In this document: positions 1 to 64,000 of the stretch, in pieces
Numbering within the stretch: the first letter of the stretch is position 1
Layout of the letters: every line of letters begins with the position of its first letter
Origin: a virus
Taxonomy: Duplodnaviria > Caudoviricetes
Length of the DNA: 64,000 nucleotides
Strand: one strand, 5' to 3'
IMG/VR virus record: IMGVR_UViG_3300011008_000016
Coordinates: 64,001-128,000 of that record
Position numbers and translations under genes: made by a program
The notes under the pieces: model-generated
Databases searched by the model: none
What the model was told of the DNA's origin: nothing
Seen by the model: only the letters and a program-made list of their open reading frames with translations

Positions 1-187
1 CAGCATCTGCATCCTGAATTGTTTCATACCATCTATATGGAAGTAATCCTAAACAACCGACTGTAGAACCCTCGATTTTACCGATATTTGTATCAATGTA
101 TTTTTGTAAAATAAAAACTTGTAATACTCCCTTTGTGAGTACAAAGTTTTGCTTATCTTTTTTAAGAATCTTTGATAAGTTCTCCAT
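1..187 (-). CDS. hypothetical protein (partial, runs off window)
   Basis: ATG at 187 after a GAGGTG RBS; frame MENLSKILKKDKQNFVLTKG... is open to the window edge. Confidence 0.7.
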   Translation of the reverse strand, partial: MENLSKILKKDKQNFVLTKGVLQVFILQKYIDTNIGKIEGSTVGCLGLLPYRWYETIQDADA

Positions 188-217
188 AACAATCACCTCA
201 CTTTATCTTTTTGTGGA

Positions 218-1282
218 TTAAGTGAACGCTACCTTGTATGCATTAATGATGGTATCCATCATACGAATGGTCTCCCTATAGGCAATCTTCTCAAAGAATC
301 CCATATGCCGTTTCACGTTTATTAGCATTTGAATATCATTCGTCAAATTAGATAGCCATGTCTGGAATCCAATGTATGTGCAACGTGTCATGTCAGTAAG
401 CATATGTGTTATGGATTCATTACCATATTCGGCTGTGCCATTTTTAAGTTGGTATAATCTGCCGTCATCCAATTCGTTAGCATACATTCGGGTAGTATAT
501 AAATACATGACAGGAATGAATTCTACCCAGCCTTCAATATTAGTATATCTGCGTAAAATGGATTGTATTTCTGGCGGATATGACGTAATGCTATCATCAT
601 TGATTTTTTGATACATATATAATGGTCGCGTAATGTTTTCTCTATAATGAGAAAGGTCACTACTATACCCACCATCTGGCTTAATATCAGATATCATTCC
701 GAAATAATCGTTCATTGCTTCAGCCTGTTTCGCATTACTGATAACATAAAATTTTTCATCCTTGAATGTATCAATAAGTTGGACATCCCAGCTATCTAAT
801 CGATGATAATAAAACTTAGTATCTGACGTTTTGAAACATAAGCTTGCAAATTTGTAAGGTAACGGATCATCAAGCTGAGTGATAACATCCGGTATATCGT
901 TGATAGTAATACCATCTGTCGGTATCATTGAATTATTGGGTGCCCTTTTATCATCTGTTTTTCCATTGCAGAAATCTTTGACAGATGCCAGATCAGAAAG
1001 ATAGATATCCAGCATCTTATTGATCATAAACTTGATATCTTCTAATCTCTCTGGTGAACTATTTAACTCCGACTTATATTCATCCATCATCTTATCAAAC
1101 ATCATCTTGCGAATATTTGATTTTTCGATATCTTTCATAATAGCAGTATCCGTATCTTTAATTACTGCGTTAATAATAACGTTCTGATCATTTTTGATTG
1201 CTTCAGAACCTTCATTCAAAGCTTTTGAATCCTCTTTATTCATATATTCGGATACGGCTCCGAGTGCCGATTTTCCATTCAT
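218..1282 (-). CDS. hypothetical protein
   Basis: 354 aa ORF, AAAGGAGG RBS. Confidence 0.8.
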   Translation of the reverse strand: MNGKSALGAVSEYMNKEDSKALNEGSEAIKNDQNVIINAVIKDTDTAIMKDIEKSNIRKMMFDKMMDEYKSELNSSPERLEDIKFMINKMLDIYLSDLASVKDFCNGKTDDKRAPNNSMIPTDGITINDIPDVITQLDDPLPYKFASLCFKTSDTKFYYHRLDSWDVQLIDTFKDEKFYVISNAKQAEAMNDYFGMISDIKPDGGYSSDLSHYRENITRPLYMYQKINDDSITSYPPEIQSILRRYTNIEGWVEFIPVMYLYTTRMYANELDDGRLYQLKNGTAEYGNESITHMLTDMTRCTYIGFQTWLSNLTNDIQMLINVKRHMGFFEKIAYRETIRMMDTIINAYKVAFT

Positions 1283-1304
1283 AAGTCCTCCTTTACTGGT
1301 AAAT

Positions 1305-1330
1305 GGGTTGTAGTCCGAAGACTACAACCC
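1305..1330. terminator. hairpin / probable terminator
   Basis: GGGTTGTAGTC-CGAA-GACTACAACCC, 11-bp stem between two genes. Confidence 0.6.
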
Positions 1331-1339
1331 TACCATATG

Positions 1340-2731
1340 TTATTTTCCTTCAAAGTAGCTCAGGAATTTCTTAATTCCTTCTTTCATAATATCAGCAGTT
1401 TTCTCGTCCATCTGATTATTCAAGAGTTGTCCGAGAGTGATGTATAATGCCGAGTGGAAGACTTCATCTTCTTTATTAGGAAGACTCATTCCAAGACTTC
1501 GGATAATAAAGAACACAGTGAAACCTTCTAATCCGGTAGGATAATCATCCAACGGAATTACCTTGTATTCTAAGCTATCCTTCGGATCATTGGATAAGAA
1601 TCCAAATAGATTAAGATTGATCTTTGCCGTTTTGAGTTTTCCCTGATACCGTTTTCCGATATCCTGAATCTTGTTATCATTCCGGAAATCCTTCAGAGCA
1701 TTATCAATGATTGAAGGTCTCTTTTCAACCAATTCAATCATATTTTCCAATGTATACGCTGATCGGATTGCCTTAGCCTTTTTCAACTCAGCTTTTTTAC
1801 GTTTATCATCTTCCCGGATAAGGGTCGGCATCTTTTTTGTAACCATATCATCCAACGTATGGTCATCCATGTCCTTGTTGGTTGATGTTACATATTTCCG
1901 ATAAGCTTCCGCCAGTGCATCCTCATCAGTCGGTTTCTCCGAACGCTCAATCAAAAACTTTACGTACTTATAGAGCGTATTACTGTTCATATTCAGAGCG
2001 TTGTTGATATCTGCTGTAAGTTCAGCCGTCGCTTCATCAAGTTTCTTGGTTTCTTCTTCAATCTTTGCCAGATATTCATCATTCTGTTTAAAGTAAAGAA
2101 GCATACCCCTCTTGAACTGAAGTTCATCTGATTTATTATTGACGGCTGTCTCCCCGCTGAGTTCCAGAATCTCATGTGTTATCGGATGTTCAAAGAATGA
2201 TTCAATTCGTTCATTTACCTTTTTATCAGTGATTGGTCCTTCCAGATGCTTATTCAATGCATCAAACGAATCCCATTTATCCAAATGATATTGGATAACT
2301 TCATCGGGAGTATTGATCGCCCCTTCAACATCTCCCAAGGATACGTTTTTCAGGTTCTGAAATGAATGAGAGGCAATTTCATGCTTCTGGGCTCTTGCAT
2401 TATTCATATTCTGCTTCATATTGTTAAGCTGGGCTGTAGTTTTGATGAGTTCGGTAGACTTTTCAAAATCGATGGAATCGAAATCAATCTCCTCCGCCTT
2501 TTTTGATGAATCTTTAACCTGTACCGGATTTTGATTGTCATCCAGTGAAGTCCCATAACTTTCTGGTTCATCAGGGATCGCATAAGAATCCATCTTAGGT
2601 TCATCTCTCATTCTCATACGGTCTTTAATGACCATTGGTTTATCTTCCTGAATCGGAGATGGTGCATTTACAAATTCATCTCTTTCCTTTCCTCCGAAAT
2701 CATGTATGACCATTGCATTAGAATCCATCAT
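1340..2731 (-). CDS. hypothetical coiled-coil protein
   Basis: 463 aa ORF, AAAGGAG RBS. Confidence 0.8.
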   Translation of the reverse strand: MMDSNAMVIHDFGGKERDEFVNAPSPIQEDKPMVIKDRMRMRDEPKMDSYAIPDEPESYGTSLDDNQNPVQVKDSSKKAEEIDFDSIDFEKSTELIKTTAQLNNMKQNMNNARAQKHEIASHSFQNLKNVSLGDVEGAINTPDEVIQYHLDKWDSFDALNKHLEGPITDKKVNERIESFFEHPITHEILELSGETAVNNKSDELQFKRGMLLYFKQNDEYLAKIEEETKKLDEATAELTADINNALNMNSNTLYKYVKFLIERSEKPTDEDALAEAYRKYVTSTNKDMDDHTLDDMVTKKMPTLIREDDKRKKAELKKAKAIRSAYTLENMIELVEKRPSIIDNALKDFRNDNKIQDIGKRYQGKLKTAKINLNLFGFLSNDPKDSLEYKVIPLDDYPTGLEGFTVFFIIRSLGMSLPNKEDEVFHSALYITLGQLLNNQMDEKTADIMKEGIKKFLSYFEGK

Positions 2732-2743
2732 TGTTTCTCCTTT

Positions 2744-3493
2744 CTAAATGTTTGATAGGTGAGTTCTGATGTCAGAACGTAATGACATGGATATATCATC
2801 CGCATAAGACCCAACTTCACCACTTATATACTGCTGATAAAAATCTCCCATCAGCATATCCTGATTGTAGTATGATATGATGTTGGCTATATAATAATCA
2901 CCATCATCGATCGTATCAAGAAACTCTGTTGCCTCAATTCCTGCTTCAGAAGAAATATACCGGATTACTTCATCCAGATTTGATAGAATCGGCACATTAT
3001 CTTTCGGTATATTCTTTTTCCGATTGGCTATGGTGGTAATATCACCACTTCTGGCATTGAGTCCCATTTGATTAGCAATGTCTTTTTTGTTACAGTCGAT
3101 ATACTGGATAAAGAAGTTGATTGTATTCCGATGTTTATCCAGAACAAAGAAATGATACAATGTTTCCAGTATATCTAATGAGCCATCAACTGACTCTTCG
3201 TTTATGTTGTTATATCCTAAGTTGTACTGGTTTATGATTGCGTGGATAAGTTGATTTGACCAATCAACTATTTCAGAACGAATACCCCTGATAGAATCAT
3301 CATCCGCATTTTCTTCAATGGCTCTGAACTTTCTGATAACGATTTCTAAGAAATCTCTTGTCGCATTGAAACCGTTTTCTATTTGGTCTCTAATGGATGT
3401 TTCCATTATGGGTAGCGACAATGATTCTAATAAGGAATCCGTACTTTGAGAGGCAATTTCCTCTACTGATAAATCTTCAATGTATTGTCCCAC
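2744..3493 (-). CDS. hypothetical protein (possibly virion)
   Basis: ORF; start moved to GTG 3493, which follows AAAGGAGGT. Confidence 0.75.
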   Translation of the reverse strand: MGQYIEDLSVEEIASQSTDSLLESLSLPIMETSIRDQIENGFNATRDFLEIVIRKFRAIEENADDDSIRGIRSEIVDWSNQLIHAIINQYNLGYNNINEESVDGSLDILETLYHFFVLDKHRNTINFFIQYIDCNKKDIANQMGLNARSGDITTIANRKKNIPKDNVPILSNLDEVIRYISSEAGIEATEFLDTIDDGDYYIANIISYYNQDMLMGDFYQQYISGEVGSYADDISMSLRSDIRTHLSNI

Positions 3494-3621
3494 GACGCTT
3501 ACCTCCTTTGATATAATTACTTTTAATGTAACCAAAGTATTTGTTTCTTATGAAAAAACTTACCAACCACGAATTTGTTGTACAATAAAATAATACTCAT
3601 ACAATATAGGAGGGAAATGAT

Positions 3622-3939
3622 ATGACATATACTGAAATTACAATCAATACGGAAGACTACAATCAAGTGTATCTTGGTGATGCAACGATTGAGTTTGTCC
3701 CATCTTATCGTAACGGAAGTAATAATGGAATGCTCTGTAAAGTCAGTGTATTCGGGAAAGTTGCGTTCTCTGCACCTATCACCAAGGATAAAACTATCTG
3801 TATTTGCGGGAATGTTACCGGAAAAACCCAGAAAGTATATGTTAAAGTTAAGGGAAGTCTTAATTATACTCCGGGAAATTATGGGAAGGTAACATCTACA
3901 TTCCGTATCGGCATAGATGTAAAAGACCGTGTACGATAA
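3622..3939 (+). CDS. hypothetical beta-rich protein
   Basis: 105 aa, AGGAGG RBS, TACA-N6-TAA motif at 3581-3592. Confidence 0.75.
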   Translation: MTYTEITINTEDYNQVYLGDATIEFVPSYRNGSNNGMLCKVSVFGKVAFSAPITKDKTICICGNVTGKTQKVYVKVKGSLNYTPGNYGKVTSTFRIGIDVKDRVR

Positions 3940-3956
3940 CAATGACAATCGAATAA

Positions 3957-3993
3957 TGAAGTAACGGTGGAAATCCAAACCACCGTTACTTCA
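3957..3993. terminator. bidirectional terminator hairpin
   Basis: TGAAGTAACGGTGG...CCACCGTTACTTCA between convergent genes. Confidence 0.7.
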
Positions 3994-3999
3994 GTGTCG

Positions 4000-6525
4000 T
4001 TATATCCACCCATCATCATTGTGGGATTTCTTTTTGGTACCAAATGCCGTATATTCCATACTGGATGCCTTACGATTATTTAGGTTTGCCCATTTTTCTC
4101 GTAGCATTGATGCTGGGCTATCCGCACTTGGAGACCTATCAACTGTTTGTTTTCCATATTCGGGATCAGCTTGTACCAAATCCTTTACAATAGAGCCCAT
4201 TTCATTATCAGCAACGGCCCGTAATGTCATACTCTTCTTTTCTTTGTATTTCTCTTCCAATCTGGTACGAACAGTACTTTCGTAGAATTGAGTCATTGTA
4301 GGGAATTGAGCACGAATAAGAGGGTTCTTATAAAGCTCTTCTAAGTTCTCAAATTCTTCATCGAGAACCATATCATCTGGTAATTCCCCTTTATGGAATC
4401 CATAACGTTCTAACTTTTCACCAAAATAGTATGCGTACATTGCAATACACCACGACATAACACAGTCATCGTGTTTATCAGCCGCAGCTTTAATGATATC
4501 ATTCTTTATAACCAGATTCTTAATGTCTTCCACTAAGTTTTCTGATCTTAGTATGTCTTTTCGGAATTTTACAGAATCTACCAGTATAGACATCATCATT
4601 CTTCTGGTTGTTGTCGTTGTATGAACACCATAATATTTCCGTCTCATCAATTCATCTTTTAAGAATCCTACATTATCGTATTTGTCTCTTGTAAGAAGTG
4701 TTTCAGGAGATGCTTCCGAAGAGGCATATATACGACTTTTAATCCAAGAATCTTTAAAGAAATCTATGAGTGTAATACCATTACGGTTACTTTCAACACA
4801 GATAATTGCTTTTGGTATCCATTTTGTAAGCATATATTCCAACAATTCTCGACACCCTTGTGGAGACATATATTCGTTCTTAAACTCAATAACAGTTTTA
4901 AACGTATATGGATCTATAACGGTCATTGCGTAATTATCAGAGCCAGTACCATCGGATGGGTCAAGTCCCAAGAAGTAAATTCTATTTTTTCTTATCTCTT
5001 CTTGAGGTACGTAGAATTTAATCTCATACATTCCGCCTTTTCCGAACTTAACAACTTCAACTGGTTTCTGTTGATTTTCATCAAGTTCAGTGATATCTTC
5101 TTCACTAAACGGTGACATATTGTTACCGGAGAACCTTTGAAGTAAGATTTCCCTACGAATCTTTGGAATGTTATTACCAACCGTAGAGCAAGCTCTTACA
5201 AACCAAGCTTCCCCAAGTCCCAATTGTTTGTAATTATATTCGATGTAAACAACTCGATAGTTTGTCTTCTTGACGATATACTTTTTAAACTCTAAAGGAT
5301 GTACATCGTAATATTTTTCACTCCAGACGACAGAATCTTCTACGATTTTTAGTGCAGAACCGCACTTCTTTTCGTTTGATAAGTCTCCCGGAGTAGTAGC
5401 AAACATCCGACATGAATGCATCCCATTCATTAGAGCGTTATATGAAGCTGTATTGAATGCCATACCTGAGACCTGTACAGTAGTTTCAATACAAGTGGTG
5501 AATTCTGCTTCATCAAAGAACTCAAAGTTATGAGTATCGCCACGACCAAGTTCGTCAGCAGTTTCTTCTGATATGGCACAATGCATAACATCCGCAGTAT
5601 TTCTGGTTACAGGTTCTGCGTATTTCGTAATGTTATTTGTTTTCTTAACAAGTCTACCAGAGTTATCATATGTTTTGGAACCCATATTAGCCATATATTT
5701 AGGGAGTAGACCAATATAAGTTACCATTCTCTTTAAGTTGGCTTTACTATTCTTTTCTTTATTGGCATAAAAAGCAAATCCACCATTGGTGATACCGAAC
5801 TTAAATGCCCAAGATAAGAAAGCACATAACCCAACCGATTTTCCAGTCTGTCGAGGTTTGATTAAATAGAAATTGATATCATTAATGAAACAATATGCTG
5901 CTGCAAGTGTCGCTCTATCTAATTCAAATTGTACAACACCCGCACCCTGTTGGGGTATTCTTACAACCTCTCTTAAATAATAGAAGAAGTTCAATTGACA
6001 TTCTTCTATGACCATCATTGCAACCTGAGGAGAGATATTCGGGTCGTGTGGATCTACTCCCTTTAGTTTGGGATTCAATAATAATAAAAAGAATTCATTA
6101 TTCCGAATCCCAAGCATCTTTAATTGCTCATGTACCTTTAAGAATGACTTATTCTTTGTTTCATGATCATAGATGGGACGCATTGCCCTATATCCGTTAA
6201 AATATGCCGGATTTGATACATCAGGGGAAATCGTTTGATGTATAGTATTACTTGATGGTGACTCATTTTTTGTGTCACCATCAAGTATTCTTTTCACAGC
6301 ATTATCATCCAGAACAGGAGAATCTTCAATATCTGTATTTACTACTTGTATATCTGGATTATCTGCGTTTATTTGGCTCATTCGTACCTTCTGTATCATA
6401 TCAGAAAGTGTCATTTGTTTTGGTTGATATGTTACTTGTACTTGCTCCTCTGATGTTTGTCGGGGTTCTTCATTACCGGCAGTTCTAAACTTAGGTCGAA
6501 GTTTTGATATGGGAGCGTATACCAA
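4000..6525 (-). CDS. terL: terminase large subunit
   Basis: Walker A KPRQTGKS, Walker B FFDEAEF, motif C ATTP, nuclease motifs GLDPSDG and HDDCVMS. Confidence 0.93.
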   Translation of the reverse strand: MVYAPISKLRPKFRTAGNEEPRQTSEEQVQVTYQPKQMTLSDMIQKVRMSQINADNPDIQVVNTDIEDSPVLDDNAVKRILDGDTKNESPSSNTIHQTISPDVSNPAYFNGYRAMRPIYDHETKNKSFLKVHEQLKMLGIRNNEFFLLLLNPKLKGVDPHDPNISPQVAMMVIEECQLNFFYYLREVVRIPQQGAGVVQFELDRATLAAAYCFINDINFYLIKPRQTGKSVGLCAFLSWAFKFGITNGGFAFYANKEKNSKANLKRMVTYIGLLPKYMANMGSKTYDNSGRLVKKTNNITKYAEPVTRNTADVMHCAISEETADELGRGDTHNFEFFDEAEFTTCIETTVQVSGMAFNTASYNALMNGMHSCRMFATTPGDLSNEKKCGSALKIVEDSVVWSEKYYDVHPLEFKKYIVKKTNYRVVYIEYNYKQLGLGEAWFVRACSTVGNNIPKIRREILLQRFSGNNMSPFSEEDITELDENQQKPVEVVKFGKGGMYEIKFYVPQEEIRKNRIYFLGLDPSDGTGSDNYAMTVIDPYTFKTVIEFKNEYMSPQGCRELLEYMLTKWIPKAIICVESNRNGITLIDFFKDSWIKSRIYASSEASPETLLTRDKYDNVGFLKDELMRRKYYGVHTTTTTRRMMMSILVDSVKFRKDILRSENLVEDIKNLVIKNDIIKAAADKHDDCVMSWCIAMYAYYFGEKLERYGFHKGELPDDMVLDEEFENLEELYKNPLIRAQFPTMTQFYESTVRTRLEEKYKEKKSMTLRAVADNEMGSIVKDLVQADPEYGKQTVDRSPSADSPASMLREKWANLNNRKASSMEYTAFGTKKKSHNDDGWI

Positions 6526-6530
6526 TTATA

Positions 6531-7829
6531 TCACCCCTCATATCCTGCTGGATATTTTACGTAAATGCCGTATTTATCCCCGATATTATCGACATTCTTT
6601 GACAAAATCTCTTTTCTCATTTCATTAAGTCTATCCAACCTGTCATCTTTAGGCAGATTCAGAACTCTACCCTTTGCTGCTTTAATCTGTTTTGTTTCCT
6701 CCTCTTTGATGGCATCAATGCAGTCATAGACTTTATGTATGAAATACATTTTATCTTCTGGTGTCTTGATATCATCAATCTGAACCTGAAGTACATCAAG
6801 GTCTCGTGATGTTACTTTCATTGCTTCAGTTATAGCAGATTCAGCCGCTTTCTTCTGCTGGTCATATTCCCTATTATATGCGTTTTCCATAAGGGACTTT
6901 GATGTCGAGGTTGTATACTTATCATCACCAGGGTCGTATCCAGTAAGGTTACGTCCAACGAAAGTCATAAGTTTCTTCTGGAAATGACTATTTGTCGGAT
7001 TGTTATATTGAGCCTGAATCTGCCGATTCAACATATCCCTACGATCCCGTAGCATTTCAACAGAATCCCTGGATAACTCAATACCGACTTCCTGCTCTTT
7101 GTCGAATGATTTTCCGTCTACAACCATTCGAGAACCTTCAGGAGAAGTAAGCAGATTTTCATTCATATAAGAAACTAATGCGCCCTTATATTCATCAGGT
7201 ACATAAGCATCCGCAGCCATTTCGCAAGCTTTCTGATCGTGCCTATCTCGAACGACAATAAAGAATTCCAATGTATGAGTAAACATCGGAAGAAGTATCG
7301 CCCTAACAATTCGGCTATTAGAAAGCATCATTTTCTCTAACATAGAAAATTCAAGGGACTTCACTTTGTAGTTATTGATAAGTCGAATCGGATTCTCTGT
7401 CATAACATGACCGATTTCATGACAAAGAAGTGCTACAAACTGTCGTCCATCCGTTACACATAAACGGTTTCCTTTTGTCAACACCCTTGTATCAATTTCA
7501 ATATGCCATTCATGAATTTCTGCCCATTTCCGGACAAACTCTGCATTGTTAGACCTTGGATTCGTGAGAATCTTAGTGAGTTCGTCTGACTTTGCATAGA
7601 GTTCACTGATATCGGGAGTTATTGACATAACAAATGCTGTTTTCGCATTCTGATTCCATGTAATAGTGACTCTCTTTGAAGGCATCAATGTGTTAGGAAT
7701 AACCCTTGCAAGAACATTATTTAGGCTCATAGCCATTGCTGGATTATTCTGTTTACTACTCAAAAAATAATTGACTTCATCCTCAATAATCTTGAGTTGA
7801 GCCAATTCTGATGTTGAGAATGTACTCAT
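6531..7829 (-). CDS. putative zinc metallopeptidase-like head protein
   Basis: LCHEIGH (HExxH) plus downstream EMAAD; start moved to ATG 7829 after AAAGGAG. Confidence 0.6.
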   Translation of the reverse strand: MSTFSTSELAQLKIIEDEVNYFLSSKQNNPAMAMSLNNVLARVIPNTLMPSKRVTITWNQNAKTAFVMSITPDISELYAKSDELTKILTNPRSNNAEFVRKWAEIHEWHIEIDTRVLTKGNRLCVTDGRQFVALLCHEIGHVMTENPIRLINNYKVKSLEFSMLEKMMLSNSRIVRAILLPMFTHTLEFFIVVRDRHDQKACEMAADAYVPDEYKGALVSYMNENLLTSPEGSRMVVDGKSFDKEQEVGIELSRDSVEMLRDRRDMLNRQIQAQYNNPTNSHFQKKLMTFVGRNLTGYDPGDDKYTTSTSKSLMENAYNREYDQQKKAAESAITEAMKVTSRDLDVLQVQIDDIKTPEDKMYFIHKVYDCIDAIKEEETKQIKAAKGRVLNLPKDDRLDRLNEMRKEILSKNVDNIGDKYGIYVKYPAGYEG

Positions 7830-7848
7830 TATAGTATGTCTCCTTTCT

Positions 7849-8109
7849 TTATTCGTATAACTCAATTCCTAATTCTTTTAATTCTTCCGGACTTAACTGG
7901 TCTAATCCTAAACCCGCCAATGCTTCTTTCTGAGTAATTGGTTGATTCGGGTCCCAAGGTTCATATCCAGATTCTATGAGATGCCCGATAAAAGCATCTA
8001 TGTCACAACCTGCATCTTTGAGTTTTAAGTCATCCCATTTTCCAGATTCAAGTTGTCTCTTTGCATATTCCCGATAAGCTTCTTCATTTGTACTGTAAGG
8101 TGTATCCAT
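7849..8109 (-). CDS. hypothetical protein
   Basis: ATG 8109 after AAAGGAG; late motif at 8141-8152. Confidence 0.7.
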   Translation of the reverse strand: MDTPYSTNEEAYREYAKRQLESGKWDDLKLKDAGCDIDAFIGHLIESGYEPWDPNQPITQKEALAGLGLDQLSPEELKELGIELYE

Positions 8110-8140
8110 AAGAAACTCCTTTCTGGCCAATAGTTTATCT

Positions 8141-8152
8141 TAGAATTGTGTT
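8141..8152 (-). promoter_or_regulatory. late-type promoter AACA-N6-TA (terminase operon)
   Basis: AACAcaattcTAAG on minus strand; one of about 16 copies upstream of genes. Confidence 0.7.
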
Positions 8153-8200
8153 GAATACGAGCATTCTAAATCAAATTCGTGATGGTGGATTATTCATGAA

Positions 8201-8208
8201 TATATTAA
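8201..8208 (+). promoter_or_regulatory. early-type promoter motif TATATTAA
   Basis: same motif recurs at 8424, 13998 (TATATTAT), 18567, 21271, 27224 (+) and 60282, 63507 (-). Confidence 0.55.
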
Positions 8209-8214
8209 ATCTTT

Positions 8215-8384
8215 ATACATAAGATAACCAATAACCATTTACTACTTAGATAAAGCGAAAATGCAGAGATACAGAAGTTAAGGAGCTATCAATTCGTATT
8301 ACAACTCTACGAAAGATAACCTTATTTCTGCATCTCTGCATTTTTCGTAGCAAGGGGGCGAAAGCCCCCTTCTACCCGTTTTTT
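8215..8384 (+). ncRNA. putative small hairpin RNA
   Basis: follows TATATTAA; long imperfect stem 8256-8347; GGGGGC-GAAA-GCCCCC terminator with T run; no ORF. Confidence 0.5.
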
Positions 8385-8438
8385 GTATATTTCCAAAATT
8401 CCGGTTCACAGACTTTTCGCAACTATATTAAATACTTA

Positions 8439-9040
8439 GATATACAGAATAAATCCAAAGATAATGCAATTAGAAAGGAACATTATCAGATTCTATATAT
8501 CGAGTCTATAGAAAGGAGTGAACCTTCGGTGAAAAACATTTGGTCAAACTTGGCACTTGCTACAACAGGGAAGCATAATCCAAATTATACAGGTGTCCAA
8601 GCGATGAGTGATTTACAGAAGAGACTGCCTGCAAGTACAAGGATTGCTACTCGTAATGTGTCCGCATTACACGTAACCCAAGACTTGCAAGGCAGTCTCA
8701 TTCTTCTGTAAGTTACCACCGTCAACCAGTGGTGATTGGTAACCGCAGTTTCATGGACGAGTATGATTCACATCGTTCAAATATTGCGGATAATCCCGAA
8801 CTGTTTGAATCTGACATTAATCAGATAATGGCAGTTCTGGGTTAAATCCCATCATTACGACATACCATCCATTCTAATTCTGCAATTATCAAATTGTTAT
8901 AATATAAATAATCTATTAGAATATGATGGTATGAGATGGTGCTACAGAAATCGTACCTTGACAACTGAATAAAATAGGGGTGGTCGGTCGCGACTCAACC
9001 ACCCCCCTTACACTATACACCCTATGATAATTTATAGGGC
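8439..9040 (+). ncRNA. putative large structured RNA (chain of about 9 hairpins)
   Basis: follows TATATTAA at 8424; back-to-back imperfect stems; only a 60-codon ORF inside. Confidence 0.5.
8529..8711 (+). CDS. possible small peptide inside the structured RNA
   Basis: GTG preceded by GAAAGGAG; 60 aa with no recognisable motif. Confidence 0.3.
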   Translation: MKNIWSNLALATTGKHNPNYTGVQAMSDLQKRLPASTRIATRNVSALHVTQDLQGSLILL

Positions 9041-9097
9041 CGCAGGTATATCCCGCGATTAATAAAATGTTATGTGTAGTTTAAATTATAATGATTA

Positions 9098-9138
9098 AAA
9101 CCGTAAAGGGTAACGACGATAGTTACCCTTTACGGTTT
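9098..9138. terminator. terminator of the capsid operon (bidirectional)
   Basis: 17-bp stem AAACCGTAAAGGGTAAC / GTTACCCTTTACGGTTT followed by a T run. Confidence 0.8.
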
Positions 9139-9168
9139 ATTTTTTTGTACTGTTTAACCGAACATTGC

Positions 9169-11091
9169 TTACATGTTCTCAGCCGTTACAGCAGAATCAT
9201 AGTTCTTGATCTTGAGCTGGAACGCGAACGGAACGTAAGGACGTGTGAAGAACGTAGCAACACACATTACGTTCGGGTTGTTCGGCATCTCGCGTACCCT
9301 GTGGTCACGATCAAAGTACAGAGCCCTCTTGAAATGTTTCCAAGTAAGGAAGTTCTGCTCGTTGATCGGGAAGCCAAGTCCGCGAATTCCATCCTCTTCC
9401 TTGAATTTCAGGGAAGTGATGATACGAAGAGCATTTCCATCCTGAGTCGTAACACCCATGTTGTAGTCGGAACGGATTCCGCCAATGATGTTATCGCCAG
9501 CATTGACCTTCCAGTCGAAATTACTTCCGACAAAGAGAGAAGCCACATTCGGATGGCAATATGCTGTAAGTCTGAACGGCTCGTTCTGGCAGGTCCTGCG
9601 AGCTTCACGAATAATCGCATTCAGCTCATTGCTGACCTTATCCTGTAAGTACTCAAGCCGCTTCATGTACGGATTATTCTGATCATACGCAACATCCACT
9701 GTACGCGTAATGAACACACGACCTTTGAAGTGAATGAACGGATGCTCAGTGACACCACGCCACTTCTCGGTCTCATCCTGAATCGTCTTGACGATAGAAG
9801 TATCCTCAAGATTGTTGTAAATCTCTGTCAGGCGGTTAATACCCCAAGCGATGATATCGATGGAAGCAGTCTCGTTGTACAAACGCATATCCTCAACAGT
9901 GATAGGCAGATTTGCACGATACCCTTCCGGGATTGGATGCTGCCATGCATCGTATTCATCTCTGAACGACAGATATTCCATGTTATTCTTATTGGACAGA
10001 TTTCCGCCGAAGCGAACCTGCTTTACAAGACCGTTCATGGAAACAACGCTGACACGAGCGGTATACTCGTCGTAGGTAGCCATCAGGACATCCTCGGCAT
10101 ATCTCTCGATATTACCAGCAGCATCCTTAACAGGGAACCTTACCTTACCGCCAATCTGGTTCTTCGGGCTAATAGCGGTCGTATCCAGATACTTCTCAAG
10201 TCCAGAAATCTCAACCATATAGCTCTCGCCCGCAGAGTTCGTAACCATAGCACGAGCGGCATCAATGCAAACATTGATATCCAGTGCGTCGCCGATTTCA
10301 CGAGCCCCACCAGACTCACCAAGCAGGTCAAGGTCTTCGACCCTACCAGCCTTATCTGTGAACTTATATTTCTTTTCAGAACTTCCTTCACCCTCAGTGA
10401 AATCAGGAGTACCAGTGGAAGAAGCCTCAAGCTCCTCAACACCATCCTCCGGATACCAAGTGGAAGTAACCCTCGGTCCCTTAGCGGACTGAAGGATTTC
10501 AGCCGTTGCATCGTAATCGTTGTATACATCCGGCTCAAGATGACGCTGTCCATCCTTCGTTACGATGTACTTGAACTGCTCCTTAATACGAATGAAGTGC
10601 TGCTTCGGCACGATGTAAGGAAGTAGATCCTTTCCGACAAGCGGAAGATATGTACGAATGATAACAAAAGGTAAGAAAGCATCGTAAGGCGTTAATTCGC
10701 CAATACCCCTTTGGTTCGCATTTGCTACACGCATTTCGGTGGTAGAATTCTCCAGAAGTCTCTGGAGGTTTCCTCTATGCAAGTCAGCCATGCCAACTGC
10801 TTCGGAGACTTCGTCATCGTCTTCGGTCATGCTCTCAAGGAAAACGCACGCACCTTTTTCGTAACTATTATCACCGAATAACTGCAAGCCATTGGAGTTA
10901 TCTACTGACTCCATTGCCATCGCAATGGTCGTATCTTCGAAATCTTTACTGTAAAGACTCATCGGGTCCCGAATAGGATCAGCGTAACCGGCTACTCGTC
11001 CAATGAATGATTCCATGGACTGGACAAGGTCTTCCGGAGTCTCACGCTTATACATATTGAGACGCTGAGTTCTGTTCATACCAGCACTCAT
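9169..11091 (-). CDS. major capsid protein precursor
   Basis: 640 aa; strongly biased codon usage; acidic propeptide with xMES/xLES/LLEN sites; HK97-like C-terminal region; near terminase. Confidence 0.75.
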   Translation of the reverse strand: MSAGMNRTQRLNMYKRETPEDLVQSMESFIGRVAGYADPIRDPMSLYSKDFEDTTIAMAMESVDNSNGLQLFGDNSYEKGACVFLESMTEDDDEVSEAVGMADLHRGNLQRLLENSTTEMRVANANQRGIGELTPYDAFLPFVIIRTYLPLVGKDLLPYIVPKQHFIRIKEQFKYIVTKDGQRHLEPDVYNDYDATAEILQSAKGPRVTSTWYPEDGVEELEASSTGTPDFTEGEGSSEKKYKFTDKAGRVEDLDLLGESGGAREIGDALDINVCIDAARAMVTNSAGESYMVEISGLEKYLDTTAISPKNQIGGKVRFPVKDAAGNIERYAEDVLMATYDEYTARVSVVSMNGLVKQVRFGGNLSNKNNMEYLSFRDEYDAWQHPIPEGYRANLPITVEDMRLYNETASIDIIAWGINRLTEIYNNLEDTSIVKTIQDETEKWRGVTEHPFIHFKGRVFITRTVDVAYDQNNPYMKRLEYLQDKVSNELNAIIREARRTCQNEPFRLTAYCHPNVASLFVGSNFDWKVNAGDNIIGGIRSDYNMGVTTQDGNALRIITSLKFKEEDGIRGLGFPINEQNFLTWKHFKRALYFDRDHRVREMPNNPNVMCVATFFTRPYVPFAFQLKIKNYDSAVTAENM

Positions 11092-13916
11092 GACTTGTTA
11101 TTCCTCCTTCTATTCTTTATTTTTGTACCCTCATCGCCTAAATCTACTGCTGCTTTAAACAGTTTCAGATTCATTCTCAGAGTACTCATGAGAATATTGT
11201 AGTAATAAAGGTTGAACGCGTAATCACTCTCACTGAATTGGAACTGGATGAATTTTTCAATGAAAGTCTTTACGTCCTGGAGGTTCTTTACCACCTTAGC
11301 CATGATACTATTAGCATCTGGTGTTGGTAGCACGACTCCATTTACCGAGTCCAATACATCTATTACTGTTTGATGCATGGACAGAAAACTGTTCAACAGG
11401 AAGTAATTCTTTATTTCTTTGTTGTCATAACGGTTTCCATTTTCATTATTATCTTCCTCTGTAGAGGAATCATCAGAAGATGTATCATCTGTTGAATTAT
11501 CGTCTCCAGAATCATCCATACCTTCATCGCCTTCTGTGGTATCATCCTCTCCCATTCCCTCGGCTCCAGCATCATCAGCCATATCTGTATAATCAGTGGC
11601 TTCTTCATCCCCACCATCATTCTCAGTTGATTCTTCATCACCTGTATCATCTGGTGTATCATCGGTTGGTTCTGTTACTTCTTCTCCTTCATCTTCTGTT
11701 CCAGTATCGTCAGGAGCATTTTCTTCTCCTTCATCTGGATTGTCTTCACTACCATCAGAAGTTTCGTCTGTTTCATCATCGGTTGGTTCATCTGGTGTTT
11801 CTTCGTCAGAGTCATCATCGTCTTCAGCACCAGCTTCATCAGCCATATTGGTATAATCCGTAGCTCCTTCTCCACCGGTAGCTTCGTCAGGTTCAGCATT
11901 GTCATCATCCGATTCTGCACCTTCTTCATCTGCCATATCAGTGTAATCTGTAGCCGTTTCTGGCTCTTCCTCATCATCGTCATCATCTGCTTCCATAACA
12001 GATTTCAGATTTAATGTACGAACTTCAGCAGCTTCCATTTGAGCCATATATTCCATCTGATTGGATTGACATTCAGCTAATGATGCATAAATCATATTAA
12101 CAACTCGACTACTGAAATCAGCAAAATCTCCAGTATCTTCTGTACCATCCCATTCGTCATCAAAATCACCTCGTTCGAATTGTTGTAACATCATTCGCAG
12201 TACACCTTTTTCTTTATCACAAATTTGATATCTTTTCTGAGGTGGTAATGATTTATCTTGAACCTCTTTAGCTAATTGCTCAAGAGTTTTTAGATAATCT
12301 TTTAATGAGAAGTTCTCAGTAACTAGTTGATAATATTTCCCAAAACGGTTTTTCTTACCGACTTTAATGTCTTTCATATGGAACCGTTTTATACGTCTGA
12401 TGATATTATTGGCTAACTCTTCTTCCTCATCCTTTTTTGCGTAATTGAAGAATTTAATAGCCGATTTAACATGTTTTTCATCAGGTATTGGATAAGCTTT
12501 TCTCTCAGGGAGACCATAGCAATCATCAGGATATTTCTTCTCCATTATGATGTCACCTATATTGAATGCTTCAAAAATAGGCTCATCAATCTGACAAGAG
12601 AAATCCGGAAGATGAATGTCGTCATCCATAAACTCCAGATTATGAGTTTTCATATATTCCTCAATGTCATCTCCTGGCTGAATATCTCCGTTTATTCTTG
12701 CATCATCTAATCTTTCCCGAATAAATTTCTCATCCAAATAGTTATGGGTTTTGAATGATTTATATTCGCTTACCTTTGGAAAAATAACATCCTCTGTATT
12801 TTCGTTTGTTATCTCTATGATATCTTTAAAATCATAAATTGATACATTGAATACATCTCTTCTTTCATAAGGAATATCTGACTCTCTGAATGTATATTCC
12901 TTTAAAGAAGGGTCATTCCCAATTCCAATATCGAGTCCTTTAGCGTTAATTGTATATACGTAGAATCGACACTTTTTATCAAGTAAGTCTCGTTCCTGAA
13001 TATAATCAAGAACCTTCTTACTCATAACAAGATACCCATTGACAAATAATACTTTCAAATCTTTGGAATCTTGAATTCCATATCCAGGTTCAAATGTTTC
13101 ATTCAGCATATTTGTAAACGCCTTTGAAGCTCCATAAAGTTTTGCATAGTCAAATTCACCAAAACAAAAAGTAGACCAACCTGGTTTCTCAAAGGAATTA
13201 CCAAGGTCTATACTCATTGGTTTAAATTTGTCTATTTCACAAACTGTACCGTGGAATAATTTTTCTCCCGGTACAATGATAGGGGAATTATTATCTGTTG
13301 ATTCGTTGATAATGTCTCCTCTGTACGCATTTAATGCAAACTTTGCTTCATCTGAGACAAATTGAGAATGTATTAAGGCTTCAACATGTTCTCGTCTGAG
13401 ATATTTAGCTACTTTAGGAATTTCATAGAATTTTCCGTTCGTAGCCATATCATCATCCAAATCCTTTTCTTCTATCTTGGATTTGTCATATGGCCCATCA
13501 TAAACTCCAATGAATACATCTGAGATACTTCCGACATATTCTATTGGCATATCACCGCCCTTTAGAAGAAATCCAGGTTCATACATTTCATAACACTGAA
13601 TCCCGGAATTATACACTAAAGCAACGCTTAGCAGAGCTTCTTCATTAGTTTCGGCAATCGCTTGTTCAGACTTAGAAGAATCTGCATCTATGGAACCACC
13701 TGGTATCCGATATTCATATTTCTTTTTATCGGGTGGTACCTTATCTATATTATCCTTGATTCTGAGAAATATTTCTCTTCCGTTTCGTAATACAAGCATT
13801 TCAACCCTTGGTCTGTATGGTTTGTCTTTAAACCATACAATCGGGTGATACACTCCTTTATATATAAAGGAAGGATCACCAACCTTAATGGGTTTTCCAC
13901 CATCAGGTATAATCAT
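11088..13916 (-). CDS. multidomain head polyprotein: Nudix + ART-like + DUF6582-like + acidic repeats
   Basis: Nudix-box variant PGGSIDADSSKSEQAIAETNEEA; LFHGT...YVY...EY; YGLPERKAYPIPDEKHVKSAIKFF; stop overlaps capsid start (ATGA). Confidence 0.6.
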   Translation of the reverse strand: MIIPDGGKPIKVGDPSFIYKGVYHPIVWFKDKPYRPRVEMLVLRNGREIFLRIKDNIDKVPPDKKKYEYRIPGGSIDADSSKSEQAIAETNEEALLSVALVYNSGIQCYEMYEPGFLLKGGDMPIEYVGSISDVFIGVYDGPYDKSKIEEKDLDDDMATNGKFYEIPKVAKYLRREHVEALIHSQFVSDEAKFALNAYRGDIINESTDNNSPIIVPGEKLFHGTVCEIDKFKPMSIDLGNSFEKPGWSTFCFGEFDYAKLYGASKAFTNMLNETFEPGYGIQDSKDLKVLFVNGYLVMSKKVLDYIQERDLLDKKCRFYVYTINAKGLDIGIGNDPSLKEYTFRESDIPYERRDVFNVSIYDFKDIIEITNENTEDVIFPKVSEYKSFKTHNYLDEKFIRERLDDARINGDIQPGDDIEEYMKTHNLEFMDDDIHLPDFSCQIDEPIFEAFNIGDIIMEKKYPDDCYGLPERKAYPIPDEKHVKSAIKFFNYAKKDEEEELANNIIRRIKRFHMKDIKVGKKNRFGKYYQLVTENFSLKDYLKTLEQLAKEVQDKSLPPQKRYQICDKEKGVLRMMLQQFERGDFDDEWDGTEDTGDFADFSSRVVNMIYASLAECQSNQMEYMAQMEAAEVRTLNLKSVMEADDDDDEEEPETATDYTDMADEEGAESDDDNAEPDEATGGEGATDYTNMADEAGAEDDDDSDEETPDEPTDDETDETSDGSEDNPDEGEENAPDDTGTEDEGEEVTEPTDDTPDDTGDEESTENDGGDEEATDYTDMADDAGAEGMGEDDTTEGDEGMDDSGDDNSTDDTSSDDSSTEEDNNENGNRYDNKEIKNYFLLNSFLSMHQTVIDVLDSVNGVVLPTPDANSIMAKVVKNLQDVKTFIEKFIQFQFSESDYAFNLYYYNILMSTLRMNLKLFKAAVDLGDEGTKIKNRRRNNKS
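11562..11955 (-). repeat. three ATDYT(D/N)MAD(E/D)xGAE peptide repeats in a D/E-rich tract
   Basis: read from the translation of 11088-13916. Confidence 0.85.
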
Positions 13917-13944
13917 CGGATTATCCTCCTTTCTATTACTTGAT

Positions 13945-13956
13945 TAAATGCTTGTG
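13945..13956 (-). promoter_or_regulatory. late-type promoter of the capsid operon
   Basis: CACAagcattTAAT upstream of the RBS of the 13916 start. Confidence 0.65.
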
Positions 13957-14062
13957 GACTGGAACCAATTTCTACGAACTAAGCTGAAATTCAATGATAT
14001 ATTATACGAATATATAAGAGTTCTTATATACATACATATTTTACATCAAAGGAGGTATTATC

Positions 14063-14245
14063 ATGATGAAAAAGAGGTTGCTTAAAAGTTTTGGTGAGAC
14101 GATTGACGAGAATTTTACCGCAGAAGATTTTTCTGGTAATCTCGGTGAGTTGCTTGCTGATCCAGTTGCAGACAGGATGCCCGATCACATTCGTCAGTTC
14201 GTACAGACGGTTTACGAACTGGCGTGTTCAGTTGTGATGAAATAA
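14063..14245 (+). CDS. small hypothetical early protein
   Basis: AAAGGAGG RBS; TATATTAT at 13998. Confidence 0.7.
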   Translation: MMKKRLLKSFGETIDENFTAEDFSGNLGELLADPVADRMPDHIRQFVQTVYELACSVVMK

Positions 14246-14286
14246 CTATGAAAGGAGACTTATGGCGTTGGAAAGGGGTGGATATA

Positions 14287-15225
14287 ATGGATCAAAATGT
14301 TTATAAAGATTCTGCAACAATGAAAAGACTGCTTGACAATAGATTACAGAAACTTGGTCCGGTCATATACGGATATAATCACTACGAGAAATTTAAGGTA
14401 TTCGAGGTGCAGCGTTTAGGTGAAAGTGACTATATTCTTGGAATACAAGGTGGTATATCATGTGGTAGAAATTTCTATAGATTCCACCGTAAGGAATACG
14501 AGAGACTTTATCCAAATGTATTCCAAAAAGAAGATAGGTTGCTCCCTGCTTTATCTGCATTCTCGGAATCAACAGAACTCGTTCAGGCACAAGAAACACT
14601 CGATAACTTTACGACAATGGATTTTTCATCCGCTAAGTTCATCCCAATTGATTGGATTGATAAAGATATTGTATTTAAGCCTGGTAATCAAGTAATACGG
14701 GATTTGATAGATGTTACATTTGAAACCTTTGTTATTACGGAGATATTGAAAGGCGTTCATGGAAATGTAAAACATTTATCAAAGCTTACATTATCAAGCT
14801 TATTCACAATTATGCTACATGCAGTTAGTGTAGACTCAGTTCATCATCACAATGGTTGGCGGATAGAAAATGAAAGACAGAAAGATGAAGAAGTTCACGA
14901 TTTTGAATTTAGGATAGGAGACTTAACAGATAAAGAACTTGATCAGTTGGAGATAAAAAGTAAACGGGAGGGAACATGGTTATCTCAGTATGAAGAACAT
15001 TCTTTGGTTGTACTTCAGGGACAAGAGATGGACCTTGATACAAATGCTAAAGACGTTGTTAGAATAAAGGGTATTCGACCTGGTAATGCCCTAAACCTTT
15101 ATCATAAACCGGTGGATAAAGGTATTATGTTCGCAATGATGTATATCGTTGTAAATATGATTAATTCTCAGTCGGAAAACCATCCGATGATTGTTGATAA
15201 AAAGAAAGGAGTTAAAGAAGTGTGA
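14287..15225 (+). CDS. hypothetical protein
   Basis: start moved to ATG 14287 after GAAAGGGG. Confidence 0.75.
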   Translation: MDQNVYKDSATMKRLLDNRLQKLGPVIYGYNHYEKFKVFEVQRLGESDYILGIQGGISCGRNFYRFHRKEYERLYPNVFQKEDRLLPALSAFSESTELVQAQETLDNFTTMDFSSAKFIPIDWIDKDIVFKPGNQVIRDLIDVTFETFVITEILKGVHGNVKHLSKLTLSSLFTIMLHAVSVDSVHHHNGWRIENERQKDEEVHDFEFRIGDLTDKELDQLEIKSKREGTWLSQYEEHSLVVLQGQEMDLDTNAKDVVRIKGIRPGNALNLYHKPVDKGIMFAMMYIVVNMINSQSENHPMIVDKKKGVKEV

Positions 15226-15917
15226 GAAAAGAAACTGCAAACGCCTTAATTGATACTATAATAAAAACAGCAGAACTCTTAAAGGGAGAGACTGTTGCTG
15301 AGGATAGCCCAGATTCATTAATGAATGATGGTAAATTATCCAATGATAATTTTATACAGGTAATCAGACCCGCTGAGATAACTATTGGTCGAGTTGATCT
15401 TAATGATTATCTTAGGTTTTCAATATATGGAAAGTACTATTCAGCAACTGCGATTAAGCAAGAAACAGATTCTATGCTATTCTGTTTTAATAATTGTCTT
15501 TCTGATGATGTTCCTATGTTTACCGAGGAACCAGTTAATGGCGGGTATGACGTGTCTGATTTACGGAAATTTTTAAAGAAAATAGAGAACGAATTCCCTG
15601 CGAATATCAAAAAGCGTATGATTCCATTCAAGAATGGTGATTTGTTACGAATTGCTACCTGTGAGGAAATTCTTGATAAATACGAATTTGTTGATAGATC
15701 ATGTGAAGATTTGGGAGGTAATCAGATTCCGTACTTCAAAAATTTTAAGAAAAGGATTGCACTAAGAGATGATGAACCTGAATGGTATTGGATGCAAAAC
15801 AGGATTAAAGGAAGTCCATCGTACTTCGCAATTTGTTATCATGATGGACGCTGTGGTTCTTCTGATCCAACTGTTCCGCATGGTGTACGCCCATTCTTTC
15901 AAATTCGAAATATATAG
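15222..15917 (+). CDS. DUF6273-like (C-type lectin fold) protein
   Basis: GGYDVSDLRKFL...WYWMQ...FA.C...G...GVRPFF. Confidence 0.7.
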   Translation: MRKETANALIDTIIKTAELLKGETVAEDSPDSLMNDGKLSNDNFIQVIRPAEITIGRVDLNDYLRFSIYGKYYSATAIKQETDSMLFCFNNCLSDDVPMFTEEPVNGGYDVSDLRKFLKKIENEFPANIKKRMIPFKNGDLLRIATCEEILDKYEFVDRSCEDLGGNQIPYFKNFKKRIALRDDEPEWYWMQNRIKGSPSYFAICYHDGRCGSSDPTVPHGVRPFFQIRNI

Positions 15918-16066
15918 TTGTTAAGTAAGTTATTTTTATCGTTCAACTGTCTAAGTTAATATAAAGGCAGTTGAACGATTGTATTTCAGTAATGAACTCA
16001 ACACCCAACTAATGGAAATGATTACCATTTATTTTTTTGTATTCTATATATGAAAGGAGCTATTAG

Positions 16067-17218
16067 ATGAGTGAATTGCTTAGTGATAAAATTTTGACAA
16101 ATATGACAACTCATATTTTGAGTTCAATGAAACTCTCCGCAGAGTGTCATATTGTCGATGGGTATTTGAATCCATATGATTTTTTGAATAACGCAATCAG
16201 TAAATCAGAAAGTTATTGGATTCCGACGATTCAGAAGGCTGCAACGGATACAGATATTTATAAATTCCATTTGCTTCCGTTAAGAACTGATGAAAATGCA
16301 ACTGTTGGGTTTAAGATTACAGCGACAGTTGAGAAATATACAGAAGGTGTATTGGCTTATTCTGACAGAGAGTTACAGTCGTATACATTCCCAGATGATA
16401 CATTGAAGACCTTTTATACCGCTATAGCCACTCTTGTCCAATATTATATAAAAAATAAGAGTTGGCTTGAAGCTGAGGTGGGTACTAGTACAGTCAATGT
16501 CCCTATCTTTCATGCCGATAGATTCAAGACTGTTGATAGCGAAGGGAATGAGACGCCAATCAGTACACAGGTGGATGTCGAAACGTATCAGGAAGAACAG
16601 TCAGGGGAAGCGGCAAAGAAGAAATATGGTGATCCGATAGTGGTTATGAGACCCTCTACCCAAACAATACAAGGTGGTACGGATACATTTACACATAACG
16701 ACTCTATAACGATTGGATTACCGACAGGAGCATATACAGCTACTGTGGTGGCAGTTCCTGGTGATGGAAGTGCAATGTTTGCTTTTGATGCTCTTTATTC
16801 TGAGAAAACATTGATGATTACGGCTGGTGGTATTGCTGGTGGTTATGAAGCTTCTAATTTGAGAAGTTTTCTTCAGGGACTATTTGATCAATTTCCTGAT
16901 GATATCAAGAAGAAATGTGTTGCTTTCAGTAATGGAGATTATTTATCCATACCGACAACTGCTCAATTATTTGGATTAACTCCGGACAATGCAGCCACTA
17001 ATGGACAACTCGAATATTTTAAAGACCGTAGACATCGTATTGCAAACTTGGATGGAGACTGGTATCCGTATTGGTGTCAAGATACCAGTATCAACAATAC
17101 GTTTATCGTGTGTTCGAAAGGTGGAGATTTTGATTATGCGAATTCCAACAATGAAGATGTTGGAATACGGATTTTATTTAAGTTAAAGCTTGATTCGAAC
17201 AAGAAACTTGATGTTTAA
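16067..17218 (+). CDS. protein with C-terminal DUF6273-like domain
   Basis: GGYEASNLRSFL...QLEYFKD...YWCQD...GIRILF; late motif at 16000-16011. Confidence 0.65.
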   Translation: MSELLSDKILTNMTTHILSSMKLSAECHIVDGYLNPYDFLNNAISKSESYWIPTIQKAATDTDIYKFHLLPLRTDENATVGFKITATVEKYTEGVLAYSDRELQSYTFPDDTLKTFYTAIATLVQYYIKNKSWLEAEVGTSTVNVPIFHADRFKTVDSEGNETPISTQVDVETYQEEQSGEAAKKKYGDPIVVMRPSTQTIQGGTDTFTHNDSITIGLPTGAYTATVVAVPGDGSAMFAFDALYSEKTLMITAGGIAGGYEASNLRSFLQGLFDQFPDDIKKKCVAFSNGDYLSIPTTAQLFGLTPDNAATNGQLEYFKDRRHRIANLDGDWYPYWCQDTSINNTFIVCSKGGDFDYANSNNEDVGIRILFKLKLDSNKKLDV

Positions 17219-17279
17219 CTTCTTAGTAAGTGATAAGAAGAAGGATGCGACTCCGAAAGGAACCCCACCCCTCTTCTTA

Positions 17280-18491
17280 TCACCTTTTGTCCGGATCATC
17301 ATCGAAATAAGGATACTCCATATTATCAATATCTGAAATATCCGTTGGACCCATTTGTATTACTCTATACTTTCGATTTGCGAAATCGTATACGTAATCA
17401 GAACCCGGCTTGATATGTAATGAGTCCATTATATCAGGATTCGTATCTGATGGTAACTCAACTCCTTCTACAACCTCTCCATTTCCATCCAATGCAACGA
17501 ATTGATATTGACCATCTGAAAGTTCATATACACAGATATCAACATCTCTTCCCTCGTTTGCGATATAGCCATATTCATCTCCATTAACGATTCCACCACC
17601 ATATCGTAACCCTTGAATTGGCTGTGTTGGGTTGAATCCCATATTCATAGCGAGTCCATCAACCTTAGAAGGGTCAACTTCTTCTCTATTCATAATAGTA
17701 GATGGTTGGTCATCGAAAATAGGATTGTATTCGAAGTTACTATCGACAGGAAACTGTTGTGCACCAAGTTCAGTCATGTTTCTTGGACCACCACTAATGA
17801 TATTACGATAGAACAAATCTGCTACACTATCTGTATCCTGTCCTACCCCTTCTGCACTATCTTTCATTGCTTTAAGTTTCCAGTCAACCTGTTTAGAACG
17901 AAGTGCAGCCATTTCTTTAATAATCTGCAACTTCGTAGTATTGATTCCGTTATAAGCCGCTACTAAATCAGAGTAATTTTTTGTAATACCAACTGACCGG
18001 GCACCGGCTCCTTTTCCACCAGAAGCCATTTTATTCAACTGATTACGGATAGTTGTACCATGAGACTTCACTTCTTTTAGAACTTCTGATAACATTGCAA
18101 GTTCTTTCTTAAACACTTTACCATATTTATCATTGTCATCTACCAAGTTTTCATCTAATTGAAATCCAACCATCTGTTCATCTGTGATGGATTCAATAGG
18201 TGAATACTCTAATGCACTGGATTCTAAATCTGAAACAAAATCTCCCCAATCACTATTAGTCGCAACATTGGTAGGTTTAATAGGTTCCATAGGTTGTATT
18301 GTTGTAACTTCTTCTTGTTTTTCTTCTTCCTTTGGTTTGATATCTTTTATTGAGAACGAATTAGAACCACCTGGTTGCCGTGCAGGTTTTGACATTTGTT
18401 CCAATTCTTTTAGGAATGCTTTACGTTTTTCGTCTTTTTTATATTGCTCAAACTCTTCATCTGAGAGTATTTTAATTTCCCATTTAGCCAT
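17280..18491 (-). CDS. hypothetical protein (late)
   Basis: 403 aa; AACA-N6-TAA at 18518-18529. Confidence 0.8.
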   Translation of the reverse strand: MAKWEIKILSDEEFEQYKKDEKRKAFLKELEQMSKPARQPGGSNSFSIKDIKPKEEEKQEEVTTIQPMEPIKPTNVATNSDWGDFVSDLESSALEYSPIESITDEQMVGFQLDENLVDDNDKYGKVFKKELAMLSEVLKEVKSHGTTIRNQLNKMASGGKGAGARSVGITKNYSDLVAAYNGINTTKLQIIKEMAALRSKQVDWKLKAMKDSAEGVGQDTDSVADLFYRNIISGGPRNMTELGAQQFPVDSNFEYNPIFDDQPSTIMNREEVDPSKVDGLAMNMGFNPTQPIQGLRYGGGIVNGDEYGYIANEGRDVDICVYELSDGQYQFVALDGNGEVVEGVELPSDTNPDIMDSLHIKPGSDYVYDFANRKYRVIQMGPTDISDIDNMEYPYFDDDPDKR

Positions 18492-18609
18492 AATATTCTC
18501 TCCTTTCTAAAGACTATTATAGTCGTGTTAAAATCACAATATTTATTGTAACTCAGATTTTACGACTATATTAACCCTTTACTAAAATAAACTATAAGGA
18601 GGAAAAAGT

Positions 18610-19068
18610 ATGAGAGTTACACCATATATTTCTCGGAAAAATCTGAGTAATAACAGAACAATGAAAATCATCAATAACTCTATTGTTAATCTAGCTCAGA
18701 TAACACTCACAAAACCAGATGAAGATAAGCTTCGGACAATTTATACAAAAGTTGCTGAAGATAACTGGATAGTTGTTTATGAGCTACCTGAACACGATAA
18801 AGAATTTTGTCCGTGCTGTGGAAAACATGTTGACCATTATAATATTTTTGACGGTTACCTTTGTAATGGGTATGAATGTATTGATAATCATACACTTGTA
18901 CAGAGATTAATCAGGTATGTTAGGCAATACAAGACCTTTAGTTTAATCAGTTCTAAAATAATGAAAGAACTTCCTCATGAAAATGCAAATGCCCTCAAAG
19001 CATATGTTTTAGATTATATTGATAGCAATGATAAAACAAATAATAACGGAGGTACAATTAATGCTTGA
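18610..19068 (+). CDS. hypothetical protein with Cys cluster
   Basis: AAGGAGG RBS; CPCC...C...C; TATATTAA at 18567. Confidence 0.75.
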   Translation: MRVTPYISRKNLSNNRTMKIINNSIVNLAQITLTKPDEDKLRTIYTKVAEDNWIVVYELPEHDKEFCPCCGKHVDHYNIFDGYLCNGYECIDNHTLVQRLIRYVRQYKTFSLISSKIMKELPHENANALKAYVLDYIDSNDKTNNNGGTINA

Positions 19069-19522
19069 AGTAATCATGTACACAGATGGTGCTGCAAGAG
19101 GAAATCCTGATGGACCGGGTGGATATGGAATCGTTCTAAAGATAAAGAACGAGAGTGGTGAAGAAACTCAGGCTGAATTTTCAGCAGGGTTTCACAGAAC
19201 CACAAACAATCGTATGGAGCTTCTGGCTGTTATTGTCGGTTTAGAAGCTCTTCAAGAGACTGCAAATGTATTGGTGGTATCTGATTCTAAATATGTCACT
19301 GATACGTTTAATAAGGACTGGATTCATAACTGGAAAAAGAATGGCTGGAGAACTGCGACGAATAAGCCGGTGAAGAATCTTGATCTTTGGCATCGCTTAC
19401 TTAAAGTTATGAAGCATCATAATGTAACCTTTAAATGGATACGGGGACATGATGGTGATTTATTAAATGAACGATGTGACCAGTTAGCTACAGAAGCCGC
19501 AGATAAAATGAAAGGAGAATGA
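19061..19522 (+). CDS. rnhA: ribonuclease HI
   Basis: YTDGA.RGNP.GPGG, TTNNRMEL, SDSKYV, VKNLDLW, WIRGH...NERCD. Confidence 0.95.
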   Translation: MLEVIMYTDGAARGNPDGPGGYGIVLKIKNESGEETQAEFSAGFHRTTNNRMELLAVIVGLEALQETANVLVVSDSKYVTDTFNKDWIHNWKKNGWRTATNKPVKNLDLWHRLLKVMKHHNVTFKWIRGHDGDLLNERCDQLATEAADKMKGE

Positions 19523-19528
19523 TTTTTA

Positions 19529-20086
19529 ATGGCTGAAACTAAGAAACGAACAAGAAAACCCGATACAAAAGAGGAGCAATCCCGTATATTTGCTTTCGAT
19601 ATGGACGGTACATTGTGTGAAATGTTTTATGGTGAGAATTGTATGAATCTATATAAGGATGAAGACGATAAAGCCATTCGTCGTACATTCATCAATGATT
19701 CTTATGAAAATACTCGCCCTATTCCACAGGCTCAAAAGTTAGTATCGGAGATTATGGATAAAGTTTCATCTGATAGTGTATATGTGATAACCTCAATTCA
19801 TAACGGCATGGAATTTATGCACAAAACAAAATGGTTAGAAAATCATTTTCCTGGTCTTAACCCATCGAACGTAATTGGCGTAATTGAAGAAGATGATAAA
19901 GCCAGAATATTACATCATATTATGAGCTCACATATGGGGAGTAATTTACTTTATGTAGATGATAATTTAAGTTATCTGATTAAGATATTTGCTCTCTACC
20001 ATTCAACTTACAATGTTTCTGTGGCTCATTCAAGTGTGATCCTTACACGAACGACAGAAGAATTCATGAAAATATACGGTATATAA
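19529..20086 (+). CDS. HAD-superfamily phosphatase (5'-nucleotidase-like)
   Basis: FDMDGTL motif I, ITS motif II, K, YVDDN motif IV. Confidence 0.8.
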   Translation: MAETKKRTRKPDTKEEQSRIFAFDMDGTLCEMFYGENCMNLYKDEDDKAIRRTFINDSYENTRPIPQAQKLVSEIMDKVSSDSVYVITSIHNGMEFMHKTKWLENHFPGLNPSNVIGVIEEDDKARILHHIMSSHMGSNLLYVDDNLSYLIKIFALYHSTYNVSVAHSSVILTRTTEEFMKIYGI

Positions 20087-20139
20087 GGATAGGAGTATAT
20101 AATTTTCGGTGGATGTTGTGGGTGTTGTAATCATTGATG

Positions 20140-20173
20140 AAGATTACAGGGGATTTCGGTTCCCTGTAATCTT
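20140..20173 (+). terminator. rho-independent terminator
   Basis: AAGATTACAGGG / CCCTGTAATCTT plus T run. Confidence 0.75.
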
Positions 20174-20240
20174 TTTTGTAATGCAATAGGGGTTTTCCAC
20201 AATCTTGTAATCAAATAAAACGAGAGAAAGGAGAAACTCC

Positions 20241-21083
20241 ATGGATATAAATAAGCTATTAAAAGCTGGGAAAAAAGCTTGTGGTAGAGTACTAAAACTT
20301 CTTCCACGAGATGGAGAAGATGGGATTGGTTCCCCTTTAGCATATATGATGCAAACCCTTGAAGATGATACTTTAATGTCAATTAATATACTTCACCCAT
20401 TACTTATTAAAAAGACTTTTAGTACTGGTTTCTTAACACCAGTAGATGTACATAGTGATGAGGTCCTTGATTTAGCAGTTGATAATCAATTGATGAATCG
20501 AGTTATGAACGATGATAGATATTCTATGTATAGAATGCCTTTATCTCTAACAGATGGTCATGAAGTAATGTCTATCAAATCTTGTGTACCAGTGCGATCA
20601 AATGGTGCAAGTCTTGGGATGTATGGTGATTTTTATAATGAGTTACCATGGAACAATCATTTTGGTAGAACTACCAGTGGTGATTTATATGGTTCTACAA
20701 TGGCTGCGCTTGTCGATTATGCGGATAGACAATTACTTGGTGGAATTTCCAGAGGATTCCGGTTCTATTTCTTTAGTCCAAATATTTTTTCTTGTACAAA
20801 TTACGTTGGTGCTCTTAACGCTACGTTTTGTTGCAAGAATGACTCATCACTTATTTCTTGTGATGATACGACGTTTGAGTATGTAAAGAGATTATTTGTA
20901 TTGGATTTAAAGAAGAATATATATAATGAATTCGGAAACTTCACAGAATTGGATACAGCATTTGGAACATTGGATTTGAAGATAAGTGATTGGTCAAGTG
21001 CAGAAAGTGAACGGAATGAGTTATTTGATACCTTGAAGACTACTGCACACTTTAGAACTTCTTCTATGCGGTCATCAGGATAA
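20241..21083 (+). CDS. hypothetical protein (late)
   Basis: 280 aa, AAAGGAG RBS, CACA-N6-TAA at 20198. Confidence 0.8.
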   Translation: MDINKLLKAGKKACGRVLKLLPRDGEDGIGSPLAYMMQTLEDDTLMSINILHPLLIKKTFSTGFLTPVDVHSDEVLDLAVDNQLMNRVMNDDRYSMYRMPLSLTDGHEVMSIKSCVPVRSNGASLGMYGDFYNELPWNNHFGRTTSGDLYGSTMAALVDYADRQLLGGISRGFRFYFFSPNIFSCTNYVGALNATFCCKNDSSLISCDDTTFEYVKRLFVLDLKKNIYNEFGNFTELDTAFGTLDLKISDWSSAESERNELFDTLKTTAHFRTSSMRSSG

Positions 21084-21089
21084 TAGCAC

Positions 21090-21126
21090 AAGAGGGAACC
21101 AACTTGGCAATAGTTGGTTCCCTCTT
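21090..21126. terminator. bidirectional terminator
   Basis: 15-bp stem AAGAGGGAACCAACT / AGTTGGTTCCCTCTT. Confidence 0.75.
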
Positions 21127-21223
21127 TGGGCTTTGAAACGAAAGGGGAAAGTAAAAATGGACTTTCCGCTTAATGAGTGTCGCTGGTGAAAGCACATTCA
21201 ATAAGCTCTGGGCTTACCCCATT
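21090..21223 (-). ncRNA. putative late small RNA
   Basis: AACAcaaattTAAT at 21223-21234, then two hairpins and a terminator; no ORF on this strand. Confidence 0.4.
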
Positions 21224-21350
21224 AAATTTGTGTTAATTAACAATAATCCTATTCCCAAGGATTTCGATTATATATTAAACCATTAGTATTGAGGAAATCT
21301 CGGTACTAAACATACATACTTACATACTACAGATAAGGAGGAATAATAGT

Positions 21351-21926
21351 ATGGAAACAGGTAACTTAGAGGTGCGATATCCAGTAAATGTTTTGAATTG
21401 GTTGGGAGTTCCAATTTTGAACTTGGATATGCAGTATGATCGCATTGACGATGTATTAAATGCGATTACGAAGGGTTACAACCCCGATAATCAGCAAATT
21501 GTGAAGGACGTATTCATTGCACGATTTGTGGTAGGACTTTCGTATGATGAAATTGAGGGTCGTGTGGTTTGTAATAGTGGGAGGTGGAACGCAGAGAGGC
21601 TGATGACTAAGCTTCATCGTGATATTTGTCACAATCAGTACTGTATGGACTATCTCAAGCTTCTTCGGAATTCTTATCAGAATAAGTTTGAGAAGCTTAA
21701 TTGCGATATCAGGGATGCTCAGATAACAGCAATTCCTGCACAATCAAGGTTCTACCCCAGTAATATATGGGGAGTTCCTGATGCCCAGTGGAGAGTTGTT
21801 GAATCATTTTACTATGAAGGGATGCCGATTAAAATCATTAGTCAGGAGATGAGTTTATCTCAGAACACAGTCAGGAAGATGTTACATCTGGCAGTTGATC
21901 TGATAAGGACTTGCGAAGAAGATTAA
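21351..21926 (+). CDS. sigma70 region-4-like HTH protein
   Basis: C-terminal VPDAQWRVVESFYYEGMPIKIISQEMSLSQNTVRKMLHLA; similar segment VFIARFVVGLSYDEI. Confidence 0.65.
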   Translation: METGNLEVRYPVNVLNWLGVPILNLDMQYDRIDDVLNAITKGYNPDNQQIVKDVFIARFVVGLSYDEIEGRVVCNSGRWNAERLMTKLHRDICHNQYCMDYLKLLRNSYQNKFEKLNCDIRDAQITAIPAQSRFYPSNIWGVPDAQWRVVESFYYEGMPIKIISQEMSLSQNTVRKMLHLAVDLIRTCEED

Positions 21927-21932
21927 TAGTTT

Positions 21933-21971
21933 GAATGATACCACTATATAAATTATATAGTGGTATCATTC
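21933..21971. repeat. perfect 19-bp inverted repeat with 1-nt spacer
   Basis: GAATGATACCACTATATAA-A-TTATATAGTGGTATCATTC. Confidence 0.9.
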
Positions 21972-21995
21972 GTTTTATTTAGAAAGGAGAATGTT

Positions 21996-22420
21996 ATGAA
22001 GAAATCTGTTTATAGGTGTCGGTGCGGTATGGTGTATATTGAAGATGATGACGTTTATCAAAAATTAACAGCAAAAAATGTTCCATTTACTGTTACGAAA
22101 TGTGTATTCTGCGATAGCACATAGAACCATCTACAAATACAGTAGAACTTGTAACCGATGATGATATAGGTTATATCCCAGTACGTTCGGTTAGGAAATC
22201 TAAAGAGAAAGAGGATTTAGGATATATCCCAGTAAATTCAGTAGAATATGGAAAATCCAATTACCGATCATTTACATCTCGAATTCATGCGTGTTGGAGA
22301 TGTTCATGTGGATATAGTCAGGTTGCTAGTTTAAGTGATTTTTTGAAGTTTGATAAAACTATTGAGTTTTGTCCAATGTGTAGGACAAAACTACACATTT
22401 ATGACACAAGGGAGGTATGA
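21996..22420 (+). pseudogene. double zinc-ribbon protein, frameshifted near 22120
   Basis: RBS and MKKSVYRCRCG...CVFCDST* (stop 22124); -1 frame continues 99 codons with CSC...CPMC to TGA 22420. Confidence 0.6.
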
Positions 22421-22424
22421 CGTA

Positions 22425-23033
22425 ATGAAACTTTGGGTTGTCGTTGGAAGAGATCGTAAGGATACTGGATTATTTATTGTGGCAATTTGTGATAATCAAA
22501 GAAATGCGGAAATTGCTAAAAGGCGGTCTGGTTTATATTATAGAGACGTATATATCCTTGATAGTCCCGAAGAATGCAATTATATGGGGCGTAATGATGG
22601 GGTGCAGTTCATACTCAATAAACTATATGGACTCAACCATGATGAAATAGATTTATTGGGATTAGAGTTCCCTGATAATATAAGTCAAAAATTTTATGAC
22701 AAGGGGATATTTACGTTATCAGAATTATGTAATACTTCAGACAAAGATATCATTGAAGCATTAGATAATTCTGATGATTTTTACGAAGTATTGTCAGTGT
22801 TACATAACAAGGGGTTACAGTTACATAATGCGGAAAATCGTCTTAGTAGTATAGGGTTACCAACTTTCATCATTATAAATCTATTTTTCTGTAAAATTAG
22901 GAGTATCTCCAAACTTTGTTCCTATAGCGAACGGGGATTACATTCGGTTAAGTACATTGATAGTGATGATATTGATGCGATTAAAAAATGTTTGACTGAA
23001 CATGGACTATCGTTATGTACAGAAAACGGCTAA
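22425..23033 (+). CDS. protein with two tandem RNAP alpha-CTD-like domains
   Basis: IDLLGL...GIFTLSELCNTSDKDI...LHNKGLQL and LSSIGLP...IRSISKLCSYSERGL.SVKYI....IDAIKKCLTEHGLSL; start ATG 22425 after GGGAGG. Confidence 0.7.
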   Translation: MKLWVVVGRDRKDTGLFIVAICDNQRNAEIAKRRSGLYYRDVYILDSPEECNYMGRNDGVQFILNKLYGLNHDEIDLLGLEFPDNISQKFYDKGIFTLSELCNTSDKDIIEALDNSDDFYEVLSVLHNKGLQLHNAENRLSSIGLPTFIIINLFFCKIRSISKLCSYSERGLHSVKYIDSDDIDAIKKCLTEHGLSLCTENG

Positions 23034-23099
23034 ACGGATAAATCCTGGTGGACATGAAACTATGTCCACCCGGATTATTTTTTGTATGTTCCAAGGGAA

Positions 23100-23966
23100 T
23101 TAGAACCTTTTCCAGATATCTGCGTAACGTCTCGCAGTTTCTATTTCAGCTTGGAATACGAACTTATCCTGTCCATTACTTATAGAGAATGAGTGATTCC
23201 CATAAGTTGTTAAAGTAGACGGATCAAGTCCAAAGGATTCACATACAACCTTTGCGTTGTCAGAATCTCTCATTACCATTTCCTGAATATCCGATCCTAA
23301 GATAGCTCTGGATGCATCCTGTAAAGGTGCTGTATTAATGGTCACAGTAGACTCGAACGTAGTCTCTTCACCGGTATATAGTTTTGCAACTTTTATCTTC
23401 TTCTCATCACCATAAGCTTCTTTATGAGATGGTAAATTCACTTCGTCATATGTAATGAACCTTGGCGGTACCATAACGTATGAGATGTTACCCTTCTTGT
23501 CAATAACTGCGAATCCTCTATAGGAATAAGACGGATTGATTCCCTGAAGTATTCCCTTTGTAAGTTTTGTCCCATACATTCCATCGTCAAGTGTTTCAAT
23601 AGAACCCCTGATAAGGTCTCCATCTCGCCACATTTTCTTGATGATATTGCATGTATACTTTGGATCAATGGTAGCAATCCTTGCAGGAGTACCATCAACT
23701 GGATGCCCCGCTTCACTCTGAAGTTTGTTGTTTCGCTGTAATTCAGCGACTTCAGGAGTTGTAATGGATGCTACGATTGCAGAATCCTTGTAATATCTTT
23801 TATTCCGGTTAATACAGTTTAAAGATTGAAGAACCGTATCAAATCGAATAAAAAATAAATGGTCGTGGTTTATCACTTTTACATTACTAACTTCCTGAAA
23901 AGAATTGTCGTTTTCCATCAGAATGAAACCGAAGGGAGCATTTGGGTTTACAACGCTTGTATTCAT
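23100..23966 (-). CDS. prohead core protease
   Basis: NRNKRYY, EAGHP (His), PSYSYRG (Ser), ITYDEVNLPSH (Asp), T4 gp21-like; late motif at 23996-24007. Confidence 0.88.
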   Translation of the reverse strand: MNTSVVNPNAPFGFILMENDNSFQEVSNVKVINHDHLFFIRFDTVLQSLNCINRNKRYYKDSAIVASITTPEVAELQRNNKLQSEAGHPVDGTPARIATIDPKYTCNIIKKMWRDGDLIRGSIETLDDGMYGTKLTKGILQGINPSYSYRGFAVIDKKGNISYVMVPPRFITYDEVNLPSHKEAYGDEKKIKVAKLYTGEETTFESTVTINTAPLQDASRAILGSDIQEMVMRDSDNAKVVCESFGLDPSTLTTYGNHSFSISNGQDKFVFQAEIETARRYADIWKRF

Positions 23967-24075
23967 AAATCTATACTCCTTTCATCTGAGTTTATTAGTA
24001 GCGTGTGTCTGTCGTAGAAAGACAAGAGCGTGAAACACGGTTATAAGGACAGTATTTTAGAAAGGGGTGTTGCAA

Positions 24076-24267
24076 ATGTTATATGAACGATTATTTGAAA
24101 TACTCAAGAATCTTAGTTTTACTCCTATTGAAAACAATGATGATGAATACTTGAATCAAAAGACAATGAGTATTGCTATTCTTGGAGAAAAAGGTGGATT
24201 TTCTCGTGTTGTAAAATACCACTTCAATAAAGAATCAAAACAATGTATAGGATGTGAAGTGGTGTAA
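24076..24267 (+). CDS. small hypothetical protein
   Basis: AAAGGGGTG RBS; AACA-N6-TAA at 24034. Confidence 0.65.
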   Translation: MLYERLFEILKNLSFTPIENNDDEYLNQKTMSIAILGEKGGFSRVVKYHFNKESKQCIGCEVV

Positions 24268-24305
24268 TACACTATGTTAAATTCTTAGAAAGGAGATGAA
24301 GTACT

Positions 24306-24569
24306 ATGACAATGTTAGGATTCGAAACAGAATACGAAGATTTTATTGCTCTATTAAGTTCTGTAAATGCGGAGTTTCAAGAAGATACTGGAGTTTTGGA
24401 TATTTCTGAAGATGATGAGTCCGCAATATACATGGATAAAGAAACAGTTAAAACAAAAGATATTATCTTTACAGGAAGAAGCGCTCTTAGTTTCGGAACC
24501 CCCTGCCTAAGATTTAACGCAGAAACTGGAAAATTCTTAGGAGGGGGGTGTGATGATGGATATGCATAA
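24306..24569 (+). CDS. small hypothetical protein
   Basis: AAAGGAG RBS; weak resemblance to the preceding ORF (F...T/S...+G C-terminus). Confidence 0.7.
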   Translation: MTMLGFETEYEDFIALLSSVNAEFQEDTGVLDISEDDESAIYMDKETVKTKDIIFTGRSALSFGTPCLRFNAETGKFLGGGCDDGYA

Positions 24570-24644
24570 TATGCCAAAGTTTGGTCTAATTCTGTTACAA
24601 AAAATATAACACCGGTATAAAGAAATGTTGTTTTCATGGTAATA

Positions 24645-24677
24645 TGAGGTAGTGGGGTTTTTCGTCCCACTACCTCA
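24645..24677. terminator. bidirectional terminator
   Basis: TGAGGTAGTGGG / CCCACTACCTCA between convergent genes. Confidence 0.7.
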
Positions 24678-24685
24678 CTCCCTTT

Positions 24686-25693
24686 TTACCCACGCCTTCT
24701 AAATTCAGATTCCACCAAAGACATATCAGACCTATTGTACATTGCTGTAGTAGAAATGTCTGTATGTCCTGCAATAACTTGAACCTCCTCAAGTTTCATA
24801 CCTCGTTTCAAGAGAGTTGTAATTCTTGTTACTCGGTATCTATGAGGATGGGCGTGTTTCACGTCAGCAAGTCTTGCAATCATAGCTAATTTTCTTCTAA
24901 TAGAATCTTCTGTTACTCTTCTATATGGCTTTCTCGACGTAATAAATAATGCACTACATTTATCCTCATCACCCCGTCTTTTCAGATATTCATTAATGTA
25001 GAACATAGATTTATCCGTCAGTGGTACAATCCTATCTTTTGCACCTTTACCATGTAAAACAACATGTTTCTTTACAAAATCAATATCACTCAAGTCAGTT
25101 TTACATAGCTCTGAAACACGACACGCTGTTGAATACATAAATTCCAGTATGGCTTTATCTTTGATTGTCTTGGCTGATAACATAAGCGATTCCATTTCCC
25201 ATTCTGTAAACGGTTCCTCTTTCATGGTATCATGTTTTATCTTCGATAGTCGTTTTGCTGGACTTTTCTGTATAATATCCTCATCAGCCATCCAGTTAAA
25301 GAAAGACGTATAGATTCGTCTAATCCCATCCATGGAAGTATTTGAACCACCACCCTTCTCCTGATACATGGCTAAGAAGAATCTTAGATTTGAAGTAGTC
25401 ATATCTCTAAATGTTAGGTCTGGATAAAAGTCTATCAATTTTTGTATAAACATTTGATACCTTTCTAATGTCTTCTCTGACCTACCTTCAATCCTCTTTG
25501 TTGCTATAAATTGTTTCATCGCTCGTATATTAAAATCATCTGTAACAATAAGACCGGTCTCTTTTCGACTGATGCTATAATCGTAGCAACAACCAACGAT
25601 TACGTTCTTTGCGGATTGCATATTATCGGGTGTAATGTAATTTTGCAAACCGTTGACCAGAGAGTTAATTAATTCTCCCTCACAATCTTCCAT
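24686..25693 (-). CDS. tyrosine recombinase (XerC/D-like)
   Basis: catalytic R (TACRVSE), K (GKGAKDR), HPHRYR, AGH and TTAMY all intact; N-terminal SAM-like domain. Confidence 0.93.
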   Translation of the reverse strand: MEDCEGELINSLVNGLQNYITPDNMQSAKNVIVGCCYDYSISRKETGLIVTDDFNIRAMKQFIATKRIEGRSEKTLERYQMFIQKLIDFYPDLTFRDMTTSNLRFFLAMYQEKGGGSNTSMDGIRRIYTSFFNWMADEDIIQKSPAKRLSKIKHDTMKEEPFTEWEMESLMLSAKTIKDKAILEFMYSTACRVSELCKTDLSDIDFVKKHVVLHGKGAKDRIVPLTDKSMFYINEYLKRRGDEDKCSALFITSRKPYRRVTEDSIRRKLAMIARLADVKHAHPHRYRVTRITTLLKRGMKLEEVQVIAGHTDISTTAMYNRSDMSLVESEFRRRG

Positions 25694-25924
25694 TTACATA
25701 CCTCCTTACATTAGACCTTTATCCTCAACCCATATGTTAAATATATAATCATAAAGAAGTTATGATAAACAATGGTTTACTTGATAATGTATTTTGAGTT
25801 TAATGAAGACGCGTTAGTTCGCTAAACCCCAATTTTAGGGACATCTGCTGTAATTTTTTACCAGAATTTCCATAAGTTTCCAATTTGTAAGTTTCCCAAG
25901 TAAACTTTCGTTTAATAAGAACTA

Positions 25925-27112
25925 TCAGAAGTCATCATCAACATCTCCATCTAAATCTGTATCAATGGTTGGTGTTGGTTGCTGCTCCGATGTAGTGTTG
26001 TTTAATGAATTTATATAATCGACTATGCCAAAATCCGACTTGTAAATAACAACTGGAGTTCTGGCTAAGAAGTAATACTTCGAATATGTGAGTGTTTCAC
26101 TATCGACATCATTGGCATCTTTCCAATAGATGGATAATTTGTATTGCTCGTTGTCTTTCGGTATAAAAATGAACGGTTTCTCGTAGATATCTTCTCTCCG
26201 AAAATCTTCATTACTTATAGTAAAAACACTAAGCTTTACAATAACTCCATCTGGAACATGAATGAGTCGATTTACATTTGCGATATAATCTAGTGTACAT
26301 ATTCCATTCTTCTGTTCCTGTATCTCACCGGTATTATCGTAGATTTTATTCATTATAAATGGTAAATCTACGAGTTCATTATCAGCCAGTGTAATTTGAT
26401 AAGGGTTCGGTTTTGTCCAGAGTTTCATATTGTTTCGTTTGATAAATTCTCTGGGGTTCTCAATATCATTCTCGTTCCTATCAGAGACAACGATACGATA
26501 TAATTTATCCGTTTCTACGTTTGTAAGTCCTGTGGAATTCAGTATGTTCGTTGTAGAAATGAAACCCTCGTTGACATCATATGCCAGTATCGCGATTGTC
26601 CTAGTTGCCGAACAAGCATATTCAATCATATCATCTAAAGCTATATAATTCTTAGAACGAATCATATAATTCCCTTTGATTTTGTTGCCATTGTATATGT
26701 CGAGACCACCATATTCCCATTCACATTCTGCAAGAATGTCTCTTAGATAGCCGTTATTAAATGCACTGAACTTGTCAAACGAAACCATTCCATTGTTGAG
26801 ATTGGTAACCTCACTTTGAATCCGACTACTACTCCATGTATCACCGGAATTTGCATCCGTATCGTCTATTTCAGGGATATATGTAACTTTGTCACTACCA
26901 GATGTATCAATCCATGCTTTTGTATGTGATGGTGGTGTCTCGTCACCAACGTATATATCTCTATATTTCTTTATTTGCTCTCGCACAGCGTCACCTGCAC
27001 TTGCGTAAGTAGTTTCGCCATCTATACCAATACGGATATCGATAAGTTCTGCGTCACCTGTAGTTGAGCCATCGTTTAATGAAACAATTTGACTGATTCG
27101 GTTCCGTTCCAC
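25925..27112 (-). CDS. N-terminally truncated (silent) paralogue of tail-associated protein 34665-36050
   Basis: colinear with 34665-36050 from [12 protein letters not shown] to DGDVDDDF; no RBS before GTG 27112. Confidence 0.75.
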
Positions 27113-27115
27113 GTT

Positions 27116-27125
27116 TAAATCAGAA
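27116..27125. other. candidate recombination crossover site (copy at 35874-35883)
   Basis: TAAATCAGAA in both copies at the point where paralogue homology ends (codons S-D-L). Confidence 0.4.
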
Positions 27126-27278
27126 GTTAAGTAAATAAGAAAAATGAAGGATTAGACTTGTAATTAGAAATGTAAACTTTAGTATAGTTGGAATAAAAAT
27201 CCGTTTTGTAGGAGATTTATTACTATATTAATACGTTAGATACAAACAAACAAGTCTTCATACAAAAGGAGGAAGATT

Positions 27279-27881
27279 ATGATTCACACGAATGTTTATT
27301 TGAACCAGATGGGCAGCGACTATATGGGAGACATGGTCAAGGTTCATCCAGATGATATCAAACAGTCACATATGACACTGTTGGCTCCAGTTGGTAAGCG
27401 TCATGATGTTATTATGGGCTATGCTGAACTTTTGGAGAACGGCTTTGATCTCGGTGCATTTGAGATTAATGGGACATTCAACGACAGTATCTCGGTTGTC
27501 AGATTTTTGAAGAAATATATGCCTGTTAAGAAAGAGCAGGGAACCGAGATCGCTAATTACGTGTACATCAATATTCCTGAAAAGGATAATAAGTACTATG
27601 TTGTACGTCATGATGCAAGTAGTTGCCGTGTATATGATATCCACGTTGACTTAATCGTCAATTACACGCTCGGGAAATATATGTACGTTGATGCTATTTG
27701 CTTCCGTTTCTTACAAGTTGACCTAATAAATTCTGTAAGTATTCTTTACTCTCATGAATGACATAAGTATCATCCATATATCGACCATATAGAAGAGACC
27801 CAGCTTGGATTGCCTGCTGCTAATGATAATGCCCCCGAACTTTCAGAAGATGATCTGAAACGGATATTTGCTGACAAGTGA
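27279..27881 (+). pseudogene. early hypothetical gene interrupted by an 82-bp RT fragment (premature stop 27761)
   Basis: same frame resumes at 27789 (IEETQLGLP...FADK*) and ends at 27881 before the terminator. Confidence 0.65.
27708..27789. repeat. exact 82-bp direct copy of 29244-29325 (RT YMDD region)
   Basis: base-by-base identity. Confidence 0.95.
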
Positions 27882-27902
27882 TTTCGGCGTAACAAATGGA
27901 GG

Positions 27903-27934
27903 GGAGCAAGGTGGTATCAAAACCACCTTGCTCC
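27903..27934. terminator. bidirectional terminator
   Basis: GGAGCAAGGTGGT / ACCACCTTGCTCC. Confidence 0.7.
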
Positions 27935-27965
27935 TATAAGTAAAGAAATGAAAAAGAATCTTTTT

Positions 27966-28793
27966 TTATACCTTGGTTGTATATGCAAGACATATCCAAC
28001 CTACACCACTCTTGAGTCTACCCCATTTAGTATTTCCTACCATCTTTTCTTCGACGATAGTATACTTTTCATTCTTCTTTATAGTGGTGACTAATTTGTA
28101 GGTAGAACCTGCACCAGCACGAACATTTAGTTCCGTCGCGGTAACTTTAACAACGTAAGATGTAGATGAACCGCTAGAAACTGACGCCGTTGAGTCTTTC
28201 TTTTTTGTATCCGTACTGGTCGATGTATCACCTTTTAAGATACTTTTTATCATTGCTTTAAATGCATTCCATTCGGCATTGTTTGCACTTGCCATCTGAA
28301 GTGGACACGCTTTACGAGTAATGTCATAATGACGTAATACATAAGTATCAACCTGAGACGCTGTGATTCCAAGCATCTTGCAGATATAAGCACAGAGTTG
28401 AGCAGCAACTGCTTTTGTCGTCTCAGAGACTTTATAGTCCCCTGATGTACACATCTCAATTCCGATAGAATTTGTATTCCGACAAGAAGCATGATAATAC
28501 TTACCAGATGTACCGCAATGCCATGCCCTGTCTCGAAGTTCTACGGATTGACGGATGTGAGAATCATCAACAAAGAAATGTGCAGAAGCTCCACGCCCAC
28601 CAGAAGTGTTGAAATACCTACAATTTGCTTCGGCTGTATCTTTTGGATTCCCAGTATAATGCATTACAACATAGCCAACTGAACGACTTGCTTGGTTGGT
28701 ATAATTCCCAGCATTACACGGGATGTTGTATTCTACGGGTATTCCACCAATTACTGTGTTGGTTAAAAATCCAGTTGAAATAGTTTTAGCCAT
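27966..28793 (-). CDS. N-acetylmuramoyl-L-alanine amidase (Amidase_2 + SH3b) endolysin
   Basis: VMHYT, ASAHFFVD, AWHCG, NSIGIEMC, RHYD..RKACP; C-terminal LNVRAG...WGRLKSGVGWI. Confidence 0.92.
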   Translation of the reverse strand: MAKTISTGFLTNTVIGGIPVEYNIPCNAGNYTNQASRSVGYVVMHYTGNPKDTAEANCRYFNTSGGRGASAHFFVDDSHIRQSVELRDRAWHCGTSGKYYHASCRNTNSIGIEMCTSGDYKVSETTKAVAAQLCAYICKMLGITASQVDTYVLRHYDITRKACPLQMASANNAEWNAFKAMIKSILKGDTSTSTDTKKKDSTASVSSGSSTSYVVKVTATELNVRAGAGSTYKLVTTIKKNEKYTIVEEKMVGNTKWGRLKSGVGWICLAYTTKV

Positions 28794-28905
28794 AGAAATT
28801 ACCTCCTTTTCTTTTTTATAGCTTAAAAAGAAGAAACTGTTACATTATCGGATTAAGAACCGATGCAGTCTGCATCCATCCCGTCACCAATGTAACAGTT
28901 TCTTC

Positions 28906-30123
28906 TCAATAATACGAATCATCATAAAGCCAGTCCTCAACAAATAGTTTGTTATGTAATTCGTCCATTCGTCGAATTGTTTGGTATGCATTATACCATT
29001 GTGCATTGCCTCGCCAAGACCCGTATCCGTTACGGACATCACTATAGTGAATCTTTCCTTCTTTTACCAAGTTTGCCATTCTCTTTAATTTCCGTCTTTC
29101 ACGAACAATGTTATCGTGAGGCATATTCTTAATGATTTTACCTGTCTCTGTGAGATTGTATTTTGTTTTAAGGAATGTAAATTTCGTAAGAGGACAAATC
29201 TGCGTTTTCTTTTCATTTACATGAATACCCAAATCTGTACATATTCTTACAAGTTGACCTAATAAATTCTGTAAGTATTCTTTACTCTCATGAATGACAT
29301 AAGTATCATCCATATATCGACCATAATAATGTAAACCACGAACGATTTTGCAGTAATTATCCATTTGAGTCGGATATAATATCCCAGAGATTTGTGATAT
29401 CTGACTACCAATCCCAAGAGACTTCCGCATCATCTTCTCTCCGGTGTGGAGTTCTTTTGGAATGTTATTGTAGTATTCCAGAGAATTAAATAAATCCTCT
29501 CTACAATGACTAAACTCCTCATCGGACATATATGATACATCTATCTCAAAGGTACTAATCAAATAAGTCACAATTCCCATTGCTAACTCATCTGGTATTT
29601 TCTCATTAAAATAGTTCAAGAGTTTTTCATGGTCAATATTGTCAAAGAATTTACGGAAATCAATTAGTAATACATATCCTTTGTTTGTTCCGTGTTTGCG
29701 ATAATACTGATGTAGGTGTCGATCTAATCGTTTACGTGTAAATCCGATTCCGCGTCCTTTGATCGATGCACCGTTGTCATAAATAAGATACCTCTGCACG
29801 GACGGATTAAGAATGTAGTCACAAACTGCACGATTAATCACACGGTCAGAGATATGCAAACTTTTAACGTGGCGGCGCTTTCCACGCTCATACAATGGAA
29901 ATTCGTAAAATGGTTTTTGTACGTATGTTCCATTGGACAAAACCTTCACAGTCCTATTGATGTTTTTAAGCATTGATGCCTCATATCGCTGTACGGACTC
30001 TTTCCAATCGACTCCCTTCTGCGAATTTTTGAATGCATCATACAAATTATTTGCATCTAACAACTTAGAAAATAGAGGATATTCGATTTCGAAATCCTCT
30101 ACATTTATATTTTCAGGAGTCAT
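28906..30123 (-). CDS. brt: DGR reverse transcriptase
   Basis: ERGKRR, DRVIN, GRG, LIDFRKFFDNIDH, GIGSQISQ, YGRYMDD, FTFL; likely start ATG 30123, with 30124-30259 as the TR-RT spacer. Confidence 0.93.
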   Translation of the reverse strand: MTPENINVEDFEIEYPLFSKLLDANNLYDAFKNSQKGVDWKESVQRYEASMLKNINRTVKVLSNGTYVQKPFYEFPLYERGKRRHVKSLHISDRVINRAVCDYILNPSVQRYLIYDNGASIKGRGIGFTRKRLDRHLHQYYRKHGTNKGYVLLIDFRKFFDNIDHEKLLNYFNEKIPDELAMGIVTYLISTFEIDVSYMSDEEFSHCREDLFNSLEYYNNIPKELHTGEKMMRKSLGIGSQISQISGILYPTQMDNYCKIVRGLHYYGRYMDDTYVIHESKEYLQNLLGQLVRICTDLGIHVNEKKTQICPLTKFTFLKTKYNLTETGKIIKNMPHDNIVRERRKLKRMANLVKEGKIHYSDVRNGYGSWRGNAQWYNAYQTIRRMDELHNKLFVEDWLYDDSYY

Positions 30124-30259
30124 AGTTTTTAACCCCTTGTTTATAGCCTCAACTGTCGTAACAGGACGCATCAATGGGGTAAATTCACCTTGCGGACGGA
30201 CAAGATCTCCTTTCTTAATTCTCCATGTCGGCTCTACATAGCCTACTCTTAGCATGGTC

Positions 30260-30358
30260 TAAGAAATCGGGCGCACACCGTTCGAGTTGGACGCGTTGTT
30301 GTTATTGGAATTGCCATTGTTGTTGCAATTCGCAAAGTTCGTCGAGTTCGCAACGGCT
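30260..30358 (-). repeat. DGR template repeat (TR) with IMH*
   Basis: 13 AAC/AAT codons; matches 33325-33424 except at adenines and one indel at the 3' end. Confidence 0.95.
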
Positions 30359-30416
30359 TTTTCTTCAATGAGATCAGATCTTCCCCGAGATTTCTTACGA
30401 TATAGCTGTAAGCATC

Positions 30417-31238
30417 CTACGTAGTTGTTACCTGCTCAGAAATAATTTTTGGAGAATTGTTCACAGACGTATTAATGATGGTTTTAGCATCACAGACCTC
30501 GTCGTCATCCAATTCGGTGTATTCCCTGATGAATCTATCTGCATACGATTTATGTTGATTATTGGCTGTTGCCGTGTTTTCAGTTTCTGTTTTGTCTTTG
30601 GTATGTTTCTTTTTGCGTTTCTGTTTTTGTTGGTTATTATAATCGTACTCTTCTCGAACTTTCTTTTCAATCTTCTCTCGTTCGATTTCTCTATGAAGGT
30701 CATTCGCATAGATTTTCTTTAAGAGACGATTGTCGCTCTTTCGCCAAGCTCGAAGTAGAGCAATTTCTTTTTCGATGAGGTCAACGTAAGGTAAATATTT
30801 GTTCACGTTAATATCAATCACCGTAAGGATATATTGTAATTCTTGTAGTATCTGTTCACAACAACCAATGGCTTGAGACTGATATTTTCGTCGTTCTGTC
30901 CATTCATCCATAGTTGTTGGATATAATGTATTTGCTTGAATAATGTTTCGAATAAGAAACCTGACTTCCGACATAACCCTGACTCGCATATCGGAAATTA
31001 ACCACTCAGGGTATTCGTCAACGATATTTCGTATTCCATACTTATCAACGATTTCCAGAAACTGTTCTGTATCCTCTGGAGACATTCGATTGATTCTCGT
31101 ATAGAGTTCTGAATTACGAACTTTAGCCTTGACACCGAAATCCCTGAGTAGTAATTCCGTTATGTTCTTTCTTATCTTGTATGCCGTGTGTAAAAATTCA
31201 AGTCTTGAGGTCTTTCTCTTACTTTTAAGTACCGACAT
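30417..31238 (-). CDS. avd: Avd-like accessory protein with basic C-terminal extension
   Basis: MSVLKSKRKTSRLEF...ANTLYP...RRKYQSQAIGCC...LLRAWRKSD; directly upstream of TR; TACA-N6-TAA at 31280. Confidence 0.85.
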   Translation of the reverse strand: MSVLKSKRKTSRLEFLHTAYKIRKNITELLLRDFGVKAKVRNSELYTRINRMSPEDTEQFLEIVDKYGIRNIVDEYPEWLISDMRVRVMSEVRFLIRNIIQANTLYPTTMDEWTERRKYQSQAIGCCEQILQELQYILTVIDINVNKYLPYVDLIEKEIALLRAWRKSDNRLLKKIYANDLHREIEREKIEKKVREEYDYNNQQKQKRKKKHTKDKTETENTATANNQHKSYADRFIREYTELDDDEVCDAKTIINTSVNNSPKIISEQVTTT

Positions 31239-31317
31239 ACGATTTAGTTCCTTTCTCATAAAGATGTAAAAGATTTCATTATAAAAATGTATGTCGTTTG
31301 GAAATTAATTAGAAATA

Positions 31318-32679
31318 TTATCCAATTAACCAATAAGGCCGTAATCCTACATCAACTACGAATATATTATTATTATATATTCGTGGACAATATAATCTGG
31401 ATAATTTACCAGTTGGATATCTAATTGTAAGTCCCATATTGGATGGGTTAGAAGCAGAAGCCCCATTAGCATTATTGCTATTATACACAATGACGTTTGT
31501 ATCATTTCCACACACGCCATACTGATAACTCTCGTAATATGTGGTACCAATTATAGCAGCACTACCAACAGTTCCTGCATATGATGCTTGGTTTGATAAA
31601 ACCCATTGTTTAAATACATTTTCCGTACCTTTTTTTGCTAATCTAAAATTTGGATTAAGTCGAAATATTGGAAATTCTATATCCATCCATTCACCATCTA
31701 AATAATAAGCGTAATTGTTAGCAATGTATATATCACCAAATACATTTTTTATAGATGGTTCCCCAATTTTAAATAATACTTCACCATAATTTGGAGTTGT
31801 ATTTGGTGTTTTAAGATGAGAACCAAACTTATTACTTATTGCCGTTTCATATGCATTAAGTTTAGATGTAAATAATGGTCTATGTATTAGTGCTGTAGAT
31901 GATGTTGCCGCAACATCATCAAGTGTTGTTGTGCCACAATTAAGACAATGTCTTGGCATTATTATTGCAGCGTTTGAATTAAGCTCATTAAATCCGTTTT
32001 CTAAAAATCCACATATTACGCATTGAATTGGCTCATTAGATTTATACGTTGTAGATACAGTGATATCGAAATAATCACCAATGAATAAATCCTCAAATGT
32101 ACCATCTGATATCATTTGACAAATTTGATTAATCGTATAAACATTCGTCAAGTCTTTTCCGCGATATATTGAATTATGTGCCCCCGCATTATTTGCAACT
32201 GTAAACAGCGTTGCAGGGATATTATTCAGTTTATTTTCAGCAGTTGTAAGTCTTGTTCCATGATTTGTAATATTCCCTTCTGCTGTACTCATGCGCGTTG
32301 TTAGATTTGAGATAGACGTTCCTTGTGAACTATTAATACTTTCAGTAGAACTCATCCTCGTTTTTAAATCTGAGACATCCGATTGTAACGTTGCTATATC
32401 TTCAGAAGTATCTGGAACATCTAAATTTGCAACGGTAGTCTCCAAAGTTGTAAGGCGAGTCTTAACATTTTCATTATCCGCTTTAAAAGACTCAAATGAA
32501 GTCAGTATATTATCGGGTACAAACTCTTCTAAGAATTCTGCTTCTGTTCCAGTGTATCCATTTCTCTTAGCAACTTCATACGAAGATTCCCCTTTATCAC
32601 CACTAATCGCAGCGATTCCTTCGTATTTCCCAGTATCGGGATTCACTACTTTAAGCGTTTCTTTTCGAATAGCTAACAT
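31318..32679 (-). CDS. tail fibre / receptor-binding protein with DUF6273-like C-terminus; paralogue of the DGR target without a VR
   Basis: N-terminus nearly identical to 33316-34526; coiled coil; NAGAHNSIYRGKDL; ends GLRPYWLIG. Confidence 0.8.
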   Translation of the reverse strand: MLAIRKETLKVVNPDTGKYEGIAAISGDKGESSYEVAKRNGYTGTEAEFLEEFVPDNILTSFESFKADNENVKTRLTTLETTVANLDVPDTSEDIATLQSDVSDLKTRMSSTESINSSQGTSISNLTTRMSTAEGNITNHGTRLTTAENKLNNIPATLFTVANNAGAHNSIYRGKDLTNVYTINQICQMISDGTFEDLFIGDYFDITVSTTYKSNEPIQCVICGFLENGFNELNSNAAIIMPRHCLNCGTTTLDDVAATSSTALIHRPLFTSKLNAYETAISNKFGSHLKTPNTTPNYGEVLFKIGEPSIKNVFGDIYIANNYAYYLDGEWMDIEFPIFRLNPNFRLAKKGTENVFKQWVLSNQASYAGTVGSAAIIGTTYYESYQYGVCGNDTNVIVYNSNNANGASASNPSNMGLTIRYPTGKLSRLYCPRIYNNNIFVVDVGLRPYWLIG

Positions 32680-32710
32680 AGTTAATCTCCTTTCTTAAAT
32701 TAACAAATAA

Positions 32711-32747
32711 GAGAGTAACCGAGTATTTTTGTTACTCGGTTACTCTC
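32711..32747. terminator. hairpin / terminator
   Basis: 15-bp stem GAGAGTAACCGAGTA / TACTCGGTTACTCTC. Confidence 0.65.
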
Positions 32748-32860
32748 AAATTGCCTTATTTTATTCCGGTAAACCCCAATTTATACTCCTTAATTTTCAC
32801 TAAAAAGTTTATTGAAATCTACCTTAAAAAGAAAGGAAACTACACTTTATTCGGGTAGAA

Positions 32861-33097
32861 TTAAGCTTCCGCTTCTGCCGCATCCAAAGCTTTAAGCTGG
32901 TCCTGAAGTTCGTTAATCTCATCCCGAATTGCCTGCCGCTGTTCCATAATTGCGTTCAGATCATAAGGCATCGGTTTTCCCATTCTTTCATATTCAAGAC
33001 ACTTCGTTACTGCCCAATCACCAACACGGGAAGCAGTAGAGCCAAGGTCCACCGTCAAATCAACAATTCTCTGATTGATCCTCTGACGTTCATCCAT
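32861..33097 (-). CDS. small coiled-coil protein, possible fibre chaperone
   Basis: ATG 33097 after GGAGGT; DWAVTKCLE...PYDL...RQAIRDEINEL; lies directly after the DGR target. Confidence 0.65.
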   Translation of the reverse strand: MDERQRINQRIVDLTVDLGSTASRVGDWAVTKCLEYERMGKPMPYDLNAIMEQRQAIRDEINELQDQLKALDAAEAEA

Positions 33098-33238
33098 TTT
33101 TATTACCTCCATTAGATTTCGATTATAAATTCGACGGCGGGCTATTAACCATAGCCCGCCGTGGTTTCACAGATTATTCTTGATAACCTAATTTGCTTGG
33201 TTCATTGTTTCAATAACTCTTAATTTGTTGCTCGCAGA

Positions 33239-33309
33239 ATCGTTCACTCGCCCCACACGGGGGCGAGATTGAACGATACGGTCCCTTGTCCCTACGGGAC
33301 TGCGGGACC
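33239..33309 (-). promoter_or_regulatory. GC-rich hairpins downstream of VR/IMH (DGR target-recognition cruciforms)
   Basis: GGTCCC..GTCCC-TAC-GGGAC..GGGACC (33280-33309) and ATCGTTCA-CTCGCCCC...GGGGCGAG-TGAACGAT (33239-33277). Confidence 0.75.
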
Positions 33310-33315
33310 TAGCGA

Positions 33316-34526
33316 TCAACCGATTAAGAAATACGGGCGCACACCGTACGAGTTGGACGCGTGGCTGTAACCGGAATGGCCATGGTAGTTGCAAACCGCA
33401 AAGGTCGTCGAGTGCGCAACGGCTCCAGATGAGCAATCTTAGCCGCCGGATTCAGACGGAACAGGTTGAACTGGGTGTTATTTGCTCCGATATCATAGAA
33501 CGAAGAACTCATAACGGTAGAACCATACAAATTCACTTCACTCATCAGACGAAGCTGTAAGCTAACCCATTCCCATCCACTCGCCGCTCCAGTTAAGCCA
33601 GCACCTGCCATAGAAGCACTGTTATTAGAAGCGTTCGAAATTAAACTCTTGTAAGAGAGCAGGTGACTACTTCCAATTACATTAGCAATCGCAGTTGCAT
33701 ATGCAGGAAGCGTTGTAGAATGCATGACTGTTGACTTATATCCACCGGTCACCACATCCGAAGTATTCATCTGAGCGGTTGTCTTGAAGCAGTCCGCAGG
33801 AACAATCGTTGCATGGTGCTTGGTCAACTCCGTATCACCGTTCCCAAGGAAGGTATCAAAGTCAGCCAATACGCACTTAACAACCTCACTACCTCCAATA
33901 GAGGAGTTAATCGTTATTGTGAAAAAGTCACCGATGAATAAATCATCGAAGCTCCCGTCGGCAATCTTAGCACAAATCTGGTCAACCGTATAGATATTGG
34001 CCAGATCCTTTCCTCTAAAGATAGAGTTATGTGCACCGGCATTGCTCTCCACAGACATTCCACCAGTCTGTCCAGATAAACCAGAGATGTTACTCTCAGC
34101 CGTAGTCATCCTTGACTGTAAGCTACTGATATCAGACGTATGGGTGCCAATAGTGGTACCCTGTGTAGAAACGGTACCCTGCAATGTAGAAACATTTCCC
34201 TGAACGGTGGACATGTTGCTCTTTAACGTAGATACGTCGGAGGTCAGAGAAGATACATCCGGAATATCCAGATTGTTTACCGTAGTCTCCAACGTACTAA
34301 CACGCGTTTTCGTGTTTTCAACATCAGCCTTAAACTCCTCAAAGGACAGTACCACATTCTCAGGTACGAATTCCTCTAAGAATTCAGCCTCTGTTCCAGT
34401 AAACCCAAGCCTCTGGGCGATTTCGTAGGAAGATTCTCCTCTGTCCCCAGTGATAGCAGCGATACCTTCGTATTTGCCACTATCGGGATTTACCACTTTA
34501 AGTGTTTCCTTACGAATAGGTAACAT
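33316..34526 (-). CDS. DGR target receptor-binding protein (DUF6273/CLec-like), frameshifted at the VR 5' border
   Basis: main frame stops at 33324; the VR frame reads AVAHSTTFAVCNYHGHSGYSHASNSYGVRPYFLIG* to 33316. Confidence 0.85.
33325..33424 (-). repeat. DGR variable region (VR)
   Basis: 13 substitutions against TR, all at TR adenines. Confidence 0.95.
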
Positions 34527-34664
34527 AATTAATCTCCTTTCGATAAATTATTGATGAAGGCAACCGAGCAAAGATATTACCCGGTTACCCTCATTTTTGA
34601 AACTATAAAAGTTTCCATTTTTGGTGTCCAAGTAACCTTTACGACTTACGTGGTTAAGAACCCT

Positions 34665-36050
34665 TTAAAAATCGTCGTCAACGTCACCGTCACCATCAAC
34701 TGTAGGAACAGAAGAAGGTGTGATAGTTTCTGACTCAGACGAATTTGTCAATGCTTCCAGCTTTGCATCTATATAATCCGTCAGACCGAAGTCTGTCTTG
34801 TAGATGACCACTGGTGTCTTCGCCAAGAAGTAGTACTTCGAGTACGTATAGATTTCTTCATTGTCCTCGATATCTTCCCAATAAATGGTAATCTTGTACT
34901 TCTCCTCGTCCTTAGGGATAAAAACAAACGGCTCCCTATAGACATCCTGCTTCTTGTATGTATCATCAACTGCGTTGAAGACACTAAACTTGATAGCAAT
35001 TCCTTCCGGAATGTAGATGAGCCGCTTCCTATTCTCGATGAATTCATCCGTACAAATTGCATTCCGCCTCTCAGTCCTGTTCCCAATACCATTAATGTAT
35101 CCACTCATGATAAATGGGATTTCAGTTAATTCATTCCCAGAAAGGCTGATTGCATACGGATTTGGTGTAGACCACAGCTTTAAGTCATTGGTCTTGATGA
35201 AGTCCTTAACATTCTCAATCGTAAGATGGTTAATGTCCGTAATGGCAATACGATATTTCTTTGTCGTATCAACACTGGCGATACCATCCGAATTAAGAAT
35301 ATGGGTTGCCGAACTGAAAGTATCATCAGCGTTATACGCCAAGATACCAATTGTCCTAAGACTGGAGCACGAATATTCCACCATATCATCCAAAGTGATA
35401 TAACCCTTTGAACGAACCATGTGGTTATGTGCATTAATCTCAAGACCATTGTAAACGTCAAGTCCGCCGTACTCCCACTCGCATTCTGCAAGGATATCCC
35501 TCAGATATCCGTTCTTGAAAGCGCTGCTATCGGTGAAGGAAACCATACCATTATTGGCATTCCGCATCTCCCTCTGGATTTTCTGGCTACTCCAAGTATC
35601 CTCGTTGCTTACTTCCAAATCTTTGATTTCAGGAATATATACCATTTCATCCCGTTCAGAAGTATCGATCCAAGCCTTTGCAAATGTAGGTGGCTCATTG
35701 TCGCCGACATAGATGTCCCTGTACTTTTTGATTTGTTCACGGACAGCTTCGCCAGCGCTTGAATAGGTCGTTGTACCATCTATTCCAATACGGATATCAG
35801 CAAGTTCTGCATCACCTGTCGTTGACCCGTCAGTTAAGGATACGATCTGGCTAATCCGGTTACGCTCAACCGCTAAATCAGAATTTACCTGATCAATAAG
35901 CGAAGCTAACGTTCCAGATATTGCTTTATTCTTTTCGGTTGCATCTAATGCGTAGAAACCGACTTTATCGATGTTGGAATCATTACGAATCCGATTACCG
36001 AGACGAATCTGTTCCGTAAGACGGTCCATTAATAGATCGTGTAATCGCAT
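34665..36050 (-). CDS. tail-associated protein (full-length copy)
   Basis: 461 aa; YALDATEKN...GTLA...VNSDL then [25 protein letters not shown]; late motif at 36080-36091. Confidence 0.75.
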
Positions 36051-36188
36051 ACCTACTTATCTCCTTTCTAAAGTATTTTTATAGGTTTGTTAAAGATAAA
36101 AAGCCAGTACGACGCAAACCGTACCTCTGATAAAGTCGTACTGGCTCTTGTCTTTATTGATTTGTTTCGTCTTACACTTTCATATCCA

Positions 36189-36998
36189 TCAAATCATTTT
36201 AGAAAGCGTAGCAGGTCCAACAATACCATCTGCTTTCAGACCATTCTTCTCCTGATAAGCAATGACTGCACTTCTGGTTCCTGCTCCAAAGAGTCCATCT
36301 TCCGGAACACCAACCTTCATCTGTACGAATCGTACTGTTTCTCCCTTAGAGCCAACTACGTAACGACCTGATACCTTATTGAAGGTAGCATTCAGAGAAA
36401 TCTTGTTCATGACAGCTTTGGTCTTCGGACCAAACTTACCATCTTCAACAAGAGAACCTAACTTATCAGCATTAATCGCCTTCTGGAATAACAGACAAGA
36501 GTTGGAAGCAATCGCCGCACAACTTGTCTTGAATCCAGTATCAATCTGAGCAGAACCATCTGCTGCTGTAAGGAACAGAGCCTGTTCTTTTGCACGCCTT
36601 GTCACCAGACCTGCAAGTGTATTTCCTCCAGCCTTGCAGTATTTCGGAATAGAAGCTGCAATCTGGTCAAGAGTCCTATTTGCACAAAGAGTCTTCAGAT
36701 TTCCCTGACCGCAATTAAATGCAAAAGATACCAATGCATCAAACTGATTCTGATTCAGAGAATCCGTTACCGGAACATAGACTCTGTTATTTACATAACC
36801 TTCAAATTTCTGAAGGTCTTGCTTAAGTAGATTTTCTGCCTGTGCCTGAGTAATTGTCATACCAGCCTTAACATCAGCACCTGTATGACCATAACCAATC
36901 GTGAGCACACCCGCAGAGCATTTGTAAGTTGTCAAACGGCATCCTTCACATGACATGATAAGGTTGACACCGTTCTGACTTGTTTTACGATTTGCCAT
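36189..36998 (-). CDS. GH24 lysozyme with peptidoglycan-binding domains
   Basis: EGCRLTTYKCSAGVLTIGYGHT, LNQNQFDALVSFAFN, GLVTRRAKE; DGxFGxxT and DGIVGPAT repeats. Confidence 0.92.
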   Translation of the reverse strand: MANRKTSQNGVNLIMSCEGCRLTTYKCSAGVLTIGYGHTGADVKAGMTITQAQAENLLKQDLQKFEGYVNNRVYVPVTDSLNQNQFDALVSFAFNCGQGNLKTLCANRTLDQIAASIPKYCKAGGNTLAGLVTRRAKEQALFLTAADGSAQIDTGFKTSCAAIASNSCLLFQKAINADKLGSLVEDGKFGPKTKAVMNKISLNATFNKVSGRYVVGSKGETVRFVQMKVGVPEDGLFGAGTRSAVIAYQEKNGLKADGIVGPATLSKMI

Positions 36999-37024
36999 TT
37001 CTATTACCTCCTTATATTATTTAG

Positions 37025-37498
37025 TTATGAACCTGATTCCTCTTCTGCCGTAGGATTCAATACCTTACCCTGTTCTGTAAGCAACTTCGTGATGTCGTTA
37101 ATACGATCAATCAAGATGTCAACTGTATTTTCCAGAGCTGTAATCCTATCCAGAGCCAAGAATGAAGTCCATGAACCAACTGTAGTTGTTCCGTTATCGA
37201 CAACAACGATGGAGTGCCATTCCGATGATAATCCGGAACTATTAACGCCCTTAATAACAATAAGAGCGTTTGAAGCAGAGTAGATTATAACTTGCTTTAC
37301 GCCCCAAGCCAAATCCGTTGGAGCATTTGTTGTTGATGAACTTACTAACTGCGGACGATTTACAGAACTCAACGGGTTCGATAAATCAATCCCCTTTGCA
37401 TCAGATGCTACACCATTCGATGAAGCTGCCTGTATGGTTTGGGCATTAAGTCTGTCGTCTTCCTTAATGCCATCCTTGGTAAGTATAGCCCTTCCCAT
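37025..37498 (-). CDS. hypothetical tail-associated protein
   Basis: 157 aa, AAAGGAG RBS, TNAPT..WG knob-like segment. Confidence 0.7.
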   Translation of the reverse strand: MGRAILTKDGIKEDDRLNAQTIQAASSNGVASDAKGIDLSNPLSSVNRPQLVSSSTTNAPTDLAWGVKQVIIYSASNALIVIKGVNSSGLSSEWHSIVVVDNGTTTVGSWTSFLALDRITALENTVDILIDRINDITKLLTEQGKVLNPTAEEESGS

Positions 37499-37601
37499 AA
37501 AGATTTTTCTCCTTTCCTTTATATTTACTTAAATGAGAAGAGGAAGTCTTTTTCAAACTCCCTCTTCCATTTAGTTTTTAACCTGAAAGCGTTTATTCCT
37601 C

Positions 37602-38669
37602 TTAAATGCAGAAAGTGGGAAGGAGCCGATACTCACTGGTAGAATCTCCACTGTTGATGTCTCCGTCTGCCTCAATAAATGCATACTGAGTTCCATTTGC
37701 TTTCGCAGGAGAACGGGTCCAATGGTTGTCGTAACCAGTGACCATATCGCTCTGTTTCTTCTTACGGTTGACAGGATTCTTGTAGTACTCGTACTGATCA
37801 CCTTCGTTGACTACACCGACTGTTACGTCGTTACCCACGTATTCAGATTCAGACAGGAAGAATACCTTATCCGAAACAACAAGCAAATCACTGGACTTAT
37901 TACCAGCACTACAGGTCTTATCAACAGCCTTAATCAGAGCCTGAAGCTGAGGATTCAAAGCATCGAAGAATCCATTATTGCACCAAGCCCTACGTTTACA
38001 ATCTCTCCAGCCGCCAACATTTGTAATACGCGTATGCATAACACCAGCACTACCAATACCATTGGACAACTGAATAGTAACAGCAGCCTTTCCACCGCCA
38101 GTGAGATAATCATGATTGAATCCGATAATGGTTGCCATCTGAGTCATCGCAGCATGGGACTCTAGAACGCCATTAACAGCCTCGATTGTATTATACGTAA
38201 TCGGTCTCTGATCGCCAACATTCCAGAACTCGGCAAGGTCAATAATTCCAGCATAATGACGCTTCAGCATAATACCGATTTCTTCCAGAGTAGCCTCCGC
38301 AAACGGTACAATACCGGTCAGGCTTCCATCTGCCTTCACATCCACATAGATTTTATTTGCAATCGGGTCAAAGGTTGTTTCAACCTGCTCCAGAAGAACT
38401 CCGTCTGCCGAATATCCGTATACAGTATACGTATTATTTCCATTATCAACAAGAACTTCACGAGCCCCATCTGTGTAATCCACAGAGATTTGGTTGGTCC
38501 CAACATTCCATGTCGCCCTCTTATCATCATACCGACCCATAAGCTTACTGTTCAGGAGAGCGGTCAGATAAGAAGGAGCGAAATTCTTGAGACTTCTGTC
38601 ATAAAGGTCAATAGCAATATCAGGGATGTCGCCATGTAACGGCTCATCCAAATACATTGTAACTGCCAT
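37602..38669 (-). CDS. protein with C-terminal DUF6273-like domain
   Basis: IIGFNHD, NVGGW..CKRR, DKVFFLSESE, EGDQYEYY, HWTRSP, LLPTFCI. Confidence 0.8.
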   Translation of the reverse strand: MAVTMYLDEPLHGDIPDIAIDLYDRSLKNFAPSYLTALLNSKLMGRYDDKRATWNVGTNQISVDYTDGAREVLVDNGNNTYTVYGYSADGVLLEQVETTFDPIANKIYVDVKADGSLTGIVPFAEATLEEIGIMLKRHYAGIIDLAEFWNVGDQRPITYNTIEAVNGVLESHAAMTQMATIIGFNHDYLTGGGKAAVTIQLSNGIGSAGVMHTRITNVGGWRDCKRRAWCNNGFFDALNPQLQALIKAVDKTCSAGNKSSDLLVVSDKVFFLSESEYVGNDVTVGVVNEGDQYEYYKNPVNRKKKQSDMVTGYDNHWTRSPAKANGTQYAFIEADGDINSGDSTSEYRLLPTFCI

Positions 38670-38687
38670 GTCATTTCTCTCCTTTCG

Positions 38688-39143
38688 TTATGATTTTGCA
38701 TTCAAAACTTCCGTGACACGATTTAGAGCATCGCTCAATTCATTAACACGGTCGATAATTGTATTTATGGTTTTTGTAATTCCAGCATAATCTAATTCTG
38801 CTGAAATGTTGTAAAGTTTCGAGCCTTGTGACTCATTTGTACCATACCCAAGTGCCTGAAGATCTTTTGCATCTTTATCGATGATAACCCATGCCACAGC
38901 GGGGTCATTTTTGTCATCATCTGGCAATGAGCAGTATGTGCTCCAAACACAAGCGTGTAGCTTAATACCATCGCCGTTAATACCACCGATATCGGTAGCT
39001 TTGGCATCGGTCAGTATCCAGACAACGTAAGGATTATGTCTATCGGCATATGATAACTTTCTATAATCGGCGACAGTAATTTTCTTGTGGCGTATACCAC
39101 TACCACCACCACCACCGTTCAAATATGCAAGTCCCATATCCAA
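38688..39143 (-). CDS. hypothetical tail-associated protein with internal repeat
   Basis: two Y..L...D+..P.V.W++.D units; late motif at 39194-39205. Confidence 0.7.
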   Translation of the reverse strand: MDMGLAYLNGGGGGSGIRHKKITVADYRKLSYADRHNPYVVWILTDAKATDIGGINGDGIKLHACVWSTYCSLPDDDKNDPAVAWVIIDKDAKDLQALGYGTNESQGSKLYNISAELDYAGITKTINTIIDRVNELSDALNRVTEVLNAKS

Positions 39144-39303
39144 CGGTCTCCTTTCTTAAAATTTTTGGTTTTAATTCGTAGATGCACTGAATTTATATTT
39201 ATGTTCCAGACCCTCAATGCTATTGCCTTTGTAGACATACAAAAAAGAAAACATATACAAAAAAACAAGACAGTGGGAACCGAAGTTCCCACTGTCTTTC
39301 CCA

Positions 39304-40533
39304 TTATTCATCCTCTGTAAGATTTGCATATTCTGCCGATATAAGAACGTACTCGAATAGGAATACTGCAACCATACTGAATTTGTCAATTAATGGATTG
39401 ATGGCTGGTACAAGTGATTGTATTTTTTTGACAATCGCACCACCCTCAAACATGTCAACATGCATTCCAATAAGTTCAAAATCGTGTATAAGTTTATGGA
39501 GTTTCGGCATATCTGTATCACCAACTATAAAGTTTTCTGAATCTGCAAATCCCTGCATCACATGATGAACCAAATTCTCACGAATAGATTCAATAAATGG
39601 ATATATTTCCATGTATCGAGTAATCAACTTATATGCAGCTTCTTCTCCATATGTCACATACGGTAGATAATTATACACGACATTTGAAAATTGAGATGTA
39701 TAAAGTTCATTCATGAATTTATTATCATGGAATTCATATTCCTTCTCAAACTTGAGCGTTGGCAACATAATATATCGCCCATTAGTCATAGCGTCTAAAT
39801 CTTGATATTCTTTAATATCATCAACTAAATATTCACTGTAGCCGTTATGCCAGAATTGTGTCCATGAAATTCCGGAGTAGATAATCTTCTTGAAATAAGT
39901 ATCTATAACGGTAATTTCACATCCTCGGGCAGAAGTAAATAATCTATGGAGAGTTGTCCACATTTCATCGAAATCAAGATGCTTGCTGATAAACGTTTCA
40001 GCTATATGCTTTTCGAAATCTTTATTCCCAGCAGACATAAAGGAGTAATAGGTTTCTGCATCATCCCGTGTTTTGTAAATCCCAAGGACATTGTCAATTT
40101 CAAATGAACCTGGCTCAGAATCATAAACCATATAAGCTTTGATGAATCTATTCCTGATAGGAATCTTTCTTATTCCAGAACCTTGACACTTCTTACAAGA
40201 CGAAATGCCGTCAGCATCTACAACAACTCCAGAACCTTCACAATCTGGACAAACTTCATGTTCAAAATTCATATTATAAATCTCGAATGCTTTTCCATCA
40301 TATATTTTTGAAAATCGAGAATTCATTTCCTTGATAACTTCGTCAGGGTAAGTTTCATGATCCCCTTTTGTATTCATTGTAACTGCATAGAATATTCGAT
40401 CCTTTAAATCTTCTCGGCTCGTAATATCATAGTTACACGTAGGTGGTTCCAGTCTACATCCCCGAGAATGTTTACATATCTCACACATTGGATAGTTACT
40501 ATCTATCCTTGCTTTCATTTTAGTTCGTTTCAT
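39304..40533 (-). CDS. hypothetical protein with DnaJ-type zinc finger
   Basis: CPDCEGSG and CKKCQGSG. Confidence 0.7.
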   Translation of the reverse strand: MKRTKMKARIDSNYPMCEICKHSRGCRLEPPTCNYDITSREDLKDRIFYAVTMNTKGDHETYPDEVIKEMNSRFSKIYDGKAFEIYNMNFEHEVCPDCEGSGVVVDADGISSCKKCQGSGIRKIPIRNRFIKAYMVYDSEPGSFEIDNVLGIYKTRDDAETYYSFMSAGNKDFEKHIAETFISKHLDFDEMWTTLHRLFTSARGCEITVIDTYFKKIIYSGISWTQFWHNGYSEYLVDDIKEYQDLDAMTNGRYIMLPTLKFEKEYEFHDNKFMNELYTSQFSNVVYNYLPYVTYGEEAAYKLITRYMEIYPFIESIRENLVHHVMQGFADSENFIVGDTDMPKLHKLIHDFELIGMHVDMFEGGAIVKKIQSLVPAINPLIDKFSMVAVFLFEYVLISAEYANLTEDE

Positions 40534-40621
40534 TAATTGAGCTCCTTTCACTTAATTTTATCTTCCAAATAAATTAATTAGTAGGAGCGACATTCATATC
40601 ACTCCTACTAACGAACTTGTA

Positions 40622-41122
40622 CTACTCCTCGATGATTTCATCTACCGCTTTTGAAACGTCGTACTTTTCCGTATAAATACATTTCTCGTTTTTGAATATA
40701 TCTTCTAATGATAGGACTCTTCCGTCTTTACCATGGATTTCATTTAAGACTTTTTCAGTCACAATCTTATTCAACCTATTCTGCTTGACATAACAAGCCG
40801 CTTGGAAATCTCGGTAACTTATATTGAAAATAACTTTCATCATATCAATACATACTTGAACATCTGCCATTTCTTCTAACAGATTAATGGAGTCACCTTG
40901 ACCTCGGAGAATTTTTGTAAGTGATTTAATTAATTCACTACATTCTTCGATACAGATATGGATATCATTCTCTCCATTGGGCATTTCGGGCATATCTTCT
41001 GGTTTTGCAAGCATCATATGCAATTTATACGTATCCTCAAGTCCTTTTTTCTTAAAAGGTTTCACATACGTCTGAGAAGTAAGCACTTGTTTCAGTTCTT
41101 TGATGAAAGTTTCTCTGTCCAT
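40622..41122 (-). CDS. MazG-like nucleotide pyrophosphohydrolase
   Basis: IEECSELIKSL...LLEEMADV; ATG overlaps upstream stop (TAATG). Confidence 0.7.
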   Translation of the reverse strand: MDRETFIKELKQVLTSQTYVKPFKKKGLEDTYKLHMMLAKPEDMPEMPNGENDIHICIEECSELIKSLTKILRGQGDSINLLEEMADVQVCIDMMKVIFNISYRDFQAACYVKQNRLNKIVTEKVLNEIHGKDGRVLSLEDIFKNEKCIYTEKYDVSKAVDEIIEE

Positions 41123-42006
41123 TAGTAATCCTCCAGTACTTTTACCCCATACTTCTTTCCAACTTCGCAAAATGCTTTGTAATTGTTATCGTTGTTGTAG
41201 AATGTCCTTGGGATTGCAAAGAATACCTTACGAAATCTATAGGCAAACTTAAACCGACTATCGGTCAAAGTTAGACTATGGAAAAATGAATCGGCTACAT
41301 CCATCGGATCATTTTTAAACACTCCGCAACCAAATGCTCCGAGAATCAAATCCCAGAAATCATAGAGAGATGCTACATTTAATAATGCGACAATTCGCCA
41401 TACCAGCTCGTCAATGTATAGTTCATCACATGAATCGTGACCATTACGTATATAAGCCCCAAGATTTGGAGCAGCCATCGTAATAACTCCAGCCTTTGTA
41501 GTGTCATCGACTTTGTTCTCATCAAGGGTTCTATCTATAAATGTTATCTTGGTAGATATAATGGCATCCGAGCCGTATAAACCATGACTTAACATATTCT
41601 TATGAGGGATATAGAATTCGTCTTTCATAGTATTTAATGAATATATCAGTGTACTATGATGACAAAGAGCCTCTTCTTGGGCAGATGAACCACTATAAAA
41701 CATTCCGCCCGGATGTTTATATGATGCAAAATTCAAAACCCCGACGGGAACATCTTCCGGTTCATTTTTCTTATGTTTAAATAAACAGGACACCGTATCC
41801 GTTGGAACAATATAAATTTCCGCAGGTTTCGCAAAAGTAGTATAAGAATCATCGTCTGGTACTTTTAAAGTTATATTTTCTGAAACGTAGTAAGTATGGT
41901 CTATAGATTCTTTAATTTCGTCAACATAATTGTCCGTGAGATGATTTATCCATTGTTGGGCAAGTACTTGACGATCGTTTTTTGTAAAGCGTGACAAATT
42001 AATCAT
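41122..42006 (-). CDS. microbial-type PARG / macrodomain protein (TIGR02452-like)
   Basis: VLNFASYKHPGG.F..GSSAQEEALC, ITMAAPN, LILGAFGCGVFKNDP. Confidence 0.9.
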   Translation of the reverse strand: MINLSRFTKNDRQVLAQQWINHLTDNYVDEIKESIDHTYYVSENITLKVPDDDSYTTFAKPAEIYIVPTDTVSCLFKHKKNEPEDVPVGVLNFASYKHPGGMFYSGSSAQEEALCHHSTLIYSLNTMKDEFYIPHKNMLSHGLYGSDAIISTKITFIDRTLDENKVDDTTKAGVITMAAPNLGAYIRNGHDSCDELYIDELVWRIVALLNVASLYDFWDLILGAFGCGVFKNDPMDVADSFFHSLTLTDSRFKFAYRFRKVFFAIPRTFYNNDNNYKAFCEVGKKYGVKVLEDY

Positions 42007-42514
42007 ATATAATTTCTCCCTTTGAATTGATAATGTTCATTACGGGTTTCTTTTTAAAATCGGCATAGGATATACAGTGAAATGTTCCACCCTTCTTCTC
42101 ACCATTCCATACAGCAATAACTTCATCAGAATGATTTACCATATACCGATTACGTTCTTCTAAACATCCTGGAACGTAATCAGAATCGGTTACATAAACT
42201 ACTTCATCTGCCCGTTCCAAAATATTATTGAACCTCCAGATGTCTTCATCGTCGAACCAAGGTTCTGTCAAATTATGACAAGGAACTGCACAATGAAGTT
42301 GTATTTTGTATCCTTTCTTATCCCGTAAGTCTAATACGGCTAATGCAAATACGGTGTCAACTCCGAGAGCCATACCCGTGATAGCCGTTGTACATTCTTT
42401 TTCAACCAGTATTCGTTGAAATACGTCATGTAATTCTACCCACCTGGGATTTCCAAGGTCATAACCATATAGTTTCTTTGGTCTATGACCAGTAACACAA
42501 ATGGTCTTTGCCAT
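41999..42514 (-). CDS. YspA/DUF1273 SLOG-family protein
   Basis: CVTGHRP, ITGMALGVD, RNRYMVNHSD.VIAVWNG...GGT. Confidence 0.88.
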   Translation of the reverse strand: MAKTICVTGHRPKKLYGYDLGNPRWVELHDVFQRILVEKECTTAITGMALGVDTVFALAVLDLRDKKGYKIQLHCAVPCHNLTEPWFDDEDIWRFNNILERADEVVYVTDSDYVPGCLEERNRYMVNHSDEVIAVWNGEKKGGTFHCISYADFKKKPVMNIINSKGEIIYD

Positions 42515-42562
42515 TAATTTTTCCTCCCGTTCTATTTATTTGATAAGAGAATAATATAGTTT

Positions 42563-43126
42563 TCAGAATGCATATAACGAAATAAATACATCTAATGGAT
42601 GTTTATTTTTACGGAAATTCATAGCTACCATAAAAGCGTATGAATCTCCTTTCTTTTCAAATAAGCATACCTTCTCCATCTCTTTCTCACTCCATTCATT
42701 ATAGAATTCAGGAGTTATCTTTAATCCATACTCTGCATAAACGTCATCGGATTGTATCTGAAATTCCTCAGTATCTACATCTAATAGAAAAGCTCGTCTT
42801 TTTCGTACAGCATTCGTACTCTCTGATAAATAAGATGGAAAATAATCTTTAATAGTAGTGGTTTTATTCCAATGAGCAAAAAATACAGCAGCCAATTTTC
42901 CAGTATCTATAGAATATACAGGTACGAGACCAAATAGCCCCTGATTGTATTCTTTTGATACATCATTTTCGTACAGTATTACATGGTCTTGCGGACCATA
43001 CAAAAATTTATCACCAAATGTAAATAAATTTTCAGTTGGTGATTTTTCTTTTATATCGTTAATTGTCTCATATATCATTACGTCAATACGGTATCTTATC
43101 GGTCCCGTTCTGGGCCATCTATCCAT
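42563..43126 (-). CDS. hypothetical protein
   Basis: 187 aa, AAGGAGG RBS, GACA-N6-TAA at 43153. Confidence 0.75.
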   Translation of the reverse strand: MDRWPRTGPIRYRIDVMIYETINDIKEKSPTENLFTFGDKFLYGPQDHVILYENDVSKEYNQGLFGLVPVYSIDTGKLAAVFFAHWNKTTTIKDYFPSYLSESTNAVRKRRAFLLDVDTEEFQIQSDDVYAEYGLKITPEFYNEWSEKEMEKVCLFEKKGDSYAFMVAMNFRKNKHPLDVFISLYAF

Positions 43127-43248
43127 GTTATTATCCTCCTTAGGTATAAATTTATTAGTCTGTCAAAATAAGTACAAAAAATAAAAGTAAGGTATCCCAG
43201 TCATTTTCTGGGATACCTTTTCATCATTCGTATAAAAAGTCTGTCGAG

Positions 43249-43572
43249 TCAATTTTGAGCACAGTGTTTGGCAATGTAATTGAAACTGGCATCAGAGCAC
43301 GATGTCATCATTGTCGCATTGTCAGTTTGGTAGAATATATGAAATTCACCATTTCTCAGATTTACAAATACGAGATTGTCACCTCTTCCAACGTAGGTTG
43401 AAACTGGGTTAGGATAAGATTCATTCATTGCCTGTTCCATAGCATGATAAATACCATCAGCTAAGCAAGAAGACCTATTTGCTATCTCTTTAATGATAGA
43501 ACCCATAGTGTTTTCATCTACGTGCTCGGTAACTTCAGCGTATAAGTGTTTTTCGATAGATGGTTCATTCAT
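43249..43572 (-). CDS. hypothetical protein
   Basis: 107 aa, AGGGAGGT RBS. Confidence 0.75.
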   Translation of the reverse strand: MNEPSIEKHLYAEVTEHVDENTMGSIIKEIANRSSCLADGIYHAMEQAMNESYPNPVSTYVGRGDNLVFVNLRNGEFHIFYQTDNATMMTSCSDASFNYIAKHCAQN

Positions 43573-43638
43573 CGTATCACACCTCCCTTTCTACCTTAAC
43601 TTTAGATAGATAAAGATAATCTAAAGTCTTGATAAATT

Positions 43639-45699
43639 TTAATACTTCAAATTCAACTTAACTTTATCATATGTGCGGTTAAGTTGATTTCGAATCCTCA
43701 TAAGCTCGTATTTCTTCTGCTTATTGTCATCACCTCTGCTGTCTTCAATTTTCTCGTTGACGATCTGGATTTCATCCTCTAATTCTTTAAGGATTTTTTG
43801 TCTTTCATTTGTGTCCAGATATTTATCGGTAGCAATATAAGCAATGAACGCAATTCCTGCAAGAATTGCAGCAGGAGTAAATACTGTTCCAACAGCGGAC
43901 ATAGCACCTAACCCAATACCACGTTTAATCCAACGCAGAATCTTAGGATAAGCCCATCCGCCTTTCAATATAATGTTCCTACGTTCATTAGCATCTGCTT
44001 GTTTGACTTTTTCAATCTGTTGATTGAAAAACTTTTCCATAGGATCAACGGTTCTTTTGACTGCCTGTCCTACTCCTTCCGTTTTATCCTTTGTAGCAGA
44101 CTTAGCGAATGCCTGATTCGCTTTACTTTCAGCCCGACGAGCCATTTTACCAGTTTTAGAACCACCGGATTCAGACTTTTTGTTGTTGTTCAGATGCTCA
44201 ACTGTTTTATATCCTGCGTATGCACCAACTGCGGTTGCTACCGCATTTATTGCAGGGTTTTCCAATACTGGATCACTGATATCTGTTTCCATAATGAGTA
44301 CAGAACCATCATCGGATTCCTCTACATAATAGTTTTCATTTATAATAGAAGAAACTCTTGCAAATTGAAGCATTGCTTCATTAATTTCTTCATCAGAATC
44401 TGCATCCCAAATATCAGAAAGAACCGTACCAACCCTTCTCGATGCTACAGGGAATGGTGTTAATTCTCCTATTCCTCTTTGGTTTGGACAAAATCCAGTT
44501 TCAGCAGTTGAGGGTGCACATACGGCTGGACCACCAGCGGTTGCCTCTTCTTTCACCTCTTCATAAGCGGAATCCATCACTTCTGCAAATAATTGGTCTA
44601 AATGTTGAAGATTTTCAAGCATCTCCTGGTTGTCTCCACATCTTTTTTGAACAAATTCAAGAACGGCTCCAGTAGTTGCAAGTAAAGGAACATCTTTAAA
44701 GCTTTCATGTGTAAATTCGTATTTCGCTGTATTCTTATAGCAGTTCAAGAACTGTAGCACGGATGTCTTGTCGCAAGTATCTGTTACAATACAAATGACT
44801 CCATGTAACAATCCGTCTCCAGATAACATATCCTGACCGACAATGTTTTCAAACGTTGCAAATAAATCAAGTCCATTATCTTCTGAACTAACAACAGATT
44901 CCATTGTAGGAATTCCTGTAGAAGATTGGTATGTATAATCGGATGGTGCAAGTTCGCCAATCCAAGCAAGCTTTGCCTCCATCGCCATATAGTTTGTTTT
45001 ACCATCTTCTACGTTGCCCAACCTGTTGTTGACTGACTCTAATATAGAGCAGTATGCTTTCAGTTCAGGATTGATATCTGACTGATGTTCCAAGACACCC
45101 TGATTTGCAAGACCAATAAAATCATTCATAGATTCAGAAACTGGAACCATCTTAGCTAGTTTATGAATATCATGAACTCCTTTTCTGGCACAAATCTCAT
45201 TGGTTATTCTATCATACGCTTTTGCCTTTTCAGTTGCGTTGCTTCCATATAAACGATAACCTATACGATCATATTGATTTTGTAATGCGGTTTTTAATAT
45301 TTCGGCAGGCATGACTGTAACAGCATATAGAATTACAGCAATGATTAACGTAAACGTTGTCGTAAGAGTAACTCCTCCCACAATTAACAATCCATCAATT
45401 GTGAGTAAAACTTCGGTAATGTCCTTTCCTCCTTCAGCTAAGAAGTTTAAGACAGCATCACCAAACTTTCTGATGTATTCGTCTCCACTTTCAGCAAAGA
45501 TGGTGGCTTCTCTTTCTATCTCAGCTTTAGGTTTAACGTATTGGCTTCCATCTCCTTTGGATTCCAATATTGACAAAAAGTCTTTATTTTCCAAAAGAAT
45601 GGGAAGCATTTGATGTCTATAGGTGCTTTCCAGAGTTCTGTACTCTTCCATAGTACAGTCTGAAAAACGTATTTTACGTTCTAAATTTGATATAGACAT
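43639..45699 (-). CDS. putative internal head / ejection protein
   Basis: many xLES/xMES/xMEA/xLEN sites, two hydrophobic hairpin segments, NQRGIGELTP shared with the capsid; late motif at 45741. Confidence 0.6.
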   Translation of the reverse strand: MSISNLERKIRFSDCTMEEYRTLESTYRHQMLPILLENKDFLSILESKGDGSQYVKPKAEIEREATIFAESGDEYIRKFGDAVLNFLAEGGKDITEVLLTIDGLLIVGGVTLTTTFTLIIAVILYAVTVMPAEILKTALQNQYDRIGYRLYGSNATEKAKAYDRITNEICARKGVHDIHKLAKMVPVSESMNDFIGLANQGVLEHQSDINPELKAYCSILESVNNRLGNVEDGKTNYMAMEAKLAWIGELAPSDYTYQSSTGIPTMESVVSSEDNGLDLFATFENIVGQDMLSGDGLLHGVICIVTDTCDKTSVLQFLNCYKNTAKYEFTHESFKDVPLLATTGAVLEFVQKRCGDNQEMLENLQHLDQLFAEVMDSAYEEVKEEATAGGPAVCAPSTAETGFCPNQRGIGELTPFPVASRRVGTVLSDIWDADSDEEINEAMLQFARVSSIINENYYVEESDDGSVLIMETDISDPVLENPAINAVATAVGAYAGYKTVEHLNNNKKSESGGSKTGKMARRAESKANQAFAKSATKDKTEGVGQAVKRTVDPMEKFFNQQIEKVKQADANERRNIILKGGWAYPKILRWIKRGIGLGAMSAVGTVFTPAAILAGIAFIAYIATDKYLDTNERQKILKELEDEIQIVNEKIEDSRGDDNKQKKYELMRIRNQLNRTYDKVKLNLKY

Positions 45700-45895
45700 T
45701 TCTATTATCCTCCTTCTTAAAATATTCAATCTCAATAGATTAGATATTTGTTCCCTATACCACTATTTATCGCTCTTATATAATCCACCACGGTCTATAA
45801 ATACTTTTTACAAACATCAATATAATTGCAGAATGTGCATCGAAATCAGTTACATGACCTTTTGTAAAATATCTTAGGAAAGGAGGTACTCTTGG

Positions 45896-46429
45896 ATGGC
45901 ATATTCAGAGGAGAAAGATCTAATTCAGAATATGAAAGATCTTGAAGGTCGTATCAACTCTGCTATGAATGAGGTTGACAGTATACGACCGGATATCGAA
46001 ATGATACGATCCATCAAATCTGATCTCGAAAGCCTTTCTGATGCAACAATTGCTGTTGTTAATCAGTATGAGACTACCTTGAGAGATAAAGATGAAGAGT
46101 ATGCTGATTTACTCATCAGATGTAAATCACAATTCAGACAAGTAACAGATGATGTTGAATCCCTTGTCAGTTTGGAAGTGAATTTCACCGACATTAAAGA
46201 TAAGATATTACTGTGCCTTGAGCTCAGTGAGCATATATCGAATTTAGTTAAGGGTCCATTTGTATTAATGAAACCCAATAACTACATTCAGGTAGATGAT
46301 AGGATTCCATATAAACACTATTTAAAGGTTATCGATGCAATTGACATCGATGGCTCTGGAGGTGGGGTTCCTGCCTCTGGTCGTTACATTGTTAGTCCAA
46401 CTCTTGGAATCAGCTATGATGCCAAGTAG
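45896..46429 (+). CDS. hypothetical coiled-coil protein (late)
   Basis: AAAGGAGG RBS; AACA-N6-TAA at 45813. Confidence 0.75.
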   Translation: MAYSEEKDLIQNMKDLEGRINSAMNEVDSIRPDIEMIRSIKSDLESLSDATIAVVNQYETTLRDKDEEYADLLIRCKSQFRQVTDDVESLVSLEVNFTDIKDKILLCLELSEHISNLVKGPFVLMKPNNYIQVDDRIPYKHYLKVIDAIDIDGSGGGVPASGRYIVSPTLGISYDAK

Positions 46430-46476
46430 TTTGTACTATAAATAAACTAAATTCTTTTTAAGGAAGGAGAACTACT

Positions 46477-47646
46477 ATGAGTGATCTTAATCAGGTAAGG
46501 ATTCAGGTCCTTGACGCAGAAACAGGTACAGTCATCGATAACGTTGATGTGAAGACATCTGACGGTGCTGTCTATCTTCCTGACGGAAGTACCCTTCGTA
46601 GCTGGATTGCCCAGAATGAAGAGGCGTTTTCCGAGTTTCAGCAGAAGGTAACTGCGCACCTTGCAAAGCAGCACGTTGATCCGGCTAAGGTCGATTCCCT
46701 GTTCACGGGTCTGGCTTATAACGGAAATACGGGCGTATTTACAATTACTAAGCACAACGGCGAAACCGAGGAGATTGACACCCTTCTGGAGAAGGTGACG
46801 GTCAACTTTACTCTGGTTGATGGAACCTATGATGCTGTTTCCAATCCGACTGGTGATCCGAGTGCTCAGGACTACTTCGAGGAGAGTGCTGGCTCTTACG
46901 TGGCAACCGAGGATACCGAGGTTCAGGCTGGTAAGACCTACTATGTTGACAATACTGCTCGCGAGTATCTTGCTCTGACGGCTCAGGATGGCACGGTTCA
47001 GAAGCTGGATGTCACGAAGCTGGTTGATGTCTACAAGGGCAGCAATGCAAACGGCATTACCGTTGCGGTTGCGGCTGACAAGACTATCTCTGCTTCTATC
47101 AATGACGATTCTATCAGCTATACGAAGCTTGATGCTGAACTGAAGGCTAAGGTTGATGCTGAGTACAGCCTGCCTGCGGCTACTACGAGTGAGCTTGGTG
47201 GCGTTATCGTTGGTAACGGTCTGGCTGTTGCGAACGATGGAACTATCTCTGCAAACAACATTACTTACGGCGGAAATGCGGTTTCTATGGCTCTGTCTGA
47301 GACTGAGAATACGGTTGTTACTTCTGTTTCCGGTCCTGCTGATGCTGTTGTTACCACGACTGTTGACACGGCGGTTGCTCCTCTGGTTGTTTCCGCTACG
47401 TTCAGCGGAGCTCAGTCTGCGAATGCTTCTGCTACCTATCAGTGGTATAAGAAGACCATCGGCACTGATGTTGCGTTCAGCGCTATTTCTGGTGCTACTG
47501 GTGCAACTCTGGCTGCGGCTAACATCGACGTTACTACCGAGGGAAGCACGATTTACTACTGCGTAGTTGGTGCTACCGGCACTGATGTCGTTGCTGATCC
47601 TGTAACTTCTAAGAGGGTTACGGTTGTTGTAAACGCAGCGGCTTAA
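46477..47646 (+). CDS. abundant virion decoration / fibre protein with C-terminal Ig-like domain
   Basis: strong codon bias; YSLPAATTSELGGVIVGNGL; TYQWY...AISGAT...YYCVV. Confidence 0.7.
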   Translation: MSDLNQVRIQVLDAETGTVIDNVDVKTSDGAVYLPDGSTLRSWIAQNEEAFSEFQQKVTAHLAKQHVDPAKVDSLFTGLAYNGNTGVFTITKHNGETEEIDTLLEKVTVNFTLVDGTYDAVSNPTGDPSAQDYFEESAGSYVATEDTEVQAGKTYYVDNTAREYLALTAQDGTVQKLDVTKLVDVYKGSNANGITVAVAADKTISASINDDSISYTKLDAELKAKVDAEYSLPAATTSELGGVIVGNGLAVANDGTISANNITYGGNAVSMALSETENTVVTSVSGPADAVVTTTVDTAVAPLVVSATFSGAQSANASATYQWYKKTIGTDVAFSAISGATGATLAAANIDVTTEGSTIYYCVVGATGTDVVADPVTSKRVTVVVNAAA

Positions 47647-47750
47647 AGCTTAATGCTTTAATAACATACGACGAAACTGGTATGGGAGGTCGCAATTTTA
47701 TTGTGATCTCCCATACTTTCAATCAAAAATAAGCAAAAGGAGGCGGTATT

Positions 47751-48191
47751 ATGCCTAATTTATACAAAGTGCAGCACGAAGATTCTGCGGGCAATATAAT
47801 CCTTTATGCCTCTTCAGCGGAAATTACTGCGTTTGATTCATCAAAATGCACTAATTTGGATGCTAATAACTCGCAGGATGCTATCGTTGCTATAAATCAA
47901 AAGGCTGAGGGTAAGGCCAAGATGCTGACCTTCACTACAATCATTCGTGCCTCAGCCTTTGAAGGTGTTACTGCACCTTATACACAAAGTATCGATGTTA
48001 CCGGGATTCTTGCTACAGATACACCTGATGTTGGTGTTAGACTATCGTCTGATATCACAGAGGCATTGGCTCAGCAGGAATCATTCGGTAGCGTGACTAA
48101 GATAGAAACCGGTAACGGTAAAATTACCGTATACTGTTACGAAGATAAACCCAAAGTGGATATTCCTGTACAAATGAGAGTATTCCGTTGA
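47751..48191 (+). CDS. hypothetical tail-fibre-related protein
   Basis: APYTQSIDVTGILATDTP...GKITVYC..KP..DIPV. Confidence 0.65.
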   Translation: MPNLYKVQHEDSAGNIILYASSAEITAFDSSKCTNLDANNSQDAIVAINQKAEGKAKMLTFTTIIRASAFEGVTAPYTQSIDVTGILATDTPDVGVRLSSDITEALAQQESFGSVTKIETGNGKITVYCYEDKPKVDIPVQMRVFR

Positions 48192-48353
48192 GGGTTGTGT
48201 GACACATTGACTGGGAAAACATTGAAAGAACCATAAGGTGGATTTTTATATCCACCTTATGGTTCTTTTCTGAATGAAAATAAATAAGAGTCGGATACCT
48301 TCGCATCCAACTCTTATAACTTTCGTTGTATTTTGTAGTAGCCTGTATGTAGA

Positions 48354-48929
48354 TTACTTCAGCCAAGTAAAGGCATAGCCGCACAGTACTTCCTGCTTGC
48401 TGCTGAGGAGATCGGTGATAGAGAACTTTCCAGTCATATCATTTGCGATAACCAAACCGACCTTAACGGACGGCTCCTTAACAACCGGTGTAACCTTTGC
48501 CGCAAAGATGTAATCAGTACCCTTTGTAACCTGCGTTCCGAGCAGAGCAACAGGCTCGACATTAGCACCAACAAAGCCTTCCTTAGCAGTTTCGAATGCA
48601 GCCTTCACATCTTCCGGAATGTCTGTCGTTGTATTAATGGCAACGCCGCCAAGCTCTCCGCCGCCCAACACAACACGCTCGATGTTCACCAATGTGCAAT
48701 CCATACCCTTTTCATTGAAGATAATAACGACCACGTTCTTCGTGTCTTTACCGGTCGTGATAAGCTGCTCCGCCAGCACCGCATGATTCGTTCCGTTTAC
48801 CACCTGCGAACCCAGATACAGAATAGGAGTATACTCCGCCCCAATGAGCGTGTCAGCCAACTTCCCGACAGCCGTCGCAACCTTCTCTGGCATATTCTTT
48901 GAAATCTTGATGTCCCAACTTCCTAACAT
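48354..48929 (-). CDS. tandem cystatin-like domain protein
   Basis: two repeats LGSQVVNGTN / LGTQVTKGTD; GC-richer than neighbours; late motif at 48981. Confidence 0.55.
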   Translation of the reverse strand: MLGSWDIKISKNMPEKVATAVGKLADTLIGAEYTPILYLGSQVVNGTNHAVLAEQLITTGKDTKNVVVIIFNEKGMDCTLVNIERVVLGGGELGGVAINTTTDIPEDVKAAFETAKEGFVGANVEPVALLGTQVTKGTDYIFAAKVTPVVKEPSVKVGLVIANDMTGKFSITDLLSSKQEVLCGYAFTWLK

Positions 48930-49080
48930 AATTTTTATCCTCCTTTTGGATTTCATTTATTCAAGGGAACTATTTCCCTCTAAAAATATGTTATGCCTGA
49001 TTCAAAATCTAAATTTATACAAAAAATAAATCAGAAATCGGGATTGGACATTTTTCACATCCAATCCCGACACATATATA

Positions 49081-49536
49081 TTATTTGTATTCCTTATATT
49101 CAATGGAACCTTCCACCTCGGTAGCTTTGCCGTTCGTCAATGTGTGGTAAACCAGATTCCCATCCAATCGAATTGAAGTATCACCTATCGTAATAATAAG
49201 TTCGTTTTCCTTTACCTTATCCATAGAAACACTTGCAATTACCTTGTGTTCATGACTAACGATCTTATCTTTCTCTCCTTTTGGATAGTTGATGTGTTGA
49301 CCACAGTTGTGACAGTAGAACGGTTTCTTCTCGAAGTGATGTCCACATCTCGGACAAGCATATCCTTCGTAAGATTTTGGAACAATTGCTTTGATAGTAA
49401 TCTGCCGTTCGATTGCGGATTTAGCGACCTCCAATGATTCTCTTTCTTTGACAGACCCCTTAGCAGTTCCAGATTTGAGTTTGTTTAACCTTGTACGTAC
49501 AAACTCCAGCGCGTTTTCATAAATCTTCTGTTTCAT
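49081..49536 (-). CDS. zinc-ribbon protein
   Basis: CPRCG...YCHNCGQ. Confidence 0.7.
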   Translation of the reverse strand: MKQKIYENALEFVRTRLNKLKSGTAKGSVKERESLEVAKSAIERQITIKAIVPKSYEGYACPRCGHHFEKKPFYCHNCGQHINYPKGEKDKIVSHEHKVIASVSMDKVKENELIITIGDTSIRLDGNLVYHTLTNGKATEVEGSIEYKEYK

Positions 49537-49567
49537 AACGACATAAATTCCTCCTTTCGTGTCGCCT

Positions 49568-52288
49568 CTATTCCCTTATAAGTTTGTAGTCCTCTGGAGT
49601 AAAGTTTTGACTCGGGACATGAACGATGAACTTATTTTCGGACGCAGAGATGACACTATCAGTGGTTTGTAGAACATTCACATTGTACATATCAAACATA
49701 GAGTTATGGGAAATTAAGAATATCTGAGTTGCATTGATAGTCTTCATATACCTCTCTATGATATCAATATACTTAGAACGTCCATATTTATCTAATGCCG
49801 TATCCATTTCATCCAGAAGCATAATGTTATAAACTTTTGACACCAATCGAATAAGGACTAATGAAAAAGCTAATGACAGCATTGCTCGTTCACCATCCGA
49901 AGCTTCTGATATATCTCCGATAATAACTCCATTTTTCTTATATGGAATGGTGAACTCTTTATCGTCAATAATAAGTTTGTCTGGGTCTTTAATCAGAGTA
50001 ATACTCGGATAAGCAACATGCATTAATTCATTAATAGAATCGATCATCTGATTTCGAATGACATCATCTATAAATTCTACAGGAATTCCTTTTGATGGTG
50101 ATACCGCATCACGAATCATCATTGCTTCTGCATATTTATCGGTCAGAAGTTTCTTCTCTTTCTCAAGAGAATCAATTGCATCAAGAGTATTTCTTAATCG
50201 ATTTAGTTCCCTATTATTGTTATCCAACTGAAGTCGGATTGAAGAAGCTTCTGATTGTATTTTGTTAAGCTGTAAGGATAGGGAATCAAAATTCTTTTTA
50301 CACTCTTCCATTGAGTTAAGTTGCTTCTGAACTTCTTGAATTTCTTTCCTACAACCTTCTAATTCTTTTGCTAACTCAATTTCAGAAGCTAAATCTTTTG
50401 AAGATTGATTAAAGCTCTCCAATTCAGATTTATTGAATTCCAAATCCTTTTGATGATGAACAATAACTTCATCGGTTTCTTTAATTGCTTGAATAGTCCT
50501 CTCTAAATCCACTTTCATAGAATCATATAGAGAGATAGTTGTTTCAAGACCGGCTAATTGATCTTTAGTTGTTTTTTGTAAAGTGAGTAATTGTACTTTA
50601 CGAACTGCTTGTTCCAAATAGGATATCATGGATGACATTAATTCTGTATTGTAAATCTGTCTATCCATTTTCAAATATTCCAACACGAATGTTTCTGGAT
50701 CAAAAATATCCTTCGGAACAAGTTTAAAGTATTCATCGTGTTTATGAAGATATTTATAGAGTTTTTCTAATGAATAATAGATTACTCTATTATCTTCTGC
50801 AACTGCAAGTTTGTCTCGTTCCACATTGAATATCTTATCAGCCTTCTTCTTATCTGCGGACATGATTTCTACACTATTCTTATAGAACTTATAATAAGGA
50901 CACATGTCATACGTAGTACAAACATACGGGTCCTTTGAAGAAATCTTTGGAATCTTAATAGAACCAGAAATTCGGTTGGTTGCCTCCATTGTTTCAATTT
51001 TTTCCAATATAGCTTGATAAGCAACATCTAATTCAATTCCAAAATGTTTATTCTGTAAGAACTTCTTCAGGATTCCCTCAATAAGACTTTGGTCTCGTAC
51101 CTCAGTAATTAAATCGGTACATAGACCTCTAAGTTCATCCAAATAAATACTTGCAGTAACAAGGTTTTCTTTCTTTTTAGTGTAATCAACCCCATCTTCT
51201 ACGTCAATGTCAGACAGTCCGACCAATTCAGCTTCAATACTGGCAAGCAATTTCTCAAGTTCTATTTTGTTTGTACTATTCTCCATTCTATGAATGGAGT
51301 CTTCCAAACTATTCTTTGAACTGAGTTTAACTTCTTTGAAATCCAGTTCTGATTTAATCGTAGACTCTAATGAATCTATCCTTAGTTGAGTAGAAATAAT
51401 GTTCTTTGTAATATCATTTTGTTCGTTTTCCAATACGGCAACGTCTTGTGAGGTTTTTCTCTTTGCTTTCAGTTTTTCTACTTGAGTGAGTAATTCTGTT
51501 ATTTTACCTTCGCATAATTCATATTGTTCATAAGCCTCCTTGTTAATATCCAAATTGGCTTTTACGGAACCTTCATTTCGTAAAACATTAGCTAAATTAT
51601 CATCTAACTCAGCAATAATATGCTCAATCTGATGAATTTGATTTACAATATCATTTTTGTCATAGGAACCGTATCTATCTAACTTATCTACAACATTCGT
51701 TAAGACAGATTTTAAATCCCTAACAACTACCGTTGCATTCTTGTAATAGGTCATATAAATATTGAGTTCAGAGAATATCTTTACAGCAAGTTTCTTTCGT
51801 TCACCCGATGTATATTCCACCATACTTTTGACACTATTACCGAGAGCCAATAATGTAAGGAATGATTCATCAATGTAGAAATATTGCTGAACCAATTCCT
51901 TAAATGTCGTTACTAATCCGCTTGGATTCAGTTCTTCCCCATTTACAGAGAAAAAGCTTTTTGTTTGTATAGAATCATCCTGTTTCCGTTGGTATATATG
52001 CATACATTTAATGATAAGATCATCCATTCTATACCGGATAATCTTTCGACCATCTCGTTTTGCAATGATTAAATCTCCATTCGCTGATTCATCGCCAGTT
52101 GCTGAATTGAATGCAAATGGATGAATACACTTCAATATGGATGACTTCCCGGAGCCACTATCTCCTACAAGTAAATAGGTTTGATGTGGCATCTCGGAAA
52201 AATCCAAATAAAGTTTATCAATATGCATCCCAGTATGAATCTTAGCGAAATTTTCAAGATATAAATCTAAAACTTCAAATTCTTGCAT
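49568..52288 (-). CDS. sbcC: SbcC/Rad50-like SMC ATPase
   Basis: GDSGSGKS, long coiled coils, ASDGE signature, LLDEMD, ISH. Confidence 0.9.
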   Translation of the reverse strand: MQEFEVLDLYLENFAKIHTGMHIDKLYLDFSEMPHQTYLLVGDSGSGKSSILKCIHPFAFNSATGDESANGDLIIAKRDGRKIIRYRMDDLIIKCMHIYQRKQDDSIQTKSFFSVNGEELNPSGLVTTFKELVQQYFYIDESFLTLLALGNSVKSMVEYTSGERKKLAVKIFSELNIYMTYYKNATVVVRDLKSVLTNVVDKLDRYGSYDKNDIVNQIHQIEHIIAELDDNLANVLRNEGSVKANLDINKEAYEQYELCEGKITELLTQVEKLKAKRKTSQDVAVLENEQNDITKNIISTQLRIDSLESTIKSELDFKEVKLSSKNSLEDSIHRMENSTNKIELEKLLASIEAELVGLSDIDVEDGVDYTKKKENLVTASIYLDELRGLCTDLITEVRDQSLIEGILKKFLQNKHFGIELDVAYQAILEKIETMEATNRISGSIKIPKISSKDPYVCTTYDMCPYYKFYKNSVEIMSADKKKADKIFNVERDKLAVAEDNRVIYYSLEKLYKYLHKHDEYFKLVPKDIFDPETFVLEYLKMDRQIYNTELMSSMISYLEQAVRKVQLLTLQKTTKDQLAGLETTISLYDSMKVDLERTIQAIKETDEVIVHHQKDLEFNKSELESFNQSSKDLASEIELAKELEGCRKEIQEVQKQLNSMEECKKNFDSLSLQLNKIQSEASSIRLQLDNNNRELNRLRNTLDAIDSLEKEKKLLTDKYAEAMMIRDAVSPSKGIPVEFIDDVIRNQMIDSINELMHVAYPSITLIKDPDKLIIDDKEFTIPYKKNGVIIGDISEASDGERAMLSLAFSLVLIRLVSKVYNIMLLDEMDTALDKYGRSKYIDIIERYMKTINATQIFLISHNSMFDMYNVNVLQTTDSVISASENKFIVHVPSQNFTPEDYKLIRE

Positions 52289-52289
52289 G

Positions 52290-52568
52290 TTATAAATCCT
52301 CTCTAACTGGTATCATTTGATAATTTTTAAACTTCTCTTTGCGACGATAATATGGGTTTGTGATGATGTCTTTTAATTCGCCAGAGACATAATCAAATAC
52401 CCATTCGTTTTTCGTCATTTGTCCATAGACACCTGAGTTTGTTCCATTCCATCGGTTAAGATGTACCGAGAGAAATTTTTCTCCAGTCTCGATACATTCA
52501 AACGCTGATAGTTCATATTGAATGTGAAATTTCTTTAGAAATTCTACAAAGTCCTTTAAACAATCCAC
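52290..52568 (-). CDS. hypothetical protein
   Basis: 92 aa, GGAGGT RBS. Confidence 0.65.
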   Translation of the reverse strand: MDCLKDFVEFLKKFHIQYELSAFECIETGEKFLSVHLNRWNGTNSGVYGQMTKNEWVFDYVSGELKDIITNPYYRRKEKFKNYQMIPVREDL

Positions 52569-52583
52569 CTTGTATCATACCTC

Positions 52584-52772
52584 CTAGTATATAATATCGT
52601 TAATACCGAGTTTTTCGGTTAGTTCAAATAAAGTATTTGATACAGACAAATCTTCAGCAAAGGTATTAGTTCTAATTCCTTCAGCCATTTCGTCTGCCAT
52701 TTTAAATATAGTCTTCAGAAGATTAAGTTCTGCTTCAGTAAACTCATCTTCTGTAAATGGTTTTCTATTCAT
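52584..52772 (-). CDS. small hypothetical protein
   Basis: ATG 52772 after AAGGGAG. Confidence 0.6.
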   Translation of the reverse strand: MNRKPFTEDEFTEAELNLLKTIFKMADEMAEGIRTNTFAEDLSVSNTLFELTEKLGINDIIY

Positions 52773-52853
52773 AATCGTCTCCCTTTCCAAATATAAAAAA
52801 GTAAGGTGACAAAGAATGTCACCTTACTTCTAAGTTTGTCTCTTCACAAGATG

Positions 52854-53456
52854 TCACTGTACATGAACCGATACTTTCGTTGGGTTTTTAGCATCCGATG
52901 TATCTTTTGCTCCATAGTGGTAGTTTACATCATCCGAAAACATTTGAGATTTTGCACTATACTGCCGCCGATTCATTCCAAGGACAAAATTTCTAACCTG
53001 TTCAATGTTATCCGCAAAAACTCGCATTACTGTTAAAGCATCTTTTACATTTCGTCTTTTACTGAGTAAATCCCTTTGCATATCGAACAACTCAACTTTT
53101 TGTTCTGTTGTGAACTGTTGTCCTGATAAGCTTGGAGTCATTCTGTGAGAAATGTCCGATAGTTGATCTTCTAACTCTCGAAATTGAGCATTTGTCTCTG
53201 CAATCTTTTCATTCATAATAAGACAAATTGTGTCCAGAAACGAAATGCTAAAGTCAAGCTTATAGTCCGCAAAACTTGCAATGCCATCTAACGAGGTTGT
53301 ATCGAAATATTTATCCAAAATCTTTTGTAATGCGGTCACTTCTGTATCAGTTGCGTTTAATCCAAATAACGAATGACCTTCTGCATATTCTCTACCATCT
53401 ACGAGACTTACATGATACCCGAAATCCTTATCGGATTTGAATACTGTCTCATTCAC
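52854..53456 (-). CDS. hypothetical coiled-coil protein
   Basis: 200 aa, AAAGGAGG RBS. Confidence 0.75.
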   Translation of the reverse strand: MNETVFKSDKDFGYHVSLVDGREYAEGHSLFGLNATDTEVTALQKILDKYFDTTSLDGIASFADYKLDFSISFLDTICLIMNEKIAETNAQFRELEDQLSDISHRMTPSLSGQQFTTEQKVELFDMQRDLLSKRRNVKDALTVMRVFADNIEQVRNFVLGMNRRQYSAKSQMFSDDVNYHYGAKDTSDAKNPTKVSVHVQ

Positions 53457-53468
53457 TTTATTCCTCCT

Positions 53469-54491
53469 TTAATCCAACGTTCTATCGTTGGTTGTCATAT
53501 TAAGTCCAGTCATCTTATACCAAACCCCGTCTTCCCGACTGATAACTTTAAATGTATATTCCAAATCGATGATCTCACACCAATTAATGAAATACGGTAA
53601 CGTCATCTTCTGTTTACTTTTCAATGCTGATTTCATGTTGTTAATAAGATGCTGGGTTGGACTTTTCTTTCGATAATCCTTTAAGTCGATAAGCTTCTGC
53701 CAAAGTGCTAACTTTATACCACGTTTTAACGGGTCTTCGCCTTTCACACAAGGTACTGTAAAACACTCCTTTGTCTCATCCGGTATATCTTCCCAAGGAT
53801 ACTCTTCTTTGTTATTAAGAACAATAACACTTCCCATAGGATTTGGTACATCAACATCAATATTGTCGATTGTAATTTCCCAATCCAAATCGAAACTATT
53901 ACACCATGATAAGAATTTTAGGATTGACATATTCTTCGTTGCACCATTTAATGCACTTTTAATATTGTCAAGCCCATGCTTCTTATCGAATGAACCTCGA
54001 TACTCATTAAGTACTGGCTTCATATGACGAAGCATAAGTTTAATGATTCTCTCCAAAGGATCGTCTGTTGGTTCTAAGTCCGGCATATAGATTTCTCCGA
54101 TTGGAGTTATCTTAATATTACCTGACCGAATGATGTTGTTATTCTTCTTATAGTTTTCGGCATATAACATTGCCATTTCTTCAAATGTTTTACTGTCGTT
54201 TATTCTCTCTTCATATTCTTCTCTCGACAATATAAACTTCTTATGATACTGGTCTGCAATGTCTTCTGTATGTGGTTCTACCATATATTTATCACCTATC
54301 TGTACGATAAAACCAGGCTTGACATCACTAAGAGAACCATGTGGTATCACACGATAAATTGCATCCCCGATTAGATAAACGTGCTTATCATCTAATCGGA
54401 ATGGTCTTACTGTTGATTCATCAAGTTCCACCACGGGAAGCACTGAGTCTTCCCATGGATCACAGAAAATAGGGTCTTTCGTAAGTAACAT
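53469..54491 (-). CDS. protein with two tandem HTH-like repeats
   Basis: DPL.R.IKL.L...N+KSAL....M++..F+.WC...DL occurs twice. Confidence 0.6.
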   Translation of the reverse strand: MLLTKDPIFCDPWEDSVLPVVELDESTVRPFRLDDKHVYLIGDAIYRVIPHGSLSDVKPGFIVQIGDKYMVEPHTEDIADQYHKKFILSREEYEERINDSKTFEEMAMLYAENYKKNNNIIRSGNIKITPIGEIYMPDLEPTDDPLERIIKLMLRHMKPVLNEYRGSFDKKHGLDNIKSALNGATKNMSILKFLSWCNSFDLDWEITIDNIDVDVPNPMGSVIVLNNKEEYPWEDIPDETKECFTVPCVKGEDPLKRGIKLALWQKLIDLKDYRKKSPTQHLINNMKSALKSKQKMTLPYFINWCEIIDLEYTFKVISREDGVWYKMTGLNMTTNDRTLD

Positions 54492-54823
54492 TACTTATCA
54501 CCTTCCTGTTTAAGTGCCTTTTTATCATTAGGCATATCCCTTTGTTTCTTAATCGCCTCTTCTAATTTCTTCGGGTCATTGAATACTTCTGCAATCTTGA
54601 GCAGATTCTCATACGTATTTACCATTGTATTCATATGGTTGATGATTAATGGATTCTTTTCAACTTCTGGTAAATTATGATACTCTGCCCAGACCGCTGT
54701 TAAAGCTGCCATTTCTTTGTTGATGAGTCCTACATAATCCTTCACCATATCCCCAGATATAGGAGGGATAGCCATTGTTTCTTTGAAAAGCTCTTCTAAA
54801 TCTTTCTCTTTGTTGTATTCCAT
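54491..54823 (-). CDS. hypothetical protein
   Basis: 110 aa, GGGAGGT RBS. Confidence 0.7.
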   Translation of the reverse strand: MEYNKEKDLEELFKETMAIPPISGDMVKDYVGLINKEMAALTAVWAEYHNLPEVEKNPLIINHMNTMVNTYENLLKIAEVFNDPKKLEEAIKKQRDMPNDKKALKQEGDK

Positions 54824-54854
54824 TGTATTTATACCTCCCGTTTTTTATTGTAAT

Positions 54855-55097
54855 TTACGTTTGATTGCTGGCTATAAACGTAGCCAACAATGTAAGCTGA
54901 TATTCATATAACTTGAAATTAGATTTTGCAAGCATAATTTTAAGTAACTGCTTAATTGCATCAATATTGTTACTGTCTGCATCTTGAACCATCTTTTGAA
55001 ATTCTTCAGGTGTGGGTTTTGGGACTTCATTAAAGTTCACCATAGGTAGTGTAGTCATTCGTATTTTACCTGTCACTCCTTTCTTATAAGTCATCAA
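54855..55097 (-). CDS. small hypothetical protein (start uncertain)
   Basis: ORF within a same-strand operon. Confidence 0.5.
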   Translation of the reverse strand: MMTYKKGVTGKIRMTTLPMVNFNEVPKPTPEEFQKMVQDADSNNIDAIKQLLKIMLAKSNFKLYEYQLTLLATFIASNQT

Positions 55098-55824
55098 GTG
55101 TTTCTGGTTTCTTTTGTTCTGGTGGCGGAGTCTTTACAAATTCTTTTTCCAATGCATTTCCAAAGAGACTCCTACCTTGACCATACTTATTCTTTGTTTC
55201 TGGTGGTTTTTGTTTCTCTATTTCATTTAATGTAGTTTCCACCGACATTTTCTTCATTCCAATATAACACTGTAATACCGATAATCCTAATTGATAAACG
55301 TCAATATGTTCAAATAAATCCATCATACCTTCAAATTCATCAATAGATAAATCTGCTTGGTTCTCTTCTCGATTGATAGTGACATTTACCCCTGGGTATG
55401 AAACGTTGTGTCTGTCTGTTGTAATTGTTGGGATGAACCTTAATAGTTGACCCATTCCAAGAGGAATTACAACCGCATCCCGGTCATCTGTTACTATTTC
55501 TGAGATTTTCCCTTGGGCATCATATCGGTATAAATCATCTCTTTGAAAGTTTCGATAGAATTTACGAAACCCTAATCGAAGTTGATAAATATTCTTCTGA
55601 GTAATAATAACCTGATGATGTTTATCCCAAGGGGTATCTTTTGGTGTATAACGTATCACTACATGTGAATGAGGGTTAATTTTATAGAAATCCCCCCGTT
55701 CATTTGAATACTTACTAAACGCATAGTTGCCATTATTGTCAACTACCGTTACCGTAAGTAATACTGATAACAATGGGTCCCTGTATGGGATGGGACCATA
55801 TAGTTGACTGCTAATGGTCTGCAC
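55084..55824 (-). CDS. hypothetical protein
   Basis: 246 aa, GTG start after GAAAGGA. Confidence 0.75.
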   Translation of the reverse strand: MQTISSQLYGPIPYRDPLLSVLLTVTVVDNNGNYAFSKYSNERGDFYKINPHSHVVIRYTPKDTPWDKHHQVIITQKNIYQLRLGFRKFYRNFQRDDLYRYDAQGKISEIVTDDRDAVVIPLGMGQLLRFIPTITTDRHNVSYPGVNVTINREENQADLSIDEFEGMMDLFEHIDVYQLGLSVLQCYIGMKKMSVETTLNEIEKQKPPETKNKYGQGRSLFGNALEKEFVKTPPPEQKKPETLDDL

Positions 55825-55842
55825 AGCTCTATCCTTTCTAAA

Positions 55843-56121
55843 TCACGATTCCCCTTTACCATAGAGCTCTATTAACTCTTCTGGTATATCGACTTCTTTC
55901 AGCATATCCAGTAACTGAATGTTTTCTTCAGGACTTATAGTATCGGTTATCAGATTGAGATTCTCTTCTGAAAATAATGAATCAACCGGAATCTTGATAG
56001 TTTCTCCCGTCTGAAGCTTCATCACAAACAAATGTCTATTATCATCCTTTGTAAATGTAAAGGATGAAGGATTCTTCCCTTTTGTTGCTTTGAGTACATT
56101 TTCTAAACCATTAAAAATCAT
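55843..56121 (-). CDS. hypothetical protein
   Basis: 92 aa, AAAGGAG RBS. Confidence 0.7.
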   Translation of the reverse strand: MIFNGLENVLKATKGKNPSSFTFTKDDNRHLFVMKLQTGETIKIPVDSLFSEENLNLITDTISPEENIQLLDMLKEVDIPEELIELYGKGES

Positions 56122-56146
56122 TATAGTTCTCCTTTCTTAAATTTAT

Positions 56147-56458
56147 CTAAGCCATTGATGTTGTTTCCTCTTGTTTCTCCATTTCTGTATAAATATCCAC
56201 CAACCTTTCAGGATGTTCTGCATTATATCGCATGATTTCATCTAACATAACCTGGAGGTCATGTGGTAATGGTTGATATTCAGTTTCATCAAAGTTGTCC
56301 ATTAGATTAGATAATGAGATTTCAGCGGTTGAGTTGTCTATAAATGTTATGAGAACATATCGACCATCCTCTTTATCCAAAATATTAAGCTTATTAATGA
56401 TACGGTCGGTCGGTGATATATCTATGCCACAGATGTTTATGCTGCTCACCCCTTTCAT
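56147..56458 (-). CDS. hypothetical protein (start uncertain)
   Basis: the 5' part of the track ORF overlaps the RNAP gene; ATG 56458 is more plausible. Confidence 0.55.
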   Translation of the reverse strand: MKGVSSINICGIDISPTDRIINKLNILDKEDGRYVLITFIDNSTAEISLSNLMDNFDETEYQPLPHDLQVMLDEIMRYNAEHPERLVDIYTEMEKQEETTSMA

Positions 56459-56519
56459 TAAAATAATCCCAAGCCAAATTATTTCTTGGCTTGGGATATA
56501 TATCTCTTTAATATTGTAT

Positions 56520-58169
56520 TCAATCCGCCTCTTCTTTATTAAGAGGTTTGATTGATATATTGTCAATGAATTCCAATGCGTTGTTAAACTTAACTGGATC
56601 AATGGTAATTGCATCATCGTTTTGGTCTGCTGTGATAACTCCAAGAGTTACCATCAGATTGAAGAATGCATCTTCTGGTTCTGGCGGTGCGCCCTTAAAG
56701 AATAATCCGTCCGTTTCACAAAGCGGATTAATATAATTCGTAATACCAGGATCAGATGCGCTACAAGTATCCAGTCCCAAAATACCAATATGACTTGGAT
56801 GTAATGCTCTCTGCCGTGCTGCAATATTCCTTGAATTCTTATTCCCCAGAGAGTTTGGTCCTTTCATTGTGACCTTAAACTTCTGGAAGAAATTCATGTC
56901 GTTGACAAGGTCATCATACTTCATAAGACCAGATGTATGAATCTTAGAAATGACCTCATTTCCTTTGAAACTAAAGAAGTTCCGATATTTTGTAATCAGA
57001 GCTTCCTTTGTAATCACCGTCGTATTGACAAACTTCTTGATATGCTCAGAAATAATCAGATTCACAGAAAATCCGATATATTGATTGCACCGAAGCCTTT
57101 TATAGAGGATATCCAGATTATCTTTAGCCCTTAATGTATCATAATTCTGACATATCCAACGGATAATGTTATAAATCGTATCCTTGTTATGTGTAGTTGT
57201 TCGCAATGTTTCCCGTGATGATTTATCCTGCATCCTTGCAAACAACGTCTGATATCTTCTGCCTAGTTCATAATGGGCTTCTTTCTTTGCCGTTTTCTTT
57301 GTCGCACCAATCCGAGTAATCCAAGAGTCTTTATCCTCTAATTCCTCATACATTGTTCTTGGGAGGATTATCTCTGCAATCGTCCCAACAATGTTTCGGA
57401 CATACTCAGATGCAAAGAATGCATTCTTGTCAATCTCAATCAGAATACTTTTATTCGCCTCGATATAAATCGCATCTGGACGTTTTCCAAATTCATCCAA
57501 ATCTTTTACCGAGATGATCGAAATGAACTGACCGACATTGAAATATTCAATTGTATCTCGAACACCCATCTTTGCAAAATAATACAGAAAGATATTTACA
57601 AATTCGTCCATCATATATGCATGAAATGCATGGACGTTGTGATACTCACTGTCAATTGTTCGAATTTCAATCGGGACTTTCTTGACCCTTATTGGCATAA
57701 GAGATTTCATAACCAAGTTACTACTTGTAACATAAGTTGATGTCTCTGTCAACTGATATTGGGGTGTATAACTAACACCTTTCAACAATAATTTTCCATG
57801 TTCATCTGGAATTGGAATCAATTCCTTAACTGTAAAGTCCAACTCTACTGGACTACCTTCGAATTCATCACTGACATGGAATTTCATGATTAATTCCCCA
57901 ACCCGACTCTGTTCAACATGAACAAACTTTTGTTTCTTGTCTGCTTGTTTCTTTGAACGAGTCCGTTCATAGGAACTCATCTCCATCTTATCCACATCAA
58001 TGATGAACTTACTCCCGACAAAGGAGATTGTATCAAGTACATCGTGAATACATGAAAAACAATCGACGACATAATCTTCGATTGGTTTCTCAAACTCACG
58101 ATTCATAAGTCTCTGATTAATCCGACTTTCGTCTGGATTTTTATAGTGCTCATAAATCCTATGAATCAT
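56520..58169 (-). CDS. split RNA polymerase beta subunit, N-terminal part (phiKZ/AR9-like)
   Basis: IPIPDEHG...KG....YQL and KGPNSLG...QRALHPSHIG.L....CSASDPG, matching the RpoB VRDVHPSHYGR region. Confidence 0.8.
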   Translation of the reverse strand: MIHRIYEHYKNPDESRINQRLMNREFEKPIEDYVVDCFSCIHDVLDTISFVGSKFIIDVDKMEMSSYERTRSKKQADKKQKFVHVEQSRVGELIMKFHVSDEFEGSPVELDFTVKELIPIPDEHGKLLLKGVSYTPQYQLTETSTYVTSSNLVMKSLMPIRVKKVPIEIRTIDSEYHNVHAFHAYMMDEFVNIFLYYFAKMGVRDTIEYFNVGQFISIISVKDLDEFGKRPDAIYIEANKSILIEIDKNAFFASEYVRNIVGTIAEIILPRTMYEELEDKDSWITRIGATKKTAKKEAHYELGRRYQTLFARMQDKSSRETLRTTTHNKDTIYNIIRWICQNYDTLRAKDNLDILYKRLRCNQYIGFSVNLIISEHIKKFVNTTVITKEALITKYRNFFSFKGNEVISKIHTSGLMKYDDLVNDMNFFQKFKVTMKGPNSLGNKNSRNIAARQRALHPSHIGILGLDTCSASDPGITNYINPLCETDGLFFKGAPPEPEDAFFNLMVTLGVITADQNDDAITIDPVKFNNALEFIDNISIKPLNKEEAD

Positions 58170-58208
58170 GATTACTTACTCCCTTCGTTATTTATAGTTA
58201 CATAATAT

Positions 58209-58736
58209 CTATTTGTTATTTGTATCCGGAATTTCGGTCATAATAACATGATGAGTTGTTGTTTCACTCTCAGCATTATCATCAACCGGATTATGCGTAT
58301 TGACTATTGTGAATTTATGCCCATTGAGATTAACGATATCTCCTGTTTCAAGACCAATCTTGTTTACCCAGTCCTCAGATTCCTTTACGATATCCTTTAT
58401 ATCATTCCAAGAAAATTCTTTTCTCTCTCGTCCGTGTACTTCTTCAAATGTATGGGTTGGCTCATTGTATTCATCAACATTCTTGATTTCATCTTTACTA
58501 AAAGCCCAAGTGATTCCATAATCCTTATAATAATACATGTTACAATCAGGACCCGGAAAACCCCATACGTAAACAAGTCCTATGCTTGACATCCGTAAAG
58601 AATTGTCCCTTATGAAAATGATTTCATCCCGCTTTTTATCGCCATTAACATTGATGAATGGATGCCCATGCATATAGCCGTAGATTCCATTTACATCATC
58701 AGATAGGAATTTTTCTCTAATTTCATCTGTTGTCAT
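58209..58736 (-). CDS. hypothetical protein
   Basis: 175 aa, GAGGAGG RBS. Confidence 0.7.
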   Translation of the reverse strand: MTTDEIREKFLSDDVNGIYGYMHGHPFINVNGDKKRDEIIFIRDNSLRMSSIGLVYVWGFPGPDCNMYYYKDYGITWAFSKDEIKNVDEYNEPTHTFEEVHGRERKEFSWNDIKDIVKESEDWVNKIGLETGDIVNLNGHKFTIVNTHNPVDDNAESETTTHHVIMTEIPDTNNK

Positions 58737-59040
58737 TAGACATCCTCCTCTGTTTTTTGTGAATCAACGTAAATATCAATTACGCAATATTTTGGAAACC
58801 CAACAATTTTACCTCGAATCATGTTTGATTCGGGTTTACTGTTTTCATCTGGGACAAATTCATATTTCATATCAATTGATTTGTCGCTGTATCGTTCACA
58901 CAAATTATGAATTAACGACATTATATAATCATATTGATTTTGACCTTCCGCTTCCTGTGCATCACATTATGAACATATGAAGCAAATGTCTGTTCTCTCA
59001 TATAATCATCCGTATAGATTGATGGTAACATTAAACTCAT
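58736..59040 (-). pseudogene. small gene probably frameshifted near 58960
   Basis: MSLMLPSIY...HNVM from 59040; -1 frame continues AQEAEGQNQYDYIMSLIHNL into ORF 58736-58921. Confidence 0.45.
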
Positions 59041-59124
59041 AACTATTCTCCGTTTTAATCTAAAAAAGATACCGGGAACAAAATTCCCAGTATCTTTTTC
59101 TTTTGAAGTGAATCGGTTTTGCGT

Positions 59125-59394
59125 TTAGCTAACTGTAACTACAGAATAACTCTGCTTATGACAGTCCTGAATCTCCTTGATGATATTCATCGGTACTTCG
59201 CTTGTTCCGTTATCATCAACAAAACGAAGGCATGAACCATCCTGGCTCGTTCCTGTGCAACGAACTTCCTTGAAGACTGCCCCTGATGCTGTTACTACAT
59301 TTATAATGCCATCATTTTCAATGACATATTTGGTCTTGTCTTGACCGTCTTTTACAACGACGGTCGCACCGACACCACGTCGTACACTATTCAT
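59125..59394 (-). CDS. hypothetical protein
   Basis: 89 aa, AAGGAGGT RBS. Confidence 0.7.
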   Translation of the reverse strand: MNSVRRGVGATVVVKDGQDKTKYVIENDGIINVVTASGAVFKEVRCTGTSQDGSCLRFVDDNGTSEVPMNIIKEIQDCHKQSYSVVTVS

Positions 59395-59431
59395 TTGAAT
59401 AACCTCCTTAGTTTTTATTGAGGTGTTCTTC

Positions 59432-60220
59432 TTACATCTTCTCTGTCAAATCGTCACCCTTTGCATTATCCTTCTTGAAAATCTGATTCGGGGTGATATA
59501 CAACGTATAATCAACCGGGTCTCCTTCTTCGATTCCACCTTCCTTACTGATGCCAACCTTCAGCAAGTCGGCAAAGTTGATTTCAACGCCGATTTCTCCA
59601 TCATCCTTATGCTTAATGAGCCACTCCTTTGTCTGTCTAAAGAAGTGAACCACAACAAGCGGTAACAAGAACCACTGATCCGGAGTTGTTAAAATACCAT
59701 AATTCGACAACTCCTTCCAAGCCTCCATCGAAATGTCCTTAATGGTTTCCCTTTCTTCAAAGAACTGAATCGGGAGAGCCGGGCACTTTTCTTCTTCCAA
59801 AATATTCGCTATATCAAGCGGAACTTCATCCTGATAAGGCAAGGATGCATTCTCATACTTGAATTCGCTCCTGCAATGAATAACTGGAGTCAAATTCCCG
59901 AATTTGTCTGCATCAGAAGTTGCTGTATACTGAACTCCCAGCTCCATCAAATCACCGATAACAACAGAGGATTCGCCATCTTTCATTGCATCTGATTTGC
60001 TAATTTTACTGAATGATGCATGAACGAATTCGATAACCATCCTCGGGATTGCTTCCCAAAGCTTTACTTTCTTCAACTCACTGAAGTTGTCATTGAGATA
60101 GTTCTGAGTTGCCTGTGCAATCTCACGAATCTCCGCACGATTGTCGGAGATATCAAGAAGGGGATACTTACGTTCCTTCTCGATATGCTGCTGCTTGATT
60201 TTTTCTTCTAACGAAGTCAT
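59432..60220 (-). CDS. internally duplicated protein, possibly HU/IHF-like
   Basis: two helix-helix-beta-arm units (I+EIA / IKDIS...IGDLMELGV / FADLLKVGI); biased codons; TATATTAA at 60282. Confidence 0.45.
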   Translation of the reverse strand: MTSLEEKIKQQHIEKERKYPLLDISDNRAEIREIAQATQNYLNDNFSELKKVKLWEAIPRMVIEFVHASFSKISKSDAMKDGESSVVIGDLMELGVQYTATSDADKFGNLTPVIHCRSEFKYENASLPYQDEVPLDIANILEEEKCPALPIQFFEERETIKDISMEAWKELSNYGILTTPDQWFLLPLVVVHFFRQTKEWLIKHKDDGEIGVEINFADLLKVGISKEGGIEEGDPVDYTLYITPNQIFKKDNAKGDDLTEKM

Positions 60221-60323
60221 TACTCTTGTCCTCCTTTTATTAACTGAATGTATTGTTCTAACTTCTTTCGAAGCTATAACCTTAATATAGTAATTATCGA
60301 ATTGTTAAATTCTTAATAACTTT

Positions 60324-61202
60324 TTAGACTCCTTCCATATAGGCAGTCGTCATAATTAAGAATCTAACTTCCGTTGATTGTGAAGTATCCAGTAAAGTCA
60401 AATTATCCATGTCTGGTACTGCTACACCATTTGTAGAATACATATTTCGTACAAATGATGTCATTTTGTCATCTGGTTTTTGTTGATGAAAGTTCACATA
60501 TCCTCGAACGATATATCTTTTAAATGGTTCCATATCTTCTGGTTGATTTACTAAAGTAGCAAATAATTGTAAACTTTGATTAAAGAATAAGGACATTGTT
60601 AATATATCCGTTTTATGACAAAACGTTATACCGAATGCCCGAACGAGATTATACGGACTTTTATAATCCAACATAAATAAAGTAAACCAAGATAACCGAT
60701 ATGTGATTTCATATAAATTAGAAATAGCACATAAGTCGTATGGTGATATGTGAAGAACTGGAATAGCATATCGACGATCGACCGTAGACCAACCAGACGT
60801 AATTAAATCCCTGGTATCTTGTGTCCTATCGTATAAATCTTCTGCTGTTCCCTGTTCTACTACATTGAGATGGAACTGGAAATTGATATCATAAAGTGGA
60901 CCACCAATTACCAGGTTTTCTGATTCTGGAGCTGGTCGTTCACCAATAAATGCAATGTTTACAATAGGGACATGAATACTATAATACTTATCCGTTGTAT
61001 CATCCCACATGAGCATTATAATACCTTCTGTCCCGACACATATTATATGGAATAAATCTGCGAATGTTTTTATATCAAACTCCGCAGCATCATTCCAGTT
61101 TGCTTTCAATACACCATAACACTGTGCAATTAAACCAGATAATGGAGTTTTTATGACTTCTTGGGAGAGCTTATATAATCTCTCTTTATCTTTGTCCTCC
61201 AT
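60324..61202 (-). CDS. hypothetical protein
   Basis: 292 aa, overlaps the ligase stop. Confidence 0.75.
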   Translation of the reverse strand: MEDKDKERLYKLSQEVIKTPLSGLIAQCYGVLKANWNDAAEFDIKTFADLFHIICVGTEGIIMLMWDDTTDKYYSIHVPIVNIAFIGERPAPESENLVIGGPLYDINFQFHLNVVEQGTAEDLYDRTQDTRDLITSGWSTVDRRYAIPVLHISPYDLCAISNLYEITYRLSWFTLFMLDYKSPYNLVRAFGITFCHKTDILTMSLFFNQSLQLFATLVNQPEDMEPFKRYIVRGYVNFHQQKPDDKMTSFVRNMYSTNGVAVPDMDNLTLLDTSQSTEVRFLIMTTAYMEGV

Positions 61203-63471
61203 ATCCCCATTTCTCCTTTGCTTCTGATAATTTTAACATTGGAGTTCCCCATTTCTCTGCTTTTACCATTTTTCCAGATGGTTTTTCCATTGGTTCATCC
61301 GGAATAATCAACCATATAGTATCCTTATTGAATGAATCTCTGACTTCTATATTTTTCTCCTTGAGAAAATCCTCAAACTCCGTTGTATCGTGTGTTGAAG
61401 TAAAACATACAGACCCATCATATTTCCTCTTTTCCTCATATGGAAATATCTCCACTTGATCACAAATATCCTCAATGAGTTCCATTTTATGTTCAATTCC
61501 TTCGATAATCACTTGAGAGTTCTTTGGACCAATACCAGAAATCTTACACATCGGTACAATCAATTCTTCCAGATTACCCAAATTGCCAATTATATTTACA
61601 TTTCGGCAAACCTTTTCCATTGTCTTTAATCCGATTCCGGGAATTCCAATTGCTCCAAGTAATTGATGTGGGTACAAATATCTTGCATCCGAGATACCCA
61701 TAATGATATTTTCTACAGATACATTACCAAGTTTTGGTAATGCACACATTTCATCTTTGTGAAGATAGAGTCTATACAAATCCCCGATAGAATTCAATAG
61801 ACCTTCCTCAACTAACATCGTTATTGTCTCGATTCCAAGACCACCTTTAATGTCCAGTTTTCTTATATAATTCATGATATGTCCAACTAATTTTGCAGGA
61901 CAATCTGAGTTTGGACAAACCTCATCTTTGATTTCTGCACCGCATATCGGGCAATATTCTGGAAATTTAATCAATTCTCCACCAGATTCTTTACAATCCT
62001 TTGGCTTGAAAATTGACGGGATAATGTCATATCTGATGAGAACTTCATCACCTTTATGAAGCTTGAGCCTTTCCAGTTTTGCCTGATTAGAAACAGTCAC
62101 ATTTGAGATTGTATTTCCATTTATAACAATCGGTTTCAATCTTGCAACGGGAGTTAATCTTCCTGCAATTGGACCAACTTGGAAATCGACATCTTCAACG
62201 ATAGTTTTCTTTTCACCAGCCGGAAACTTAAAGGCCACTTGGAACATATTCTTATCATTCTTTCGTCCAAGTAGGTCAATAATATCACCATCCAAGAACG
62301 TAATGACAATTCCATCATATGGTGTGTTATCCGCTTCTGCAATCCCTTTCACACGTTCCATTTCGCCAGATATTACATCAATTGCACTTTCTATATTCGT
62401 TAAATCTATATATACTGGTATAGATTCTGTAAACATATATTGATACCGATCGTTAATCTTACCAATATAATACCATTCACAGCATCTATTTTTAGAATCA
62501 TAAGACATTGGCTTATTTGATGCAATTTGGAAATGTTGCATAAGCAAGTATTGATTCAATCCTTCATCAGTTCCCGAATCATTCTCAGATACATTTGATG
62601 CAGACTGATTGCATATAGACGTAACAGCAGAACGTCTATTACATTTATCTGTCTTCATGGTCTTCTTATATGCTTCAAATTGATTCGTTGGCATATAAGT
62701 TTCAACCTTAACCCCATATTCTGTATTAGGTGGATAACTTATAGTATCTAAGAAAGGTAAAGCCATATCCAACTTTAACCAGCCAAAATCTACTTGTTTA
62801 TTCCTGTCCGGATAGAACTTACAAAATAATGGGGTTATATCTTCTCCAAGATTATTGGTTACATTCCCTCTGGTTAAAATATGTTCAACGGTATTATTTT
62901 TACATTCTATGATATGCGATACACCATCATATTTCAAATCTACCAGAATGGGAATACTTTTTACATCTACTTTGGTTCTATCAAGACCTGCCGCTTTTAT
63001 TTGACGCAGCACATTGTTAAGATACCATTCCAACGATTTTCTTGAATCCTTTGGTGGTACTTCATCATTCCAGAAGAAATGAACTTTTGCTAATGACCCC
63101 CTAAGCTCTGGAAACTTATGAGGTCGTTCCCCAATACCAACGACATTTGATGTAGGGGAACCTATTAATTGTACACCCTCTAAATCAGCATATTTTTCTA
63201 CGAGCATATCATACATTGTATCGGTAATTAATGCTGGTATCTCCATCTCATTCTCAACATAAGAACAGATTTCAATAAACCAGTTTAAACATTCTGAATA
63301 TAAGATTCCTTGTTTATTTGCTGGTAATATATCTTCCTGTAGTAAATACTCACCGAGTTCCTCTGCATCATTTCTGAAACGGTATATCAAGTCTTCAGTA
63401 ACATCGGACATTCGTTCAGTAATACATCGATGAATAGTTGCCACAGATTCAATCATTTTTTCTATAACCAT
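61186..63471 (-). CDS. ligA: NAD-dependent DNA ligase
   Basis: KYDG, LTRG, PYDGIV, AFKFP, OB fold, CPICG..C zinc finger, HhH, BRCT-like tail. Confidence 0.92.
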   Translation of the reverse strand: MVIEKMIESVATIHRCITERMSDVTEDLIYRFRNDAEELGEYLLQEDILPANKQGILYSECLNWFIEICSYVENEMEIPALITDTMYDMLVEKYADLEGVQLIGSPTSNVVGIGERPHKFPELRGSLAKVHFFWNDEVPPKDSRKSLEWYLNNVLRQIKAAGLDRTKVDVKSIPILVDLKYDGVSHIIECKNNTVEHILTRGNVTNNLGEDITPLFCKFYPDRNKQVDFGWLKLDMALPFLDTISYPPNTEYGVKVETYMPTNQFEAYKKTMKTDKCNRRSAVTSICNQSASNVSENDSGTDEGLNQYLLMQHFQIASNKPMSYDSKNRCCEWYYIGKINDRYQYMFTESIPVYIDLTNIESAIDVISGEMERVKGIAEADNTPYDGIVITFLDGDIIDLLGRKNDKNMFQVAFKFPAGEKKTIVEDVDFQVGPIAGRLTPVARLKPIVINGNTISNVTVSNQAKLERLKLHKGDEVLIRYDIIPSIFKPKDCKESGGELIKFPEYCPICGAEIKDEVCPNSDCPAKLVGHIMNYIRKLDIKGGLGIETITMLVEEGLLNSIGDLYRLYLHKDEMCALPKLGNVSVENIIMGISDARYLYPHQLLGAIGIPGIGLKTMEKVCRNVNIIGNLGNLEELIVPMCKISGIGPKNSQVIIEGIEHKMELIEDICDQVEIFPYEEKRKYDGSVCFTSTHDTTEFEDFLKEKNIEVRDSFNKDTIWLIIPDEPMEKPSGKMVKAEKWGTPMLKLSEAKEKWGYGGQR

Positions 63472-63580
63472 GATAACACATACCTCCTTAGTTTATTGTC
63501 TAAAGCTTAATATATATCTAAAAAATATCTATACGAATACAAAAAAGAATAGGGTTACATCTTGTAACCCTATTCCGTTA

Positions 63581-64000
63581 TTAAGCCGGTCGTTCGATTA
63601 TGCTACGTTCCTTAATCTTTTGCTTCATGATGTTGATACCGTCGTTAAAGATACTCTCAGAACGCATTTTTCTTCCAGCATTGACTAAAGCCTTCCCAAG
63701 CCCTGCATATGAACTGGTTCCAGACGTTTCTGACATCGTAGCGTTCACTCTCTGCCGAATTTCCGGCAATTCATTGATGCTTCCGATAAGAATCTTTTCC
63801 ATTGCAGCTTCCGCCTGCTTATTATCACCGTTGCTATCAATCATACTAACAAGTAACCTGAAGTACCGGATAATATCCTCATTCTTTCCAGTTCTTGGTG
63901 CAATCATCATATAAATCGTACTACCCATGATTGCATAGTTGAGTGCTGCATCGTCTCTGTTCTCATCAATCATATCTTCAGTCATACCACTTTCCACAAG
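63581..64000 (-). CDS. hypothetical protein (partial, starts outside window)
   Basis: frame open to the window edge; hairpin AATAGGGTTACA / TGTAACCCTATT downstream. Confidence 0.65.
   Translation of the reverse strand, partial: LVESGMTEDMIDENRDDAALNYAIMGSTIYMMIAPRTGKNEDIIRYFRLLVSMIDSNGDNKQAEAAMEKILIGSINELPEIRQRVNATMSETSGTSSYAGLGKALVNAGRKMRSESIFNDGINIMKQKIKERSIIERPA

Follow-up and report, generated by a model that had tools for sequence, protein, structure and literature searches.

A hairpin-packed region beside the capsid gene of a jumbo phage has a core homologous to a family of small protein-coding genes

Introduction

A hairpin at the 5′ end, a strong Shine-Dalgarno (SD) sequence and a terminator hairpin at the 3′ end are classical features of stable mRNAs in Firmicutes and phages. 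Stabilising 5′ elements and terminal stem-loops are known from the early RNA of SP82 and from the ermC and aprE leaders, the early mRNAs of T7 end in RNase III hairpins, and classical stabilisers of this sort are restricted to the untranslated ends of the message. Dual-function coding sRNAs such as SgrS/SgrT, RNAIII/hld and SR1/SR1P are also short and structured, and encode a small peptide. In the AR9/phiKZ-type jumbo phages the early units, which belong to the virion RNA polymerase (RNAP), are short and encode small proteins of unknown function, as are those considered here, according to the main text of Lavysh et al. 2017 (PMC5312081). The virion-RNAP early promoter of AR9 is there defined experimentally as AAATATATATTAT-(6N)-G(+1), and an extended AT-rich element of the AR9/phiKZ type, TATATTAT-(6N)-G(+1), is repeated upstream of early genes (PMC5312081). 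Hairpins are not mentioned in that main text, and hyper-structured coding regions are apparently not described there.

The region analysed here, at 8439-9040 of a 64,000-nt window (the whole stretch of DNA under study), had been put forward from its sequence as an undescribed large non-coding RNA (ncRNA). Its core, 8529-8845, is instead a homologue of a protein-coding family of small genes, across which the positions of the hairpins are not conserved, and the island is not a new ROOL-like ncRNA family. With ROOL, GOLLD and OLE it shares a size range of ~600 nt, a phage or Firmicute context and dense pairing, but it differs from them in giving no covariance-model match up to an E value of 10, in having a protein-coding core and in lacking a conserved multi-helix architecture. 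As in the mRNA stabilisers of Bacillus and its phages, there is a hairpin at the extreme 5′ end followed by a strong SD, and there are hairpins at the 3′ end; unlike in the stabilisers, hairpins also fill the coding region, where they are kept by compensatory and partly non-synonymous changes. The short transcript resembles SgrS/SgrT, RNAIII/hld and SR1/SR1P in being highly structured and in encoding a small peptide, but its structure is generic and is not built around a seed region. As in the bypass of T4 gene 60 and in the mitochondrial byps, a hairpin stands within an ORF, a stop codon lies at the base of this hairpin, and the part downstream is in a different frame. Here, however, no matched take-off/landing pair stands beside the stop, the hairpin is translated in the closest orthologue, and the change of frame maps to a 2-nt indel.

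Results

Genome setting of the region

The window comprises bases 64001-128000 of an IMG/VR virus record of 244,309 bp that is complete by CheckV. The large terminase, encoded at 4000-6525 on the - strand, is closest to those of the Bacillus phages vB_BpuM-BpSp and Goe21 (31-33% identity), with Staphylococcus phage S6 and phiKZ-like phages coming next. Since the terminase is thus related most nearly to that of the Bacillus AR9-like/BpSp phages, the phage was assigned to the AR9/phiKZ supergroup of jumbo phages. From its AAAGGAGG SD sequences the host is likely to be of Firmicute type. The region lies between the gene for the major head (capsid) protein (9169-11091, - strand) and a block of three - strand genes made up of a 93-aa ORF, a 444-aa ORF and the terminase. 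At 960 nt, the segment 8131-9090 is the longest in the window without an ORF of at least 80 aa, compared with 423 nt for the runner-up, in line with the original view that a gap of about 1 kb is exceptional here.

The DNA of 8100-9200 matched none of 50,697 phage records and, when compared with the homologous gaps of four relatives, gave a single weak match of 39 nt; homology of the region to its relatives is visible at the protein level only. Rfam at the gathering score gave no match in the whole 64-kb window, ROOL (RF03087), GOLLD (RF01998), OLE, 6S, RNase P and tmRNA included. With E values up to 10, only chance-level matches of 14.7-22.8 bits were obtained in 8100-9200, and among the large-ncRNA families tested the sole low-level match was a 15-bit RNase P fragment, on the terminator. 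ARAGORN found no tRNA or tmRNA. The earlier inability to assign the RNA to any family was therefore well founded.

Folding of the region

Nearly all bases had been described as falling in stems, and the region does fold strongly. On the + strand the segment 8425-9045 has a minimum free energy (MFE) of -194.7 kcal/mol, against -136.4 +/- 7.7 in dinucleotide shuffles (z -7.56), and on the - strand it gives a z of -8.13. The signal is unevenly spread: the core at 8529-8845 reaches z -8.55, the 3′ part at 8846-9094 gives z -4.1 on the + and -4.6 on the - strand and so has no strand preference, and the 5′ leader by itself (8437-8528) gives z -1.2, which is not significant. In a scan of the whole window on the + strand in 200-nt segments (mean z -1.36, sd 1.96), z fell below -8 in three of 320 segments, two of which lie in the gap (8201-8400, z -12.4, and 8601-8800, z -8.2), values to be read against a folding background that is negative overall in this phage (mean z -1.4).

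The stems were taken from the MFE fold together with an inverted-repeat scan. All of those originally listed were recovered, but the one placed at 8713-8742 is weaker and was found at about 8719-8734. The first, at 8439-8501 at the 5′ end of the transcript, has outer arms GATATACAGAAT/ATTCTATATATC and inner arms GATAATG/CATTATC. It is followed by a stem at ~8549-8601 and by a long hairpin of 99 nt at 8613-8711, which lies within the coding region and whose 3′ arm ends in the frame-0 stop codon. Beyond the weak stem, two hairpins (8743-8789 and 8792-8843) lie over the conserved C-terminal codons, and further stems at 8861-8933, 8977-9005 and 9020-9039 occupy the 3′ region, all on the + strand. 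The 8613-8711 segment was also considered as a hairpin insertion, mini-intron or MITE; it is translated in the closest orthologue (P0005, DNA locus L017) and is not repeated in the genome, and these candidates were rejected.

Promoter, leader and terminator

A 49-nt motif of the early-promoter type is present at 8395-8443 on the + strand, laid out as AAAAATCCGGTTCACAGAG-ATTTTGCAAC-TATATTAA-ATACTTAGATAT with the core TATATTAA at 8424-8431. The motif occurs in seven copies in the 244-kb genome with 0-8 mismatches to the consensus, four of them in the copy here, and every copy is followed ~20-90 nt downstream by AAAGGAG and a small ORF (55-95 aa). The units behind it are ~250-400 nt long, end in an intrinsic terminator and include three protein families of small genes. 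The motif contains TATATTAA-(6N)-A/G, and its core is similar to the early promoter used by the AR9 virion RNAP; the upstream half (AAAAATCCGGTTCACAGAG...) is not in the AR9 consensus given in the main text of PMC5312081. The motif supports both the early promoter and the + strand direction of the original prediction. By analogy with AR9, transcription would start at ~8437-8438 and the unit would be expressed early.

The leader hairpin at 8439-8501 separates the promoter from the SD, GAAAGGAG, at 8512-8519 on the + strand. A leader hairpin in this position is also seen at five other loci (L007, L008, L018, L019 and L029), the inner 33 nt of the hairpin are missing from L017, and the same SD precedes the ORF in L007, L008, L017 and the paralogues. 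For the structured 3′ region, with three hairpins at 8846-9094 on the + strand, no homologue was found in the relatives; the terminator of L017 and L007 follows ~50-90 nt after the ORF, with no counterpart of the 250-nt tail of the window. At 9098-9148 lies a bidirectional intrinsic terminator, a 17-bp stem with a T-run behind it on the + strand, which terminates the capsid gene on the - strand as well. The hairpin at 8977-9005 has a U-run on the - strand only and could, along with the bidirectional terminator, provide a back-up stop for the capsid transcript. The AATGTTAT motif (AACA-N6-TA on the - strand) was considered as an AR9-type late promoter for an antisense RNA and was set aside, being not enriched upstream of genes in the genome.

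The small gene and its family

The core at 8529-8845 on the + strand is homologous to a family of small protein-coding genes, of 61-106 aa, in related AR9/phiKZ-type jumbo phages. Five relatives (L007-L011) were retrieved through their capsid protein (70-76% identity), and a metagenome scan with the capsid alignment added one distant locus, L016. The orthologous site, between the capsid gene and a gene of 432-444 aa, is a gap of 718-980 nt in L007 and L008, of ~790 nt in L011 and of 542 nt in L010, while a different ORF is found there in L009. Read in the orientation of the window, a TATATTAA-type box in L007 and L008 is followed by a leader hairpin, by GAAAGGAG and by an ATG that opens an ORF (78 or 71 codons) with the ending ...FERNLxFLMNAxG; the succession of SD, ATG and ORF is common to L007, L008 and L017. 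The window has both the shared start (..NIWSNLALATTG..) and the shared end (..NRSFMDEYDSHRSNIADNPELFESDINQIMAVLG), in two different frames.

A profile search of 1.8 billion representatives gave 12 proteins, among them P0005 of 106 aa and seven members of 61-69 aa (P0008-P0014) that have the C-terminal motif in common; word-indexed searches with P0002 and P0005 matched nothing but the queries themselves, and the alignment of the family as a whole proved too divergent to scan for loci. The family, designated 'C', consists of P0001, P0002, P0004, P0005 and P0008-P0014, and was delimited by the pattern F-[MAT]-x-x-Y-[ED]-x-x-R-x-x-[VI]-x-x-[ND]-P-x-x-F, a length of 61-106 aa and an SD and start codon upstream. 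Its conserved C-terminal motif reads FMDEYExHRxNVxxNPxxF...IMxxLG. The copy in the window has the SD and the motif, its -1 frame (8657-8845) matching the profile with an E value of 3.4e-18 and its N-terminal part in frame 0 with one of 6e-8, but it has no intact single reading frame, since frame 0 stops at 8709-8711 and the domain lies in the -1 frame.

Judged by its sequences, the family is clearly protein-coding. SD and start codons are present throughout, and when differences in the C-terminal block are sorted by first, second and third codon position, all pairs together give 0.42/0.29/0.58 and L008 compared with L011 gives 3/2/20. The picture is not that of a structured ncRNA: the ORF is conserved and shows codon periodicity and a peptide motif, and a single helix is fixed in 10 homologues. 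No significant family was found for 'C' in Pfam or PHROGs, and it defines a new, uncharacterised family of small, putatively early proteins. In the AlphaFold model (mean pLDDT 69.5) two helices at the C-terminus are predicted with confidence, which speaks further for coding, and the N-terminal half, which varies across the family, is modelled poorly and is probably disordered. The two-helix model is too simple for a fold search, and the ESM Atlas yielded only weak leads, for example a FlgM-like one with a TM score of 0.57 over 45 residues.

The relatives hold several paralogues per genome, each in its own promoter-ORF-terminator unit. P0008 and P0009 are both on one 220-kb contig, and the phage carrying L008 has at least four paralogues. 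In the genome of the window, a search of the six-frame translation with the profile found a single copy and no paralogues.

Damage to the copy in the window

The copy in the window was compared with the DNA of P0005 (L017, a 642-bp contig), to which it is 77% identical. P0005 is colinear with frame 0 to ~8657 and then with the -1 frame. The 5′ part of the gene, in frame 0 at 8529-8711 on the + strand, is homologous to the N-terminal part of P0005 and has a GTG start, 60 codons and a TAA at 8709-8711; the 3′ part, in the -1 frame at 8657-8845, carries the conserved C-terminal domain NRSFMDEYDSHRSNIADNPELFESDINQIMAVLG and ends in a TAA at 8843-8845. The shift falls at 8655-8671, after which the homologous reading is in the -1 frame, and by reading of the alignment two extra bases precede the conserved GTGTCC, there being nine at 8649-8657 and seven in L017. 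The ATG of L017 is absent, and a GTG two codons further on, 10 nt past the SD, is the only start. The product of frame 0 would be 60 aa long and without the conserved C-terminal domain, and the shifted frame has no stop in its 62 codons. A second assembly (ENA, L033), which matches without a difference over 3183 nt, carries this allele too, and a random assembly error is therefore unlikely, with the caveat that the two assemblies may share a population or even reads. The arrangement of the frames suggests that the full protein is probably no longer made in this genome, so that the transcript would be either the product of a recent pseudogene or a survivor as RNA only. It was because of the frameshift that the gene had been missed, both by gene callers and in the original prediction. 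Among the relatives, the promoter, SD and start codon are gone from L011 and no copy can be recognised in L010; with the different ORF in L009, these losses indicate that the gene is evidently dispensable.

The region 8657-8709, where the two frames overlap, contains no slippery heptamer of the type X XXY YYZ and no homopolymer run. A bypass of the gene 60 type was considered and rejected: a landing codon to match CTG 8706, which precedes the stop, is missing ahead of the conserved domain, and the hairpin is translated in the orthologue.

Structure in the coding region

The mRNAs of the family hold far more secondary structure than the protein sequence needs. When the codons of the window copy were permuted synonymously, its fold gave z -8.1, and none of 100 permutations reached the observed energy. 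Ten family sequences gave z -2.6 to -6.7 by synonymous permutation and -3.3 to -6.5 by recoding to the codon usage of the genome, with 0/60 reaching the observed energy in each case. The mean z was -1.8 for 28 control small ORFs from the same genome, and the three most extreme of these (z -9.3, -3.7 and -3.2) proved to be ORFs behind other copies of the 49-nt promoter. The extra structure is specific to the sense strand: eight family genes folded on both strands were all strongly structured in the sense direction (z -3.0 to -8.6), and in seven of the eight the sense z was more negative than the antisense z.

The structure is kept by compensatory changes, some of which are non-synonymous. In the consensus fold of the window and L017 there are 79 shared pairs, of which 13 show compensatory and 14 one-sided compatible changes and none is broken, compared with 0-1 compensatory pairs when the 3′ partners were slid by 1-3 columns; for the long hairpin this covariation comes from two sequences only, the same two from which the consensus structure was derived. 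The 8613-8711 hairpin is kept in L017 through compensatory changes in its stem (helices 4-7), although the encoded peptide differs. A change from TCT/CAG to TCC/CGG keeps Ser but replaces Gln with Arg, and between the paralogues L018 and L019 the paired hexamers GTAAGT/ACTTAC are exchanged for ATACGT/ACGTAT, giving Val-Ser/Leu-Leu in the one and Ile-Arg/Val-Leu in the other. In the long mid-gene hairpin the wobble bias is gone (17/9/17). RNA structure is thus under selection in its own right. In the structure shared by the window and L017, 22 of 158 paired cells (14%) are G-U, which would be A-C on the other strand; as originally pointed out for the G-T pairs of the stems, this favours RNA of the + strand.

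What is conserved is the amount of pairing. Only one helix, over the Tyr-Glu...His-Arg codons, occupies a fixed alignment column across 10 family members. The last hairpin, over the C-terminal codons, shows double changes in 2-3 of five orthologues, and the other hairpins are conserved within sub-lineages and differently placed between lineages, the 99-nt hairpin being confined to the lineage of the window and L017 and the stems elsewhere being of 7-12 bp. With one fixed helix and the others shifting, it is therefore high duplex content that is conserved and not an architecture. This argues against an RNA of the ribozyme, riboswitch or ROOL type and in favour of a property of a generic kind, which might be resistance to nucleases, control over the transit of ribosomes, or the behaviour of transcripts uncoupled from translation.

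Discussion

In this AR9/phiKZ-type jumbo phage the region is probably transcribed early as a monocistronic unit, holding a frameshifted small gene whose mRNA is packed with hairpins of a generic role. Such a unit would run from the 49-nt promoter through the 5′ hairpin, the strong SD, the small gene and the structured tail to the terminator common to the convergent capsid gene. The mRNA would be short, early and strongly expressed, and its hairpins might shield it from ribonucleases of the host or the phage, slow its translation, or both. Stabilisation of the mRNA or tuning of its translation is the favoured role, because these units begin, at the extreme 5′ end, with a hairpin directly ahead of a strong SD and close with a terminator hairpin at the 3′ end. 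Several observations weigh against this reading. The broken copy in the window has the strongest folding of the family and an intact promoter, which fits a function at the level of RNA at least as well as it fits a simple mRNA, and the 250-nt tail on the 3′ side, for which most relatives have nothing comparable, folds no better on one strand than on the other. The generally negative folding background of the phage and the two-sequence basis of the covariation in the long hairpin, both noted above, count on the same side.

It would seem rather unlikely, yet worth weighing, that the hairpin array is itself the active product, of a dual-function transcript or of an RNA that here has given up coding, for example as a decoy or sponge, rich in dsRNA, that occupies RNases, dsRNA-binding proteins or defence sensors of the host. 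The loss of the ATG and the frameshift alongside an intact promoter and SD would be consistent with this, as would the non-synonymous compensation (Gln to Arg, and the exchange of hexamers between L018 and L019), the absence of wobble bias in the mid-gene hairpin and the richness in hairpins of all three small-gene families behind the promoter. Across the family, however, it is the peptide motif that is conserved and not the positions of the hairpins, and the hairpins of the relatives, mostly of 7-12 bp, are short for dsRNA sensors or RNase III. L011, with neither promoter nor start codon, has the weakest structure, so that coding and structure decay together there, and the frameshift of the window may simply be recent. 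For this one genome the original prediction may still be right, in that the frame is broken and the transcript may act as RNA only. That the sequence is instead a decaying remnant, a dispensable early gene of the moron type that is being lost, with inherited structure of no present role, is less likely still. The window copy does bear two lesions (the ATG replaced by a downstream GTG, and the 2-nt surplus), the site varies among L009, L010 and L011 as described above, and a single copy here compares with at least four paralogues in the relative carrying L008. Set against this are a promoter only four mismatches from the consensus, 62 codons of shifted frame without a stop and the intactness of all 79 of the 79 shared pairs, which fit either a very recent lesion or continued selection.

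Programmed recoding, by a -1 frameshift or ribosomal bypass at the long hairpin, would restore a full-length protein of ~105 aa. Frame 0 and the -1 frame are both open over 8657-8709, the 99-nt hairpin has the frame-0 stop at its base, and the allele recurs in the second assembly, but the closest orthologue, L017, is read in one continuous frame, and the hairpin is mostly upstream and not downstream of any candidate site. The sole matched take-off/landing pair (AGT 8607/AGT 8711) is without a following stop or rare codon. With no convincing pair, and neither slippery heptamer nor homopolymer run in the overlap, recoding was therefore rejected as the main reading and is highly improbable. It is equally hard to credit that function resides in the - strand, or in the DNA itself, as a long structured leader of a late operon of the 93-aa, 444-aa and terminase genes, as read-through RNA of the capsid gene, or as a cruciform, origin or pac element beside the packaging genes. 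The z of the whole region is as strong on the - strand (-8.1), the 3′ part has no strand bias, the U-run of the 8977-9005 hairpin is on the - strand only, and the region sits between the capsid and terminase modules. Within the gene, however, the sense strand folds better in seven of eight homologues, the G-U pairs would be A-C on the opposite strand, paralogues at unrelated genome positions have the same property, and no late-promoter motif was recognised.

Returning to the favoured reading of a hairpin-packed early mRNA, the units behind the 49-nt promoter form an unusual class: mRNAs of putative early small genes, with seven units per genome, three protein families and coding-region z values of -3 to -9 relative to synonymous recodings, in which compensatory substitutions override amino-acid identity. 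Through them it can be asked, in a tractable setting, what need phage early mRNAs would have of near-complete base-pairing: resistance to nucleases, the uncoupling of transcription from translation in nucleus-forming phages, and evasion of RNA-targeting defence are candidates. As a tentative extension, to which only a modest likelihood is attached, these may be hairpin-array early transcripts in which selection for duplex drives covariation of the peptide; in the window the peptide would have been abandoned and an RNA of ~700 nt would be functional, as a decoy for host ribonucleases or dsRNA-sensing defences or as an element for the stability or export of transcripts whose synthesis is not coupled to translation.

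A separate element lies upstream, at 8201-8385. It consists of a TATATTAA box, a hairpin of ~90 nt with arms at 8258-8276 and 8326-8344, and a GGGGGCGAAAGCCCCC terminator with a T-run, and it has no conserved ORF. The element is present in five genomes with differing stem sequences, and nine of its 27 predicted pairs show a compensatory change. Of the two, this element is the stronger candidate for a true small ncRNA, ahead of the 8439-9040 region.

An upstream unit as a non-coding RNA candidate

A separate small unit at 8201-8385 on the + strand starts with a TATATTAA box at 8201 and contains a long hairpin of ~90 nt, with arms at 8258-8276 and 8326-8344, followed on its 3' side by a GGGGGCGAAAGCCCCC terminator with a GNRA loop and a T-run. 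The 200-nt folding window 8201-8400 gave a z of -12.4, and no conserved ORF was found in the unit. Counterparts with different stem sequences lie at the same site in four loci from related phages (L007, L008, L009 and L011), and 9 of the 27 predicted pairs show a compensatory change. As an ncRNA candidate this unit is better than the region at 8439-9040, for which the original prediction had proposed such a role.

Other units behind the 49-nt promoter

In the phage's own genome (G000:C1) the 49-nt promoter precedes six further units (loci L002-L006), near 17.2, 52.5, 161.3, 175.3, 184.1 and 196.0 kb, which are likewise rich in hairpins and whose products fall into two further families of small proteins, MPLTGN..DDKLIRNFNRL and ..NPIL..IQYG... 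The NPIL and QYG motifs of the latter are encoded by an invariant CCCATACTG/CAGTATGGG stem. Most of these units end in a common terminator, GTAATCGG..CCGATTAC.

The site next to the capsid gene

The interval between the capsid gene and the gene for a 432-444 aa protein varies among relatives. At L009:8077-8805 (+) the small gene is replaced by an ORF of 242 aa that runs on the same strand as the capsid gene. L011:5748-5960 (-) keeps the body of the small-gene ORF without promoter, SD or start codon; at L010:7660-8201 there is no recognisable copy. Three related genomes share a short repeated motif, (A/T)AATGTTAT, in the 3' region, where it lies between the small gene and the terminator of the capsid gene (9066-9073 in the window; also L007 and L008, three copies). 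Some copies, read on the - strand, match the form of the AR9 late promoter, AACA-N6-TA; in the phage's own genome, the regions upstream of genes show no enrichment of the motif.

The 444-aa protein encoded at 6531-7865 (-) adjoins the terminase. It has no Pfam match, and a HEIGH (HExxH) motif is conserved in an alignment of five relatives; a role as a virion or maturation protein resembling a metalloprotease is possible.

Additional observations

Positions 20-46 of the small-protein family profile matched 10-12 separate stretches in two very long proteins, P0006 (1852 aa) and P0007 (2517 aa), probably reflecting low-complexity repeats, not homology. Very strong folding was also seen in 200-nt windows on the + strand within 32601-33400 (32601-32800, z -6.0; 33001-33200, z -6.7; 33201-33400, z -12.7) and 47601-48400 (47601-47800, z -6.6; 48201-48400, z -7.3), which lie in GC-richer parts of the window.

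Follow-up and report, generated by a model that had tools for sequence, protein, structure and literature searches.

The locus described here lies in a 64,000-nt stretch of phage DNA (IMGVR_UViG_3300011008_000016:64001-128000; hereafter the window) that belongs to the 244-kb genome of a gut jumbo phage. This phage encodes its own multisubunit RNA polymerase, with two beta-like genes and one beta'-like gene. We take these subunits to be of the phiKZ/AR9 type, and lysogeny is therefore not expected. The locus contains the following features, numbered from the first base of the window.

24686-25693, minus strand: Xer-like tyrosine recombinase, 335 aa (PF00589, 5e-34, plus a SAM-like N-domain)
25925-27151, minus strand: cassette B, coding block for an alternative C-terminus, without a start (protein 60% identical to A residues 61-446)
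27105-27129, minus strand: site S_B, at the cassette's 5' edge, TAACTTCTGATTTAAACGTGGAACG (agrees with the relatives' consensus at 21 of 25 positions)
27279-27881, plus strand: opposite-strand gene upstream of the cassette, shortened by an insert (strong Shine-Dalgarno at 27262-27272)
27966-28793, minus strand: N-acetylmuramoyl-L-alanine amidase with SH3 domain, a lysin (PF01510, 3e-27; PF08239; PHROG amidase/endolysin)
28906-30255, minus strand: reverse transcriptase (RT) of a DGR (PF00078; phrog_1423, 6e-66)
30268-30358, minus strand: DGR template repeat (TR), 91-nt repeat of VR at 86% identity
30417-31259, minus strand: Avd-like accessory protein, 280 aa (weak match to phrog_3206, Avd of DGR, 2e-4; kept in relatives)
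31318-32679, minus strand: fibre-like paralogue of the DGR target, without VR (N-terminal DNA repeats common with 33324-34526)
33324-34526, minus strand: DGR target fibre-like gene (VR at 33334-33424)
34665-36050, minus strand: expressed gene A, 461 aa (strong Shine-Dalgarno)
35863-35887, minus strand: site S_A inside gene A, codons 55-63, TAAATTCTGATTTAGCGGTTGAGCG (22/25 to the relatives' consensus)
35888-36050, minus strand: constant part of A, the 54 codons proximal to the ribosome binding site (RBS), predicted to be retained after crossover
36189-36998, minus strand: phage lysozyme with PG-binding domain (PF00959, 1e-39; PF01471)

The recombinase gene is located 231 bp beyond cassette B and encodes the sole tyrosine recombinase of the 244-kb genome. 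Its catalytic residues (R..K..HxxR..H..Y) are readable in the sequence, and the protein matches the XerC-like structure PDB 4a8e (1.5e-27). The best NCBIfam models are XerA, XerC and XerD, all under cut-off (183.6 vs 220, 150 vs 335 and 137 vs 330 bits); the enzyme is thus best described as Xer-like at the family level only. Identity as an integron integrase was considered and rejected (TIGR02249, 63 bits vs a cut-off of 265). A pattern scan of 185,579 species genomes, which reaches close relatives only, retrieved no relatives of the recombinase. Within that reach no integrated relatives were found, and no attP was identified.

Gene A has a constant N-terminus, then a fibre motif of wide occurrence, and ends in a beta-sandwich. 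Its 166 N-terminal residues are found again in homologues with many different C-termini, and residues 56-112 are common to SGNH-esterase and beta-helix fibre proteins. The AlphaFold2 model is confident for residues 310-400 only. From its context and its homologues, A is a modular fibre-like protein. Cassette B aligns with A from residue 61 onward (387 residues, E 2e-175) and lacks the 55 N-terminal residues by which A exceeds it. At the DNA level, the homology joins 26006-27129 to 34764-35887, with 65% identity; in the A/B alignment used to judge exact runs the figure is 69%. The frame of B is open from 27151, just after an in-frame TAA at 27152-27154. The first start-like codon is a GTG at 27112 (ORF 25925-27112), and B has no Shine-Dalgarno sequence (SD).

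The interval between A and B carries a DGR. TR and VR (30268-30358 and 33334-33424) differ at 13 positions, all 13 at TR adenines, VR lies at the 3' end of the target gene, and the RT is 69-71% identical in relatives. The fibre-like paralogue at 31318-32679 shares repeat families D2 and D4 with the target gene and has weak PHROG matches to tail and fibritin proteins. The opposite-strand gene at 27279-27881 has an orthologue in the closest relative, L025. In the window it contains an 82-nt insert (27708-27789), a 100% repeat of RT-gene sequence 29244-29325, which supplies a TGA at 27759-27761 and thereby shortens the gene. A preliminary description of this DNA had named an intact recombinase next to the cassette ORF, a 5'-truncated paralogue of A without an RBS, and a real DGR with fibre paralogues and an amidase; all of these identifications hold. 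Its label of 'tail adaptor' for A finds no support, as A has no Pfam, PHROG or NCBIfam match and no usable fold match.

A and B each carry TTCTGATTTA in direct orientation. The 10-mer TAAATCAGAA occurs at 27116-27125 and at 35874-35883, on one strand and 8758 bp apart. It is the common core of S_A and S_B, which match each other at 19 of 25 positions and are the sole two good matches in the genome to the consensus of site S derived from relatives, TAAATTCTGATTTACAGGTTGAACG. The S_B variant is also present in L025. S resembles a recombinase core, with TAAA and TTTA inverted around an asymmetric 6-nt TTCTGA and a conserved arm next to it. The two sites are in the same reading frame, and the joined frame is open over 455 aa, in agreement with the direct pair and in-frame joint proposed initially. 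The initial observation is confirmed in part: the 10-mer is found at both coordinates, but it is not above chance alone, since a 10-nt exact run is ordinary at 69% A/B identity and a 14-nt run occurs 89 nt further in. Matched bases always end a local alignment. Three further copies occur elsewhere in the window, with flanks that show no similarity. No third or inverted copy of S was detected in the 244 kb at up to 7 mismatches, or in the loci of relatives. A and B have one site only in common and share no 3' site, so that a single crossover, not conversion, would be expected.

The layout of an expressed gene, a DGR/lysin module, a start-less cassette and a recombinase is maintained across at least four related jumbo-phage lineages: window/L025, L004-7/L012, L008/L019/L020 and L009/L011. 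Across the four, protein identity is 75% for the recombinase and about 50% for the cassette. The recombinase adjoins the cassette in every relative where the region is visible, 0.2-1.4 kb beyond it across module instances, and its dN/dS vs L025 is 0.037. Where cassette homology sets in (first base), L012 has an exact 25-nt match between its cassette and its expressed gene; for L019 and L020 the exact run is 31 nt. The 330 nt that follow are 51-52% identical, and the longest other runs are 11 and 6 nt. At the site, codons AAT TCT GAT TTA are identical in six of the eight sequences; the GSTTGDAEL block, conserved to the same degree, varies freely at synonymous sites.

Cassettes of the relatives encode 386-391 aa. 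The L008 and L009 cassettes have dN 0 and dS 0.043, and B compared with its L025 orthologue has dN/dS 0.11 over 390 codons; other cassette pairs are saturated at dS, with dN 0.28-0.5. These values indicate that the start-less cassettes evolve under purifying selection. A frameshifting deletion of 29 nt in the L025 cassette makes activity in the phage of the window uncertain. The window, L014 and L015 carry at their expression site a C-terminal type that other phages carry at the silent site. The proposal of a silent C-terminal cassette beside a recombinase, with an in-frame crossover site and loss of the DGR module as a circle, is partly supported, more strongly by the relatives than by the window itself.

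Two assemblies may bear traces of rearrangement. The MEGAHIT contig L021 (k=119, 12,509 nt, 2 samples) opens on the first base of the 31-nt site and closes on its last base. Because k exceeds 31, its ends require a junction leading from the cassette-upstream flank through S to the C-terminal part of the expressed gene, which would arise if a circle or a tandem copy were present beside the parental form. In L024, unrelated DNA follows the platform (the 5' part of the expressed gene) and the initial 16 nt of S, so that only a 63-aa stub is encoded, whose end is just beyond the site core. Neither a deletion junction nor a circle junction was directly seen; the sole run holding the window consists of low-depth contigs without joints. 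Fusions of the N-terminus to the relatives' cassettes are absent among assembled proteins in the searched collections.

The reading that we favour, with about an even chance of being correct, is a recombinase-driven excisive swap of the C-terminal part of a fibre-like gene. In this reading the locus belongs to a module that is conserved among jumbo phages and has become partly degenerate here. The promoter, the RBS and about 55 N-terminal codons form a fixed expression platform that ends in S, and a second S in the same orientation opens a promoter-less, RBS-less cassette with an alternative C-terminal part. The Xer-like recombinase would pair both sites and exchange strands in the common core; the diverged pair in the window may still be a substrate. 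The 8.8 kb between the sites (11.7-12.5 kb in relatives) would leave as a circle with the old C-terminal part, the DGR and its target fibre genes, and the amidase. The lysozyme gene, whose position is the same in relatives, lies just outside this interval and would be kept. The product left behind would be the constant N-terminus fused in frame to the cassette, 455 aa here. As there are many genome copies per infected cell, a rearranged minority could supply the alternative fibre while most packaged genomes would stay unrearranged. With direct sites, the reaction would remove the DGR, fibre genes and lysin without a simple flip back. Such a loss is unusual for a host-range switch and counts against excision. 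A broader proposal, which we regard as doubtful, is that this widespread gut jumbo-phage clade carries out a programmed one-way ('somatic') excision, in which some of the replicating genome copies lose the 9-12.5-kb DGR/fibre/lysin module, yielding a circle and an alternative fibre gene. On that proposal, the virus would have a switch resembling integrons or developmental excision, and a single locus would combine retroelement hypermutation with cassette swapping as two sources of diversity.

The cassette could instead be an independently expressed short paralogue with an SD-less GTG start, the recombinase serving for cyclisation, multimer resolution or integration; we consider this unlikely. 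The free form would work without the N-terminal anchor, for example by co-assembling with the long form via the shared region. Purifying selection demands translation, not fusion, and an SD is present in 81% of ORFs of at least 300 aa in this genome, leaving 19% that fail the strict test. Two diverged lineages have, ahead of the cassette, a GTG conserved at five codons before NSDL, itself preceded by a conserved AT-rich leader, TTTCAAAAWTGTG. The valine of VER is encoded by GTG in the window and in L025, at a position where the other sequences read GTT or ATT. Multimer resolution is a frequent role of Xer-like enzymes. However, a short paralogue leaves unexplained the 25-31-nt identity at the cassette 5' edge of two lineages with such divergent flanks, as well as the site-bounded contig and the L024 stub. 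Moreover, the called GTG start differs in position from one lineage to another, and an SD is absent from every cassette.

In another explanation, to which we give little weight, S is a short homology 'linker' for general or phage-encoded homologous recombination or annealing, and not a substrate of the tyrosine recombinase. Module exchange would be evolutionary, among co-infecting phages and genome copies, and the cassette a reservoir of spare parts. An identity of 25-31 nt is close to the minimum length used by recombination systems, and the window encodes an SbcC-like nuclease. C-terminal types are mosaically distributed among phages, and the nearest sequences to A are those of B and L025 (dN 0.30), a relationship that simple excision keeping the DGR cannot yield. 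These observations have to be set against the core-like shape of S and against the strongly constrained recombinase that adjoins the cassette in at least four lineages. A silent intact cassette under selection also implies regular use. Finally, that B is in this phage the decaying remnant of a past duplication or transfer, with no present role and with the 10-mer as residual homology, is very improbable: the unexceptional 10-mer, sites that agree at only 19 of 25 positions, the missing upstream GTG of other lineages, the deletion in L025 and the local rearrangement marked by the 82-nt insertion would agree with it, but B stays open over 1.2 kb in DNA of 37% GC with the low dN/dS given above, the recombinase is intact and constrained, and the site core and frame are preserved.

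To our knowledge, the known phage fibre switches (Gin, Cin, Min and Rin) all invert DNA. The R64 shufflon uses Rci with sfx sites, and Gin (Mu), Cin (P1) and Min (p15B) are serine recombinases; these systems work by reversible inversion between inverted sites. They exchange the C-terminal portions of adhesins or tail fibres at in-frame sites, as is predicted here for a fibre-like gene, and S resembles sfx in that one arm, next to an asymmetric spacer, is well conserved and the second arm poorly so. The inversion geometry is absent: both sites are direct and no inverted copy exists in the genome. The locus is therefore not a shufflon, and the predicted reaction is excision. The cassette-switch idea itself is supported by synteny, the junction sites of the relatives, purifying selection and the site-bounded contig; the tail adaptor role is not.

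A close parallel in layout is the Rin shufflon of Bifidobacterium prophages, in which several cassettes in both orientations are inverted and isoforms are seen in reads (Mavrich et al. 2018, PMC6109161). Both loci have a phage tyrosine recombinase at the edge, a constant N-terminal part of a receptor-binding or fibre protein, and start-less C-terminal cassettes, each beginning at a short site that is asymmetric and conserved (rix, 11 bp, in Rin; in the window, a 10-nt core only). Unlike Rin, the present locus has a single direct cassette, 8.8-12.5 kb away, an interval with a DGR and lysins, and as its host genome an RNA polymerase-encoding jumbo phage instead of a temperate siphophage.

In developmental excision, exemplified by the sigK skin element (SpoIVCA) and the nifD element (XisA), release of a circle makes an in-frame gene in a subset of copies while the 'germ line' copy stays intact. 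There too, direct repeats flank a multi-kb element within a coding region. However, the upstream gene here is complete before excision, with its own C-terminus, whereas theirs is non-functional; the recombinase lies outside the element and not inside, and the element is part of a viral genome. Integrons and the Mycoplasma vsa (HvsR) and vpma (Xer1) loci likewise place an Xer-related recombinase beside one expression site and promoter-less cassettes. Integron cassettes are direct and are excised as circles, as predicted here; no attC-like sites were seen, and integrons move an entire ORF as the cassette instead of a C-terminal part alone. Inversion is the mode of action of vsa and vpma.

If the excisive reading is correct, a direct-repeat switch would represent a new topology for host-range variation, built around a DGR in an RNA polymerase-encoding jumbo phage. 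The genome copies of a phage inside a single infected cell could then be differentiated. The 25-31-bp site and the 335-aa recombinase would also make a compact candidate recombination tool. The site-bounded fragment L021 is indexed in 156 blocks of public assemblies; the clade is thus abundant, and the hypothesis is testable on existing reads.

A recombinase, an expressed platform (promoter, RBS and about 55 N-terminal codons, ending in a candidate crossover site S) and a silent cassette form a conserved unit, in which two direct sites bracket a DGR. The window spans bases 64001-128000 of the source record. This record, 244,309 bp long with 37% GC and complete according to CheckV, encodes a capsid protein, a prohead protease and RNA polymerase genes (two beta-like and one beta'-like). 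The phage is therefore a jumbo phage of the phiKZ/AR9 type. It has exactly one tyrosine recombinase in the whole record. All the elements listed in the preliminary description are present in the window. Those needed here are the following.

24686-25693, minus strand: tyrosine recombinase
25925-27112, minus strand: B, start-less cassette
27105-27129: S_B, candidate site at the 5' edge of B
34665-36050, minus strand: A, expressed gene (461 aa)
35863-35887: S_A, candidate site within A

The recombinase is intact as judged from its domain and sequence. It is Xer-like, yet falls under the XerA/C/D equivalog cut-offs. B is paralogous to A from A residue 61 onwards (60% protein and 65% DNA identity). 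A strong Shine-Dalgarno sequence precedes A; no Shine-Dalgarno sequence precedes B, whose GTG has an in-frame stop 13 codons above it. The bracketed DGR is genuine, with a 91-nt TR/VR pair in which 13 of 13 differences are at TR adenines. The earlier labeling of A as a tail adaptor finds no support: A has no family match, and its AF2 model (mean pLDDT 62, confident for the C-terminal beta-sandwich only) has no fold match, a Foldseek search against the PDB giving a TM of only about 0.1. Among homologs, residues 1-166 of A recur ahead of many different C-termini, and thousands of long phage proteins contain residues 56-112, many of them together with SGNH-esterase or beta-helix domains. Judged by these homologs, A is a modular, fibre-like protein.

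Related jumbo phages represented by ENA and Logan contigs (named L0xx below) served for comparison. Their recombinase, protease and RT are 75%, 80% and 70% identical to those of the window. No match came from nucleotide searches of phage and plasmid collections, and a tblastn search of phages with A gave a single match, weak and partial. Scans of IMG/VR with A, the recombinase or a recombinase alignment retrieved no relatives, nor did a scan of GTDB genomes; JGI metagenomes returned recombinases at 25% identity only. One locus order is kept across the relatives: lysozyme, expressed gene, DGR target and fibres, XkdX, Avd-like gene, RT, amidase (plus a second lysin), cassette, variable opposite-strand genes and recombinase. 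Contig L025 is collinear with window positions 24714-27530 at 76% DNA identity. In most relatives, the expressed gene codes for 354 aa, in which tandem 60-aa repeats come after the same N-terminus, and the A/B-type C-terminus exists only as a start-less cassette (386-391 aa). In the window, L014 and L015, this C-terminus occupies the expression site.

The expressed proteins of the relatives (L012:7326-8390; homologous proteins P0008-P0013 and P0122) consist of the N-terminal platform and 2-4 tandem repeats of about 60 aa with the motifs W-x-D-T and DTWSSSKI. They have no globular C-terminal domain, and the repeat number differs by strain (231, 294 and 348-354 aa).

Site S is best defined in the relatives. 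A run of 25 nt, TAAATTCTGATTTACAGGTTGAACG, is exactly the same in the expressed gene and the cassette of L012; in L019 and L020 the common run extends to 31 nt. Both runs start at the first base of homology; upstream of it, the expressed and cassette loci are unrelated. Over the 330 nt past S, identity is 51-52% and no other run exceeds 11 nt (L012) or 6 nt (L019/L020), and from these flanking identities we estimate the chance of the 25- and 31-nt runs at about 1e-5 and 1e-6. The codons AAT TCT GAT TTA are identical in 6 of 8 diverged sequences, whereas synonymous changes are seen in the GSTTGDAEL block, which is conserved to the same degree. A second shared site 3' of the genes, as required for gene conversion, was looked for and none was found. 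The two window sites match the consensus at 22 (S_A) and 21 (S_B) of 25 positions, and each other at 19 of 25. The 244-kb genome holds no other good match to it, and both sites are on one strand.

The junction had been placed at a 10-mer, TAAATCAGAA, which does occur at 27116-27125 and 35874-35883 on one strand, 8758 bp apart; a frame joined there stays open for 455 codons. Inside the 69%-identical alignment it is statistically unremarkable, and that alignment has a 14-nt run as well. Further copies lie at 16201, 49027 and 51347; the window holds 5 copies against 0.72 expected, and none of 100 shuffles reached 5. Past the core, these extra copies have nothing in common with the 25-nt site. The 10-nt core also occurs in inverted orientation in the lysozyme gene, once in each of four relatives and about 1.35 kb upstream of the expressed site (L012:6138-6147, L019:5813-5822, L020:331-340 and L023:353-362). 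It was rejected as a site, its flanks being unlike S and the window's lysozyme lacking a copy, and is probably a codon-level coincidence.

Signs of exchange at S were sought in assemblies. L021, a MEGAHIT contig (k=119; 12,509 nt) present in two samples, extends exactly from base 1 of S at one end to base 31 of S at the other. Because k exceeds 31, a plain repeat of 31 nt cannot end a contig there. In a unitig with such ends, the first k-mer has two predecessors and the last one two successors. By this assembler logic, the ends of L021 would therefore require a junction joining the cassette-upstream flank, S and the old C-terminus, as in a circle or a tandem copy, beside the parental junctions. 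L024 carries the platform with 16 nt from the start of S, followed by unrelated DNA that has no match among the compared sequences. Its 63-aa stub (L024:6952-7143), formed by the constant N-terminus and these 16 nt, is trailed by a perfect 8-nt hairpin, TTTTTGAC/GTCAAAAA, then by a 173-aa fibre-like gene whose window homolog lies on the other strand (46477-47646). In the lineage with the 25-nt site, one Logan contig, L040, begins at base 1 of S on the expressed side and is ambiguous; none starts at S on the cassette side. Many other Logan contigs starting at S were dismissed because Logan uses k=31, the length of the 31-nt site, which produces a repeat effect. In one public run set containing the window, Logan contigs at a depth of about 2-4 showed no joints and had only unrelated loose ends, and are uninformative. 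No fusion or circle-junction protein was found in the public assemblies searched; P0013, considered as one, is a full-length short-repeat form instead.

Judged by their substitution patterns, the cassettes are coding sequence under selection. Those of L008 and L009 differ with dN 0 and dS 0.043, and B compared with L025 gives dN/dS 0.11 over 390 codons; in all deeper pairs dS is saturated (dN 0.28-0.5). No cassette has a Shine-Dalgarno sequence, although 81% of the large ORFs of the phage have one, and the position of the called GTG differs among lineages. Selected cassettes of this kind are most simply explained by translation after fusion to the platform. The GTG with an AT-rich leader that is conserved in the cassettes of two lineages would allow independent translation without a Shine-Dalgarno sequence. 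The cassette of L025 (516-1671, closest relative of 25925-27130) has a 29-nt frameshifting deletion that splits it into frames of 245 and 141 aa; this contig occurs in 3 samples.

Taken with the conserved layout and sites of the relatives, the finding is real, and its case is stronger than the window by itself would indicate. We give even chances to the locus working like C-terminal swap systems, and a lower probability to the two diverged sites of the window being active. The closest such system is the Rin shufflon (PMC6109161), which works by inversion. The window locus differs in that its sites are direct, and no inverted copies of S were found in the genome or the relatives. We therefore file the locus as a new excisive variant rather than a shufflon. 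Excision in this geometry would be irreversible and would remove the DGR, the fibres and one lysin, while the lysozyme upstream of A would be retained. This counts against the swap, as do the absence of any directly seen junction or assembled fusion protein in the data searched, the divergence of the window's site pair, the deletion in the L025 cassette and the conserved GTG with its leader. The nearest sequences to A are B and L025 (dN 0.30), a state unreachable by simple excision that keeps the DGR; recombination of another kind has therefore acted on the locus as well.

Gene turnover is concentrated in the region of opposite-strand genes flanking the cassette. These genes lie between cassette and recombinase in L004, L008, L009, L011 and L026, and at 27279-27881 in the window. 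They vary among otherwise near-identical relatives (131+165, 353, 328, 148+77 and 293 aa), and no Pfam family was found for them. Within the window's plus-strand gene starting at 27279, positions 27708-27789 are an exact antisense copy of an 82-nt RT gene segment (29244-29325) encoding the YMDD active-site box. The copy introduces a TGA at 27759-27761; past the insert the same frame is open until about 27881, as expected had about 81 nt been inserted in frame. It carries no adenine changes and is therefore not a DGR product.

Follow-up and report, generated by a model that had tools for sequence, protein, structure and literature searches.

An 82-base copy of a DGR reverse transcriptase gene within a neighbouring phage gene: probably a templated insertion

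How does a piece of a reverse transcriptase (RT) gene, catalytic motif included, come to lie antisense within a neighbouring gene, and does it do anything there? The question arises from the window, a stretch of phage DNA of 64,000 nucleotides (positions 64001-128000 of a 244,309-bp IMG/VR virus record), in which one part of the RT gene of a diversity-generating retroelement (DGR) occurs a second time, about 1.5 kb away. The original prediction, made from this stretch, saw in the copy a possible brake on DGR activity, and named a recent illegitimate capture and an assembly chimera as alternatives. Of these readings the capture is the best supported: homologues of the interrupted gene show a gap of exactly 27 codons, and both copies are present in three assemblies.

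The duplicated segment and its donor

The predicted exact copy is there: positions 27708-27789 equal positions 29244-29325, with 100% identity over 82 bases in direct orientation. The repeat has two copies, no more, in the whole record, where self-comparison ranks it as the longest exact internal repeat of the 244-kb genome. A match of 82 bases by chance is effectively impossible. The features concerned are:

27279..27761, + strand: recipient gene in its present reading, 160 aa; residues 1-143 are the conserved core, residues 144-160 are insert-derived
27708..27789, + strand: RT-derived copy; 81 nt inserted (27708-27788), then a 1-nt overlap, A 27789
27789..27881, + strand: cut-off original C-terminal tail of the recipient, IEETQLGLPAANDNAPELSEDDLKRIFADK plus stop, homologous to the P0003 tail
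29244..29325, - strand: donor copy in the RT gene, RT residues 311-337 (YGRYMDD...LVR), native

Translation of the donor segment gives RT residues 311-337, YMDD included (YGRYMDDTYVIHESKEYLQNLLGQLVR). In alignments with nine related RT loci (37-76% identity) this segment is free of indels except for a single residue in L003, and this identifies the RT gene as the donor and the + strand gene as the recipient. That the catalytic YMDD region was the part copied is put down to chance.

Within the recipient, the + strand of the insert is the antisense of RT. It contributes 17 foreign codons and then a TGA at 27759-27761, where the stop had been predicted. The other predicted details of the reading frame hold as well: the ORF that opens at 27279 reaches codon 144 exactly at 27708, and the original frame is open again from 27789 to a stop at 27879-27881. 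The 82-bp extent stands as the length of the match, but alignment with the homologues described below shortens the inserted block to 27 codons, or 81 nt; A 27789, the 82nd and last of the matching bases, is either the recipient gene's own or a 1-nt overlap at the junction.

Two ways of giving the insert a coding role were considered and rejected. A decoy RT peptide finds no place, since on the minus strand the insert's RT frame runs for 41 codons from stop to stop and has no credible start. Read-through of the TGA, or an alternative code, is unlikely because TGA is an ordinary stop in this genome, where it ends 57 of the 208 genes called, and because the 244-kb jumbo phage lacks tRNA genes (ARAGORN).

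The recipient gene and its homologues

The conserved core of the recipient protein (residues 1-143) belongs to a very rare phage protein family. A HMMER scan of 1.84 billion representatives returned two relatives: P0003, 201 aa and 60% identical to the recipient protein, and P0004, 176 aa and 33% identical. A profile search added none to these two, and the family comprises three clusters, no more, among 5.8 billion proteins. No Pfam family matched the protein, look-alikes in the Atlas all scored below 0.9, and its AF2 model had no match in PDB or BFVD at E <= 0.001.

The original prediction had proposed looking for the uninterrupted allele in relatives, and both homologues supply it in protein form. 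In a three-way alignment the window protein carries a single block of exactly 27 extra columns relative to P0003 and P0004; directly after this block, IEETQLGLPAANDNAPE of the window aligns with MEETKIECPADNKTEPD of P0003. The match between the two tails comprises 7 anchored identities in 17 (shuffle p = 1.5e-4). Absence of the same 27 codons from both homologues points to 81 nt inserted cleanly and in frame after codon 143, directly before the codon that originally followed it, and bears out the predicted resumption of the frame. The locus that encodes P0004 (L015) has the window's gene order: the homologue is followed by convergent amidases, and these by an RT with 76% identity to that of the window. 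The neighbourhood is therefore old and the insertion new.

An empty allele from the same species was not found when metagenome and viral contigs were scanned for exact matches to the left flank, the right flank and the predicted empty-site junction; this is weak evidence, and records near the window's own may be masked. Positions 27100-28000 had no DNA match in the INPHARED phage collection. Peptide patterns run against IMG/VR, five related virus records and a tblastn search of RT-related loci likewise gave no relative of the recipient gene; the closest jumbo relatives do not have the gene at all.

What the insertion cost the recipient can be estimated from the family. Conserved columns stop at F142 of the alignment, the AF2 model of residues 1-143 (pLDDT 73, pTM 0.71) places the last strand at residues 134-142, and the tails of the three members, all acidic, differ in length (31, 62 and 44 aa). 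The insert thus removes only a variable tail: the 31-residue acidic tail is lost and the entire conserved domain is retained. On this account the effect on the recipient gene was probably near neutral.

In one relative contig an intact recipient homologue lies beside an RT gene that is broken up into a 307-aa ORF and an upstream fragment (L018:3034-4201), apparently a decayed DGR.

The DGR and its surroundings

The donor gene is part of a block on the minus strand in which the TR is followed by RT and then by an endolysin gene; the recipient gene is convergent with the last.

27902..27935, strand not assigned: hairpin between the recipient and endolysin genes, with a perfect 14-bp stem (-28.3 kcal/mol, z = -4.8)
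27966..28793, - strand: endolysin (Amidase_2 + SH3_3), between the two 82-bp direct repeats
28906..30255, - strand: DGR reverse transcriptase, 449 aa, intact; RVT_1
30268..30358, - strand: DGR template repeat (TR), with RT directly after it
33334..33424, - strand: DGR variable repeat (VR), with 13 differences from TR, 13 of 13 at TR adenines

These features are those of a DGR: an RVT_1 reverse transcriptase (Pfam PF00078, E = 3.7e-18) with a YMDD-type motif (YGRYMDD at residues 311-317), and a TR/VR pair that differs only at TR adenines. Upstream of TR is a 280-aa avd-like ORF (30417-31259) with no Pfam match. The record also encodes two beta-like and one beta'-like RNA polymerase segments, which fits a phage of the phiKZ/AR9 type. 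The hairpin is likely a bidirectional terminator, which would leave the insert upstream of it in the + strand transcript.

A programmed deletion switch between the two direct repeats was considered and rejected, as such a deletion would remove the endolysin and truncate RT, a dead end.

Other assemblies and a second genotype

Exact protein sequence look-up located further contigs that bear the insert. Both 82-bp copies, identical to those of the window, are present in JGI 3300011005 Ga0139361_1000683 (21,323 bp) and in ENA ERZ3810914 NODE_81 (52,682 bp, SPAdes, coverage about 5). Both insert junctions agree base for base among these contigs and the window, three assemblies that may have some raw data in common. 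Every assembly found for this phage carries the insert.

The ENA contig represents a distinguishable genotype. Over window positions 18906-40218 (about 21 kb) it differs by 5 SNPs outside VR, 8 differences within VR, and 37 extra bases at 33424|33425, and divergence between the two genotypes is about 0.02%. Presence of the insert in at least two genotypes shows it to be real and inherited.

All 8 VR differences between these otherwise near-identical genotypes (window 33334-33424 against L026:6832-6922) fall at TR adenines. This is direct evidence that the DGR of a phiKZ/AR9-type jumbo phage is active in nature. As both genotypes bear the insert, retrohoming continued in its presence. Judged from these VR changes, the insert does not shut the DGR off, although it may damp it partially; the simplest history would place the insertion first and retrohoming afterwards.

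The 37 bp present in the ENA genotype (L026:6795-6831) are missing from the window exactly at the 5' edge of TR-VR homology. In the ENA genotype VR is in frame at the C-terminus of an intact 415-aa target protein (end ...QWYWLSAVANSTTF...GVRPYFLIG). In the window the deletion causes a frameshift, so that the target has 400 aa and VR is read out of frame. The deletion looks like the scar of an aberrant or failed retrohoming event, or else a polymorphic site. These side results, the VR change at TR adenines and the 37-bp retrohoming-like scar, may outweigh the insert in usefulness.

The JGI contig, which ends at 33424, has a deletion of its own. It lacks window positions 20445-20608 (164 bp), so that the 280-aa gene at 20241-21083, intact in the ENA contig and in the window, is split into ORFs of 74 and 154 aa; the deletion ends show no obvious repeat. 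Two junction-type indels, of 164 and 37 bp, against 5 SNPs in 21 kb suggest that illegitimate joining is frequent in this lineage when compared with point mutation.

Origin of the insert

The junctions are nearly devoid of homology. Microhomology amounts to 0 nt on the left and 1 nt on the right, there is no target-site duplication, and zero recipient bases were lost. Short templated insertions are a known outcome of template switching during replication or of break repair (FoSTeS/MMBIR-type events, 'filler DNA', illegitimate recombination in phages). The insert has their characteristics: the donor is kept, the copy lies nearby in cis and in direct orientation, microhomology is minimal, and the homologues are uninterrupted. 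As in FoSTeS/MMBIR-type insertions, a nearby donor was copied rather than moved, 0-1 nt of microhomology marks the junctions, no target site is duplicated, and the recipient is restored exactly. Unlike typical filler DNA, the donor here is a retroelement RT's catalytic core, and its copy lies antisense in an expressed-looking gene.

We consider it likely that the insert arose at the DNA level as a templated insertion, by template switching or break repair, and that it was near neutral. During replication or repair of a double-strand break, a nascent strand would leave the recipient gene after codon 143, copy 81 nt from the same strand of the RT gene, 1.5 kb away, and return to exactly the next recipient base. 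The product would be a clean 27-codon insertion with an internal TGA, which would then persist by descent within a near-clonal phage population; the complementarity of 82 nt of recipient mRNA to RT mRNA would be a by-product. The template-switch or repair mechanism itself is an inference from the anatomy of the junctions. Since these have almost no microhomology, a break may equally well have captured a free (copied) DNA fragment by blunt joining.

The insert is thus best read as an ordinary structural mutation: a clean, well-bounded, natural short templated insertion in a jumbo phage, for which the donor, the recipient and empty-site homologues are all available. It also illustrates that a short exact repeat in a phage genome from a metagenome need not be an artefact.

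Antisense geometry and promoter motifs

The predicted antisense arrangement is present: the insert lies antisense to RT in a + strand gene with an early-type motif, a strong ribosome-binding site and a downstream hairpin. An upstream element had been predicted at 27224, and TATATTAA is found at 27224-27231.

27222..27242, + strand: early-type promoter motif ACTATATTAA-N6-AGATA, upstream of the recipient; a repeated intergenic family
27265..27272, + strand: ribosome-binding site AAAGGAGG, 6 nt before ATG 27279, as read from the sequence

The window contains 2 exact matches to ACTATATTAA-N6-AGATA, and 5 with at most 2 mismatches against 0.6 expected. The motif is part of an intergenic family of about 55 nt that occupies ten or more sites in the genome. 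These elements (AAAAATCCGGTTCACAGA..TTTTG.AACTATATTAAATACTTAGATAT) lie upstream of genes, at 8379-8443 and 27190-27245 in the window and at 17233, 52453, 156941, 161307, 175280, 184158, 195994 and 215466 of the full record (C1); two copies are 98% identical over 95 bp. They are likely to be early promoters, served by the virion RNA polymerase (RNAP). An early-type motif is also conserved upstream of the gene for P0003.

The recipient's upstream motif resembles the early consensus of the AR9 virion RNAP, AAATATATATTAT-(6N)-G; the late promoter motif of that phage is AACA-(6N)-TA/G (PMC5312081). Motifs like the AR9 late one are enriched here: for CACA-, AACA- and TACA-N6-TA the factor is 9, 4 and 3, respectively, over the 120 nt that precede each of 208 crudely called genes, and a NACA-N6-TA copy stands before the avd-like gene. 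Within the insert, sigma-70-like promoter matches are no more frequent than in shuffled sequence. The predicted mRNAs of the recipient and RT genes are perfectly complementary over 82 nt. Given the early-type motif, its resemblance to that of AR9, and the late-type motif before the avd-like gene, it is plausible from motifs that an early + strand RNA would carry 82 nt complementary to a late RT mRNA.

Regulator, reverse transcript or artefact?

Antisense control has well-known examples in the OOP RNA of phage lambda, which acts against cII with RNase III, and the RNA-OUT of IS10, which acts against transposase mRNA. Both are encoded in cis opposite their targets and are conserved. The insert is like them in the long perfect complementarity of a separately promoted RNA (a predicted one here) to the mRNA of a key enzyme. 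It is unlike them in that this complementarity comes from a recent ectopic copy in the coding region of another gene, absent from all relatives examined. A functional brake would have the early recipient transcript pair in trans with the late avd-TR-RT-lysin mRNA and be kept by selection; the duplex would be cleaved or would block translation, so that RT, and hence DGR activity, would be delayed or lowered. For such a brake speak the perfect 82-nt pairing and the layout of the recipient gene, with its early-type motif (kept upstream of P0003), its ribosome-binding site and, past the insert, a terminator hairpin. The 3-9 fold enrichment of NACA-N6-TA motifs, one of them before the avd-like gene, fits the early/late logic of AR9, a phage for which antisense RNAs have been reported (PMC5312081), and the insert is in all assemblies found for the phage. 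Conservation is where the idea fails. An RT-derived copy elsewhere in the locus is absent from all 11 of the related loci, so that complementarity over 82 nt goes with no conservation in related elements; the homologues are uninterrupted, and the closest jumbo relatives lack the gene. Exact identity of the two copies is uninformative about selection where whole genotypes diverge by no more than about 0.02%, and VR changed at 8 TR-adenine positions between insert-bearing genotypes, so the DGR is not silenced. The predicted brake on DGR activity is therefore not supported, and we regard it as unlikely. It is quite improbable, too, that the insert is a newly arisen trans-antisense regulator retained by selection, whose early virion-RNAP transcript would hold down or delay RT expression. 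An evolved regulatory role is not needed to account for the observations. Were the antisense reading true, the insert would show that in a single step an element's coding sequence can yield a regulator of that same retroelement. It would also be the first description of RNA-level control in a DGR, observed just as a templated insertion gives rise to it.

Mutagenic retrohoming, for which the DGR of Bordetella phage BPP-1 is the paradigm, offers another source for the copy. The likeness is that the same cassette supplies the sequence and that the element is active, with VR differences only at TR adenines; the differences are that the insert comes from the RT ORF rather than TR, has no adenine substitutions, and occupies a site with nothing like an IMH. 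It thus lacks two features that define a retrohoming product: adenine-specific substitutions, and a TR template with flanking homology or IMH. With 30 T and 28 A on the + strand of the 82-mer, either strand as template would have offered about 30 adenines, and none is changed. By comparison, VR differs from TR at 13 of 28 adenines in the window (about 46%) and at 14 in the ENA genotype; at the observed TR-VR rate the probability of no change in 30 adenines is about 1e-8. The insert is therefore not DGR cDNA, and the prediction that it does not look like mutagenic cDNA is borne out by 0 differences in 82 nt. In a variant of this idea the enzyme, preferring templates in cis, would have copied RT's own mRNA into cDNA, which was then captured where the neighbouring gene had broken. 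The donor is indeed RT's own message, the genome has an apparent scar of aberrant retrohoming in the 37-bp deletion at the 5' edge of TR-VR homology, and a preprint describes some bacterial RTs as acting in break repair (bioRxiv 10.1101/2022.03.14.484287). Against this stand the unchanged adenines and the position of the segment, about 930 nt into the RT ORF and far from TR and the spacer; the recipient flanks show no resemblance to the TR or VR ends, and the insertion site has no likeness to the GC-rich VR end. Such a reverse-transcribed origin is very unlikely. As for an assembly or library artefact, whether a chimeric join or a misplaced repeat, the metagenomic source invites the suspicion, as does the oddity at the VR edge of the window contig, where the 21-kb contig also breaks. 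But both junctions recur base for base in three assemblies, SPAdes and JGI ones included, and one of these is a distinguishable genotype; the insert begins on a codon boundary and leaves a gap of exactly 27 codons in homologues; and an 82-bp repeat is shorter than typical reads, so an assembler had no reason to invent the copy. The chimera once proposed as an alternative is extremely improbable.

Other features of the genome

The two ends of the record (C1 3-74 and 244238-244309) overlap by 72 identical bases, which suggests a circularly closed assembly or terminal redundancy; IMG/VR classes the record as linear. A run of 16 N stands at C1 209141-209156.

The locus that encodes P0004 has a direct repeat of its own. 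Two copies of 102 bp with 99% identity (L015:752-853 and L015:7668-7768) cover the start and upstream region of two minus-strand genes, one of 173 aa and the other a 280-aa DGR target, which thus have a promoter and N-terminus in common. This suggests recent gene conversion or duplication among fibre-like genes.

What the first reader, a model, noticed from the sequence alone, without database searches (positions are those of the whole stretch)
28906..34526. Complete DGR in a phiKZ/AR9-type jumbo phage, apparently under a phage late promoter
Seen: gene order target(VR), small ORF, target paralogue, avd, TR, spacer, RT. TR 30260-30358 and VR 33325-33424 differ at 13 positions, all TR adenines, plus one indel in IMH/IMH*. 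TR has 13 AAY codons and GC hairpins follow the VR. A TACA-N6-TAA late motif (31280-31291) precedes avd. Established: this is the BPP-1-type mutagenic retrohoming signature, best known from temperate phages. Inference: a prophage-derived DGR has come under jumbo-phage RNAP control, so receptor diversification is timed to late lytic growth.
Basis: partly seen in the sequence, partly recalled or inferred. Interest (0 to 1): 0.8.

Follow-up and report, generated by a model that had tools for sequence, protein, structure and literature searches.

The report
DGR in an AR9-like jumbo phage
A 244-kb phage that carries its own RNA polymerases holds a genuine, recently active diversity-generating retroelement that rewrites the tip of a lectin-like tail-fibre protein, but in this assembly the target gene has a 37-base deletion at the edge of the variable region.

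Summary
TR 30268-30358 and VR 33334-33424 (minus strand) differ at 13 of 91 positions, all at TR adenines (P about 2e-8). The IMH/IMH* indel, the GC hairpins after the VR and the order target, small ORF, paralogue, avd, TR, spacer, RT are all present.

The RT has the DGR motif IGxxxSQ plus YMDD. The 280-aa "avd" has the Avd fold, and the target family has a C-type-lectin fold (DUF6273). The genome (244,309 bp) has homologues of all eight AR9 beta/beta' RNA polymerase pieces.

ACA-N6-TAA is the most enriched of 4,096 gapped motifs upstream of genes, and only at a 6-nt spacing. One copy precedes avd and a strong terminator follows RT. "Late" timing rests only on analogy with AR9.

A 37-nt deletion at the VR's 5' edge removes the conserved RxWYWL strand.

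An independent assembly of the same phage, with identical RT and paralogue proteins, has the intact 415-aa allele. Its VR differs at 5 residues, all AAY-coded, so the element diversifies in nature.

This is a known mechanism in a little-described host class. The scan has already noted DGRs in other RNAP-encoding jumbo phages.

The parts
33324..34526 (-). Target gene as assembled (400-aa ORF). It has an N-terminal fibre-attachment and coiled-coil part and a DUF6273 / C-type-lectin-fold C-terminal domain. The last 33 residues are read in the wrong frame.
33316..33435 (-). True (AAY) reading frame of the VR. It ends GVRPYFLIG*, as in the paralogue and all homologues. It is closed upstream by a TAA, so it is not translated in this assembly.
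33334..33424 (-). Variable region (VR): 13 substitutions relative to the TR, all at TR adenines.
33424..33428 (-). Junction of the 37-nt deletion (CTGG|AGCC). It removes 13 codons (GNGSTTRQWYWLS in the intact allele P0271) and shifts the frame.
33324..33345 (-). IMH-like 3' end of the VR (GC-rich GGTGTGCGCCCG, then TATTTCTTAA). It differs from the TR copy by one inserted T.
33239..33309 (-). Two GC-rich hairpins downstream of the VR. The second (CGCCCC..GGGGCG, 5-nt loop) is conserved in position in relatives.
32861..33112 (-). 83-aa ORF (phrog_17180). It sits next to target-type fibre genes in relatives and is probably a fibre accessory or chaperone rather than a DGR part.
31318..32679 (-). 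Non-diversified paralogue of the target (453 aa, 44% identity). It has no TR-like sequence.
31279..31291 (-). TACATTTTTATAA, an instance of the genome-wide ACA-N6-TAA promoter-like motif. The predicted start site is near 31280.
30417..31238 (-). Avd accessory protein. The true start is probably Met8 at 31238. It has a four-helix-bundle core with an inserted beta-hairpin/helix module and a long Lys/Glu-rich tail.
30268..30358 (-). Template repeat (TR): 28 adenines and 13 AAY codons.
30205..30267 (-). IMH* and the conserved spacer (CCATNCTAAGNGTAGGCT...ATGG stem) between the TR and RT.
28906..30255 (-). Reverse transcriptase. The ORF is open from 30255; the likely start is TTG at 30204, after a conserved Shine-Dalgarno sequence. 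It has IGSQISQ and YMDD.
28823..28907 (-). 20-bp-stem hairpin followed by a U-run; terminator of the avd-TR-RT unit.

Best explanation
This is a genuine BPP-1-type diversity-generating retroelement in the tail-fibre module of an AR9/PBS1-like jumbo phage that encodes its own RNA polymerases.

Proposed mechanism:
- avd, TR, spacer and RT form one transcription unit.
- The RT-Avd complex copies the TR RNA into cDNA and misincorporates opposite adenines.
- The cDNA replaces the VR at the 3' end of a C-type-lectin-fold (DUF6273) fibre gene, guided by the IMH and the downstream hairpins. This recodes 13 Asn (AAY) codons at the receptor-binding tip.

Shown: the element has been active recently in the natural population. 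In this particular assembly the target allele has a 37-nt deletion abutting the VR's 5' edge, so the diversified frame is not translated.

Unresolved: whether that deletion is a real null allele or an assembly error.

Inferred: the avd-TR-RT unit starts at an ACA-N6-TAA element, this phage's counterpart of the AR9 late (non-virion RNAP) promoter AACA-N6-TA. On that reading the element is expressed by the phage polymerase during lytic growth.
For: TR and VR:
- All 13 of 13 mismatches are at TR adenines.
- There is a single VR and a single RT in the genome.

Proteins:
- RT: RVT_1 3.7e-18, phrog_1423 6e-66, motifs IGSQISQ and YMDD.
- Avd: 27 of 42 family members hit phrog_3206 'Avd protein of DGR'.
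- Avd model: pLDDT 85.5. It aligns to bAvd 4dwl_E at Z 14.0, rmsd 1.8 A, 108 of 109 residues, and to Avd in the DGR RNP 8ub7_E at Z 13.6.
- Intact target homologue model: pLDDT 87.6. It matches C-type-lectin-fold proteins including DGR targets TvpA (2y3c, Z 6.1) and Mtd (1yu0, Z 4.2), and Lcl-C (Z 7.2).

Relatives:
- Four related loci have the same cassette with adenine-only mismatches: 17 of 18, 20 of 21, 17 of 17 and 12 of 12.
- Three of these loci lie on contigs of 220-239 kb that carry the nvRNAP beta gene.

Activity:
- P0271, from an independent ENA assembly, shares identical RT and paralogue proteins with the window.
- It differs from the window's target at 1 of 367 non-VR residues but at 5 VR residues, all TR-AAY positions (P about 9e-8).

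Transcription unit:
- ACA-N6-TAA occurs 51 times against 12.6 expected. It ranks first of 4,096 XXX-N6-YYY motifs and only at spacer 6. Its distance to start codons peaks at 30-39 nt.
- The same method recovers AR9's known AACA-N6-TR (80 against 21).
- TACATT-N4-TAA is present before avd in the window, L006 and L009.
- A terminator follows RT (-41 kcal/mol, z -6.6).

Phage type: tblastn hits to all AR9 nvRNAP and vRNAP beta/beta' pieces.
Against: - The target ORF is out of frame with the VR. It lacks the invariant R/W/L strand, so this copy cannot display the diversified residues.
- No reads are available, so activity in this very genome is not shown.
- There are no transcript data. The motif is absent before avd in sister phage L007.
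- The motif also precedes replication-type genes, so 'late' is uncertain.
- The AR9 fifth (promoter-specificity) subunit homologue was not detected by BLAST.
- Position -11 is T here, whereas AR9 strictly requires A (PMC7598289).
Confidence: 0.78

Rival explanations
1. The 37-nt deletion is an assembly or consensus artefact. The real phage has an intact in-frame target, so the DGR is fully complete.
For: - An independent assembly of the same species encodes the intact 415-aa allele.
- The lesion sits exactly where the population becomes hypervariable, a place where metagenome assemblers struggle.
- A second anomaly lies 5.6 kb away: an exact 82-nt copy of RT sequence inserted in another ORF. 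This hints at local assembly trouble.
- A 1,783-bp JGI contig holds a truncated copy of the same gene (P0272).
Against: - The deletion lies in the non-variable sequence just upstream of the VR, not inside it.
- The rest of the 244-kb contig has long intact ORFs, 90% coding density and only one 16-N gap far away.
- TR and VR share no exact stretch long enough to confuse usual k-mers.
Confidence: 0.4
2. The deletion is real and marks a dead target. In this genome the DGR is a decaying or idling element, and the VR differences are a legacy of past activity.
For: - The frameshift and loss of the invariant core strand.
- Paralogous fibre genes (453 aa, and the 355-aa DUF6273 protein at 37602-38669) could cover the function.
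Against: - RT, Avd, TR, IMH, spacer and hairpins are all intact.
- The RT protein is 100% identical to that of the assembly with the intact target, so any loss is very recent.
- A deletion that ends precisely at the TR/VR homology boundary could itself be a by-product of an aberrant cDNA integration, which would imply activity.
Confidence: 0.3
3. The motif before avd is not a functional promoter. On this reading avd-TR-RT is transcribed by read-through from the fibre genes or by another polymerase, as in small-phage DGR cassettes.
For: - Sister phage L007 lacks the motif before avd.
- About 12 chance occurrences are expected among the 51.
- T at -11 would be inactive for AR9 nvRNAP.
- In small-phage relatives, avd follows the VR hairpin directly.
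Against: - The motif ranks first genome-wide with strict spacing and position.
- It lies in a 58-nt intergenic gap in the right orientation, 42 nt before the Met8 start.
- TACATT-N4-TAA recurs in L006 and L009 amid otherwise unalignable sequence.
Confidence: 0.35

Closest known systems
Bordetella phage BPP-1 DGR (mtd-avd-TR-brt)
   Same: - Gene order is target, accessory, TR, RT.
- Mutagenesis is adenine-specific and acts on AAY codons.
- The VR sits at the 3' end of a C-type-lectin-fold receptor-binding gene.
- It has a GC-rich IMH, a hairpin after the VR, the Avd four-helix bundle and a spacer between the TR and RT.
   Different: - The host phage is a 244-kb RNAP-encoding jumbo phage, not a 42-kb temperate podophage.
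- Avd is 273 aa, with an inserted module and a long charged tail, against 128 aa.
- The target is the DUF6273 type rather than the Mtd type.
- A paralogue and a small ORF lie between the target and avd.
- The avd unit has its own phage-type promoter-like element.
- The target is frame-broken in this assembly.
DGR cassettes of gut Firmicutes phages (e.g. Roseburia phage Shimadzu; IMG/VR contigs L008, L012)
   Same: They share the same cassette type: a DUF6273-like target, a long Avd, the TR and an RT that is 37-51% identical.
   Different: In those 39-71 kb phages avd follows the VR hairpin directly, with no intergenic ACA-N6-TAA element. L008 gave no hit to the nvRNAP beta gene; L012 was not searched.
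AR9 late promoter AACA-N6-T(A/G), recognised by the non-virion RNAP (PMC7598289, PMC5449584)
   Same: An ACA core, a strict 6-nt spacer and then TA. It lies about 20-40 nt before start codons. The phage has homologues of all four nvRNAP beta/beta' pieces.
   Different: - The -11 position is not constrained here (A 16, C 15, T 9, G 6 of 46 sites).
- A third base, TAA, is required.
- The phage encodes a ThyA-family enzyme and no UGI, so it probably lacks the uracil DNA that AR9 promoter recognition needs.
- A homologue of the fifth subunit was not found by BLAST.
Reverse transcriptases of Staphylococcus AR9-like jumbo phages (DC4, MarsHill; PMC10638138)
   Same: An RT gene in an RNAP-encoding jumbo phage of Firmicutes.
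   Different: Those phages are reported to lack the characteristic DGR regions. Here the TR, VR, Avd and IMH are all present.

Membership tests
Diversity-generating retroelement (DGR) | RT of the DGR clade (motif [I/L/V]GxxxSQ, YxDD) | tested here: met
   IGSQISQ at 281-287 and YMDD at 314; RVT_1 3.7e-18; phrog_1423 6e-66
Diversity-generating retroelement (DGR) | TR/VR pair whose differences are confined to TR adenines | tested here: met
   13 of 13 at A, P about 2e-8. Relatives show 17 of 18, 20 of 21, 17 of 17 and 12 of 12.
Diversity-generating retroelement (DGR) | VR lies in frame at the 3' end of an expressed target ORF, with variable sites at AAY codons | tested here: not met
   In this assembly the AAY frame is -1 relative to the ORF and is closed by a TAA. 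The feature is met in the same-species allele P0271 and in L007.
Diversity-generating retroelement (DGR) | IMH at the VR 3' end that differs from IMH* in the TR; stem-loop downstream of the VR | tested here: met
   GC-rich end plus a conserved 1-nt indel; hairpins with z -6.6. Their function was not tested.
Diversity-generating retroelement (DGR) | Accessory protein Avd (four-helix bundle) | tested here: met
   Weak phrog_3206 hit for this protein (2e-4), but 27 of 42 family members match, best 7e-11. Fold match to 4dwl_E: Z 14.0, rmsd 1.8 A, 108 of 109 residues. No hits in Pfam or by PDB sequence search.
Diversity-generating retroelement (DGR) | Target with a C-type-lectin (or Ig) fold that displays the VR residues | tested here: met
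   The model of intact homologue P0003 matches Lcl-C at Z 7.2, TvpA at Z 6.1, many CTLDs at Z about 5, and Mtd at Z 4.2. Homologues carry PF19789 DUF6273.
Diversity-generating retroelement (DGR) | VR actually varies between individuals at adenine-templated sites | tested here: met
   Window against P0271: 5 VR differences, all at AAY-coded residues, against 1 of 367 elsewhere. Only two alleles were compared and no reads were available.
AR9/PBS1-type RNAP-encoding jumbo phage | Genome over 200 kb with split beta/beta' genes for a virion and a non-virion RNAP | tested here: met
   244,309 bp; tblastn hits to AR9 gp088, gp104, gp153 and gp269 (nvRNAP) and gp077, gp144, gp188 and gp263 (vRNAP)
AR9/PBS1-type RNAP-encoding jumbo phage | Fifth nvRNAP subunit (promoter specificity) | tested here: inconclusive
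   No BLASTP hit. A 565-aa ORF occupies the syntenic slot between the primase and gp226-like genes.
AR9/PBS1-type RNAP-encoding jumbo phage | Uracil-containing DNA (UGI, dTMP-removing enzymes) | tested here: not met
   No homologues of UGI or gp150; a ThyA-family gene is present. This is indirect; base composition was not measured.
AR9/PBS1-type RNAP-encoding jumbo phage | Late promoter of type ACA-N6-TA upstream of genes | tested here: met
   ACA-N6-TAA is the top-ranked motif and is spacing-specific. The AR9 control works with the same method. Transcription was not tested.

The most novel reading that the evidence does not exclude
A DGR has been rewired into the transcription programme of a phage that does not use the host RNA polymerase. 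avd-TR-RT is fired from a non-virion-RNAP promoter during lytic replication, so each burst releases progeny with diversified fibre tips. This would be a lytic-cycle DGR acting on replicating jumbo-phage DNA. On this reading the deletion ending exactly at the TR/VR homology boundary would be a footprint of an aberrant 5' cDNA integration, giving a natural snapshot of the still unknown integration step.
Probability: 0.3. Interest if true: 0.7.

Novelty: new member of a known kind. Interest (0 to 1): 0.5.

Why it matters
DGRs are mostly described in temperate phages and cellular genomes. A comparative survey of 224 jumbo phages found none of the FGS-type lectin domains that DGR reverse transcriptases diversify (PMC7824862). 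The AR9-like Staphylococcus jumbo phages have an RT but lack DGR features (PMC10638138).

A conserved and evidently active DGR in a clade of RNAP-encoding jumbo phages shows that targeted hypermutation also serves large phages of a virulent-type lineage. It offers a system in which cDNA synthesis and retrohoming must occur on replicating phage DNA under phage-controlled transcription.

The promoter prediction and the deletion at the VR boundary are both directly testable. The finding does not reveal a new mechanism.

Tried and rejected
- Programmed -1 frameshift: rejected. There is no slippery site, and the intact allele P0271 has 13 extra codons that are simply absent here.
- Homology between the flanks upstream of the TR and the VR, as a sign of gene conversion: not significant (local alignment score 13, shuffle P 0.42).
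- A second, remote VR: none. Only the TR and one VR match the non-A positions genome-wide.
- A second RT: none.
- Strict TACA-N6-TAA: not enriched in the window.
- TTTTTTGTA, a first candidate motif: it is the T-run of terminators.
- Sigma-70-type promoters: not enriched (24 against 25.8).
- Avd by sequence: no Pfam, NCBIfam or PDB-sequence hit. Only PHROG and fold comparison recognise it.
- Same-species DNA copies to test the junction: 0 hits in viral contigs and metagenome contigs with a 26-nt, a 36-nt and a 22-nt pattern. A 20-nt pattern found only L007's contig.
- The 82-nt RT fragment as a DGR cDNA product: rejected, because the copy is 100% identical with no adenine changes.
- megablast of the region against isolate phages: no match.
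- No RT phylogeny was built, so the donor of the cassette is not established.


Full report
**Anatomy**

All genes of the finding lie on the minus strand. In transcription order they are:
- a 400-aa ORF (33324-34526);
- an 83-aa ORF (32861-33112);
- a 453-aa paralogue of the first (31318-32679, 44% identity);
- a 280-aa ORF (30417-31259);
- a non-coding stretch that holds the TR;
- a 449-aa reverse transcriptase ORF (28906-30255).

The TR core (30268-30358) and the VR (33334-33424) align without gaps at an offset of 3066 nt. They have 13 mismatches in 91 nt, every one at a TR adenine. With 28 adenines in the TR, the chance of this is about 2e-8.

Both repeats end in GC-rich GGTGTGCGCCCG. After it, the VR reads TATTTCTTAA and the TR reads ATTTCTTAG. 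The same one-base difference is seen in relatives, as expected for an IMH/IMH* pair.

Two GC-rich hairpins follow the VR (-27.3 kcal/mol, z -6.6). A CGCCCC/GGGGCG hairpin with a 5-nt loop recurs at the same place in four related loci. The genome holds only this one VR and one RT.

**The proteins**

- RT: it matches RVT_1 (3.7e-18) and the phage RT family phrog_1423 (6e-66). It carries the DGR-type IGxxxSQ motif (IGSQISQ) and YMDD.
- RT start: a conserved Shine-Dalgarno sequence and a TTG at 30204 suggest the real start. That leaves a spacer of about 60 nt, whose sequence (CCATNCTAAGNGTAGGCT...ATGG) and stem are conserved across five loci.
- Avd by sequence: the 280-aa protein is invisible to Pfam, NCBIfam and PDB sequence profiles. 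It belongs to a family with 838 representative hits, mostly of about 180 aa, that begin at its Met8. Of 42 sampled members, 27 match phrog_3206, 'Avd protein of DGR'.
- Avd by fold: the AlphaFold model (pLDDT 85.5) superposes on Bordetella phage Avd (4dwl_E: Z 14.0, rmsd 1.8 A, 108 of 109 residues) and on Avd in the DGR ribonucleoprotein (8ub7_E: Z 13.6). The only better hits are the related S23-IVS four-helix-bundle proteins.
- Avd conclusion: it is therefore an Avd with an inserted module and a long charged tail.
- Target: homologues (257 hits, mostly about 300 aa, several carrying PF19789 DUF6273) end in ...RxWWWLSAVAxSxxFA...GVRPYFLIG.
- Target fold: a model of the intact homologue P0003 (pLDDT 87.6) gives a hit list dominated by C-type-lectin folds. 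It includes the DGR targets TvpA (Z 6.1) and Mtd (Z 4.2), plus the Legionella Lcl C-domain (Z 7.2).

**The broken target**

The 13 AAY codons of the TR exist only in the frame that is -1 relative to the 400-aa ORF. In that frame the VR reads AVAHSTTFAVCNYHGHSGYSHASNSYGVRPYFLIG*. This matches the C-termini of the paralogue and all homologues. The annotated frame instead gives a nonsense Arg/Thr/Pro-rich tail.

A TAA closes the AAY frame 15 nt upstream of the VR. Against sister phage L007 the window lacks 34 nt just 5' of the TR/VR homology.

The cluster of the 400-aa protein contains P0271, a 415-aa protein from an independent ENA assembly. It is identical to the window's protein at 366 of the first 367 residues. 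It then continues GNGSTTRQWYWLS-AVAN...GVRPYFLIG.

The window therefore carries a 37-nt deletion (13 codons plus one base), with the junction CTGG|AGCC at 33425/33424. The deletion removes residues that are invariant or nearly so in the family (R285, W289, L290 of alignment A5) and that form a core strand of the model.

A programmed frameshift is excluded, because the codons are absent rather than skipped. I cannot tell whether the deletion is real or an assembly error. No reads or same-species DNA could be retrieved.

A second local oddity is an exact 82-nt copy of RT-gene sequence inserted into another ORF at 27708-27789. This keeps the artefact reading alive.

**Evidence of activity**

The ENA assembly encodes RT and paralogue proteins 100% identical to the window's. 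Even so, its VR differs from the window's at five residues:
- H/N
- V/I
- H/Y
- H/G
- N/Y

Each of these lies at a TR-AAY position. Only one difference occurs in the other 367 residues. The hypergeometric probability that at least five of six differences fall on the 13 AAY sites is about 9e-8.

The VR is not clonal, and it varies exactly where the TR has adenines.

**The host phage**

The contig is 244,309 bp, with CheckV completeness of 100%. Its terminase is closest to those of Bacillus and Staphylococcus jumbo phages (BpSp, PBS1/AR9, S6) and, more distantly, phiKZ-like phages.

Forty-seven of 248 ORFs hit AR9 by tblastn. These include:
- all four non-virion RNAP beta/beta' pieces;
- four virion RNAP pieces;
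- tail sheath and head protease;
- both DNA polymerase parts.

The fifth nvRNAP subunit was not found by BLAST, although a 565-aa ORF sits in its syntenic slot. Unlike AR9, the phage has a ThyA-family gene and no UGI, so uracil DNA is unlikely.

**The promoter claim**

The literal TACA-N6-TAA is not enriched in the window. An unbiased scan of all 4,096 XXX-N6-YYY pairs in the regions upstream of the 248 ORFs gives these results:
- ACA-N6-TAA ranks first, with 51 observed against 12.6 expected (z 10.8).
- The excess exists only at a spacer of 6, with 5-12 occurrences at other spacings.
- Shuffling gives z 11.5.
- The motif sits mostly 30-39 nt before start codons.

The same procedure applied to AR9 recovers its experimentally defined late promoter AACA-N6-T(A/G) (80 against 21, z 12.8; consensus from PMC7598289). 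The phage also has a distinct early-type motif, ACTATATTAA.

One ACA-N6-TAA copy lies in the 58-nt gap before avd (31279-31291), 42 nt before Met8. A strong terminator follows RT (20-bp stem plus U-run, -41 kcal/mol, z -6.6). Thus avd-TR-spacer-RT looks like a self-contained unit.

TACATT-N4-TAA recurs before avd in two related jumbo phages (L006, L009), but not in L007. In two small-phage versions of the cassette (L008, L012), avd follows the VR hairpin directly with no such element.

This supports the idea that the retroelement genes are driven by the phage's own polymerase. 'Late' remains an analogy, because the motif also precedes DNA polymerase, helicase and GroEL genes. Neither the target nor the paralogue has the motif; both are preceded by similar strong hairpins.

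**Relatives and origin**

The RT retrieves four IMG/VR loci that carry the same cassette:

| Locus | RT identity | Contig size |
|---|---|---|
| L006 | 70% | 229 kb |
| L007 | 71% | 220 kb |
| L009 | 53% | 239 kb |
| L008 | 51% | 71 kb |

- L006, L007 and L009 lie on contigs that carry the nvRNAP beta gene, at 81%, 87% and 24% identity.
- All four show adenine-only TR/VR differences.
- Synteny around the cassette (DUF6273 fibre gene, 461-aa gene, target, small ORF, avd, RT, amidase) is conserved with L007.

The DGR is therefore a stable feature of this jumbo-phage clade, not a one-off capture. Similar cassettes on 39-71 kb contigs, and 39% RT identity to temperate Clostridia phages, fit an origin in small Firmicutes phages. 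I built no tree and claim no donor.

**Comparison with the literature**

- In a survey of 224 jumbo phages, Iyer et al. found none of the FGS-type lectin domains that DGR reverse transcriptases diversify (PMC7824862).
- The Staphylococcus AR9-like phages have an RT without DGR features (PMC10638138).
- Large gut-virome surveys report DGRs mainly in lysogenic myoviruses (PMC8241571).
- I found no paper describing a DGR in an RNAP-encoding jumbo phage.
- The present scan has already noted such elements in other genomes.

**Verdict**

This is a genuine DGR that diversifies in nature, working by a well-known mechanism in an unusual host class. The promoter link is plausible but unproven. The target allele in this assembly is frame-broken, and that needs read-level checking.

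Noticed in passing
window 27708-27789 and 29244-29325: An exact 82-nt direct repeat. A copy of the RT gene's YMDD region interrupts the + strand ORF that starts at 27279, and the frame resumes after it. There are no adenine-specific changes, so it is not a DGR cDNA product. It is either a recent duplication or an assembly chimera.
   Followed up: partly
window 24686-27128 and 35587-36050; L006:8879-13399: A tyrosine recombinase (Phage_integrase 5e-34) lies next to a 395-aa gene whose 5' 300 nt repeat those of the 461-aa gene upstream of the DGR target (71% identity, direct orientation). In relative L006 the recombinase (67% identity) adjoins inverted copies of fibre genes. This may be a recombinase-driven fibre-gene switch beside the DGR.
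   Followed up: partly
whole genome (e.g. window 8423, 18566, 27223, 60290): A conserved ACTATATTAA motif, often inside a longer repeat (AATCCGGTTCACAGAG-N-TTTGCAACTATATTAAATACTTAGATA), lies 45-105 nt before many non-structural genes. It probably corresponds to the AR9 early (virion RNAP) promoter ATATATTAT.
   Followed up: partly
genome 224524-225498 (outside the window): A ThyA-family gene (267 bits) is present, and homologues of AR9 UGI and dTMP nucleotidase are absent. This AR9-like phage probably does not have uracil DNA, which fits the relaxed -11 position of its late-type motif.
   Followed up: partly
window 34560-34597 and 32711-32747: Two similar 15-18 bp hairpins (GAG[G/A]GTAACCG[G/A]GTAA...) sit 30-45 nt before the start codons of the target and of its paralogue. 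They could be terminators of the preceding genes or a shared regulatory element.
   Followed up: no
window 37602-38669: A third fibre-type gene (355 aa) has a Pfam-recognised DUF6273 domain (1.3e-18). It is 59% identical to a syntenic gene in L007 and has no TR match.
   Followed up: no
window 27966-28793 and 36189-36998: Two different endolysin-type genes flank the DGR and fibre cluster: Amidase_2 plus SH3_3, and phage lysozyme plus PG_binding_1.
   Followed up: no
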